From Eledone cirrhosa (taxonomy: Eukaryota), in the NCBI GenBank assembly GCA_964016885.1, contig OZ024757.1, forward strand, positions 33,976,001-34,040,000: 64,000 bases of DNA, read 5' to 3'. Positions 1-64,000 of the stretch are shown one piece after another. The notes below the pieces were generated by a model. The model saw only the letters and a list, made by a program, of their open reading frames with translations. It was not told where the DNA came from and made no database searches. Made by a program: the position numbers and the translations under genes. Position 1 is the first letter of the stretch; every line of letters begins with the position of its first letter.

Positions 1-12
1 ATATATATATTT

Positions 13-124
13 ATAGGAACGAGTAGGACCCCGACGGCTGAGCTCAAGCCGTTTCGACGGCTAATTCCAGAATTACCCGTCGAAACGGCTTGAGCTCAGC
101 CGTCGGGGTCCTACTCGTTCCTAT
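13..124. mobile_element. Fold-back palindrome containing the 3' half of a hammerhead ribozyme (Penelope-like pLTR derivative, family A)
   Basis: ATAGGAACGAGTAGGACCCCGACGGCTGAGCTCAAGCCGTTTCGACGG followed by its exact reverse complement. The + arm reads GAAA(82-85)-CGGCT-tgagctc-AGCCG-TC, i.e. stem III plus a GUC site. Starts in a TA tract; a unique tail runs to ~210. Confidence 0.8.
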
Positions 125-290
125 TACCCACTCTACTACCCTAAGTATTGAGTACTTTGGTGCGTTATGGTCCACTTGCTTCCTTACCACATTTCCTTCG
201 TTACACCATTATATATATATATATATGAGAGTGGATGGTCATGGTTGGATCAGGATTGAGCTGAGGCTAAGCACAGTTGATTCGAAGGCA

Positions 291-324
<34 letters not shown>

Positions 325-419
325 TCAACATCAACAACAACAACCAGTTGTTGTTATTTACATTCTTATGTTATGCATAGCTCTCCACAAATCCAACAGA
401 AATTTGCAGGAATGTCGCT

Positions 420-2030
420 GTGTGTGTGTGTGTGTGCGTCTGTGTGTGTGTGTCTGTGTGTGTGTTTACCTGTACGTAACGACCACGTTCCTGCGTGTGT
501 CAGCGTGTGTTTGTGTTTCCGTGTGGGCAAGTGTATGTTTGTGCGTATTTTTGAGAGAAAATGTGTGTGTGTGAGTGTCTGTGTGTGTGTGTGTGTGTGT
601 GTGTAAGTGTCTATCTAGTGCGTACGTATGCGCCATTCCAGCATGCTTGTCTATATTTATGTGCAAATGCGCACGCGTGTATCTTGCCGGTGCACGTGTA
701 CCGAAATATAAACACGCACATACACACACATATATACACACACACATACACACATATATACACGTATACACGTACGCCAAAAACGGATGCACGTACTGTA
801 ATGCATGTTGTGTGGGAGTGAATGAGTGTGAGAAATAAATCAATGTGCTTGTATGAATGCGCGCGTGTGCGTAAAGATGAATGAACGTGTATATGTATGT
901 ATGCGTGTGTGTATCAGTGAATGTGTGAGTGTGTGTGTATATGAATGTGTGAGTATGTGTGTGTGTATGAGTGTGTGTGTGTGTGAGTGTGTGTAAATGC
1001 ATGTGTGAATGTGTCAATGAATGTGTGACTGTGTGAGAGTGTGTATGTGTGTGAAAATGCATGAGTGTGTCCATGAATGTGTGAGTGTGTAAGTGCATGT
1101 GTGAGTGTGTCCATTAATGTGTGAGTGTGTCCATGAAAGTGTGAGTGTGTGTGTGTGTATATGAGTGTGTGTGTAAATGCATGTGTGAATGTGTCAATGA
1201 ATGTGTGACTGTGTGAGAGTGTGTATGTGTGTGAAAATGCATGAGTGTGTCCATGAATGTATGTGAGTGTGTAAGTGCATGTGTGAGTGTGTTCATTAAT
1301 GTGTGTGAGTGTGTATGTATGTGTGTGTAAGTGCATATGTGTCCATTAATATGTGAATGTGTCCATGAAAGTGTGAGTGTGTCCATGAATGTGTGTGCGT
1401 GTGTGTGTGTGAGTGTCTCCATGAATGTGTGTGTGTGTGTGTGTGTGTAAATGCATATGTGACTGGCCATGAATGTGTGACTGTGTGAGAGTGTGTTCAC
1501 TTAACTTCTATTTCTCCTCATATTTTTCTCGCTTCATTTTCCCTTTACTGCATGTGTCTTTCTCTCTCTCTCTCTCTGCCTATCTCTCTCTCCCACCCTC
1601 TCTATCTATCTACCCCCCTCCCCATCTCTTTCATCCTTTCTCTTTTTATCCCTTTCTTCCGTTTTCTTTTTCTCTCTCTATCTCAAAGATTCATGTATGT
1701 ATGAATATATGTATATATGCATGAATGTATATATGAATATATATATATGTGTGCGTATAAATGCATGTATGTATGTGTATGTATGCATGTATGTGTATGT
1801 GTGTATCTATGTATTTATGTATATATGAATGCATGTATGTATGTACATACGTAAGTACGCATATATGTATGAATATATGTATATATATATATATGTAAGT
1901 ATATATGTATGTATATATGCATGTATATATGCACGTATGTATTATGTATGTATATATGTATTATGTAGGTATATATGTACGTAAGCATGTATGAATGTGT
2001 GTATGTGTGTATCTATGTTTGTATGTATAT
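420..2030. repeat. Degenerate (TG)n, (CT)n and (TATG)n microsatellite-derived tract
   Basis: Direct reading; includes a ~180 bp internal duplication (approx. 950-1130 vs 1150-1300). Confidence 0.9.
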
Positions 2031-2283
2031 TGTATGTCAGGTCACCAGTTGGTGCTACTGGTAACATGTATCCCAGTACAACCTGTCTCATGGTTGGCGA
2101 CTAAACTGGTTGGCGACTAAACTGGCAACCCTACCAAGGTTTCTTGGTGAGGGGGGTGACTTTGGACATCCTGCATGACTAAAAACAAAACCTGTCAAAA
2201 GGCAAAGAAGCTCTTAAGAGTCAATGGCCATCCAAAATCACCGGGAGAGATGACCCCTTAGCCTTTGTCAAGGCAGAATTCTA

Positions 2284-2653
2284 GGAGAAGGAAAACTCTA
2301 ATATAACACCTGCAACCCTGATGGTATCCAATGATGTTGACTTGTTCTTCTTTTTGGTAAATATCATCTTGGTTAAGAGAGTGGGACTGGCTTTGTGCAG
2401 GGCCTTTGCTCACTATAAAAGCTTCACGGCACAGGCGTTGCTTTATATCTGGAGATCTCTCTGCACTTGTCGTCACATGGTACCATGGGCCCAGCACTAT
2501 GTGTCAATAATTGTCACAAGTGTAGTGTTTGTACCAGAGTTTTCAAGTCGCTGGCTGGACTAAAAAGTCACACTCGTTCAGCGCATCGGTAGTGGTTCTC
2601 CTACATGGATATAAAGTAGTGGCCGTACTCGAAAACGAGTTGGCAGCCACCAT
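2284..2653 (+). repeat. Dispersed ~370 bp repeat, copy 1 (resembles an RTE-type LINE 5' region)
   Basis: Near-identical to 18165-18522. Begins GGAGAAGGAAAACTCT, a motif reminiscent of RTE 5' UTRs. Confidence 0.75.
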
Positions 2654-3261
2654 GTATGTATATATGTATGTATATATGTGTGTGTGTATATATATATGTG
2701 TATGTATGTATCTATAAAAGAAACTACGAGTGAATGCATCGATGTGTATATATATGTGTATGTATGTATTTATAAAAGAAACTACGTGTGAATGTATCGA
2801 TGTGTATATATATACATCAGGCATTTATTATCGGCAAAATATACTTATATGGATACACCCATTGATTTGTTCATTTCAGTCTTTCACTCATTCATATATA
2901 TATATATATATATATATGTTTTCTGTTGAGCTCTGCTGATGAATGATATTCCAACCGTGACCATCTCCACTGAAAGTTTTCATGAAATAGTCTTTTAAGA
3001 CTATACAGAGCATTTGATGTTATTCCAAATTGAAGGATAAGTGTTTCAAACTTTGTTTTATCATGAGTTAAAGGTCTATAGATTTTTCCATGGATTTTAC
3101 TAAATTCTGTGGATGAATTTGTATCCTGATTCTCTTTTGAGATGAGTTTGAGTTATTTTTCCTAAATCTTTCGTTAACTACTTTTCCCATCTTGACGTTA
3201 TAGTCGCATATATGTTATAGAATGCCGTTAGCTTCTTGCTAAAACAATCTCTATACGTCTC

Positions 3262-3365
<104 letters not shown>

Positions 3366-3499
3366 AAATGTAGAAGTTCTATTTAAATTGTTGGGATACA
3401 ACAAGCAAATATTTTTATAACTGATATAAAGTACTCAACAAATATTTGGAGTAAAAATACGATATTAACAAATAGAAACTATATTTATAAAACCATATT

Positions 3500-3564
3500 T
3501 ATTTCATTATACATATTTCAAGGACACATAGTTAAATTATGGTGTGCTTTCATCAGATAAAATG
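3500..3564 (-). ncRNA. Type I hammerhead ribozyme (family B)
   Basis: Minus strand reads attttat-CTGATGA-aagcacaccataatttaactatgtgtcctt-GAAA-TATGTA-TA-atgaaata. Confidence 0.8.
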
Positions 3565-3665
3565 TAATATAGATCAGTTTTATAAATAAATATTGACATA
3601 CCCTTAAAGAATGCAACCATTACTGTTGGACGCTCCAGGATTTATTTATAAAACTGATCTATATT

Positions 3666-3731
3666 ATATTTTATCTGATGAAAGCACACCATAATTTAAC
3701 TTGGTGTCCTTGAAATATGTATAATGAAATA
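3666..3731 (+). ncRNA. Type I hammerhead ribozyme (family B)
   Basis: Stem I tattttat/atgaaata; CTGATGA 3675-3681; stem II aagcacacca/tggtgtcctt; GAAA 3712-3715; short palindrome-like stem III; UA site; AATAAA just downstream. Confidence 0.85.
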
Positions 3732-3770
3732 AATATGGTTTTATAAATATAGTTTTTATTTGTTAATATC

Positions 3771-3877
<107 letters not shown>

Positions 3878-3969
3878 ATGGAAAAATTTGAACAGGGACA
3901 AAACAGAGAAGCAGTACAACGAATGTTTATTAATTTCACGCTCTGGAGAGTGGAGTGTTGGTGGGGGAC

Positions 3970-3997
3970 GACGTTTCGGGCATAAGCCCTTCCTCAG
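3970..3997 (-). ncRNA. Minimal hammerhead core (Penelope-type)
   Basis: Minus strand CTGAGGA-a-GGGC-ttat-GCCC-GAAA-CG-TC. Stem I is weak (about 2 bp). Lies in a TA-flanked element at ~3878-4132. Confidence 0.65.
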
Positions 3998-4130
3998 GTG
4001 AGAAGTGTGTGGGAACAGAGTTCAAAGGGTGTGTAGGGGAGTGGTGGAGAGACATATAGCGAAAGGAAACGGTGCGAATGAAAAAAATAAAAATAAAAAT
4101 AAAAATAAAGCATGATCAAAATACAAGGAA

Positions 4131-4198
<68 letters not shown>

Positions 4199-4201
<3 letters not shown>

Positions 4202-4400
4202 AAGGTGAAACTTGGAGTTTTGTAGGTTCACCCGAGTGAGCACTCGATGTTTAGGTTCACTTCAGTGTGGAGGTGTAGAGCTAGACAGAGTGTATTGTAG
4301 TGAAATAAGATAACAAGGAGGATTGGTTACTCCTTCATTACGTTTATTGAATAAAGGTAATGAAGGAGTAACCAATCGTCCTTGTTATCTTATTTCACTG
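4199..4400. mobile_element. Penelope-like pLTR fragment with terminal palindrome (family C)
   Basis: Palindrome 4299-4399 centred at TTTATTG/AATAAA. 4205-4320 is the reverse-complement homologue of 14354-14470. Confidence 0.7.
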
Positions 4401-4408
4401 TGTGTGTG

Positions 4409-4496
<88 letters not shown>

Positions 4497-4588
4497 AAGT
4501 AATTCCGTCGGAAAGGTCCAGGAAAAAAGAGTGCTCTATGTAGGTTACAGAGCTTTTTAGTTATGTAATAAACAACATAAGATAATTA

Positions 4589-4648
4589 TTTCATTTACCA
4601 GTGGTTTCTTGAAAGCAACCAAAATTGCTTTCATTCATCAGAATGAAA
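4589..4648 (-). ncRNA. Complete type I hammerhead ribozyme (family D)
   Basis: Minus strand tttcatt-CTGATGA-atgaaagcaat-tttg-gttgctttcaa-GAAA-CCACTGG-TA-aatgaaa. 7 bp stem I, ~10 bp stem II, GUA site. Bracketed by inverted repeats at 4559-4576 and 4657-4673. Confidence 0.9.
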
Positions 4649-4668
4649 AAAATATCTTGTTTATTACA

Positions 4669-4705
<37 letters not shown>

Positions 4706-4706
4706 C

Positions 4707-4742
<36 letters not shown>

Positions 4743-4864
4743 AGAAAATGAGGTTTTTTTACAAAATGAAAAAAAAAAAGAGATGTCCTACACGAATGAA
4801 AGTATAAAGAAAAAAGATGAAATCGAAAATGCAACTGGAGTCTTTTTAAAAATATTTATTTGGT

Positions 4865-4904
4865 TCCTTTACCGGTTTCGCAGTTCTTGTGCTTTTCAAA
4901 AGTA
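4865..4904 (-). ncRNA. Degenerate hammerhead ribozyme
   Basis: Minus strand tactt-TTGAAAA(for CTGAAGA)-gca-caagaac-tgc-GAAA-CCGG-TA-aagga, then AATAAA. Two core substitutions. Confidence 0.5.
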
Positions 4905-5039
4905 GAGTCGAGATGGAGAAAAAAGTAGAAACTCTATATTTTACGTTATGTTTTGACATTTATAAGCAATTTTCAAAATTCGCAGTTTTCGCTCTTCGCG
5001 AGTTCTCTATGAACATAACCCCCGCGAATACTGGGACAG

Positions 5040-5095
<56 letters not shown>

Positions 5096-5097
<2 letters not shown>

Positions 5098-5535
5098 AAG
5101 GCGGGTAAAATTCCCGAGATCCATGGACGAGTTCTCTCCAGCGGTCTCTGTCCCTCATTATCGCTGCCATGTCCTGCGTCTCCAACAGACCAGTGTCTGT
5201 CCTTAGGGCATCAACATACGTTAACCTTGGTCTTCCTCTTCTAGTGCGTCCATGTAGGGGCTCCCAAAGGAGCACTGAGTGCAATGTCAACTCTGGATGT
5301 CGGTGAGCATGTCCAGCTAACCTCAGTCTCCTCTGTGTCACTTTTGAGCTGACTTTTGGGATGCTCCCATATAGTTCTGAGTTCTTCATCCTCAGTGTAT
5401 ACTGATTAATGTTCAGAGCCATCCTCAGCATTCTCGTGTAGCACCCATCCACCATCTGAGTGAGTTTCTTGGTCAGTGTCCAAGTCTCAGACCCATACAG
5501 CAGCACAGACACCACTACAGCAATGAAGAGGCGGA
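5096..5535 (-). mobile_element. RTE-clade LINE 3' fragment (ORF C-terminus)
   Basis: ORF track: SVLLYGSETWTL...RMLR...RRLRLAGH...GRPRLTYVD, the conserved post-RT region of RTE/RTE-X LINEs. Confidence 0.9.
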
Positions 5536-5869
5536 TATATATATATATATACAGAGAGAGGGAGAGAGATGTAATATCTCGACCGCATCGCCAAGGTTGT
5601 GTGGCTACAAACCGGACAGTTTCAGATTTTTGAGAAATTCAACGAGATAATGAACAGCATCGCCCTCGTCGACAGCTTTGTCGATAGATTTATAGGTCTG
5701 GCTACCTCCAGGGATCATTTATGAGAGGTTTTGTTGATGGCATTCACTGTGATGTTTTTTTAAGCCACTCCTCATTGGAATGGTGGATTTGGAAATTGGG
5801 GGAACAATTAATTAAGCTTTCAACGCTTCCCACAGCAGTACAAAATGACGAAGGATCAAAACATCTTTC

Positions 5870-6640
5870 AGTATCAAGGGATTGCTTTTCTATAAATTAA
5901 AACGGCTGAGCGGTGCTTATCGGTAACTCCATGTGTCCCCTCCCTTCCCGCCTCTGTTATTGGCACTAAAGCAATCTCTGAGGCTGGGAAAATGCGACGG
6001 TTCCCTCTCGCCTCTCCCCCTCATTCCATTTTCGGATAAAAAGTCGATTGCAAGCATATCGGAGGTCAGATTAGTTGAAAACACGAAAAACCTAGGAAAA
6101 AAATGTTCTTTACGATCCCCAGCGGGTGCTTTTCTATAAATTTAAACGGCTGAGAAGTGCTTATCTGTAACTCCGAGGGTCTCCTTCACCCTCTGCCTCC
6201 GTTTTCGGATAAAAGAGTTGTTGGCGAGTGAGTCAGATGTCAGATCGTTCGAAAACAAAGAAAAAAAAAAACTAGAAATAAAAATTCACACAGAAGAAAT
6301 CTCCGAGGCTGGTAAAATCCGAGAGTTACCCCCATTCCCCTTTCGGAGTAAAAATCGATTGCGAGCATGTCTGAGGTCATGTTAGCTGAAACACACAAAA
6401 AAACTTAATTATTACCAATTTTATTTAGTCGGTCAACGTACAAACAAATTTCCTTTTTACGTATATAGGTGACGGACGAACAGATAGTATCTGCGTGCTA
6501 GAAAGAGCAGTAAATTCTCCCTCAACTCCGTCCCTCACATTCCGTTTTCGGAAAATAAGCCGACAGCTAGCTTGCTGGAGGTCAGATTAGTTGAAAACAC
6601 ACGAAAAACCCTAATTATTATCAACTTTATTTAGTGTCAT
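5870..6640 (+). repeat. Degenerate tandem modules (~150-250 bp), probably subterminal repeats of a DNA or Helitron-type element
   Basis: TTTCGGATAAAA...GGAGGTCAGATTAGTTGAAAACAC recurs at about 6030, 6200, 6340 and 6545. Confidence 0.6.
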
Positions 6641-6838
6641 TATAGGAAACTCTTTACTACCAAAAAATTTCGCTGCCGTTTGAATCCTCGGAGATATTTC
6701 TGTATTCCGAGTTCCATCTTTATTCACTGCACCCCTAGTGTTAAGGTTCAGCAACTTTAAGAAGATTACCTTTCATATATATTTTATTTTGCTGCACATG
6801 TTATCCAGATGCAGGTTGACATAAAATTACCGTTATCT

Positions 6839-7066
6839 TTAACCCATTAGCATTTTCATTACTCTATATCTGCTAATATATGTTCGTGATAAAGGCTTTA
6901 CCTCACATAATTATCTCACATAATATCGAAGCTATGAAATTTTGATATTATTTATTTTGAGAACAATATCTTAATGTCGGTATAAGCGGCCATTACGGCT
7001 TGTTTGAACAGAAAGAAGTGAGAGAATTCTGGCCGGATACAGCCGGTTTAAATGCTAAAGGATTAA
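6839..7066. mobile_element. piggyBac-type TTAA MITE
   Basis: TTAA-CCCATTAGCATTT...AAATGCTAAAGGA-TTAA. Same family at 52131-52248, 53433-53650 and 53926-54153. Confidence 0.8.
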
Positions 7067-7915
7067 ATTTATAGTCAAACCAGAGATATCACATGTCAAA
7101 TCAAATGCAGAAATCAACAATTGCAATCCATGCTCAGTATGACTAACAAGGTCACAGCTATCAACATACAGTAGGTCTCTTATTTGGGAGGTAAAAAAAA
7201 CACTTTGCTCATCAATTTTATCCTTGCTAAAATAGAAATATTTTCCATGGTACGATATCTTACATATATTCTCATTGTAGGTTTAGAAAGCATGATAGAG
7301 CATGGCAGTAAAATATATTGCAACGAGAGTAGGTGCATGAAGGTCTCACTGCTTCAAACCATTTTCCACTGCAAAAGGATTCGAGAGTGTGCCCCTAAAG
7401 TTACTCTGGCCTCATGCCTTTATGAAGAGCTTTCAATATATTTACAAACTTTTGAGGGCAAGCAAAACTAACCATAAGGCATTCCTATTAACAGTATTGA
7501 ATACCTTACTGAGATCAACATAACATTGGTAGAGAGGAAGGTTCTGCTCAATACATTATTCCTGCAGTTGTCTGATTGTGAAGATCATATCACTAGTGCC
7601 TCTTTTCACAAAAAAACAATATTGTGTCTATGATACAACTGTTGCCACTATAAACTTATTATGCCGTTCCAAAGGGACAAGTGCGAGAAGCTTCCTGACA
7701 ACAGACTATAGGGAAATACCCCTAAGTTTGCCACATTATTCTTTGGCATAGAATTCAAAAACAGTCATGAGGAACTTCCATTATTCAGCGGGAAACAGCG
7801 ACTAGGGGTGACTGATCACTGTGCAAACATCTATAGTGATACCCACCCCAAACATTAGCTGTACCAGTTATAACTAGGGTAATACCCCAACCACTGACTG
7901 TACCAGTTATATCTA

Positions 7916-8130
7916 ATAAATGGAGATATTTAAAGGGTAGGGATTGTGCGTGACTGCGGAATCGAACCACAGACTACGCATCACCTCCTGATATGCCCCC
8001 AGCTGGAACATCCCTGGACAGTATTGGACTTGGCGGAGTTTAATGAGAAAGGACAGCAATGTGTTCAGCTGTGGCGGAACCATATCTAGTCAAGCTTTGT
8101 AACTGACACTGCTGTGGACACGATAAGAAG
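7916..8130 (+). mobile_element. Ingi/Vingi-type LINE 3' fragment
   Basis: Encodes KWRYL...(R)DCGIEPQTTHHLLICP (C-terminal Zn knuckle) followed by a stop. Ends GGACACGATAAGAAG and interrupts a minisatellite unit. Confidence 0.6.
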
Positions 8131-8641
8131 CTAAGGTACCACTACAACCACTGGCTATACCAGTTATATCTAAGGTACTACTACAACCACTGATTATGCC
8201 AGTTATATCTAAGGTACCACTACAACCACTGGCTATACCAGTTATATCTAAGGTACCACTACAACCACTGGCTATACCAGTTATATCTAAGGTACCACTA
8301 CAACCACTGGCTATACCAGTTATATCTAAGGTACCACTACAACCACTGGCTATACCAGTTATATCTAAGGTACTACTACAACCACTGATTATACCAGTTA
8401 TATCTAAGGTACCACTACAACCACTGGCTATACCAGTTATATCTAAGGTACCACTACAACCACTGGCTATACCAGTTATATCTCAGGTACAACCACTGGC
8501 TATACCAGTTATATCTAAGGTACCACCACAACCACTGGCTATACCAGTTATATTTAAAGTAACACTACAACCACTGGCTATACCAGTTATATCTAAAGCA
8601 ACACTACAACCACTGGCCATACCAGTTATATCTGAGGTACT
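8131..8641. repeat. 39-bp minisatellite (~13 copies)
   Basis: Unit CTAAGGTACCACTACAACCACTGGCTATACCAGTTATAT; older units at 7857-7915. Confidence 0.95.
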
Positions 8642-9058
8642 ACGGAAGTCTGGCTTTATTGATTCATACCTTGGTCAGTGTATCAATACTATTTTGTTGT
8701 TTAACTGAACGTCTGCTCCGTACAAAACCTCATTGCCAATCTAATCTAATAGAATCTAATCAAATTATACCTCGGTCTTCATAAACTAAATAGATATATA
8801 AATCACGGCGAGTGATGGTGGCGGTGGTGTTGGTGGTGTTGGTGGCGGCGGTGGTGGTGTTGGTGGCGGTGGTGTTGGTGGCGGCGGCGGCGGTGTTGGT
8901 GGCTCTATATAATTATATACAATCTGGCATCTGTTTTTTTTTTTGTTTACATATATATATATATATTTGTGTGTTGTTTTATTTATTCATTCGTCAAAAT
9001 GGAAATTAAGTAGAGTGGAAATCCGACTGGTTATGCATGAGCTGCCATAACAATGGAT

Positions 9059-9154
<96 letters not shown>

Positions 9155-9230
9155 CACGCGCCATCACCGAAAATGATTGTGAAGTCTTCCTGTACGTGTA
9201 TATATACATATATATCTATATGTGTGTGTT

Positions 9231-9269
<39 letters not shown>

Positions 9270-9291
9270 TTATATATATATATATATATAC

Positions 9292-9382
<91 letters not shown>

Positions 9383-9475
9383 CGCGTGTGTTTTACACCT
9401 GGATTCCCTTTCCGACCCCAACCCTTTTAGTCGTTTACGCGACGCTGGGATATGGTGTACCTATTCTAAATCGGG

Positions 9476-9507
<32 letters not shown>

Positions 9508-9696
9508 CATACACACACACACACATACATATAGAGGTATATAAATATATACATATTAAATACTATTAAGGCTAAAAAATATTCATTTGCCCCACAATCT
9601 GTTGGACTTCTGTCAGAGTAGGATTATCAGACATCTCATGAATTATATCCAATACACACACAGACAGACACACAGACACATATATATATAGAGAGA

Positions 9697-10015
9697 TCTT
9701 CACCCACATATTCCTGAGAGGCTCTTGGGAGCAGAGTCCTCAAACACTCCTTCTAGCGGGTCCTGTCAAAAGCAACTGTCTCCAACTGATCCAGCTAGAT
9801 CCCCGATCGTGACCAGCTAAGCTCATGGATGTTATCCAACCATCTTCCACGGGGTCTGCCTCTGGGTCTCCTACCTGTTAGTTTTGCGCGTAAAATCTGT
9901 CCAGCGATTCTTTCCTGAGACATTTTAACCGCATGCCCATAGTATCAGAGCTGTGATCTCTCAATTCGGAGAAGTAGCGGCTCTTCCTGGAGTGACTCTG
10001 ATCCTCGAGCTACGC
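9697..10015 (-). mobile_element. RTE 3'-end-derived repeat
   Basis: LLRIERSQL..YGH..R...GRPRGRWLDNIHEL remnant. Same family at 30380-30908, 56905-57083 and 62035-62345. Confidence 0.8.
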
Positions 10016-10346
10016 TCTGTATCAAGTTTCGCCTGGTTATCACAGGGTCATTCAGGCATGATAACCCCGTGATAAACAGTCGTAACTCTAGAGTAACAAG
10101 AAATGTTTTAGCCTTAATAATATTGAATATGAAAACTCTACTTCGGCATTGAGTACTCTCCCAGCCGTCAACCACATTTAACTTTAATTATATCTCATAA
10201 AATAATACAACTGGTTTTTCCACATTATACATATTGTTAGCACCCCAAACACTTAAATTGGGTTTATATTTTAATATAACCTAATGTTTGTTGAGTGAGA
10301 TGGTTACCAGTCAGAGTTTAGCTTTAAACTATCTCTGTTATTGTAT

Positions 10347-10418
<72 letters not shown>

Positions 10419-10903
10419 GCGCATGGCTGAGTTCGATTTCTGGACCGGGCGATGCATTATGTCCTTGAGCAAGACACTTTATTTCACGTTGCTCCTTCTA
10501 CCTGGAGTTGCGACCAATAAAGAGTATTAGCAATTGGAAAGGCCAACGGAAACATTGTTTCTTCGATCCGATTTGACGAAAGTCGATCGATTGCCGATAT
10601 ATATATATATAACCAGTTGCTGAATTTTGATATTCAGTGTTAGAGGGTTGTGTTCACATACATACACAAATACATATATACACACATACACACACAAATA
10701 CACATACACATGTACACACACACACACGCATGTACATATATACGTACATTTCTGTATTTCACGTTTGTTGTCCAACGTTTGGTAAACTTCATTTCCGACT
10801 AGAACGCCGTCAAATAAATCTTTGGAGACAATTTGGTTTGATGTCACACTGGAAATACTGTGACACGTGTGCGCGCGTGTGTGTGTGTGTGTGTGTGTGT
10901 GCG

Positions 10904-10947
<44 letters not shown>

Positions 10948-11044
10948 TGTGTGTGTGCGAGCGTGTGTTTGTGTGAGTGAGTATATATGTTAATGTGAGT
11001 TTGTTTACGTGGAAATACTGTCATACGTGTGTGTGTGTGCGCGC

Positions 11045-11099
<55 letters not shown>

Positions 11100-11277
11100 T
11101 GTGTGTGTGTGAGTTTGCATGTTTGTGTTATTGTGAGTGTGTATACATTTTATAGTGAGTGTATGTGTGTATGCGTGTATGTGTATGTGTATGTGTGTGT
11201 GTGTGAATGGGTGTGTGGTAGTGGGACAGGGGGGGGGGGGAAACACTTCCATTAAATGGTGTGTGGTTCTAACAAGA

Positions 11278-11860
11278 CCATCATCATTATCATCAACACA
11301 ATCACCATCATCACCAAGACAACCAGCACCATCATCGTCGTCATCATATCATTATCAATATCATCATCATTAATTTCCATCACCGTCATCACTATCACCA
11401 TCATCACCATTATCACCATCGTCGTCAGCATCATCACTATCACCATCATCACCATTATCATCATCGTCGTCAGCATTTTTTCACTATCATCATTATTATC
11501 ATCACCATCAAAACCATCATCATCATCACCATCATTAGCACTATCATCACTATCATTAACATAACCATCACTATCATCATCACCACCATTAGCACTATCA
11601 TCACCATCATCACCACCATTAGCACTATCATCACCATCAAAACCATCACTATCATCATCATCATTAGCACTATCATCACCATCAAAACCATCATCACCAT
11701 CACTATCATCATCACTATCATCATCACCATCACCACCATTAGCACTATCATCATCACCACCATTAGCACTATCATCACCATCAAAACCATCATCATCATC
11801 ACCAACACTATCATCACCATCAAAACCATTATCACCACCACCACCATCACCATCATCATC
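11278..11860. repeat. (CAT/CAC)n trinucleotide-derived low-complexity tract
   Basis: Direct reading. Confidence 0.9.
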
Positions 11861-13138
11861 TGTGGCGTGTTTAGTCACTTCCTCTCGTACACGTTAATTT
11901 CATGATCAGGCTGTTCCGTTGATCGAAGAACTGGAACACTCACCGTCAAAACCGACGGAGATCCATTCCAATAACACTTCAAGAACAAGTTAGACCCCAC
12001 ATATCACAACCTAGTTTAATGTTATTTCATCTCCCTCTCGTATCCGACCCTTCTCCAGTTTCCATTCCAGTGTTAAACACTGATTGAAACGGTTTCTAAT
12101 TTAAGAATAATTGTTTCTACTTTTGGCACAAAGGCAATATTGAATGGGGGGGGGGGGTCGATTAAATCGACCCCAGTGTATAACTGGTGCTTTATTTTGC
12201 GGGGTTTGAACTGAGAATGTAAAAAGCTGTAGCAAATATTTGCTAAGTATTTTGCCGGATGCTCTACCAGCCTAGAGTGGAAGATTTGAAATGGGATTTG
12301 AATATTGTTTGTTATTTGCCTGGCGGTAAAATACATAGAATACATCAATTGCACATAATACATAAAATACATATAATACATACAATGCATATAATGCATA
12401 CAATACACATAATACATAAAATACATATGCATAACATACATACAATACATATAATAAATCATTTAAATAACTAGAACAGCAGTAATGAATGCTAGGGCAA
12501 TAGAAAATAGATAACTTTATGATGGAAGTAAAAAAAAAAAAGGCTTTTAGATTTTAGCTAGATATTTCTTTTTCTTTGTTTGTTTTGATTTTTGATTTTT
12601 TTTTTGGGGGGGGGGGGGGGTCGTTAGTTTGTCGATATTAAACGGGTTGGGGTGGGATGGAAGAGCCAAGCTATTTTAGAAGAGAGGAGGAGAGGAAGGT
12701 TTTATTTATTTATGTATTTATTCGTTTATTTTATTTTATGATGTTTGGTGGATATGAATCATTAAGAAGTGACGAATAGCAAACAATTGCCGAATAATGT
12801 AAGTTGGGGAAAAGCTAACGTATGGATGGGGGGTAAAGATGGGGGTCGGGTTGGGGTGGGGTTGATAGAATAACAAATACTGTTGTATCAGATTGTTAAA
12901 AAAAACCAATAAACTAAAAAAAAAAAAACGAAACAAAAAAATGGGGGGATTTAGATCACAAACCCAGATGATGATAGGAAGACGAGACCAGGTTTTCCTT
13001 TTCCTTTCTCTATTCTTTTCCGTTTTCTTTTTGAAACATGTAATTCAGTACAACTTTTAGGCTTCGCCATGACCTTGACGTTATGTCACAGCTTTTTGGG
13101 GGGTTACTACTCTGAAGTTACATCATAACTTCGAAGTT

Positions 13139-13500
13139 TCGCCATCACTTTGGAATCTAAATGTAACCAAGTTTCTGGTTTACCGTGAAGCACAGGACGA
13201 GGAGTCATGCACTCTGCAAGGTTAACTTTCATTGGGTATATTAGACTACATAGAGGGGAGAAGCATGACCTCCGTTGGTTTGGGCGAAGAGCGTTTCTCG
13301 CCATCACTTTCGAATTTAAATGTAACCGAGTTTCCGGTTTGCCGTGAAGCTCCCGGCGAGGAGACATGCGCTCTGTAAGGCTAACTTTCATTGGATATAT
13401 TATACTACATAGAGTGAAGGAGGAGAGAGAGAGGAGAAGGAACATGGGGAGAAGAGAGGGGAGAAGGGACGGACCTCAGTCGGTTTGGACGAAGAGCGTT
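13139..13500. repeat. Tandem duplication of a ~160 bp unit
   Basis: TCGCCATCACTTT..AAATGTAACC...ACTACATAGAG...GAAGAGCGTT occurs twice, starting at 13139 and 13298. Confidence 0.85.
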
Positions 13501-13746
13501 CCTGTTCCAGTTATTCGGTCAACGAACCAGCCCGTTAATGAAAAATAACGTGTAAGTGGTCAATCATTCTACAGACACGTATATACTCTTAAAATTATAC
13601 GTAACTCTCAGGAAGATTCAGGAAGGCTCTTTGAGTAAAGGTACAGTCAAAACCGCCCCACTCTCAATAGCGTGAAGCTAATACAACTATGTAATGTTGA
13701 CTCCTGCGTTTATTTGTTTGTCATTTTGAACTATATATATATATAT

Positions 13747-13797
13747 AGTTTCAGAAGATCCCGTTAAGGGTGAAAGCAGCGATTCTTTGCTTAAACT
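13747..13797 (+). ncRNA. Near-intact hammerhead ribozyme (one core substitution)
   Basis: agttt-CAGAAGA-tccc-gttaa-gggt-GAAA-GCA-gcgattctt-TGC-TT-aaact. Perfect 5 bp stem I, AATAAA downstream, TA tracts on both sides. Confidence 0.65.
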
Positions 13798-13813
13798 TTA
13801 ATCTGTTATTTTA

Positions 13814-13876
<63 letters not shown>

Positions 13877-14212
13877 ATATATATATATATATTTCTGTCG
13901 ATCGACCTTTGTCAAATCGGACCGAGGAAACAATGTTTCCGTTCATTGGTCTTTCCAATTGCTAATACTATCTATCGGTCGCAACTCCAGGTAGAAGAGC
14001 AACGTGAAATAAAGTGTCTTGCTCAAATATATATATATATATTGTTATACTTTGGGAGGGTCATGTTGCCAATAAAAACACACGCACCTGTTGGTTTTCA
14101 CGTCAATTTATTATAAATTTCCAGTTGGCTGGTTGGTTCGATAACAGGAAGGTTGTTTATATATTATCAAATCCCGCAAAACAAATTAAAAAACGAATTA
14201 TATATATATATA

Positions 14213-14473
14213 TAATAAAATAAAACAAGGACGAGTGATTACTCCTTCATTACGTTTATTGGTTGGTGACGCGCGTTTCGCCACCGATCAGCTCAAGGTT
14301 CGATCTGTAATCAACGGCTCGGCGGACTTTTTTTGGTGGTACTAATAGAAGTTGTCCTTGTTTTATTTTATTATACTACACCCTTGTCTAGCTCTACACC
14401 TCGATACAGACGTGAACCTAAACATCGAGTGTTCACTCGGGTGAACCTACAGTAACTCCGCGTTACACTCCCT

Positions 14474-14476
<3 letters not shown>
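14213..14476. mobile_element. Penelope-like pLTR element with partial hammerhead (family C)
   Basis: Minus strand GAAACGCGCGTC at 14268-14279 (palindromic stem III plus GUC) followed by AATAAA. Inverted repeats at 14213-14232 and 14354-14373; TA-flanked. Confidence 0.7.
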
Positions 14477-14515
<39 letters not shown>

Positions 14516-14554
14516 ATATTAAATAAATGGAAACTATATTTATAAAACCATATT

Positions 14555-14619
14555 TATTTTATTATATATATTTCAAGGGCAACCAAGACAACATTGGTAC
14601 GCTTTCATCAGATAAAATA
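14555..14619 (-). ncRNA. Type I hammerhead ribozyme (family B)
   Basis: Reverse complement of 14775-14838 with small stem II differences; TCATCAG at 14605-14611. Confidence 0.8.
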
Positions 14620-14774
14620 CAAAGTTTGTTTTATAAATAGAGACATACCCATGAAAATCATACCTTATCGGTTGGAAATTCACTGGATAGTCTATCTATA
14701 GGACTATCCAGTGAATTTCCAACCGATAAGGTATGATTTTCATGGGTATGTCTCTATTTATAAAACAAACTTTG

Positions 14775-14838
14775 TATTTTATCTGATGAAAGCGTACCAA
14801 TGTTGTCTTGGTACCCTTGAAATATATATAATAAAATA
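14775..14838 (+). ncRNA. Type I hammerhead ribozyme (family B)
   Basis: tattttat-CTGATGA-aagcgtaccaa-tgttgtc-ttggtaccctt-GAAA-TATATA-TA-ataaaata; perfect 8 bp stem I. Confidence 0.9.
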
Positions 14839-14986
14839 AATATGGTTTTATAAATATAGTTTCCATTTATTTAATATCATTGAATATTTACTCCAGTTAA
14901 CTGTTGAGTGCTCTAAATCAGCTATAAACATTTATATTTGTCGGACTTCCAACAAATTAAATACGACTTCTACTTATATATATACA

Positions 14987-15664
14987 TCGTTTCTGAATTT
15001 GTTTAGCAAGATTCTTTATCTGAAAACGTGTGTTGAAACCGATACTGTTATACTTTGGGAGGGTCATGTTGCCAATGAGAAACACACGCACCAGTTGCTT
15101 TCACTTCAATTTATTATATATTTATAAATTTATAAATTTACAAATTTACAAACTTATAAATTTCTGGTTGGTTGGTTGGTTCCACAACCAGATAGTTGTT
15201 TATATATATAGTCATAGTCCTTTCGTCACACACTCTGTGATGTGGCACATGCACAAACTGAGCACACAACACACACACAGAAACAAAATGGCGTAGGATA
15301 GAAGAAAGAAAAGGCACAGAAACGAAGAAGGAATCCCCAGTCACTGAAGAGGTCACAGAGTGTGTGACGAAAGGACTATGACTATATATATAAACAACTA
15401 TCTGGTTGTGGAACCAACCAACCAACCAGAAATTTATAAGTTTGTAGATTTGTAAATTTATAAATTTATAAATATATAATAAATTGAAGTGAAAGCAACT
15501 GGTGCGTGTGTTTCTCATTGGCAACATGACCCTCCCAAAGTATAACAATATATATATATATTGTTATGCTTCGGGAGGGTGATGTTGCCAATAACAAGTA
15601 TAACAATATCGGTTTCAACACACGTTTTCAGATAAAGAATCTTGCTAAACAAATTCAGAAACGA
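14987..15664. mobile_element. Large fold-back element with hammerhead (family E)
   Basis: Arms 14987-15240 and 15353-15664 around a ~110 nt spacer. Related fragments at 14041-14200 and 33981-34075. Confidence 0.85.
15339..15383 (+). ncRNA. Complete minimal type I hammerhead ribozyme (family E)
   Basis: agtca-CTGAAGA-g-gtcaca-gagtg-tgtgac-GAAA-GGAC-TA-tgact; perfect 5 bp stem I and 6 bp stem II. Confidence 0.88.
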
Positions 15665-15714
<50 letters not shown>

Positions 15715-15801
15715 TATATTTATGTGTATATATATATGCATATATGTGTGTGTGTATATACATATGCCAATATATATATATGAAATGCTTTGAAAGCGCT
15801 A

Positions 15802-15895
15802 AATATATCTGAGGACCTTGCGAATGCAAAGTCAGGTTCGATCTGCAATAGATCCTGCCTTGAGCTGATCGTCAGAGAAACATATGTAATATATT
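15802..15895 (+). ncRNA. Hammerhead ribozyme with long, partly decayed stem II (family F)
   Basis: aatatat-CTGAGGA-(61 nt)-GAAA-CATATG-TA-atatatt-AATAAA; palindromic stem III ACATATGT. Confidence 0.7.
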
Positions 15896-15934
15896 AATAA
15901 ATTGTGTTTTGATGCATCACTGATTCCTCGTTAT

Positions 15935-15986
<52 letters not shown>

Positions 15987-15998
15987 ACATAAGAAACG

Positions 15999-16182
15999 TA
16001 AGAAACGGAGAATCAGTGGTGCGACGAATTAAAATGTATTAGACATATTACAATCGTTTCTCTGGCGACCAGCTCGAGGCACGATCGATGCGATGATCGA
16101 ACCTCGAGCTGGTCGCCAGAGAAACGATTGTAATATGTCTAATAAGTTTTAATTCGTCGCACCACTGATTCTCCGTTTCTTA
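15999..16182. mobile_element. Fold-back palindrome centred on hammerhead stem II (family F)
   Basis: Arms pair across TCTGGCGACCAGCTCGAGG...CCTCGAGCTGGTCGCCAGA, followed by GAAA-CGATTG-TA at 16121-16132. Tail is homologous to 15877-15935. Confidence 0.82.
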
Positions 16183-16262
16183 TATGATATTACACTCTGT
16201 TCTGTAAGAGCATAGAAGGCTCAAACGGCCTACCGCATACGGACGCTTTAAGCATCCCACAC

Positions 16263-16300
<38 letters not shown>

Positions 16301-16307
<7 letters not shown>

Positions 16308-16606
16308 GAATATATGAGAGAGATGAACTCAGATATAAATATATATGTGTTCCAATTGCAAAGGACCAAGTTAGCCAGGAATGGAGGCTTTCACTTAATA
16401 ATTCTTGCGGAACAGATTTAGGTCTGTCTGGGTATCAAAGGCTGTTGCTCGATATAGGTTTGTTAGATTTATTACTTTAAATCGCGTCAGGCAAACCATA
16501 TTGTATTAAGTTAGTATTTTTTTTTAACCTAGTTAACTTGGTCCTTTGCAGTTGGAACACATGTATGTTTATATATGTGTTCATCTCTCTCATATATTCA
16601 ATTATA
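16301..16606. mobile_element. Inverted-repeat element (~70 bp arms), possible decayed hammerhead in the spacer
   Basis: Arms 16301-16371 and 16533-16606; the spacer contains AAATCGCGTC-aggcaaacc. Confidence 0.6.
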
Positions 16607-16683
16607 TTACACGGCTCGGAAAGATTCCCTTCTTTGAGCTATTTAATTGTAAAAGCCTATTTTGAGTTTCTAACTCAATGTAT

Positions 16684-16757
<74 letters not shown>

Positions 16758-16778
16758 TGACTGATACCTTTCAAAGCG

Positions 16779-16904
16779 GCGGTAGCAATATATGAAAGGC
16801 AAAAGATGACAAATAAAACAGAACAGTGTAATGTTTTACCCAGTATATTTCAATATAATGTTTGTTTTATTTGTCATCCTTTACCCTTTATATAGTTTTA
16901 CCGC
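16779..16904. repeat. Imperfect inverted repeat (MITE- or pLTR-like)
   Basis: GCGGTAGCAATATATGAAAGGCAAAAGATGACAAATAAAAC pairs with GTTTTATTTGTCATCCTTTACCCTTTATATAGTTTTACCGC. Confidence 0.65.
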
Positions 16905-17001
16905 ACTGCACCGGCTTTTTCAGACTTTGCAGTCATTTGCTACATAACTCATAAATTTTTATATATATATATTTACACACACACACATATATATATATAT
17001 A

Positions 17002-17442
17002 TGTTGTTGTTGTTGTTGCTGTTATTGTTGTTGTTATAACTGTTGCTGTTATTGTTGTTGTTGTTGTTGTTGTTGTTATAACTGTGGTTGTTATTGTTAT
17101 CCTTATTTTATGGTGAAACATTTGGTCTTGTTGCTGCTGTTGTTGCTGTTGTTGTTGTTGTTGCTGCAGTTGTTGTTGTTGTTGCTGCAGTTGTTGTTGT
17201 TGTTGTTGCTGTTGTTATCCTTATATGGTGAAACACTTCACCTTCTTGTTGTTGCTGCTGCTGCTGTTGTTGTTGCTGTTGTATGGTGAAACACTTCACC
17301 TTGTTGTTGTTGTTGTTGCTGTTGTATGGTGAAACACTTCACCTTGTTGTTGTTGTTGCTGTTGCTGCTGTTGCATGGTGAAACGCTTCCCCTTGTTGTT
17401 GTTGCTGTTGTTATTATCCTTATTATATGGTGAAGCACTTCG
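17002..17442. repeat. (TTG)n tract punctuated by ATGGTGAAACACTTCACC motifs
   Basis: The motif recurs ~6 times between variable-length TTG/CTG runs. Confidence 0.85.
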
Positions 17443-17816
17443 TCTGCCGGACTGTCATTATTGATTAAAGTTGCCTTGCTTAAGGAACCTCTCACACTCT
17501 TTGTATTAACTACATCCTACACCCACCATAATATGGGTCAACTTTACTTTACATAGAGAACAGGTGGTAGATAGGAAGGGAGGGAGGCCGATTACCTTAT
17601 CGATTACCCCCTCCTACGATGTCACCCCCTCCCCCTCCCCTCTTCTTCCCATCCATCTATTAATCTCCGTCACCCTCTCTATATCTCTCTATATCTTGCC
17701 TTCATCTTTTTATCCTCCTTACTCTCCTTTTCAACCCTTCCCTTTCCTGCGATAAACAGGACACCGTGCCTTATTTGCGTATATTTTTCTCTGTGTTTTC
17801 TGTATATGGGTGTGAG

Positions 17817-17852
<36 letters not shown>

Positions 17853-18164
17853 TGTATGTATGTATGTATGTATATGTATGTATATATGTATGTTTCTCTT
17901 TCTCTTGATTTCGAGTACTTTTTTGACCGGCCACCTTCCTGGTGGCAAGGTTGTAACAGAAAAGAAATTGTCATCCCTTGAATCGCAAGAATGTTTTGAA
18001 AATTTTGAAGACGTCAGCTATGGCAGCCATTTATAGTCTGCGTTCTTAGTCCAGAAATCCAAGTTGTTATACTTTGGTCCAAGCGGGTTGGTATATAACC
18101 TGTAGCTCCAATAATGACGGGTTTGTATGTATGGATGTATGTATGTATGCGTGTATATATGTAT

Positions 18165-18522
18165 GGAGAAGGAAAACTCTGATATAACACCTGCAACTCT
18201 GATGGTATCCAATGATGTTGACTTGTTCTTCTTTTTGGTAAATATCATCTTGGTTAAGAGAGTGGGACTGGCTTTGTGCAGTGCCTTTGCTCACTATAAA
18301 AGCTTCACGGCACAGGCATTGCTTTATATCTGGAGATCTCTTTGCACTTGTTGTCACATGGTACCATGGGCCCAGCACTATGTGTCAATAATTGTCACAA
18401 GTGTAGTGTTTGTACCAGAGTTTTCAAGTCGCTGGCTGGACTAAAAAGTCACATTCGGTAGGGGTTCTCCTACATGGATATAAAGTAGTGGCCGTACTCG
18501 AAAACGAGTTGGCAGCCACCAT
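18165..18522 (+). repeat. Dispersed ~360 bp repeat, copy 2
   Basis: Near-identical to 2284-2653 with a ~10 nt deletion. Confidence 0.8.
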
Positions 18523-18714
18523 ATATATGTATGTACGTGTGTATGTATGCGTGTAATGTATATATATATATATATATATCTTTACCCCCCCCCCCCCCTC
18601 CCTTTTTTTTCAATTATATATACAGTGTGTCGCCCCCAAAATGTTCACTTACTTCAACAACATTCTAATAAATGTGTGTATTCCTTTTGGGGGTCATCCT
18701 CTCTCTCTCTCTCT

Positions 18715-18759
<45 letters not shown>

Positions 18760-18772
18760 CGCTTAGATACAT

Positions 18773-19014
<242 letters not shown>

Positions 19015-19025
19015 TCTTATTGTTT

Positions 19026-19118
<93 letters not shown>

Positions 19119-19387
19119 TATTCTAACAACATGGCCGCTCTAGCGCAATCTATATTGAATTATGAGAGATTCAATACTTTCAAAATGGCTTCGTTCCAGC
19201 ACTTCAACATCACTCATATGTGATTGCCAATGGATACGGAGAATTCAGCGAAAACACTGTTGATGAAAATATTCAAGCATTTTTATATTTCGGTGGTATG
19301 TGACCCAAGTTTCACATACACATAACAATGAAAGCAATACACATGTTCTGTACACCTTTAACTTTGTATCAATGGAAATACTACGTG

Positions 19388-21725
19388 AACCAGAGACGCT
19401 TATCTAATTTACTAAAAGAATCGTTTGCTTTCTTTAGTCATAACGGGATTTCATCATCAAAGGTGTTTGTCATATTAACTGTGCTGCCTAAATACACAAG
19501 TTTATCCACAACCTTCAATGTTTTGCTATACATATAAATGCTAGGTTCAGTGAAATCCTTGCCTGGAGTTGGTTGATGCATGACAACTGTCTTGGCCAGA
19601 CTGATTGTCAGACACAATGCGTTGTATGTCTCTGGGAAAGAATCCATCAGGTGCTGCATATCACCCTCAGAGTGAGCAACAAGATCACAATCATCTGCAT
19701 ACAAACATGTATGTATTAAAGAAGTGAACACCTTTATTTTGACAGCGAACCGACCGATGTTAAACAACTTGCCTGTCGAACGATACTTGATATAAATTCC
19801 ATGTTTGCAGTCCTCAAATTCCATAAGGAAAACCATAGAGAAATACAATGCAAATAATGTAGATGCTAGTATACCCTCCATTTTTTACCCCATTTTCAAC
19901 AAAAACGGGATCTGACACCTGTCTATCTATATTGACACAAGCTTGCATACCATCATGAAAACCTCTCAGAACTGATACAAACTTGTCAGGACAACCAAGC
20001 TTAGTCAGAATCCATCAGGTAGTCTATTCACCGTATCAAAAACCTTTGTCAAATCAACAAAGACGGGATACAAATCCATTCCCTGTTCGATGCAAGTTTC
20101 TTCTAGTTGCATCACAGAGAAAATCATCTCTGTTTTACCGCTGCCACCTCTAAACCCACAATGCACACTGCGACTCAAGAAGAACATTGCCTGTGATGTT
20201 ATTAAGCATGATCTTACACAAGACTTTGCCCATAAATAACAGGAGGGCTATCCCACGATAATTACCGCCATCATCCTGTGTACCTTTTCCTTTATAAAGC
20301 ACCCCCATTAATTCACCTTCCCAATCCTTACGTATCAGGTTTGTAAGAAGTCGAAGAACGTTTCGACTTTCACATTTCAGTACCTCAGCACAAACATTAT
20401 CCCTCTCTGGCGATCTTCCATTATTGAGTTGTTTTACAGCCAGTTCTACTTCCTCCAATGTAGGACTTTCAGTTAGTATATGTTGGCATATCATTTGTAG
20501 GCCAACTAGGAACTGAGTCAATAAACTCCCTATTGACCCGGGAAGGCGTTTTCAAAATTTCATTGAGGTGTTCCCATACCTCAAAAGGATGACTTTTGGG
20601 TCTCTAAACAATTTATTACTATTTTGAGATTTCAGAGGTGTAATTGGAGAGGAATAAGGAAAATAGACTTCTCGGAATAAGCTGTAAAGTGGCTCTGTAT
20701 TGTTGGCATCAGCCGCAGCCTGAATCTCCTTCGCTTTACTTCTCCATTATACATCTTGCATGATACGGAGCTTGTGCTGTAAGTTAGCCTTCACCTCCTT
20801 TAACAACATCTCACTCTTTCCAGCTCCTTGTCCTCCTGTAAGCTTCTTATAATCGCTGTCTTCTTTTCATTAAGTAGCATTTCAATCTCTTCCCCATTTT
20901 CCTCAAACCAATCTTGATGTTTCCTATTAATAAAACTAAGAATAGATACCAAATTATCATAAACCGGATTTTTGAAATCTTTCCATTACATCTTGTCTAA
21001 CCTTCTCACCAGCTCATCCTTTATTGAAGTATTCTTATATTTATATTTATCATATGCCACTGCTTAGAACTTGGATACATCCAGGTTGTTTTGTGCTTTT
21101 CCTACTGGGAGAAACTGTTAGCTATACAAAGACTTAACTCCTGACACATTTGCAGATGTAACAAGCCATTACTATTACATTTTGCAATCCTATGTTTGCC
21201 AATCACACCCCACGTGTTCTTGTCCTTTCCAACCCTAGCATTAAAATCCCCAAGTATGAGAATTTTATCAGATCGGGGCATCTTCCGGACACATTCTTTT
21301 AAGGAAAGATAAAATACAAGCTTTTCGTCTTCGGTAGCGCACATAGTCAGAACATATACTACACTCACAAATGTAACACCTATTTTTAGATAGTAGAACC
21401 CTCTTATAAATGAGCTGATCAGTGAAGCCACGAGGAAACTAATATAGTCTGGAAGCAATTGTATTTTTAACAACAAATGGCACTTCAGCCTCTTTCTTGC
21501 ATCCTTCTGGCCTTCCACTCCAATAAAAAGTGTATCCAGCGGATTGGTCCTGAAAAATGACCCTCCTCAACAAACCAACATCCATGTTATAAGGTTGAAC
21601 CTCTTTCGTCACAACTGCTCACCTTCTTTCAGGACGAGACGATGTAGGTTCACAGTCTGACAATGTCCGTACATTCCAGCAACCAATATAAAAAATGTTT
21701 GGTTTTGGTTTTCTCGAAGTCGCCG
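19388..21725 (-). mobile_element. Degenerate RTE-clade LINE (AP endonuclease plus reverse transcriptase)
   Basis: IGCWNVRTL near 21660-21690, ILGDFNARVG, NYRGIALL, FVDLTKVFDTVNR, LYADD, YLGS; multiple stops and frameshifts. Confidence 0.95.
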
Positions 21726-22149
21726 GATGTCACTGGGCTCAGGCTACAGTGCCCTGAGATTCCTGCCGAGCCAGACCCTTTCACTTCTTGTTGCAGAGCC
21801 CTTATTACCATTAACTAATACGTTATTGTTTGAGTTCGTTTTTAAATGTTTTGGTTTTCTCAGCTACCGCCATCCATGCTCATGCAACACACGTGATGCC
21901 TGTGAATAATGTTTTCTTAATTGAAGAAAGTCATTTCAATGGACCAATCCTACTCTCTGAACAACGGTGTCAGGTATCCGAAAAAGAACAGGTCCACAGC
22001 CTTGGCTGCCATCGAGTCGTAGTTTTACATCAAAGTTTTCCTTCTAGAATGATGTCCAAACAAAGACCAGGTCTCTTTCACTCTCGTTGGGCCAACTACG
22101 CGCTCGGGCAACAAATCGAGTATTTCTGCGCGCATATATATATTTATAA

Positions 22150-22196
<47 letters not shown>

Positions 22197-22559
22197 AACT
22201 CAGGAGAGTCAACGGTCAGCCAATAACCTTTTTTTTTTTATGGGGCAGTGGACTGATATAACCCGTCTTCGTTAAGACATACATACATACATAACACACA
22301 GACACACACACATACACATACATACAGACACACACACATACATACACAGTTCATAACTAAATTTCAATGAAAGAAGACTTGTTTCTTGGTTAGGAACCGG
22401 CTTCTCCATTGGTAAGACATTTGAATATAACTAGAAAAAAACCAACCAACACATTCACACATACACACATGATATATATACATATAAATATTCTCTCTCT
22501 ATCTCTCTCTATATATATACACACACACATATATATATATATATACATATATATAAATA

Positions 22560-27530
<4,971 letters not shown>

Positions 27531-28879
27531 ATAACATTAGGCAATGTCCATTGCTGTACCTTGTGTCAGGCAGCCTAGCATGAAAATTAATCACTCCTCC
27601 ATCTCCACAGTCGAATGGCTAAGGATAGAATAGACAACCAACCGTGAAAACATAACATTATCTGTTGCCACATTTTCACAACTAGCCACTTTAACTAAAA
27701 ACGTCGGCATGCAACACGCACGCGCACGCGTGTGTGTGTATGCATACGTATGTGTGTATGTATGTGTGTGTGTGTTGATATATTTGTGTTTGGGGTTTGG
27801 TTTGGTATAAAAGTAAAATTATTGATGTTATGAATGGAAAATTCCGACAAAGTCCTTCCTAGTTTAGGAAAATTGGTAGGGTGAGATTTGAGGAAGATTT
27901 AGCTTTTATTTCTAACACAAAGATGTGGTAATGAGCTTATTGTATGTATGTATATATGGTCCTGTAATTCTTGAGGGAGTCGTATGGGCTTCGATTTGGC
28001 ATACGGCGTTTCTAGGGTTTCTTTTAAAAGCTTGCGGAGCCCATCTCTCCAGGTCTGAACATAACATACTTCAATGAGGGAATGGAAATGAGAAAGAGAT
28101 ATAGAGGAAGAATCGATTCCAGTACTAGACTGGTATTTAAAAAAATTTTTTTATCAACCTTCAATGAATGAAAGACAAAGTTGACCTCGGCCGGATTTGA
28201 ACACAGAGAGCCGAAATAAATATCACAAATCATTCTATCCACGTTCTAACGACAATTTCCCCCCTAAGCCTATTGTAGTTATATTGTTTTTACCACAGGA
28301 GAAATAAACACAAAATTGAGACACGGTTTCACAACCTGTTGAGGACAGATTTGCTTTCAATTGTTCCGGGATCGATGTAATAAGTTCATCTTCTTTTTAA
28401 GTTCCATTTATTCCTTGTGGAAGGACGCCGGCTCCCATACCAAAGCTGTACTAATGGAGACTTCCAGCGTCCATACCCCCTCTACTCGACCACATCCCTC
28501 CACACTGCTATTGGAGCGGAATTGGTTGTCCGCAGGTGCGAGCCCCATGAGGTGTAGTCGCTGTTCGAGCGTGTCTCCTTCATCGTTCTCCGGAGCAGTG
28601 TCTTCTCCATGCTGTTGGCCACGAATACGAGGCGGATGACAGATTAGGGTAGGAAAATGGCGCCTGTCTTCAGACACTGATGTTGTTTACAGGAAACCAA
28701 TCACACAAGACAAATTATCTCAGTCAATACTTAGTTACTCTTATAATGAGTAGTAACTCTATGCAGCAGCCAAAGTGTAACTTCACACACGCACTTGATA
28801 TTTTTATCTTGATCTAGGGTCTTGAAATCACTCACGGAGGAGGAAACTCTCCCTGGACTCCTTCCACCGACTTCTCTCA

Positions 28880-29490
28880 CCTGTCAGTCTTGGCCATGAG
28901 GGTCCCAGGTGGTTGGTGGGGTCGTCTCGCCATCTTGTCCTTTTGATCTTGTCCATTTTCTTGGTGTTAACTCTGTCACTCTGATCGTCCATCTATTGTC
29001 ACTGAGTCTCCAGATGTGGCCAGACCATCTGTTGTCACTGAGTCGTGAGATGTGGCCAGCCCATCTGTTGTCACCGAGTCTCAAGATGTGGCCAGCCCAT
29101 CTGCTGTCATCGAGTCGCGAGTTGTGGCCAGCCCATTTGTTGTCTGAGTCGCGAGATGTGGCCAGCCCATTTGTTGTCACTGAGTCGCGAGATGTGGCCA
29201 GCCCATCTGTTGTCACTGAGTCTCCAGATGTGGCCAGCCCCTCTGTTGTCACTGAGTCTCCAGATGTGGCCAGCCCCTCTGTTGTCACTGAGTCTCCAGA
29301 TCATCTGTGTTTGTTCGTCTTGATGGTTGTTATGTCGGTGACTCCAGTTTGTTGTCAGATCCAAATGTTCTTCTTCTTGCCACACAGCGTGATATTCAAC
29401 ATGATGTGCTCCATCTTTCCCTGGGCGACACTGAGTATGTCCTTCTTAGAGTTATTCAGCGCCCATGTCTCACTACCATACGTCAAGATT
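28880..29490 (-). mobile_element. RTE-type LINE fragment with an internal 36-bp minisatellite
   Basis: LTYGSETWAL..., repeated WAGHIxRLSDNR and RWTIRVTELTPR; tandem units at 28990-29300. Confidence 0.85.
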
Positions 29491-29684
29491 GTCCGCTTTA
29501 TTCTCATGGTAGCCTTGGGACTCTTCGTGATATTTGTATATGTTTCTTTATATTACAATTTTGAAGTCTGTCTTGTTTTTGTATAAACAACTTTGATTCC
29601 AGTATGAATGCCACACTTCCCACATCACACGACAGTAAATGTTGGACAATTATAATCTGATAAGAGCAACGTAACACGATAACT

Positions 29685-29757
29685 ACTCGGTGAGTTTAGT
29701 CGGTAGAAGACGAGACTCTTAATCTCGGGGACGTTGGTTCGAGCCCCACAGTGGATG
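29685..29757 (+). pseudogene. tRNA-Lys(CTT) pseudogene or tRNA-derived SINE head
   Basis: 73 nt matching eukaryotic tRNA-Lys: AGTCGGTAGA, GAGACTCTTAATCTC anticodon arm and GGTTCGAGCCCCAC B box. Acceptor and D stems are mispaired. Confidence 0.8.
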
Positions 29758-29993
29758 AAATATCTTTTTGACGTAATATATATATATATATATATAATTG
29801 AGTAAGTAAAATGACAGGAGACCGGACGGGCGGGCACTCTCTTCAAGTTTGCTGTACACTGACGGGAAGCACAATACTGTTGGGCCAAAGTGCCGACCCG
29901 GTGGGAGTCGCTGCCACCCGTTACTGATCAGAATATATTCACATGTGCGTTTTAAGGACTTGGGGCGCAAACTGATGTACTGGCCCGGGCGGT

Positions 29994-30217
29994 AATGCGC
30001 CTCTCTGAGATCTACGCCCTAGTTGGCCTTAATGGTAGCAGTGACCCTATATAAAACTGTGGTCCTTTAAAGTTCAGTAATGATCCTCTCTGAGATCTGT
30101 ACCCTAGTTAGCCTTAATGGTAGCAATGACCCTATATAAAACTGTGATCCTTTAAGGTTCAGCAATGTGCCTCTCTGAGATCTGCGTCCTAGTCGGCCTA
30201 ATGGTAGCGCCGGCCCT
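29994..30217. repeat. ~85-bp tandem repeat (2.6 copies) ending in a hAT-type terminus
   Basis: CCTCTCTGAGATCT...CCTTAATGGTAGC occurs three times; the last ends GGTAGCGCCGGCCCTG. Confidence 0.7.
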
Positions 30218-30379
30218 GGTCTCTGGGACGCATAAAAGTATTCTATCTCTTGTGTTTTTCTGAGTAGAGAGGGAATAGTAGGAAGTATGATTAAACCTTC
30301 CTTTCACAGCGAAGCTTCTAATTAAAAAACAAACAGTTTTATCTACTTCAAATTTGTTTCAGATTTTCTTAAATATGGT

Positions 30380-30908
30380 CATGGATTTTGGGTAATGACC
30401 GAAAGAATACGATCGCGAATACAAGCAGCCAAAACGGGATTCCTCCGAAGGGTCTTTGGAGTAAGGTTACTCGATAAAGTACGTAATTCGGAGATCAGAG
30501 AGTCACTCCAGGTAGAGCTGCTACTTCTCCGAATTGAGAGATCACAGCTCTGATACTATGGGCATGTGGTTAGAATGTCTCAGAAAAGAATATGTAGCTC
30601 AGAGATCAGAGAGTTACTCCAGGTAGAGCTGCTACTTCTCCGAATTGAGAGATCACAGCTCTGATACTATGGGCATGTAGGTTTAATGCCTCAGGAAATA
30701 AATCCTGGACAGATTTTACGGGCAAAACCAACCGGCAAAAGACCCAGAAGTAGACCCCCCGAGCAAGATGGTTGGATAATGAGCTTGGCTGGTCACGGTT
30801 GGGGATCCAGCCGGATCTGTCGGAGACGGTTGCTTCTGACAGGACCCACTGGAAGGAGTATTTGAGGACTCTGTCCCCATGACCCTCTCAGGAATAGGTG
30901 GGTGAAGA
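30380..30908 (+). mobile_element. RTE 3'-end-derived repeat with internal duplication
   Basis: Same family as 9697-10015; 30492-30570 is duplicated at 30602-30680. Confidence 0.85.
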
Positions 30909-31823
30909 AGACAGTATGTTTTTGCCATACATTAACACACATGCAATACATAATATAGATGTGCGTGCGTGCGTGCGAACACACACACACACACACACAT
31001 ACACACACATACATATACATATACATACACACACACACACATACATACATACATTCACACATACACATATCAACAGTTTGAAAAGGACAAAAAAAAAGTG
31101 CCTGCTTGATTTCATTTCGAAGCAACAGAGATTGTCTGGATAGTAAGTAGTGAAAGGACGGAGAAATTTGAGATTAAATGACAAGCTGGTATAATGTTGT
31201 TTGTCCTCTTAACTGGCTAACTGTAAATATTGTTAGTGTTAAAGTAGTAGAGAGAGAGAGAGAGAGACAGCCAGAGAGAGGAGACTGCAGTGTGTCGTGT
31301 TTGTAACCTGCTCGTTTTTGGCAGTAATATTTATTAACAAGGGTGATTATTAACCAGGGTGATTAAATATCGTGTTGATTATTTGTTATGATGGAAGTTA
31401 GTGTTTATTGTTGTCGTTGATGGTGTTGTTGTTGTTGTTAACCCCACAACACCCACTTGGGAAGAAGACAGCCAAGGACCTAAAGTCCACGTCTATAACA
31501 TCGAAAAATAGAAAAATACACCAGTCTGGCTAACTGTCGGAGTAGACCGATGTTCAAATTTATTCCAAATATGGCCATCACATCTATGACTGATTTGTCC
31601 AATGTGTCCTTCCCCCCCCCTCTCTCACTCACTCACTCTCTCTCTTAAGACGGTAGGGTGGGAATTGAAGGAGATGACGCTGTTATTTCTAACAGGTCAA
31701 ACTACTGTAATGTTTGTTATGAAGATTGTGTATCAATAATTGATGATAAAAACAAACATATTAGAGTTGACACATACATACATACGTGTGTGTGTGTGTG
31801 TGTGTATACGTGTGTGTGTGTAT

Positions 31824-31878
<55 letters not shown>

Positions 31879-32130
31879 TGTGTGTGTGTGTGTATGTGTG
31901 TGTGTGTGTGTGTGTATGTGTGTGTGTGTGTATGTGTGTGTGTGTGTTTTAAAGTCTCTAAGCCAACATACATTTTCGTCGCAGACATTCAATAAAGCTT
32001 TTTATTGATCAAAAATGTTTTAACGAAGTCTAAACTTAACTATTGGCAGAGTTTTGTCGTTTTCTTTCATTCTTTTATTTATTTATGGCATCACGTTTAA
32101 ATGATAATTGTAATTAAATGACAGGTAAAA

Positions 32131-32184
<54 letters not shown>

Positions 32185-32310
32185 AAGTTTTATTTAAATT
32201 GTTGGGTTACAACGAGTAAATATTTATAACTGATATAAAAGCACTCAACAAGTATTTGGAGTATATTTACGATATTAAATAAATGGAAACTATATTTATA
32301 AAATCATATT

Positions 32311-32376
32311 TATTTCATTATATATATTTCAGGGATATCATATTAAAAATATGGTATGCCTTCATCAGACAAAATA
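32311..32376 (-). ncRNA. Type I hammerhead ribozyme (family B)
   Basis: Exact reverse complement of 32509-32574. Confidence 0.82.
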
Positions 32377-32508
32377 CAATATAAACAGTCTTATAAATAG
32401 ATAGATTTGACATACCTTACAGCTTCAACTTCCATTTAAAAAGTTTTAAATGGAAGTTGAAGCTGTAAGGTATGTCAAATCTATCTATTTATAAGACTGT
32501 TTATATTG

Positions 32509-32574
32509 TATTTTGTCTGATGAAGGCATACCATATTTTTAATATGATATCCCTGAAATATATATAATGAAATA
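32509..32574 (+). ncRNA. Type I hammerhead ribozyme (family B)
   Basis: tattttgt-CTGATGA-aggcataccatatt-ttt-aatatgatatccct-GAAA-TATATA-TA-atgaaata. Confidence 0.82.
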
Positions 32575-32614
32575 AATATGGTTTTATAAATATAGTTTCC
32601 ATTTATTTAATATC

Positions 32615-32657
<43 letters not shown>

Positions 32658-33099
32658 ATAAGATGACGTTTGTCAATTCGAATCCACAATGAACTAAAAG
32701 GGAAAGAAGAAAAAAAAAGACAACAAAGAAGAGAATGGCGATTTGGAAAAGAGGCGGTTGTCTTTCTCACGTCAGCACCCACCATGTGTTTAAACAACAC
32801 ACATGTCAATTACTACAAACATGTTATTGGATTCGAAAAAAAATATATATACAAATATAAAAATAAACCTTTAAAAATTCCGAATGACTTCATAAATTAA
32901 TAAGGGGAAAGGCGTTAGAGAGAAGACAGTTATGTGTTAATTCGGATGACGCCTGGCATTGGGATCGGGGTATGGCTAAAGTGAAATATAAAGAGATAGA
33001 AAGGGAAAGAAAGAGAGAGACATGTGTTAGAAAACAGTTTACGCAGGTAACCATGTCAAATTGTGCTACGCGCAGAGCTGAGGTGGTGGTAGTAGTAGA

Positions 33100-33400
33100 G
33101 GAGGTGACGGCCACGATAAGAGCAATCCAACCAATCAGGATTGACGTTGTAACGGACAACGACCAATCAAAGCAGCTGAAAATTTCTTTCTCGTTTTGAA
33201 AGAGAGAAAATAGAAAGAAAGAAAGAATCAACCAAACAAAGATAGATAGAGAGAGAGAGAGAGACGATAGATAGATAAAAAGAAAGAAACGGAAAGAAAG
33301 AGAGAGAGAGAGAGACAAATAGATAGAAAGAGAGGGGGGAAAAGACAGAAAGAAAGAAGAGAAATAATGTGGAGTGCGTGACGGTGAGAAGTGGTTCGGG
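33100..33400 (+). promoter_or_regulatory. Putative SINHCAF promoter
   Basis: CCAATCA boxes at 33131 and 33163 (32 bp apart, NF-Y-type spacing), several TGACG half-CRE sites, and a locally CpG-richer unique sequence. Confidence 0.55.
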
Positions 33401-33633
33401 CTGAAGAGAAGTCGCAGCTTTCGGTAACAACGATAAACCCTAGAACTAGTCAAAGACGGAACCAGAAATCTTTCATCTGTAACAAATAACTGATGGGATA
33501 TACATACAACTGTCACAATACGGCGAAGTTAGTTGCGGTTAGAAAGAAATAATAACAACAACAACAACAATAATAATAAAAACAAAAAAACAACCCTCAA
33601 CAGAAAAATCCGCATCTTTTCCCCGAATGATAG
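33380..33633 (+). other. Putative non-coding first exon of SINHCAF (start approximate)
   Basis: Strong donor AG|GTAAGT at 33633/33634 downstream of the CCAAT cluster. The ATG-containing exon at 61207 begins with an acceptor, so an upstream exon is required. Confidence 0.5.
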
Positions 33634-34879
33634 GTAAGTGTTCCCTTGTTTGTGCCTGTGTAGTTGTTTAAGGATCATTTTTCATTTTGTGGTCAAATTA
33701 GCCAGGTTTTGCTTCATGACATCTCATTTATTAAGGGTTTCATTAAATATCTCACTTTCTTTTTGTCATGGGTTCACTTAGTGTACTGAAACAACAAAAG
33801 CTAACAGCTACGAACATTCGGTTTTGTTTTTCCTTTAAACTGGAGTGAACCCAGATATGTCAGTTGAAATATTTTGTTTTAAAATAAGGAAGAGAAATAG
33901 TAATCCTACCTTTTCATAATTTTACACCGAGTTATAAATGATTATATACATATATATAATCATCCATACATGTATATAAATATTGTTATACTTTGAGAGG
34001 GTCATACTACCAAAGTATTATATTTCAACACACGATTTTACATTTAAAATGTTTCAAAACAAATACAAGAACGAAGTCTATATATTAATATATATATGTG
34101 TATTTTTCAACAATCACTTGCGTTTTTTAAAAGCTAAATGTTTACGTTGGGGTTAGAGAAATACAAACGTGTCGGGTAATTCGATCGTTGACCCCCATCT
34201 CCTCCTCCCTCAACACCCTAGTTATATGTTTATACCCCTGGTCAAAGAATTTCTCTGTGGGTGATCCCTCTCCTTCCACCCCACCCATCCTATCTCACCC
34301 TATCTTTAACTTGTTTTTCCCCATTCCTAGCAGCAGTTGGTCTTGATCTGCTCCCCCATTTAGTAACCACTGATTTGTTCTTAACGTCAGAACAAAGAAC
34401 TCTTTCTTTGTTCTCTCGCTCTAATTCCACTTTTTTTCCACCTTCGCTTCTTCCCCAACCGGCCAGACAGTTCCTTTTTTCTTTTAAATCTTTTTCTGTG
34501 TTTCTTCATATTTTATTTTGTCTTTCACTTTTATCAAACAAAAAAAGATAAACATTTATTTCTTAGTGTTTTAATTCTAAGACATGACACTCAGTTTTGT
34601 TGGCACTTCCTTAAAATAATAATATACTCTAAGGTTTTTCTCGTTACCAATGTTATTGGGATTTGCTGCCCTGCACATTTTCTTTCCGCTGTTGTTTTTC
34701 CTGTTTACCTTAGATGTATGTATGTATATATATATATTTACTATATATATATATATATATATATTTGCATGTATACACATGTATATACACATATACATAC
34801 ATATATATACATGTACACACACACACACATATATGTATGTAGATATATGTGTATATGTATATGTGTGTGTGTATTTATA

Positions 34880-34910
<31 letters not shown>

Positions 34911-35467
34911 GGATATATATATATATATATATGGATATATATATATATATATGGATATATATATATACTTGTGTGTGAGTTCGATGTCTTATGTGCTGGG
35001 TGCTTGCTGTTTCTGACCTAGTGACCTCTGCATAAATCATCATAATGAGATGGGTTCACACTAACTTCTCCCCCTCTCTCCCTGTCTTATTTACTTTCTT
35101 TTTACTCCCTCTTTCTCTTTACCTATCTCCCTGTCCCCTCTCTCTCTCCTTACGTTGCTTAGAAAGCTCTCCCTTTTTCATTTATTTATTTTTTCTTGCT
35201 CTCCTTTTCATATAAATATATTTCTTCTTAGCCTCATCTCTCTTCACACTTATGAACATTTCTGTAAGTAATTCCAAATGTTTTCTCCATGTGTTTTTAA
35301 ATTTATTTTATTCGAGTATAAGACCGGCATTTATTCTGATGGCGAAATGCTAGTCTTTAGAAACTGGGAAGACGTGCAATTTTCCTGGATCCACTCTCAC
35401 TTCCGCTATGAACCCTTCTTAAATATTAGGGACTTCTCACTCACATTAACTGGCATTCATTCATTCA

Positions 35468-35528
<61 letters not shown>

Positions 35529-35820
35529 ATATTTATATGTCCTTTATCCTTCTTTGTTTACTGTCTCTAACGATTTCTTTCATCTTGATTGATGTAGTTT
35601 TAGTTGAATGAATGTGTGTGTATATGTGTCTGTGTGTGTTTAAATATGTGTGGATATATATATGATTGTATGTGTGTCTGTATACAAATAGTTAAATAGA
35701 TATACGAAATCATATTTATATATATATATAAGTTTATCCCGGGTTCAATCGGGGGTAACCACAGTAAGTAAGGTACTCAATACATAGCAGAGTATAAATA
35801 TTTAATATAGAAATGTCTTC

Positions 35821-35847
35821 TACAGGCTACAGGACTAGAACTGTTTC
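35821..35847 (-). mobile_element. Hammerhead 3'-half fragment in a pLTR-like repeat
   Basis: Minus strand GAAA-CAG...CTG-TA. The adjacent tail shares GTATTGAGTAC with 140-156. Confidence 0.45.
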
Positions 35848-36812
35848 ATTCGGGAGAAATCATATTTAGTGTATGTATGCTATATACATCCTTGAATATT
35901 CTTATATCAAATCAAAATAAATGCTGTAGTTTGTGTGTGTGTGTGTTCATTTGAAGTGCCTGTTGTCCTCGAGTACCGGGATATATCGTAAACAAACTAA
36001 TTCGCTTTGTTGCCATTTCCTCGATTCAAATATTTCGTTGTTGTTATTGTTTCGCTCTAGGTCAGACATAATCAACCAGAACCATATCAGTCATGACCAT
36101 CTTCTCATTATATATATATATATTGTATGTCTAAGATGACGATGGTATTTGGCTGCTATTTCTAGCAAATCGAATGACCGCTTAGGGACTGTTTATTCTT
36201 TTTTCTTTGTCGACGATTCTAAGGGCTCTCTTTCTTCATCCCTTTAAACACACACACATACATACATTTATATGTATATATATATAATCATGTGTATATA
36301 TATATATGTTTAAATGTGTACGTATATGTCTGTCTGTGTCTCACACACTTGGCACCTCTGAAAGAAATCGTTTTCTCCTAGTTTTTTTTAGGCGGGGGGG
36401 GGGGTATACTTTAAACTGTTTTCAGTTTTAAAAAAAGCATTTTGTTCACAAAGTCGGTTTTATTTTTACTTCTATTAATTTACAGTTATGGTAATATTAC
36501 CATCTGGTTTGTCAAAATAGAATACTCGTCAAATACTAGGGCCGATTCACTAGACTTTCCCCACCCCTTAATAATCTCAGGCCTTGTGCCTATATAAGAA
36601 TTAGTATCTTCGTTATTATTTGTCGATCTTGCTGTTTCTTGAGTGATCGAGGAAAACAAGGACCTGTAATCGGCTGGCCCCTATATATTGTCAATTTGTG
36701 TGTGTGTGTTTAAAGGATTTAGTATTCAGCCGAGGGATGTTTTGTTCATTATCGGTTTAAATAACTATGAAACGAGATGGCTTTTCTTTATCAACTGTAG
36801 ATTCAATATATA

Positions 36813-36892
36813 TACAGGGTGTCCCCCAAAAATGTATACACATTTCAACAGCATTCTAATAAATGTATATACATTTTTAGGGACACCTTATA
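36813..36892. mobile_element. Tiny Tc1/mariner-type MITE
   Basis: TA-CAGGGTGTCCCCCAAAAATGTATACAC...ACATTTTTAGGGACACCTTA-TA. Copies at 37189-37291 and 18621-18700. Confidence 0.75.
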
Positions 36893-36896
36893 TGTT

Positions 36897-36942
<46 letters not shown>

Positions 36943-38009
36943 GTGGGGTATAAACAAAGGGATTTGATTTAAGAAGCATTGGGGATATTTGAAATGCGTG
37001 TGTCCCAACGCAAGTGCCTATAATAATAGTTAACCATTATAAATAGTTGAGAAAACTGAGGAGTGTGTCTGGAGACGGAGCCCATACTTAGTAAACCGAA
37101 AACACACACATATATATAATGTGTGTTTATAGTATGTATATTCGGTTAGCCGACACTTATCTACATTATAATAATATAAATATGCATATAGAGGGTGTCC
37201 CCCAAAAATGTATACATACTTCAACAGCCTTCTAATAAATATTACCTATACAGGTAATCAAAGTGTGTATACATTTTTCGGACACCTTGTATGTGTAGCT
37301 ATATACCCGATTTTATGACGGGTACTTTTTAGAAAAGGAAGAGAAAAAAAGCAAGGAGAGAGAGACAGGGGTACATTTATTTGAGGCATATTCTTGTATT
37401 TTCGTTGGGTTTAATTATTTATCTAATTTAATAGGGATAGAACGATGTTGAGAGTGAAAAGGGACTCGGTACAGCCATTTATCTATACTTGTTTAAATTT
37501 TACTTTGCAGCAATGCAAACAGGTAGCTTTTCTCCTCTATCCCTTTTATTTCTCTCTGTCATTGCAATCTGCCTGTCTGTCTATCTAGCTACTACCTATC
37601 CATGTCTGTCTGTTTACCTACTTATCTATCTATGTCTGTGTATCTCTCTCTCCATATATATTTATATATATATATATATATAAACTATAATAATATATAT
37701 AATATCTGTCTCCTACCTGTCTATCACCCCCCCCCCCCTCTCTCTCTCTTTGTATCTAGCCACCTATCTAATCTATCTATGTCTGTGTATCTATCTATCT
37801 ATCTATACATCTATATATATATATATATATATCTGTCTATCACCTCTCTCTCTGTCCGCTAACTTCCTAACTACAGTTGTGTACTCGCCATTCAAAGCTT
37901 GTTGTTTATCTCCGTGTCAACCCTAATCCAGCAGACCTACCTATAAATCAGATATTCCCACCGTGCCCACACTTCGTTTTTTATCGTTTTCTTTGTTTGT
38001 TTGTTTTTG

Positions 38010-38690
38010 ACGCAGAACATTACACAGACACGTGTACACGTGACGTAATTCTCAGGGAGATTCAGCGTGTGTTCCTCCTCTTTTTAAAAGATTGTGTATG
38101 TGTGTGTGGAGGTGGGAGAGGGCAATTTGAATGCGATTTCGCTGCTATTTCTAGCAAGTCGGGAGGCTACATAGTGGCTCGGTCATTGACTTTGTTGCCT
38201 GTAGTGGTTGAGCACCCCACAGACACGTGTATCCTTAGCTGTGTGTGATAATGATGGTGGTAGTGGGGGTCGAGTGATTTGATGGCTACTTCGCTGCTGT
38301 TTCTAGCAAGTCGATAGACTACATAGTGGCCCGGCCATTGACTTTTTCCATGGCAGTGACTGCAGTCCACAGACACGTGTACCCTTAATGTAGTTCTCAG
38401 GGAGACTTAACGCGTTCTTCCCTTAGCTGTGTGTGGTGGTGGTGGAATGATTTAACAGATATTTCTCTGTTATTTCTAGCATATCTGGAGACTACATAGT
38501 GGTTCGGTCATTGACTTTGTTGCCGGTAGAGTCTGACCATTCCACAGACACGTGTACTCTTCAAGAAGACTTAGCATGTCCTTCCCTTAGTTATGTGTGT
38601 GTGTGTGTGTGTGATGGTCGTGGTAGTAGTGGTGGAATGATTTAACAGATATCTCGCTGCTATTTCTAGCAGTTCGGTCATTGACTTTAT
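38010..38690 (+). repeat. Tandemly amplified SINE-derived module (~4 copies)
   Basis: Recurrent GCTGCTATTTCTAGCA...CTACATAGTGG...CACAGACACGTGTAC. Confidence 0.7.
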
Positions 38691-39096
38691 GCCGGTCGTG
38701 GTCGTCGTAATGAATGTCGTTTTATTATCAGCAGCAGAGTAACGTTTGGTAATGCCTGTTAGAGAAATAAGTCATATTTACCATTTTCTATATGTGCAGA
38801 GTGAATGAAGTCCCCATCATCGTCATTAGCATCATTGTCGTTATCACCACCTCTACCATCATCATCATCATCACAAACACTACCGCCATCATCATCATCA
38901 TCATCATCCCCACCACCACTATGATCATCATCACCACCAATGCCATTATCCTCACAACCACTACCACCATCGTCATCACCTCTACCATCATCACCACCAC
39001 CACCATCATCTTCGTCACAACCACCATGTCACAACCACCATCATCATCACCACCACCACCGCCATCACAATCTTGCCGTCATTCTCTCTCACCTTC

Positions 39097-39143
<47 letters not shown>

Positions 39144-40029
39144 GCCCCCCTCTCTTCATGTCTGTGTTTTAGGCTTCTAACTTCTCTATTGATCAGCCCA
39201 AACACACGAACACAGGAGTCGTATTGGGTGATTGGGTTACATGAATAATATTGTTGTTGTTATTGTTTTTGTCGTGCTTTAACTACTTTTGTTGTTCCTT
39301 GTGAAGACAGTAGAGGTCGTTGACCTGATGCTAGTGAAGGCGATGGTGAAGTTATGGGTTGTGCTAACTCTTTCATTACCATATTTTCAATGGAAAATAT
39401 ACAGGTTATGATTCAAATACTTTTGGAAATAACCAAGAATTTGCAGGAATCTAATAAAATAACTTAGTTTTTCATTAGCAAGCTCATAATTAGAAATATT
39501 ACTAACAAATATTTCTAAAATAAAATAAAGCAATTAAGTAAATTTTTAATATATTTATATCCGATAGAAATACATACATATCAATTAATTATTCCTAGGA
39601 ACCTTTGGAAGGTTTGAATATAAGGATAAACATTTTAAAATGTGTAGTTTGGTATCAAAAGTTGATATAGTTATTTCGTTGTTGTTGTTTAGCCTCAGCT
39701 CAATCCTGATCAAACAGGCCTAGGGCTAAAGGCTGAGCACGGTAGTGGTGGTGATTGTAAGTGACCTGGGTACTTTGTTATTATTATTGTTGCTTTTAAC
39801 TCGTGGTCAGCCTTACCGTATAGACCAATGATAAAAGACGTTCTGAATATGACCATCGCGTCCTTTTTAAAGATGGTTGGGGTGTAATTTGAAGGGAAAT
39901 TTATATATATCCACCACCCCACCCATGTCGACCATAAACAATCACATCTCTACATTATTCAATATGTCCTTTCAATTTTAAGACTCTAAGGTGTGATTTA
40001 GCTGCTGTTTCTAGCAGGTAAAGTAACCA

Positions 40030-41190
40030 CATGTCAATGGTGGTGGTTGTTGCCGATAGTAGTAGTGATGGTGGTTATAGTGGTAGTGGGGACGTAGATG
40101 TTGATTGTAGTGATAATAACGGTGCTGGTGGTTGAGTGGTGACTGTGATGGTAGTTGTGGTGATTGTATTAGTGGTAGTAATGGTGATGGTAGTGGTGGT
40201 GGCTGTGATGGTAGTTGTGGTGATTGTATTAGTGGTAGTAATGGTGATGGTAGTGGTGGTGGCTGTGATGGTAGTTGTGGTGATTGTATTAGTGGTAGTA
40301 ATGGTGATGGTAGTGGTGGTAGTAATGGTGGTGGTAGTGGTGGTGGCTGTGATGGTAGTTGTGGTGATTGTATTAGTGGTAGTAATGGTGATGGTAGTGG
40401 TGGTGGCTGTGATGGTAGTTGTGGTGATTGTATTAGTGGTAGTAATGGTGATGGTAGTGGTGGTGGCTGTGATGGTAGTTGTGGTGATTGTAGCGGTGGC
40501 TGTGATAGTGCTTGTTATGGTAGTGGAGGTGATGGTTGTGGTTGAGTGGTGGTATCGTAGATGGTGATGATGGTTGTAGTGGTGGCGGTGATGATGGTTG
40601 TTGTGGTAGTGGCGACGTAAATGGTGGTTGTAGTGTTTGTTGTGGTAATGGTTGTAGTGATTGTAGTTGTAGTGGTGGCAGAGATGGTGGTTGTAGTGGT
40701 GGCAGTGATGGTGGTTGTTGTGGTGGCAGAGATGGTGGTTGTAGTGGTGGCAGTGATGGTGGTTGTAGTGGTGGCAGTTGTTGTGGTGGCAGAGATGGTG
40801 GTTGTAGTGGTGGTTGTAGTGGTGGCAGTGATGGTGGTTGTTGTGGTGGCAGAGATGGTGGTTGTAGTGGTGGCAGTGGTGGTGGTTGTAGTGGTGGCAG
40901 TGATGGTGGTGGTTGTAGTGGTGGCAGTGATGGTGGTTGTTGTGGTGGCAGTGATGGTGGTTGTTGTGGTGGCAGTTGGTGTGGTGGCAGAGATGGTGGT
41001 TGTAGTGGTGGCAGTGGTGGTGGTTGTAGTGGTGGCAGTGATGGTGGTGGTTGTAGTGGTGGCAGTGATGGTGGTTGTTGTGGTGGCAGTGATGGTGGTT
41101 GTTGTGGTGGCAGTTGGTGTGGTGGCAGAGATGGTGGTTGTAGTGGTGGCAGTGATGGTGGTTGTAGTGGTGGCAGTGATGGTGGTTGTT
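40030..41190. repeat. GGT/GTA/GTT trinucleotide-derived minisatellite
   Basis: 60-bp and ~21-24-bp higher-order units; source of the Gly/Cys- and Pro-rich ORFs. Confidence 0.9.
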
Positions 41191-41815
41191 GTGTCACAGA
41201 CCTGTCTACTTCCATCTCATCATCGACTATTCTGACATGTGGAGAGGAGTCATGCCGGTCGGTTAACGGCACGCCATTGGTTCTTCCATCGCCTCCACCA
41301 TCATCACACTGTCGCTCTCTCTCCGCCGTCCCTTCGTTACTATCTGTCGCCTCCACCGCCGTCACATTGTCACTATCTCTTCCTCCACCACCATCACCTA
41401 GTCACTATCTGTCACCTCCACCGTCAATACACTCTCTATCCCTTTCTCCACCACCGCTGCCGTCACCTAGCCTCTATCTCCATCACCACCGCCGTCACTT
41501 TGTCACTATCTCTGTTGCCGCCACCGCCACCGTATCGAGTCAAGCGAGGCGGTTAACGCGGAAGTGGAAGTCTTCCTTTATTAAACGTAGGAATGTAGGT
41601 CGCACATGCGAGCAGTCTCCTTCCTTCATATTCTTTTCCACCCCCCAACCCCACTCTCTTGCCTGTCTGTCTGTCTCTCTTCCTACTCTTTGTCTGCCTG
41701 TCTCTCTTCCCACTCTTTGTCTCTCTCTTTCTCTCTCTTACATATAACGCACAGACGAGAGCAATGTTTACTGTTTTGTTTTGTGTCTGTAATGTGTGTG
41801 TGGAGAGAATATACA

Positions 41816-41847
<32 letters not shown>

Positions 41848-41954
41848 CATATGTCTATGTATGCATTGCCTTCACTTTAAAACTACCGCAGGCTTCATTC
41901 TTGCTGCTCTGCTTCAATCTTGTTGCATGGATGACTTGCATTGCAATGAACGTT

Positions 41955-42630
41955 GGTATGGATGGTGTAATGTGTCTAATATAATGGTGGTATGATATGG
42001 TGGCGGTATGGATGGTGTAATGTGTCTAATATAATGGTGGTATGGTGGTGGTATGATGTATGATATGGTGGCGGTATGGATGGTGTAATGTGTCTAATAT
42101 AATGGTGGTATGGTGGTGGTATGATGTATGATATGGTGGCAGTATGGATGGTGTAATGTGTCTAATATAATGGTGGTATGGTGGTGGTATGATGTATGAT
42201 ATGGTGGCGGTATGGATGGTGTAATGTGTCTAATATAATGGTGGTATGGTGGTGGTATGATGTCTGATATGGCGGTATGGATGGTGTAATGTTGGATATG
42301 ATGGTATGGATCGTGTAATATCTGATCTGGTGGTGGTATGGATCGTGTAATGAATCTGGTATGTTGGTGGTATGATGTCTGATCTGGTGGTAGCATGGAT
42401 GGTATAATGTTGGATATGATGGTGGTATGCGTGGTGTAATGTCTGGTATGGATGGTATAATGTTGGATATGATGGTGGTATGGGTGGTGTAATGTCTGGT
42501 ATGGTGGTGGTATGGATGGTGTAATGTCTGGTATGGTGGTGGTATGGATGGTGTAATGTCTGGTATGGTGGTATGGGTGGTGTAATGTCTAGTATGGTAG
42601 TAGGGTGGATAGTGTAATGCCTGGTATGGT
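41955..42630. repeat. GGTATGGATGGTGTAATG minisatellite
   Basis: ~68-bp units at 42000-42270 that decay rightward. Confidence 0.9.
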
Positions 42631-44559
42631 GGTAGTGTCAATGGTAACATGTTTACTACAGTGGTCTGCTGTGATTGCATATGCTATGGTAGCATGGATG
42701 GTATGGTAGCATCCATTATGTTACCTGTGGATTATTCATTACCTGTCTGACCTTTCTCTCTCCATCCTCCTCTCCCCATCACTGAGATGAGGGGGAGATG
42801 GATTAGAAATACAGAATCGATTGAGCGTCCGACAAAATTACAGTGCAGCCGTGTCCAGTTCCAAATATTTACCATATACTTTCGTGATCGATAATCGATA
42901 AAAAAAAGTAACATTTTAATTAAATCTTCGAGGGGTAGTGGAGGTGGGTGTGTGGGGGTTAATAGCCCCCCCCCCTCTCAGTTCGCAATTAAAGTGCCGA
43001 TTAATTAAATATTAAAGGGTGGTAGTGGAGTGGTCAATTTAAAAGTTTGACCCCCCTCTCCCAGCTCAAAGTACTAATTAATTAAATATTTAAAGGTAGT
43101 GGTGGGGGAGGGGGTTAATTTAATAGTCCACCACCACCATCTCGTAATTAAAGTACTAATTTATTTAATATTTAAATGTACCGGGGGTGAGGGGTCAATT
43201 TGAGAACCACCAACACCACCATCAGCAACAGCAGTTCACATTTAAAGTACTAATTAATTAATTATTTGAGAGCAGTAGGGGTCATTTTATTGGTCCTCCT
43301 CATCCCATCCCACCCCATAAAAATTGTGGCCTTATATATGTTTATCTTTGATTTGTGGATAAATGATTGTTTGTCAGATGTTGTGTCATTCATGCCTTTC
43401 CGAAGAGATTAGCGACTTTTACAATTGTTATGATTTAAGTTTTGTTCCGTCTCTGTTGTTAAATTCAAGTTACGCAAGTTTAAATTGTCAGCAAATGTTT
43501 ACTATAACAACCGTTTCGGGGACGAGTGTTATAGTAGTTTTTTAAGGAGTTTTTTTTTTTTATTTAATTTTAAGGGTTTGGTTCGAGTATTAAATGTGGA
43601 CTTTATGTTTTTCCTATGATTTTTTTTTTTTGTGTGTGTTTAAAATGAATGTCGCTTTCAAAATCGTCGTAAATTACTGGTTTTTCTGTGTAAACCCCCC
43701 CCCCCCCTCACCAGAGATCTCCATTATACCCGCCTACGAGACGGGTGTAATAATAAAATATACAAAATTGTCTTTAAAACACCAGGGACGAGAAATATGT
43801 AGCAATAAATAGCAATGATAATAATAAATATAGCAGTAAACACGTTAGTGAGGGGGAAAATTACAACAATGTTTGCTGTGTACCCATGTACGTTTTCAAA
43901 ATATAACTGAATAATCAATATTTATGAACTTAAAATAAAGAGTATTTATGTTTAACATGCACATACATACATATATAACTTGATAGAGACAGACACACAG
44001 GTTCATTCTCTCTCACATACAGATACACACACACATCTAGACATAACAGCGACAGAAACATGCTTACGAGCAGATTCAGTAGCTGTGATACGTACATCTG
44101 TACTAAATCGTACACAACAGGGGAAAGAAACGCGCGTACACACAGACACAAATTTTCGAATTCACCTACATACATACATAATGCTACATGTACAAACACA
44201 CACGGGTACAATACACACACAGGTACAACACATACACTGCAAAGACACAGTGTCTACACACACATTCATACAGCACACAATACATACACTCACACACACA
44301 TAAACAGTGCATACACACAAGCATACAATACATACACTACAAACACATAGTGCTTACACACACATAAAATACACCCACATAAGCACATAATACATACACT
44401 ACACACACAAACACATTATACATACACTCATACATAGTGAATACACACAGGTACGCATGTATTCGGCTTGTGTGTTTCTTAGAAACATAACTATATCATT
44501 ATTATTCGAAATACAGTCGCCCCAACATAAATGACTATAATGATAGTCGATCACGATAA

Positions 44560-45135
44560 ATAATGGTTTCTGATTTAGTCACAAGGCCAGCAATTTTGGG
44601 GGAGGGAGAAGTCGATTAAATCGACGCAGTACGTAACTGGTACTTTATTTTATTGACCTCGTAAGGATGAAAAGCAAAGCTAACATCGTCGGGATTTGAA
44701 CTCAGAACGTAAATTAAATTGATTCCCAGTGTGTTACTGGTACTTTATTTATCGACCCTGTAGGGATGAAACGCAAAGGTAACCACGTCGGAATTTTAAC
44801 TAGGAACGTAAAGGGCCTTAACTCTATGTCCGGCGCCTTATCGATACTGCCAATCCGAGAGACAGGTGCGCGCTTCAGTCCACATTTTTCCATCTTCAGG
44901 GATACTTTACGTGATTTTCTAAACTATTGTTATCCATAACTCTATAGCAAAGACATTACCATCCATTATTAACACTGTCCCTTTACCTTCTGAGTTCAAA
45001 TCCCGCCGAGGTTAGCTTTGCCTTTCATCCTTTACGAGGTCAATAAAATAAAGTACCAGTTACGTACTGGGGTCGATTTAATCGACTTTCCCTTCCCCCC
45101 CAAATTGTTGGTCTTGTGTCTAAATCAGAAATCAT
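44560..45135. mobile_element. SINE copies in both orientations
   Basis: CTGAGTTCAAATCCCGCCGAGG...TTTGCCTTTCATCC...AAGTACCAGT...GGCCTTGTG. Also at ~12105, 28120, 47290, 54195, 60480 and 61830. Confidence 0.75.
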
Positions 45136-45839
45136 TATTACTATTATTATTGTCATTTGCGTTGTTGGTACTACTACATTTCAAATTTCACATGTTCCCA
45201 AGGCTTTACGTCAGCCGGTTGATTACAATATATTACGCTTCCAGACGTCGTGATATATACACCCCCGTTCTTTTGATTTTTCTCTATTTTTCTCTCCATT
45301 CATCTATCTATTAATGGGTTTGTTATTACACAACTAAACACACACACACATTCTTTTACTGGCTTCAGGTCTTTAAAATGTGGCCATGCTATGGTATCGC
45401 CTTTGCTTATTCGACTATATCGACGCCAAGTAGTTATTTTTTTAAAGTCTGGTACATATTTTATCGATCTGTTGTTGTCGATCCGATAAAGTTAGCGGAC
45501 ATAAACAAGGACACACATACACATATATTCTTTTACTAAAACTGCGGCTACGCTGGGGTACTCTCTTGACTTAGTCGATCATAGTACTGGAGTTGAAAAC
45601 TCCAGTACTTATTCTTTTGTAAGTCTGATATTTATTATATCGATCTGTTTGTGTATAACGGCTAAGTTGTGTGTGTTACAAATATTAGATTGAAACATTT
45701 GAGAGGCTTGTATTACAGACTCACGCACACACATACACAACTATAAGATTCATACGATTGTGTAAACGTAATGACATAACCAGACTTGTCTTGTATTACT
45801 TAATCCACCAGACAGCCTTATATAGAAATGGATTGATCG

Positions 45840-46298
45840 TGTAGGTGACAACAAAAAGCGCCCCGCCCACACTGTAAAGTGGTCATTTTGGTGCCACGAC
45901 AAAAACTACCCAGTCCACACAGTAAAGTGGTCGTGTAGGTGACACGACAAAAAGCGCCCAGTCCACACTGTGAAGGGCTCAAGTAGGTGACACGACAAAA
46001 CGCGTCCAGTCCACACTGTAAAGTGGTTGTCTAGGTGGCACGAAAAAACGCGTCCAGTCCACACTGTAAAGTGGTTGTGTAGGTGTCACAACAAAAACTA
46101 CTCTTCCACACTGTAAAGTGGTCATGTATGTGTCACGACAAAAAATACCGTCCACAGTAAAATGGTTGTATAGGTGCCACGACAAAAACCGCCCAGTCCA
46201 CACTATAAAGTGGTCGTGTAGGTGGCACAACAAATAGCACCCAGTCCACACTGTAAAGTGATTGTGTGGTACCACGACAAAAAGTGTCCAGTCCACAC
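45840..46298. repeat. ~48-bp minisatellite derived from a dispersed repeat
   Basis: Unit CCAGTCCACACTGTAAAGTGGTTGTGTAGGTGxCACGACAAAAAGCGC. Opposite-orientation arrays at 47780-48145, 49350-49605 and 62800-63060. Confidence 0.85.
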
Positions 46299-46360
46299 TA
46301 TGACCCCGACGGCAGAGCTCAAGCCGTCGAAACGGCTTGAGCTCTGCCGTCGGAGTCATA
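46299..46360. mobile_element. Family A fold-back palindrome with hammerhead 3' half
   Basis: TATGACCCCGACGGCAGAGCTCAAGCCGT-C-GAAA-CGGCTTGAGCTCTGCCG-TC-GGAGTCATA. Confidence 0.75.
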
Positions 46361-47050
46361 CCTTTTCCTATATATATATTAATAGTTTAAATAACACCAA
46401 AAAGTTAAACCATTTAACTCTTGGGTGTTATTTAAACTATTAATTTATAACAGCTCTGCGTGACCTCATTGCATTGAGCTACAAAATACCCTGTAAATGA
46501 GTATAATTACTCCCATTGATATCATAATTATAACTATATTATAATATTAGTAGTACTTATTATATATATATATTTATAAGACAGTAAATAGAGAAAAGTA
46601 CACAAAGAGATGTGTGTTCAATTATAGGAGACATAATACCACCAGAGTGAAAATCATATAATTTACAAACAGAATGGAAAATGCACAAGAATTAAAAAGA
46701 TAAATTAAAGTGTACAGACCATTGTTTATATATATATTTATTAAACATAAGACATTGTTTATATATATTTATATAAACATAAGACAACATAACTGCTCTT
46801 TAGTACCTCCAACTGACTTTCTTTCCAATATATATTTTGCAAAGATCCATCTTACAATGTATAGATTACAATTGCATTGATAATTATATACTATTGTCAT
46901 TTTCCACATGGAAGTTACTAGAAGTTGTCTGTGATCTTAGAAACAAAGGATTTCCTGGGTGGTCACGGCAGGAATGTCTTTGATCATGGATCTGTTGTAT
47001 CAGAACTGATCTGGTGCTAATCAACAACACGAAATTATGTTAGATATATG

Positions 47051-47168
47051 CAGAGGCATAACTAGGGCTTATTTGACTTTAATAGAACTGTTCCTAGTCC
47101 AAGTGGCACCCCCTTCATGTGACACCCATGGCATGTGCCATGCTTGCCAAACCCTAGTTATGCCTCTA
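47051..47168. mobile_element. hAT MITE
   Basis: TIRs CAGAGGCATAACTAGGG / CCCTAGTTATGCCTCTA; 8-bp TSD GATATATG/GATGTATG. Confidence 0.8.
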
Positions 47169-47518
47169 GATGTATGTGAGGGCAGTGAATTTGCAGAGTT
47201 GTTAAGAATGTTGGACAAAATGTTAACTCTTTCTTCTGGCTCTTTATGTTCGAACAAAATGCTTTGTTGTATTTAGTTGCGAATTTCTACAGTCTGAGTT
47301 CAAATCCTGCCGAGGTCAACTTTACCTTTCATTCTTCTGAGGTCAATAAAATAAAGTACCAGTAAAGTACAGGTCTCGATATAATTGACTTTATCTTTCT
47401 CCAAAATTGCTGGCCTTGTGCCAATGTTATTATTTGAGACCGCTTAGCTGGGTGTAGATCACACACATCTGACAAGATTAACTCTACAGTTGCACCACAT
47501 ATTATACAACTACTAGAT

Positions 47519-47691
47519 CAGGGTCTCCCAAACTTTTTCAAACTCAGAACCCTTTTGGGTTCAGAAATATTTTGGAGGAACCCCCAAGTCTAATACTGTT
47601 ACATGGTCATAATTTAAATATATTCCTCTACTTTTTTCATGGAACCCCAGACACTCTTTTGCGGAACCCTTGGTTTCCGTGGAACCCACTG
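47519..47691. mobile_element. hAT (Charlie-like) non-autonomous element
   Basis: CAGGGTCTCCCAAACTTTT...CCCACTG; TSD TACTAGAT/CACTAGAT. Confidence 0.75.
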
Positions 47692-48204
47692 CACTAGATG
47701 TACAAGTATTACCTAAAGCAACCATTGACACTTGTTTATGTCCTGCATAAACAATGTTCCTGGCTGGCTGCCCTTAGCATTTTATCATGGCACCACCACA
47801 ACTACCATTTTACAGGCTGGACAGGGTACTTTTCATTGTGATACCAGTATGACCACCTTACAGAGTCAACTGAGTGCTTTTTTTTGTCATGGTCCCCCAC
47901 ACTATCACTGTACAGGGTGTACTGGGAGTGTTTTGTCATGACACCAACACTACCGTTATTACTGGATGTATTAGGAGCTTTTTGTCATGGTCCCCACACT
48001 ACCACCTTACAAGGTGTACTGGGAGTTTTTTGTCGTGACACCAGCACTACCACCTTACTGAGTGTATTAGGAGCATGTTTTCATGGCACCAGTACTATCA
48101 TCAAACTGGGTGGACTAGCTGCTTTTTGTTGTGGCACCAGCACAACATTACTGGGTTATTCACATGAATTCACTAGTGATAGAAATTGTTGTTTAGCCCT
48201 AGGT

Positions 48205-48504
48205 CAGTGATTCACAACGTGGAGTGTATGCCCTAGAGGGAGGCAACTTGAAAATGATGTTAATAAGAACTAACTTCAGGTTTTATCTTATTACTTTTAT
48301 ACCAAGGCAACTTTGGTACACATTACTGTCAGAAACTCCTATCTCACCTCCTCCACATATGTCATTGTGCATCTGGCACGAACTACACCTATTTGTTTAC
48401 ACTTTACAGTTGATCAACACTGTTTTCATATCAAGGGGGATGGGACATAACTATTTTTGAGATGTTAAGGTGGGGCATGGTGCAGAAGAGGTTGGGAACC
48501 ACTG
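48205..48504. mobile_element. hAT (Charlie-like) non-autonomous element
   Basis: TIRs CAGTGATTCACAAC / GTTGGGAACCACTG; TSD CCCTAGGT/CCCTAGCT. Confidence 0.8.
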
Positions 48505-48952
48505 CCCTAGCTCAAAGATAATTGAGTAAACCTATGATGAAAGGCATTCTTACAGTGACTATCCAGCCCATTATTTTTTCCCTAAGTAGCCCTCAAAAAG
48601 ATGGTATAGTCTTGACTAGAATCATTTTAATCATATATCTGCTTGATCAAGATTTACCTAGGGTTAAACAACAATTTGGCCCCCAATAACCTATCATACT
48701 TCATTAGAAATATAGTAGTGAAAGAGTTCAATCAGGGATGAGTACATTAACCCTTTAGCATTTACATTACTCTATATATACTTTTATTACTATATTTCTT
48801 GAAAATAATCAAGAATATGAAAGGAATTAGAAATATCTGTAACTTTCTCATTATTATTGTATTACATGAACATGAGTAACTGTTTTCTGACCTCAGAAAG
48901 AATATGGTTTAACCAGAATATTTACTTTTCAAGATGGTTTGATTCATGTCAG

Positions 48953-49003
<51 letters not shown>

Positions 49004-49054
49004 AACAAAGTTATCTCAAATATTGAGGTTTGAAACGTGAGTGTATTAGAATTT

Positions 49055-49186
49055 GTAGGATAATGGGAAAAACTCAGTGCAAGGAAGCTGTTAAAACAGC
49101 TCGAGGTAAATTTTGCCCACCGCCATCATTAACAGCATTTTGTTTTAACACAGCTTTCTTGTGCTGAGTTTTTCCCATTATTCTAC
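49055..49186. repeat. Inverted repeat with ~45 bp arms
   Basis: GTAGGATAATGGGAAAAACTCAG...TTAAAACA pairs with TGTTTTAA...CTGAGTTTTTCCCATTATTCTAC; next to a TA tract. Confidence 0.7.
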
Positions 49187-50117
49187 GTATGTATGTATAT
49201 ATATATATGCATCACTGTTTAACATCCATTCTTCCATTTTAGCATGGGTTAGACGAGTTGTCCCATTGTGAGACAAACTAGATCAGATGACCATGTCCTG
49301 CTCATGGATCACTCATTTTAGCTTGGTTTCTATGGCTAACATCATCCACATTTACAGTGTGTACTGGGTGCTTTTTGTCGTCACATCTACATAACCACTT
49401 TACAGTGTGGACTGGGCATTTTTTGTCGTGTCACCAACACAACCACTCTACAGTCTGGACTGGGCACTTTTTGTCGTGTCACCAACACAACCACTCTACA
49501 GTCTGGACTGGGCACTTTTTGTCGTGTCACCAACACGACCACACTACAATGTGGACTGGCCGCTTTTTGTCGTGGCACCAAAATGATCACTTTTCAGTGT
49601 GGACTGGGGGCTGGGGGACTTATCTGGTGAAGGGTGAGCTGTTAGGGCATTTGTGGAGTGTTAGGACATGGGAGAGGGAAGGTGGTGCATAGAAGATGTA
49701 CACTTCAACTTGTGCCTATGGGAAGGCGGGTCTTCTGTGTGTCTATACACATATGTGAAATAAAGTGTCAGTGTTTTGCTCAAGGATATAGCGTACCGCT
49801 GGGAACCGAACTCCTTAACCACTAAGCCATGTGCCTTCATCATATACGAGGTTGGGTTGTTAAAAAGTTCATAGGGTCATTATGGAGTAATGCTAGAGCT
49901 GTGAAATCTTGCATTCATTAATTTCTGCTCTTCTTACTAGTAACTGCATTGTTTCTTTCCAGTAACTATATTGAAAAATAAACCACATTTGGTTATTCCA
50001 TGAGAGTATCTTGATCAACCTATGAACTTTGTATATACTGTGTATATATATATATAAATGAAAAGTATAGAAATTATTGTGAGCGTGAAGCCAACAGTAT
50101 TTCATAATATATATGTG

Positions 50118-50160
<43 letters not shown>

Positions 50161-50249
50161 GTGTGTGTGAAGTACCAACACGCTTTTAGGAACTTTCTAT
50201 TCCAGGAAGCTGAACTCCTACTGACGACGCGGTTCCCGCCAAATTACAT

Positions 50250-50545
50250 CATCATCATCAGGTCGAGCTTGCTCGGCCTTCTACGACACGTTTCCTCCAT
50301 CCATCTCTGTCTCTCATAGCATTTACCAGTTCTTCCGCAGTGCATCCAGTATCGTCCTCAAGTTGCTTGACATATGTCTTCTTGGGGCGACCAGCGTTTC
50401 TTGCTCCTTGAGATGGACTCCATAACAACACATCACCTGCTATTTCTTCCTTACTGCGCCAACAGTGGCCAGCAAATCTGAGTCTCTGTTTACGTATTGA
50501 CTTGCTGATAGGTGGTATATTGCCATAGAGATCCTTATTTGCATA
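50250..50545 (-). mobile_element. RTE-clade LINE 3' end
   Basis: LYGNIPPISKSIRKQRLRFAGHCWRSKEEIAGDVLLW...GRPKKTYVKQL..DTG with a (GAT)n tail. Confidence 0.85.
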
Positions 50546-50886
50546 CTAGCATTACCTAATTTCTGCACAAGATGGCTCCATTTGGACCACCAGCAGCAGA
50601 TTGGAATTGTAGAAACTGGTGCATCAGTTCGAGTATCTCAAATTTCCTACCCACACAAAGTCGTCTTCTTCACTGATAAACATGTCTACACTCTAATCAG
50701 TTGGGTTCACATTTTAATGATACGTACTTAATTAAATTATTGAGTGAGGAAACAACCGAAGCTGTGTCCATTCTATTCAATAAGCTTCATCCCATAATTA
50801 AATATATATATATATATGTGTGTGTGTCCGTCTGTAGAGATTACATAACTACTGTGAATAGACAGACGACAGATTACATAATCAAA

Positions 50887-50931
<45 letters not shown>

Positions 50932-51114
50932 TACAAAACCTTGGTTATGTAATCTGTCGTCTGCTTGGTCATGTGACAAAATGTGTCTGCTCAATTCTTT
51001 GGTTTGTTTTAACCATCACTTCCCCCCCCCTCTTTCTCCCTCTCTCTCGTATGTCTGTAACAGTGTGTTTGTCTTCTCTTCTCTCTCTCTGTATTTCTCA
51101 TTAGTAACACACAC

Positions 51115-51604
51115 ACACACAAAATGTTTGATATACCAATAGACACACTCACACACATTATAAAATGTTTGATACACAAACACACACACACACATAAAAT
51201 GTTTGATATACCAACACTCACACACACATACATTATGAAATATTTGTTACACCAACACATGCACACACACACATAACATTTTTGATACACCAACACATAC
51301 ACACACTATGAAATGTTTCATCCACCCACACACACACATAAAATGTTTGATACACCAATACACATACACACAAACACACATAAAACGTTTGATACACTAA
51401 CACACATATGTAAAATGTTTGATACGCCAACACACACACACACACATATGTAAAATGTTTGATACGCCAACACACACATATATAAAATGTTTGATACGCC
51501 AACACACACATATATAAAATGTTTGATACGCCAACACACACATATATAAAATGTTTGATACGCCAACACACATATATAAAATGTTTGATACGCCAACACA
51601 CACA
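51115..51604. repeat. ~32-bp minisatellite AAAATGTTTGATACGCCAACACACACATATAT
   Basis: Direct reading. Confidence 0.9.
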
Positions 51605-51606
51605 CA

Positions 51607-52558
51607 TGAGGTGTGTCAAAAAAGAAACATGACTGAGGTCACAAACAAAATATTTCAAACCTAAACTACAAGCAAGTTCCCCCTTCGAAATAATCTCCCT
51701 CGAGTCTCACGCACTTTCCCATACTTCTCCACTATGCCTCCATGCACTCCTGGAAGGATTCTCCCAAGATTCTTCGCAGCTCCATCATCACAGCCCTCTT
51801 GATAGCTCTGGTGCTTGGTCTCTGGGACGTACTTGAAGATGACTCATCACCGGTGATGACTCTCCCCAGCATTTTGGTTCAGTTTGAAGACACTTGAGGG
51901 TATTCTGACACCTGCATGTGCTGCTCCTTCTGGTCATCATTCACCAGCTTCAGAACCATCTTCACGCAGATCTTCCCCGATAATCGTCCAAGCGCTATTG
52001 TGGTTCATACCCAACTCACTTGCAGTTAGTCAAACAGTCAGCTGACAATTTCCACACACCACCTGCCTCGTGCACTCAATGTTGGCCTCAGTCCTGCTCA
52101 TTGAAGACCTTCTGTTTCGAGGAGTCACCTTTAACCCTTTAACATTTAAACCAGCTGTATCCAGCCAGATTTCTCTCACCTCTTTTCTGTTCAAAATAAA
52201 TAATATCAATATCTCGTAGATTCAATATTATGTGAGATAAAGGGTTAAACCTTTTGTGCCACTTGAACACCCACGGGCACAACCTTGCTGTAGTATTCTG
52301 AGTGCTTCTGATAGTTTCCCCCAGCCGGACTAGAAACTTCAGGTTGGTTCGTTGCTCTGTGTCCACCACTCAACGTATGATTGAGGAGCTGTTAGCAAAA
52401 AAAAGCACATGAAAAAACATACAATAGCTGCAGAGGGCTGAGATTGCAGTTATATACTCCACGGATATTACATCATATAGTGACACAACCGGCTAATCCC
52501 TGCCCCACTTATAGATCACACAGCACATTAGGTCTTGTTACTTTTCTGACACACCTCG
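51607..52558 (-). mobile_element. Internally deleted mariner transposon with a nested TTAA MITE (52131-52248)
   Basis: TIRs (C)GAGGTGTGTCAAAAAAG / CTTTTCTGACACACCTCG-TA; transposase remnants EQRTNLKFLVRLG and VITGDES. Confidence 0.88.
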
Positions 52559-53159
52559 TATATAAATTATAAAATGTTTGACACGCACACATTATAAGAT
52601 AACAATACACCTGCATACACACACACATAAGATATGTAATAGACTGACACACACACATTATACAATATATAATACACCAACACACACATTATACAACATC
52701 TAATACACCAACACACACACACACGCACATTATACAACATCTAATACATCAACAAACACACACATCATCATCATCATTGAACGTCTATTTTCCACACTAG
52801 CATGGGTTAGACAGGTTTGTCCCATTCAAGGCAAGTTGGGTTGTGTGACCATGTCTCACTTGTATAGGACTGTTTCTGGCTGGTTTTCTACGACTGGATG
52901 CCCTACCTAATGCCAACCACATTTACAGTGTGGGGGGGGCTTGGTGCTTTTTGTCGTGACACCTACATGACTACTTTACAGTGTGGGCTGGATGTTTATG
53001 TAATATCAACATAACTTTACAGAGTAAGGGTGGTGTAGGTGTGTGTGTGTGTGTGGTGTGTATTGGATTAAGAGGTGTCTACTGAGTGTATGTTTGAGTC
53101 TGTGCGCAAGGGAAGGCGGGTCTACTGTACCAACACCCCCCACCCCCCACACACATTAT

Positions 53160-53410
53160 ACAATGGAATAAGGTTGAGTGAAGTTGACACTTTTGTTTAC
53201 CTGGCAGTGGATTGTTGAGGGATGGTTCACTAGATGCGGAAATACACCTGCACATGCAGAAGACCTCTGTAGCCTTCAGAAGACTCGAAAAGAGAGTTTC
53301 GGCAGATCATGGTATCAATAAGAAGACCAAGATTAGTGTGTACAAGGTTTACATATTGAGTGCTTTGTTGTATTCCTCGAAAACATGGACAGTACATCGT
53401 AGACATGGAT
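53160..53410 (+). mobile_element. RTE LINE fragment
   Basis: DGSLDAEI...AFRRLEKRV...TKISVYK...LLYSSKTWT. Confidence 0.85.
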
Positions 53411-53432
53411 TCAGAGATGGTTCACCATTACA

Positions 53433-54153
53433 TTAACCCTTTAGCATTCACATTACTCTATATATACTATTATATTTTCATGGTAAAGGGTTTACCTCAC
53501 ATAATTATCTCACATAATATCGAATCTATGAGATTTTGAAAGTATTTATTTTGAGAACAATACCTTAACATCAGTATGGGTGACCAGTTACAGCCAGTTT
53601 CAACAGAAAAAGGTAAAGAATTCTGGCCGGTTTGAACACTAAAGGGTTAACACTGTATTGGTGGCCCATCTCCAAATTAAATTTATTCTATAATCTCTGT
53701 TTCTATTTGTAGTAATCATTTTTTCATCATCATCATCATCATCATTTAACGTCTATCTTCCACGCTAACATGGGTTAGATGGGTTTGTCCCATATGAGCA
53801 AGACACGGTCAACCGACCCTAATTTTGTCATCCACACCTGATGAAATCGCCTAAGTCTTGCATCATGATTAGATGATGTAACTAGTCCATTGAAATTCAT
53901 ATAGCGTTTTTGCTACATTTTAACTTTAACCCTTTAGCATTTACATTACTCTATATATACTATTGTATTTTTATGGCAAAGGCTTATCTTACATAATTAT
54001 CCCACATAATATTGAATCTATGAGATTTTGATGTTATTTATTTTGAGAACAATACCTTAACATCAGTGTGAGCAACCAGTTACGGCTGATGTGAACAGAA
54101 AGAGGTGAGAGAATTCTGGCCAGATACAGCCGGTTTAAATGCTAAAGGGTTAA
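53433..54153. mobile_element. Two piggyBac-type TTAA MITEs (53433-53650 and 53926-54153)
   Basis: TTAA-CCCTTTAGCATT...CTAAAGGG-TTAA. Confidence 0.85.
53834..53907 (+). ncRNA. Decayed hammerhead-like motif
   Basis: acac-CTGATGA-aat...att-GAAA-TTCATA-TA-gcgt; stems only partly paired. Confidence 0.35.
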
Positions 54154-54379
54154 ATGGATATTTCCAGTCTGGTATATATATATATATATATATAATTGTT
54201 TCTACTTTTGGCACAAGGCCAGCAATTATCCCAGTGCATTACTGGTACTTTAGTTTATCAACCCTATAAGGATGAAAGGCAAAGTTAACCTCGGCAGGAT
54301 TTGAACTGAGATCAGAAAGGGGCGTAACTCTGTGCTGCAAAGCCTGTTGTCCGACCCTCTACCGATACTGCCAAACCAC

Positions 54380-54616
54380 CTAGCAAACCAGCCCATCGTT
54401 GCCAGGCACACCTTTTGCCACTATAAATAAAACCTCCACCTCAGATAGCCATAGAACTCTGTTATTTTAGGGGAGAGAAAGATTTAAACTGCTTGTTGAC
54501 CTGCTCTAGAAGCTAAATAACCTATGTACCAAATTTGGACAAAATTGGATGGAAACTGGAAATGCATCGCCTGCATACAGACACAGACAGACATTTTCGT
54601 TTTTATATATATAGAT
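54380..54616 (+). mobile_element. Non-autonomous Helitron-like element
   Basis: 5' CTAGCAAACCAGCCC, internal GTACCAAATTTGG, and 3' ACAGACAGACATTTTCGTTTTTATATATATAGAT, resembling Lep1-type elements. Confidence 0.5.
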
Positions 54617-54975
54617 ATACAAGCATGACAGCCACAACCTCTGGCTCAATAGGACACACACATGTATCATTTGCCATCGACTCAGCCACTCAACTCATTC
54701 ATTTCATCACTTCAACTTAAACACTACTATTACAATGAACATATAACAAATCACAACACATCCACCAGCACTACCGCATCTGTGTGCCATAGAGAGAGAG
54801 AGAGGTATAATGAGATAGAGAGAATGGGAGAGAGATAGCTAGAGAGAAATACTGTTCATTACTCTTCTATTTTCACTAATGTTCATATTAAAAAATAAAA
54901 ACTTTTAAAAAATGAATAGAACTTCTGTTTACCTTTCAAAAGTGTGACAGTTGACAGTTTCAATTAATTAACATA

Positions 54976-55008
<33 letters not shown>

Positions 55009-55069
55009 CATGACACATAAGACTCCCCTGCCCCCACAGGATATACACGACTCCCAGCTCCATTTCATC

Positions 55070-55400
55070 AGAGAATGTTAACAACAGAGAATATTAGCCT
55101 ACCAGATACCTTAGCTTCACATATAAAACCTGGGGTTGATATATTTGTAAGGAGAGAGGTTTTTATATGCCATCAAATACAGTGTACCCTTGGCATACGC
55201 GGTCCTGGTTATTTGCGGAATTTTCTGTACTTCTATGGTAGAGGGAACTCCTTGTGGTATTACCCTAGAAGACTGAGGCTGGCAGTTGCCCCTGGTGATG
55301 CTGGCCCAACACCTGAACATCTGAGTTTTATTGTAATTTTGCACTGGAAACCCACAAACCCCAACTTGTTACCTTCAGGAAGCCCTGTCATCCAATTGCA
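55070..55400 (+). mobile_element. Highly decayed non-LTR ORF2 C-terminal remnant (tentative)
   Basis: QCTLGIRGPGY and ..TPEHL resemble the RCTLAQLRSGY and CxxC..TxEHL motifs. Confidence 0.35.
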
Positions 55401-55499
55401 CAAGTTTCGCAGTGTCCCAGTCATCCTTAATTTTTCTTCTATGAACACCTTGTTAAAATGCCCCTACTATAAACTCCTTGTTATCACACTTACATAATG

Positions 55500-56660
55500 A
55501 TACCTCGTTAATACACACTCCTACATAATGTTACATCACTTCCATAAACACCTCGTTAATACATACATTATGTCACTACTTTCATAAACACCTCGTTAAT
55601 ACATGCTTACATAATATCAGTTCCATAAACACCTCATTAACACACACACACAAAGTATGTCACTTTACTTCCATAAACACCTCGTTAACACACAGACTTA
55701 CTTAATATCGCTACTATAAACACTTCATTAACACACACTCGTTAACACATACAATGTCAGTACTATAAAAACTTCGCTAACTCACACTCTTTAACACACA
55801 CACACTCATTAACACATACACACACTTATAGAATGTCAGTACTATAAACACTTCATTCGCACACATTCATTAATGCACACTCATTAACACATACACACTT
55901 ACATAATGTCAATAAATAACACCTCATTAACACACAATGTCCTATCCATTACCATCTCGTTAACACACACTTACATAATGTCCTATCGATTACCATCTCG
56001 TTAACACACACACAATGTCCTATCCATTACCATCTCGTTAACACACACTTACATAGTGTCCTATCGATTACCATCTCGTTAACACACACTTACATAATGT
56101 CCTATCGATTACCATCTCGTTAACACACACACAATGTCCTATCGATTACCATCTCGTTAACACGCACACAATGTCCTATCGATTACCATCTCGTTAACAC
56201 ACACACAATGTCCTATCGATTACCATCTCGTTAACACACACACAATGTCCTATCGATTACCATCTCGTTAACACACACACAATGTCCTATCCATTACTAT
56301 CTCGTTAACACACACTTACATAGTGTCCTATCGATTACCATCTCGTTAACACACACTTACATAATGTCCTATCGATTACCATCTCGTTAACACGCACACA
56401 ATGTCCTATCGATTACCATCTCGTTAACACACACACAATGTCCTATCGATTACCATCTCGTTAACACACACACAATGTCCTATCGATTACCATCTCGTTA
56501 ACACACACACAATGTCCTATCCATTACTATCTCGTTAACACACACTTACATAGTGTCCTATCGATTACCATCTCGTTAACACACACTTACATAGTGTCCT
56601 ATCGATTACCATCTCGTTAACACACACACATAATGTCCCATCCATCAACATCTCATTAAC
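55500..56660. repeat. 34-39-bp minisatellite AATGTCCTATCGATTACCATCTCGTTAACACACAC
   Basis: ~20 homogeneous units at 55935-56660, preceded by degenerate units. Confidence 0.95.
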
Positions 56661-58116
56661 AATCTTCTCTGCAGTGCTCAGCATGTATTTGTTTTTTTTT
56701 TATATACTGATATAATTAGCTAACTAACAATATATCTATTAATTTAGCTAAGTAATATATTTATCAATGTAATTGGCTAACTAGAATATTTATGAATATA
56801 ATTAGCTAACTAATATATTTCATCATCATCATCATCATTCTGTGGCTTGTCTACATATGTGATCATATCTTGTTCATATGATCCTTTGTTAGCCTGGTTT
56901 TCTACAACCGGTCCGACAGGAGACCCAGGGGGTAGACCCTGAGCAAGATGGTTGGATAACATCTATGAGCTTGGCTGGTCTTGCTTGGGGATCCAGCTGG
57001 ATTAATTGGAGACGGTTGCTTCTGACAGGACCTACAGGAAGGAGTGTTTGAGGACTCTGCTCCCACGACCCTCTCAGGAATAAGTTAGTTAACTAATTAT
57101 TAGTTAACTAATATATTTATCTCTATAATTAGTTAATATTTTTATTAGTATAATTAGCTAACCGCTCTATTTTATGGATGCTAAAGTAATAATCTATCTT
57201 TTAGCCCCTTAATTCCACTGAATTTAGGGTTAAACAACAGAAACATGTCTGATAGCCCATTGCAACAGTTGTTATGGTGCCTAGTATACTGGGTTCAATT
57301 CCTGGACTGGGGGCAGTGCATTGTATTCTTGAGCAAGACACTCCATTTCATACTGCTTTTCATGATAGGACTGAGCCTCCCCCCCCTCATTAATACACCT
57401 GAGAAACTGCATATGAGATACAGCTGCATAGGAGACCAACTAAACCTGCATAGGAGAGCTATAAATTTTGTATTTCATTTCATTTCATTCATATATACAT
57501 GCATAAACATTTCATATATATATATATATATATATATACTCTTACATGCATAAACAAAAGACCCCCCCCCCCGTCATAAATGACCATGGGATTTGCTCGT
57601 AGAAAGTTGCTCTCTGAGGCACAAGTCTGGGCAAGGTTGTTAGTGTGTGTGTGTCTCACTGTGTATGTGTGTACCTATGTAAGGCTGGTTATGTTAATCA
57701 CCTGAAGTCACATGAAAGGATAACCACCTGCAACACCACTCAACAAAGACCTGGCGAAAAACAAAGTGTGTAGAACTAGTTCCAGACTAAAAAAAAAAAC
57801 ATGTGGTGGTACATAAAGATTGTGTCCCACAGGGTGACACCACTGGTCCTGTGGAAAGCACAACTCTCTTCTGTCACCTGTGTAGTAAACCATGTAGATC
57901 TACAGCTGGCCTACAAAGTCATCTACAAAGTCCCACAGGGTGAGCCCACTGGTCCTGTGGAAAGCACAAGTCTCTTCTGTCACCTGTGTAGTAAACCATG
58001 CAGATCTACAAAGTCATCTACAAAGTCATGAACACAGAATCAATAAGAGACGGCAATCGTCTGTTAAGACACTGCAATCCTCATATATATGTTTGTATGT
58101 ATGTATAAGTATGTAT

Positions 58117-58148
<32 letters not shown>

Positions 58149-58164
58149 GTGTGTATATTTGTGA

Positions 58165-58390
58165 AGGTGCATAGCTTAGTGGTTAGAGAGTTGGATTGGC
58201 AATCGTAAGGTTGCGAGTTCAATTCTTGGACCGGGTGATGCATTGTGTCTTTGAGCAAGACACTTTATTTTGTGTTGCTCCTTCTGCCAGGAGTTGTATC
58301 AGCAATGGAAACATTGTTTCCTTGGTCCGATTTGATGAGGTCCACTCCATTCAGCAAATGAATGAGGTCTGGGATCTTGTCAATCGATCA
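58165..58390 (+). mobile_element. tRNA-derived CORE-type SINE
   Basis: A box TAGCTTAGTGGTTAG, B box GAGTTCAATTC and TGTGTCTTTGAGCAAGACACTT. Relatives at 10416-10600 and 13895-14025. Confidence 0.75.
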
Positions 58391-59315
58391 GAATGAGTGT
58401 CTATATATATATATGTGTATGTGTATATATATATATGTGTGTATGTATGTGTATATATATATATATATATGAGTGTGTGTGTATGTGTGTGTGTGTATGT
58501 GTATATATATATATATGTGTGTGTATGTGTATATATATATAAGAGTGTGTGTGTGTGTATATATATATGTGTGCATGTGTATATATATATGTGTGTGTAT
58601 GTGTATATATATATATGAATGTGTGTGTGTATATATATGAATGTGTATGTGTGTATGTATATGAATGTATGTATGTATATGTATATATATATAAATATAT
58701 ATATATATGTATGAATGTGTGTGTGGTTTCCTATGATATAGGCAATGTGCAAACAATCTGACATCTTGGATTTTTAGCTTCAGTTCTCTCATTGAATGAT
58801 CAGAGAGCCTCATGATCATTATATTATATATCGATATATATTGTTCATAGTTCAATCCCAGTAGACAACATATTGGGGTAGAAGTTCCCTCTACCATCGA
58901 GTCGGCTTGACCCAAACCGTGGGTGTTTAATTATGCAAATACCCCTTGAATAGGCTGTACATATTTGGGGTATGGTAAACATCTATCACCTAGATTAACT
59001 CTGCCATTGGGTGCCTTTATCAGAGTCCACTCTGTTGATAGTAATAGGGCTAGCCCTCTAGACTGATAGAATAACTCAATATCCTTCATTCATCCACCTA
59101 CAGGCTTTGTCTACCCAATTTCAATGGAATTTAACCTTTTCATACAAACCCACCTAAAACTGGCTCTGGTTCTATGGAACAAAACCATCCATTTTGAAGT
59201 GTTCCTACTTAAATTTTAAAATTCCAACATAATTTTCTATATGAACTTTTTGATAAGCTGTGTGTGTTACCAATACTATGTTAAAAATGAAATAATTAAT
59301 AAATCCCTCTAAATA

Positions 59316-59651
59316 CAGTGGAACTTTGGTTCAATAACATAATTTATTCCTGAAGGTTGTTTGTCACATGAAATGTTTGTAAACCAAAACTATTTTTCCC
59401 ATACAAAATGTTGAGAGAAATACAGTAAGAGACTGTTTGCGAAAGACAGATAAATACTGCCATAGTAACTAACTACAATGCAAGTGACACTTTCCTGCTG
59501 ATACTCCCAGCTTGTCACCAACTGTTGTTGCTGGCTTGTATGTTCATTACTTGAGACACCATTCATCATCTGAGACGTTTTATATTTAGAAAAATTGTTC
59601 ATGAGCTAATTTGTTCATGATGAAAGGCATCCATGAACTGAGGTTCCACTG
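59316..59651. mobile_element. Tigger/pogo-type MITE
   Basis: TA-CAGTGGAACTTTGGTTCA...TGAACTGAGGTTCCACTG-TA. Confidence 0.85.
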
Positions 59652-61234
59652 TACAATGTATTACATTATTAATATGGCAATGAAAGGGTTAAAGAGTGCT
59701 GAGAGCTGGAACAAATACAAATATGCTTAATTTAATGCTCTAATGATACTGTTTAAACCCATCATGACTGTATTTTTAATGAAGTATACTCTATTTTAAT
59801 TAATTAATTGAAATAATTAGTAAATCCCTTTGCCACTAGGCAAAAGCAAAAAGAAAGAGGGGAAGGAAAGAGAGTGACAGACTCTACACCAAGGTCAGAG
59901 GGGTGTTTTTGCTGTACCCTGTGGACAAAATGGTGAGAAAATTCAGTTTGTAAACAGACGAGTAAAAAAATATCTAAAACTTACTGAAACTCAACATGTA
60001 ATCACTACTTTCCATTGGTGGAGTGTTGTTGCTTTGTTAGAAACATGTGTAATCTTTTTACGAAGTTTTCAAAAAAGAATTTTTTTCTTAACTATTTATG
60101 TGTTTTTTTTTGGGGGGGGGGGGGGATAAAAACACATGCACTGATTCAATTTACTCCAACATGGAGAAAATAGAATAAGATCAAAACAAAGAGAAGAGAC
60201 ACAAGTGCAAGAACAATTATTGAGAATTTCTCAAAATGTGTGATGAAACAGCCTCAACAATTAAATATGACTATTAAACAACCATCATCATCATCATCAT
60301 CATCATCATTTTACCTGGTTACTAAACTAACCAAAGAATGTATTAGTTACCTAACAAAGCTTTATTGATGTTTATAATAAAAAAAGAAAAAATTAGATTG
60401 AGTAAAAAGAATGGAATGTGAAATAATATAAAAACGGAAAAGGAAGGGAAAGGAAAGGGTTCTAGTGTCACAGAAGAATAATGGTTTCTGATTCAGGCAT
60501 AAAGCCAACAAATTTTGAAGCAGGGGAAAGTCGATTAAATCAACCTCACTATGATACTAGTACTTTATTTTATTGACCCTGCAAGCTTGAAAGGCAAAGC
60601 TAACCTAAGCGGGATTTGAACTCAGAACGTAAAGGGTTGTAACTCTATACTGTAGAAACATGTCCGATGCTCTATTGATATTGCCAATCTACCACCCTTA
60701 CCTAACTTATAAGAAAACCAAATTGAAACTCAACTGGTGTGTATGTGCTACATGATCCTCCCAAATTATTCTTAAGTCTTATTAATTTTCCAGATTTTTT
60801 CAAACCCCCTCCTCTCTACTAAATTTAGTTTATCTATCTCTGATGAAATTTTATTTTAAGTAGTAGCATTCCTGCGACAATTAATTTACTTTATATATTA
60901 AAAAAAAACATTATGCACGACAAAAAAAATATAAGAAATCCCATATGTTATAAAATAAATAGGATGGGTTGGGATCTCAATATGTAAACTAAACGACTAA
61001 TTCTGGTTTTTAAAAAAATCAACAGAGACAGCCTAGAAATATTACCGATTTTCCAACCCGCTTGACTGCCACCCAACCCTAACCCCTATTATTTGGGACC
61101 CGATAGTATAAACAATATCTGTTTCAGCAGTACATGATTTCACATCAAGAATCTTGCAAAACAAATACAGAAATGATGTCTCTTTTTTTATTTTTATGTT
61201 TTTCAGGAAATATTACCGATTTGACTTGTTCAAA

Positions 61235-61453
61235 ATGTCCAGCAACAGGCATAAGATGTATCGGAGCCAGACCGGCTGCTGCATCTGTCGCGTGAAATCC
61301 TCTAGCTCTCGCTTTACAAGCAGCGAGCGCTATGAAAGAGACTTTCGGCGGTGTTTTCATGTGGCCAACAGATCAGGGGATATCTGCAATGCGTGCGTAC
61401 TTCTTGTTAAACGATGGCGGATGAGGAAAGACAAAGATCGGCATTGGGAATAT
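61235..61453 (+). CDS. SINHCAF: SIN3-HDAC complex-associated factor (FAM60A), first coding exon
   Basis: MSSNRHKMYRSQTGCCICRVKSSSSRFTSSERYERDFRRCF...RSGDICNACVLLVKRW matches the FAM60A N-terminal Zn-finger motif. Acceptor TTTTCAG ends at 61206; donor GTAAGT at 61454 (phase 0). Confidence 0.96.
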
Positions 61454-63100
61454 GTAAGTTGTTGTAATATTGTATTTTAATCATAGGGTGGTGGATTGGC
61501 AGAATTGATATACCATCAAATAAAATGTCATTCGGGTAACTTTTCTGGCTCTTAATATTCTGAATTCAAATTTTGCCAAGCCAACTTTTCTTTTCCGGAG
61601 TTGATAAAATATTTTTTTTTAAAATAAAGGAGAAAGAGACATATATAGTACATATGTATAGTCCTCGTGATAGAGTCATAGGGGTGCCATATTACATATG
61701 GCTTTCTTGGGCATTTTAAGCCTGGCAGTGCCCATCCCTCTCCAGGCCTGAGTACAGAAGATTTCCTCCAGAGAAATATAGAAAGTGAAAGAGAGAAAAT
61801 GAGAAAGACATATAGAGGAAGACTCCACCCCAGTACGAGACTGGTACTTTTTCTATCGACCTCAAAACGATGAAAGCCAAAGTTGACCTCAGCAGGATTT
61901 GAAGTTTGAGAGCAGAGAGCCAGAACGAATACCACAAAGCATTCTATCCGCCATTCTAATGACTCTGCCAATTCGCCCCCTTCCAGAATTGATATAGCAT
62001 CAGATAAAATGTCATTCAGGTATTTGTTTTAAAGGGCCTCTGGAGGATCTTTACTCGATAAAGTGCGTGACTTGGAGATCCGAATCGAGAGATCACAGCT
62101 CCGATACTATGGGCATGTGGTTAGAATGTTTCAGGAAAGAATTGCTGGACATATTTTATGAGCAAAACCAATCAGTAGGAGACCCAGAGCAAGATAGTTG
62201 GATAACATTCATGAGCTTGGCTGGTCACGCTTGGGGATCCAGCTGGATAAGTTGGAGACGGTTGCTTCTGACAGGACCTGCTGGAAGGGGTGTTTGAGGA
62301 CTCTGCCCCCATGATCCTCTCAGGAATAAGTGAGCAAAGAAGAAGAAGAATGCATTTGTTCTGGCTCTTAACATTCTGAATTCTAATTTTGCCAAGCCAA
62401 CTTTTGCGGTGTTGATGAAATATAATACCTGTCAAATACTGGGGTTGATTTAATCAATTTCGCTCTTTCTCCAAATTTGCTGGCCTTGGCTCAAATTAGA
62501 AATCAGTATTGTATTTTAACTTAAGTCTTAACATCCTGTAAAGATTTAGCAGAAAACAGGTTTGTTAATACAAATATTTATTGTGTCTTTACTACTGGAC
62601 AAATTGTGAAAATTAACAGTATTAGAGTAAAGACTTTAATTTTTGATGAAAACAATGTTTGAGTAAAGACTTTAATTATGATGAAAACAATGGTTTCTGA
62701 TTTAGGCACAAGGCCAACAATCATTTGGGGAGGGGAAAGTTAATTACATAAACCCCAGTGCATTACAGGTACTTTATTTTATCAACCTTCCATACTAGTG
62801 CACCAGAACTAGTATTTTACAGAGTGTACGGGATGCATTTTATCAGAGCACCAGCATTATCATTTTACAAAGTGTACTGGGTGCATGTCATCAGAGCACC
62901 ATCACCATCACATTAAAGACTGTGCTGGGTACATTTTATCAGGGTACCAGCACTGACACTTTAGTGTACTGGGTGCATTTTATCATGGCACCACCATGAC
63001 AATTTACAGACTGTACTAGGTGTATTTTATTGGTGTACCAACAGCGACATTTACACTGGATGTGTCTTTATTTAATTTCATGTTGTGGTTATATTTCCAG

Positions 63101-63203
63101 GTGGTTGATCTCCGATTAAATCCAGGTGCAAGATCTATATTAAAAAGAAAGAAACGGCAGACCAAAGTAGACAACCAAAGTGGAGAACCTCGAAAACATG
63201 GAG
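63101..63203 (+). CDS. SINHCAF: SINHCAF second coding exon (gene continues beyond the window)
   Basis: Acceptor TTTCCAG ends at 63100; VVDLRLNPGARSILKRKKRQ corresponds to vertebrate VVDARAGP; donor GTAAGG at 63204. Confidence 0.9.
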
Positions 63204-63309
63204 GTAAGGAATTTATTGGCTCATCTCTTGCCTCTTGGACAAGTAGATGGACACAGGGCTTCAAAAACTTAACCAATTCTATGCCTTTGATAGATATTGT
63301 GTTAATGTG

Positions 63310-63805
63310 TATGAGGGCCGGCTGAAAAGTTTATAGGCTGACCAAGATACTCTCTTAGAATGTGATCAAATCATCATCATTTCCATTTAGTGTCAAGTCT
63401 GGCCATGTTGCACCTTGCTCAGGCAAGGACTGTAAATTCGTGCAAGTATTTTACAGCTGGATGCCCTTCCTAACACCAACCACATTTACAGTTATTTTTC
63501 AACAAGTCTCCTTTGCACTCCACACATTTCTTCCATCAATATTGCAGTACGTGGACCCCATTAGTGAAAAAGATTTCACCCTGTTACTCAAAAAAGTCAT
63601 CAACAGCAGATATGATGTCACCATCACTACAATACTGGTTCCAAGCCAAGTGTTTTTTTCATGTTAGGGGAACAGATGATAATCAGATGGGGCCAAATCA
63701 GGAGAATAGGGAGGGTGATCAACCAGTTCAACGCCAGTCAAGATTTCACAGCTCTAGCATCATTCTTTCATAGTCAGCCTATGAATCATTCAGCCCACCC
63801 TTGTA
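63310..63805. mobile_element. Internally deleted mariner element
   Basis: TIRs TATGAGGGCCGGCTGAAAAGTTTATAGGCTGAC / GTCAGCCTATGAATCATTCAGCCCACCCTTGTA. The minus strand retains a HPPYSPDLAPSDY motif. Confidence 0.85.
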
Positions 63806-64000
63806 TCAACATCATCATGCGTCCATTTTCCATGCTAGCATGGGTTACGCGGGTTGTCCCATTTGAGGCAAATTGGGTCAGGTGACCGTGTCATACTCAT
63901 GTAGAACTGTTTTTGGCTAGGTGCCCTTCCTAACGCCAACCAGTGGATGCATTATGGTGGGATGGTTAAGAAGTTCATTTCACAATCAAAAGGTTCTGGG

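Follow-up and report, generated by a model that had tools for sequence, protein, structure and literature searches.

Head-to-head stubs of a Penelope-like element in Eledone cirrhosa and the fixed 5' edge of their arms

How does half of a ribozyme come to face its own mirror image? The question is raised by a palindrome of 112 nt at positions 13-124 of the 64,000-nt stretch of Eledone cirrhosa contig OZ024757.1 analyzed here (hereafter, the window), which carries the 3' half of a type I hammerhead. A first-pass annotation proposed that the native stem II hairpin of the ribozyme had primed synthesis or served as a template-switch point, deleting the CUGANGA half and making the inverted terminus. 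Alternatively, two cDNAs may have run off the 5' end of an RNA and been joined head to head. The thousands of young, independent insertions in this genome allow such models to be separated by arm ends, tails, and haplotypes.

The palindrome and other fold-backs in the window

The palindrome and its reverse complement disagree at 4 of 112 positions; its fold has a z score of -20.9, none of 200 shuffles being equally good. It is a head-to-head, 5'-truncated insertion of a Penelope-like element (PLE) in a (TA)n run, with a tail on one arm; the first-pass annotation had correctly spoken of Penelope-type inverted termini. The features of this insertion and of related copies in the window are given below, with element position 0 being the first base past the GUC cleavage site.

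1..12, no strand: (TA)n target flank, extending upstream of the window (from sequence)
13..67, minus strand: family A tail-less inverted arm, element -35 to +19 (mapped ends)
66..203, plus strand: family A tail-bearing arm, element -39 to +98 (94% identity to the full-length unit in L262; mapped ends)
82..109, plus strand: 3' half of a type I hammerhead, with GAAA at 82-85, stem III at 86-102, and GUC at 102-104 (sequence; whole-ribozyme fold predicted for a full-length copy)
125..203, plus strand: 79-nt tail, on one arm only (tandem-copy comparison; tblastn)
3460..3771, no strand: family B fold-back with CTGATGA on both arms, a counter-example to loss of the box
14511..14882, no strand: family B fold-back with CTGATGA on both arms, likewise a counter-example
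14987..15664, plus strand: family E fold-back (from sequence)
15806..15932, plus strand: older family F copy with a whole hammerhead, CTGAGGA at 15809-15815
15996..16282, plus strand: family F stub (sequence, mapped ends)
18903..18952, minus strand: family A-like arm that stands alone, without an inverted partner, with TA runs on both sides; start near -33
32270..32615, no strand: family B fold-back with CTGATGA on both arms, a third counter-example
46299..46371, plus strand: second family A stub, of another subfamily (sequence, mapped ends)

The tailed arm at 66-203 comprises the stem II 3' strand, GAAA, stem III, GUC, the stem I 3' strand, and the tail, and it shares 2 nt (66-67) with the inverted arm. 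Cleavage of this copy is predicted at 104/105, immediately before the stem I 3' strand at 105-109. The first 37 codons of the family A open reading frame match window positions 94-204 by tblastn, and in tandem full-length copies the tail continues into the reading frame of the next unit. On its 3' side, the tail is followed by a 7-nt filler and, from about 211, by TA repeats again. Neither a CTGANGA box nor a stem I 5' strand was found upstream of stem II at 13-124, and the RNA of this copy is predicted to fold as a single long hairpin and not as an active-type hammerhead. The observation that an inverted copy of the 3' half stands in place of CTGANGA holds: no box lies 5' of the center. The center itself, GACGG-CTAATTC-CAG-AATTAC-CCGTC at 56-81, had been read as ribozyme stem II directly before GAAA, stem III, and GUC; its coordinates are right, but it is not the native stem II. 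Its left half repeats the stem II 3' strand as a reverse complement, an arrangement that any inversion ahead of GAAA would yield; the native 5' strand and loop have a different sequence.

Copies of this kind are numerous. An exact 32-mer from the tailed arm occurs 7,599 times in the 3.0-Gb genome, the best 40 of 2,129 candidate matches to the palindrome have 98-100% identity across all 112 nt, and 29 of 30 fetched palindrome loci have the 79-nt tail on one arm only, with TA runs outside.

Three further palindromes (15999-16182, 46299-46360, and 14987-15664) exist with their junctions where the annotation had placed them. In the second family A stub, the plus arm (46322-46371) starts at -30 and the inverted arm extends to 46327, giving a 6-nt overlap, AGCCGT; a tandem repeat of about 46-47 nt at 45900-46300 abuts this stub, in which the 3' end of the left arm is missing. 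The family F stub consists of an inverted arm (15996-16104) that retains the native stem II apex and a tailed arm reaching 16282, with a 3-nt overlap at the junction. In the family E fold-back, the left arm stops in the stem II 5' strand, at 15240, and the right arm has a whole ribozyme, with CTGAAGA at 15344-15350. The three family B fold-backs, which keep the box, were absent from the annotation.

Elsewhere in the window, positions 4300-4398 and 14216-14380 hold another family of palindromic stubs along with a longer, related copy whose ribozyme half is F-like. Two arrays of units of about 13 bp lie in opposite orientation at 23281-24924, with 563-nt arms that are 84% complementary, and a weak tRNA-like match at 29685-29757 (29.5 bits, E 0.043) is perhaps the head of a SINE. 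An Rfam scan of the window gave 139 matches, mostly of microRNA models to simple repeats, and none to a hammerhead family.

The source element and its ribozyme

Judged by its sequence motifs, family A is a Penelope-like element with the marks of the Hydra clade. Its full-length source, represented by the unit in L262, consists of 3,542-bp tandem units with an open frame of 784 codons, a long 3' region, and a whole hammerhead of the U3-A8 type; the units form pLTRs, the tail of one running into the frame of the next. Read by eye, the frame contains the YRDD motif of reverse transcriptase (RT) and, at the C-terminus, a GIY-YIG motif (VIY..YIG). It also carries SDKTG, LRWRT (R for K), CNCPDRSIC, CNLC, and CKH, which correspond to Hydra-clade marks in the list cited from PMC8557442. 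Pfam gave no match to this frame or its pieces, and among its 647 relatives at E<=1e-20 one carries a weak RVT_1 match. TTATATA follows the tail in 154 of 173 tail ends, and a near-TA sequence follows in most others, which indicates a (TA)n target. An inverted arm is adjacent to 67 of 93 family A arms, and a single tail per pair is the rule (92 of 94 pairs).

The array in L261-L263 (G000:C1 near 91.47-91.49 Mb), in which at least five units stand head to head with an inverted copy, is probably a locus of the source type and of recent origin. In sequencing run X5, from a second organism, related stubs have the same tail end in TA when compared with L262:6200-6520, in 20 contigs, too few to map an edge. 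Two other classes were considered and rejected: a non-LTR retrozyme, in view of the 3.5-kb source unit with its open frame and the head-to-head stubs, and a MITE, in view of centers that differ in 65 of 67 copies and of asymmetric ends.

According to the predicted fold of a full-length copy, whole family A copies form a hammerhead of type I whose stem II measures 56 nt. In an alignment of 32 whole copies, 89.5% of cells are paired; these copies are very alike, and stems I to III show no covariation above shuffles besides the 3-8 core pair. The native stem I 5' strand reads ATTACCCC. The annotation had expected GTAGGACCCC-CTGANGA upstream of the hairpin in non-inverted family A copies, and this combination was not found. 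Whole copies with CTGAGGA or CTGAAGA do exist and are rare (10 of 69 matches, by eye), and CTGANGA at a short gap before the stem gave 43 matches, all of which appear by eye to be junction by-products or boxes of other families. Among the first 100 of 2,746 matches, the core box is CTGAGAA in 51, TTGAGAA in 49, and CTGAGGA in none (by eye); correspondingly, the 3-8 pair is U3-A8 in 49, a C3/A8 mismatch in 51, and C3-G8 in none. Whole family A copies (e.g., L262, L113, and L064) thus include three core-pair states, C3-G8 (rare), C3/A8, and U3-A8, which may represent a compensatory path caught within one family.

Ends of the arms

We mapped the 5' ends of 93 family A copies from one subfamily and one chromosome, namely the first 93 of the 7,599 exact anchor matches that lay within fetched loci; the anchor sits 3' of the cut site and so does not select for the 5' end. 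In 59 of the 93 copies the arm ends at -45 to -30, a stretch of 16 nt that adjoins the stem II loop on its 3' side. Of the remaining ends, 5 lie at -56 to -46 (partly owing to A/T-run ambiguity), 16 at -29 to 0, and 13 further upstream, none of these longer arms ending at -86 to -57; ends at -775 mark the limit of the reference copy and not an edge. Per nucleotide at risk, the end rate is 0.060 in the peak versus 0.001-0.002 upstream of -87, about 50 times lower, and at -45/-44 the distribution has its hard 5' edge. In the predicted fold, the apical loop is followed on its 3' side directly by base -45. Inside the ribozyme, 62 of 76 ends fall in the 22-nt stem II 3' strand (binomial p 8e-27), and none of the 76 falls in the stem I 5' strand, the core box, or the stem II 5' strand. 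With ends in this strand, the short family A copies have no 5' core box. The breakpoints of family A are thus strongly non-uniform and enriched in the stem II region, as the annotation anticipated.

The same edge appears in other material. Lone arms joined to TA or to flank start at -45 to -39 (L161, L169, L148, L154, and L147), and the summed contig depth of sequencing run X4, which is not a copy number, falls at this point. Genome counts agree in direction, with 12,703 copies reaching -43 and 3,391 reaching -49, but their ratio is unreliable, as one frequent variant escaped the second pattern. Subfamilies hardly differ in sequence 3' of -45, and the loop and 5' strand are variable. T-runs present at the edge fit slippage at a template end, and no consistent cap-derived extra G precedes it. 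A splice acceptor at the edge was considered and rejected, given that arms often run through to -45 and that no constant upstream exon is present.

A smaller accumulation may exist at the ribozyme cut site. Nine of 267 arms start at -1 to +1, a small excess, and 6 of 23 TA-joined arms start at 0 (by eye, with 21 loci containing an inverted stub set aside as favored by the search pattern). This peak is only suggestive because the G run at the site offers microhomology.

Other families end elsewhere. In family F, for which the 30 best of 1,664 tail-match candidates supplied 51 arms, 19 arms end at -119 to -110 and 3 beyond (one of them doubtful); 11 end in the 62-nt stem II, where they are spread without a peak, and 32 keep a CUGANGA-type box. 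The F edge lies 35 nt upstream of CTGAGGA, and long F copies exist. In family E (30 of 346 candidate loci; 53 arms after TA-only rows were dropped), ends are scattered over more than 1 kb without a hard edge, a cluster at -895 being the limit of the reference copy; the single end in stem II belongs to the copy in the window. The box is kept in 53 of 60 family B arms and 12 of 12 family H arms, and the edges of F, B, and H all lie outside the ribozyme. The supposed stem II hotspot in unrelated families was therefore seen in none of F, E, B, and H, most of whose arms retain the CUGANGA box.

Taken with these data, the hypothesis that the native stem II hairpin primes synthesis or switches template, and in doing so removes the CUGANGA half, is very unlikely. 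It accounts for the position of family A ends in the stem II 3' strand and fits the window's F copy at 15999-16182, which retains the apex and switches at a 3-nt stem pairing; this copy, 1 of 30 F loci, is the sole case in the window that matches the annotation's model. Yet the native stem II 5' strand is kept in none of 87 short family A fold-backs, the ends peak beside the loop whereas a stall would be expected at the stem base, and partnerless arms have the same edge. Furthermore, long inverted arms join 100 to more than 2,000 nt upstream of the ribozyme, so that, contrary to what had been suggested, Penelope inverted termini as a whole cannot be put down to stem II.

What, then, sets a fixed edge? 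The edges are family-specific, with motifs of the CA/TA-TTT type: TTCA^TTT in A and GACA^TTT in F. By eye, the A and F edges begin with ATTT after C (or T), and those of B and H lie near TTCA. TCATTT, at the family A edge, fits the insect initiator consensus. In family F, AGACGTAT at +28 matches 7 of 8 letters of RGACGTGY, the downstream motif of the Penelope internal promoter in the passages cited from PMC2377424; similarly, the cited text of PMC3846280 calls ACATT and TCACT in rotifer pLTRs initiator-like. The +28 motif of F coincides with the stem I 5' strand of the ribozyme and may have two roles (e.g., in L285). No good downstream promoter motif is present at +28 in family A or, by eye, at the H and K edges. 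From the copy ends and these motifs, we infer that the family A edge is likely an internal transcription start within the stem II loop. A family A transcript would then begin inside the hammerhead, and its 5' end would therefore hold only half of the ribozyme.

Alternatively, the RNA could be cut in the apical loop of stem II by a host nuclease or by structure-specific processing, with joining as in the two-cDNA model. Since family A lacks the +28 motif and its edge coincides with the loop, such a cut retains some probability, and the absence of a cap-derived G agrees with it. We nevertheless regard it as distinctly unlikely: in F, B, and H the edge is located outside the ribozyme, in F it has both initiator-like and +28 motifs, and among subfamilies the sequence 3' of -45 is nearly constant, the loop and 5' strand being variable.

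Joining of the arms

The junctions of family A are distinct in 65 of 67 cases and contain 0-6-nt overlaps or short templated and A/T fillers, indicating that inverted termini are rebuilt at each insertion. The stubs might instead be a short, non-autonomous SINE- or MITE-like element amplified as a unit from one master, an origin for which the 112-nt form, present in at least 40 copies at 98-100% identity, could speak. Against this stand the differing centers in that unselected sample of 67, the tail, which lies on either arm relative to the center even in those near-identical copies, and the haplotypes of the stubs, which match full-length subfamilies. We consider amplification from one master highly improbable.

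The properties of paired arms suggest how these termini are built. The tail-less arm reaches further 5' in 28 pairs, the tailed arm does so in 28, and the two are equal in 10; tail-less arms can be up to about 1,700 nt longer than tailed ones, and in L121 a tailed arm from -45 is joined to a tail-less arm of more than 1,000 nt. Tailed arms have tail-less partners in 66 of 67 cases. Arms of a pair also resemble each other: long arms are paired with long ones in 8 of 9 cases and short arms with long ones in 2 of 64 (Fisher p 3e-8), the core-box haplotype is common to both arms in 28 of 30 long pairs (by eye), and in 37 pairs there are 2.2 differences within insertions versus 5.5 between them. 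Long-pair distances were set aside, as truncated arms inflate them. As the two arms agree in subfamily and in length class, both are usually made on one RNA. Six clean joints, however, combine two families in the order (TA)n, inverted A, other family, (TA)n (L031, L047, L053, L070, L083, and L160): family A is joined with H or K, each arm starts at its own family's edge, and TA lies outside both ends. Five of the six came from a pattern that selects them and one was among the 93 unselected copies.

Three loci (L040, L056, and L080) have a more complex form, in which an inverted E or F-like arm is followed by a short fold-back of that arm ending in stem II and then by a family A arm. They are joints of three parts or else nested insertions accompanied by deletion.

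One explanation is that a single cDNA runs off the 5' end, snaps back by microhomology, and copies itself, after which deletions at the tip scramble the center. Arms that nearly always belong to one subfamily and length class would follow naturally, and private changes common to both arms in L111 and L129 and the short snap-back fillers at junctions (L121, L160, L169, L040, and L080) also agree with it; the cited portion of PMC3846280 proposed self-priming from junction palindromes. Templated fillers in L169, L121, L191, and L129 can be read as snap-back of a flank end or as terminal bases of an arm that were copied more than once. However, this course predicts that the tailed arm is always longer at its 5' end, which the balance of 28 versus 28 and tail-less arms that are hundreds of nucleotides longer contradict; it cannot yield two-family joints or L121, and it needs an extra rule by which second-strand synthesis halts at the tail boundary. 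Later deletion at palindrome tips might likewise produce symmetric arm lengths. Since such deletion may blur arm lengths and snap-back fillers do occur, self-priming of a single strand keeps some weight, although it seems rather unlikely.

We favor, with restrained confidence, the joining of two separately primed cDNAs that run off the RNA 5' end, which would likely be a transcription start in the stem II loop. The RNA of a tandem copy would start at the edge and carry both RT start sites, namely the tail boundaries, twice, at 64-143 nt from its 5' end and once more at its 3' end. The element protein would nick both strands of the (TA)n target and, on a single RNA, prime a cDNA from each of the two start sites, so that the 5' pair of sites would give two short run-off cDNAs and the 3' pair two long ones. 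The cDNA ends would then be trimmed and joined by microhomology. Short copies would lack the CUGA-type box by virtue of its position upstream of the RNA start and not through removal by a hairpin. These steps have a counterpart in vitro: in the text cited from PMC11167929, a Penelope protein, predicted to be dimeric, cuts and extends both strands, and RT starts at the two tail boundaries.

A more specific version is tentative and, to our minds, falls a little short of an even chance. The stubs would be strong-stop-like products of one dimer and one RNA, with two cDNAs primed from both strands of a cut TA run; at the 5' start sites both would run off the transcription start, and occasionally the two cDNAs would be of different families. 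The stubs would in this way also disclose how the inverted terminus is made. The 5' end of a family A RNA would then be half a ribozyme, and to complete it could only pair with the remaining half in the 3' pLTR.

The insertions thus argue against priming by the ribozyme hairpin and favor the end-joining of two cDNAs. Should the edge be the RNA start, the promoter of each family can be mapped from stub ends, and many half-hammerheads in such genomes would be dead by construction, which matters for ribozyme counts.

Comparison with known systems

The formation of tandem and inverted PLE ends is named as an open question in the cited part of PMC8557442. A PLE layout in which an inverted copy is truncated at its 5' end and only one terminus bears a tail is described in the passages cited from PMC8557442 and PMC3846280. 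As described there and in the cited text of PMC2377424, EN+ PLEs resemble family A in their pLTR tandems, head-to-head inverted copies, single-ended tail, pLTR-borne hammerhead, insertion into a microsatellite, and microhomology junctions. Family A differs from those described in consisting mostly of 60-140-nt stubs, in its fixed 5' edge, in its two-family joints, and in a tail of 79 nt as opposed to 30-40. We found no description of a fixed run-off edge or of two-family joints in the passages of the PLE literature cited here.

With the Hydra clade, in the portions cited from PMC8557442, family A shares DKT, RWR in place of RWK, the CxCX5C linker, and CxxC and CxH motifs around E and N, as well as (TA)n insertion and a hammerhead. 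Placement is by motifs, and the unit of 3.5 kb compares with generally less than 3 kb in that clade; most whole family A copies are also set apart from it by their U3-A8 or C3/A8 cores. The minimal type I hammerheads of PLEs in the cited text of PMC4209133 likewise have a long helix II whose 5' end carries an unpaired base, a helix I of 4-5 bp, a palindromic loop 3, and motif pairs on opposite strands, and the U3-A8 core is common to family A and the Cercyon elements of Schistosoma. In contrast to those hammerheads, family A has a helix II of 56 nt, a helix III of 5-6 bp, and, in half of the whole copies, a mismatched C3/A8 core.

In vitro, Poseidon from Anolis resembles family A in having two RT start sites that bound the tail, a tail inside the frame, and an AT-rich target; both strands are extended, and hammerhead cleavage is dispensable. 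Poseidon belongs to a different clade, and the main text of PMC11167929, in the parts cited, contains neither inverted joints nor run-off stubs. The self-priming model in the cited portion of PMC3846280 is the idea of the first-pass annotation in general form, without the tie to a ribozyme stem. Both the layout and the self-priming idea are therefore already published, and the useful part of the present data is the fixed run-off edge and the two-family joints. These joints, together with the symmetry of arm lengths in family A, oppose the single self-primed strand of that model.
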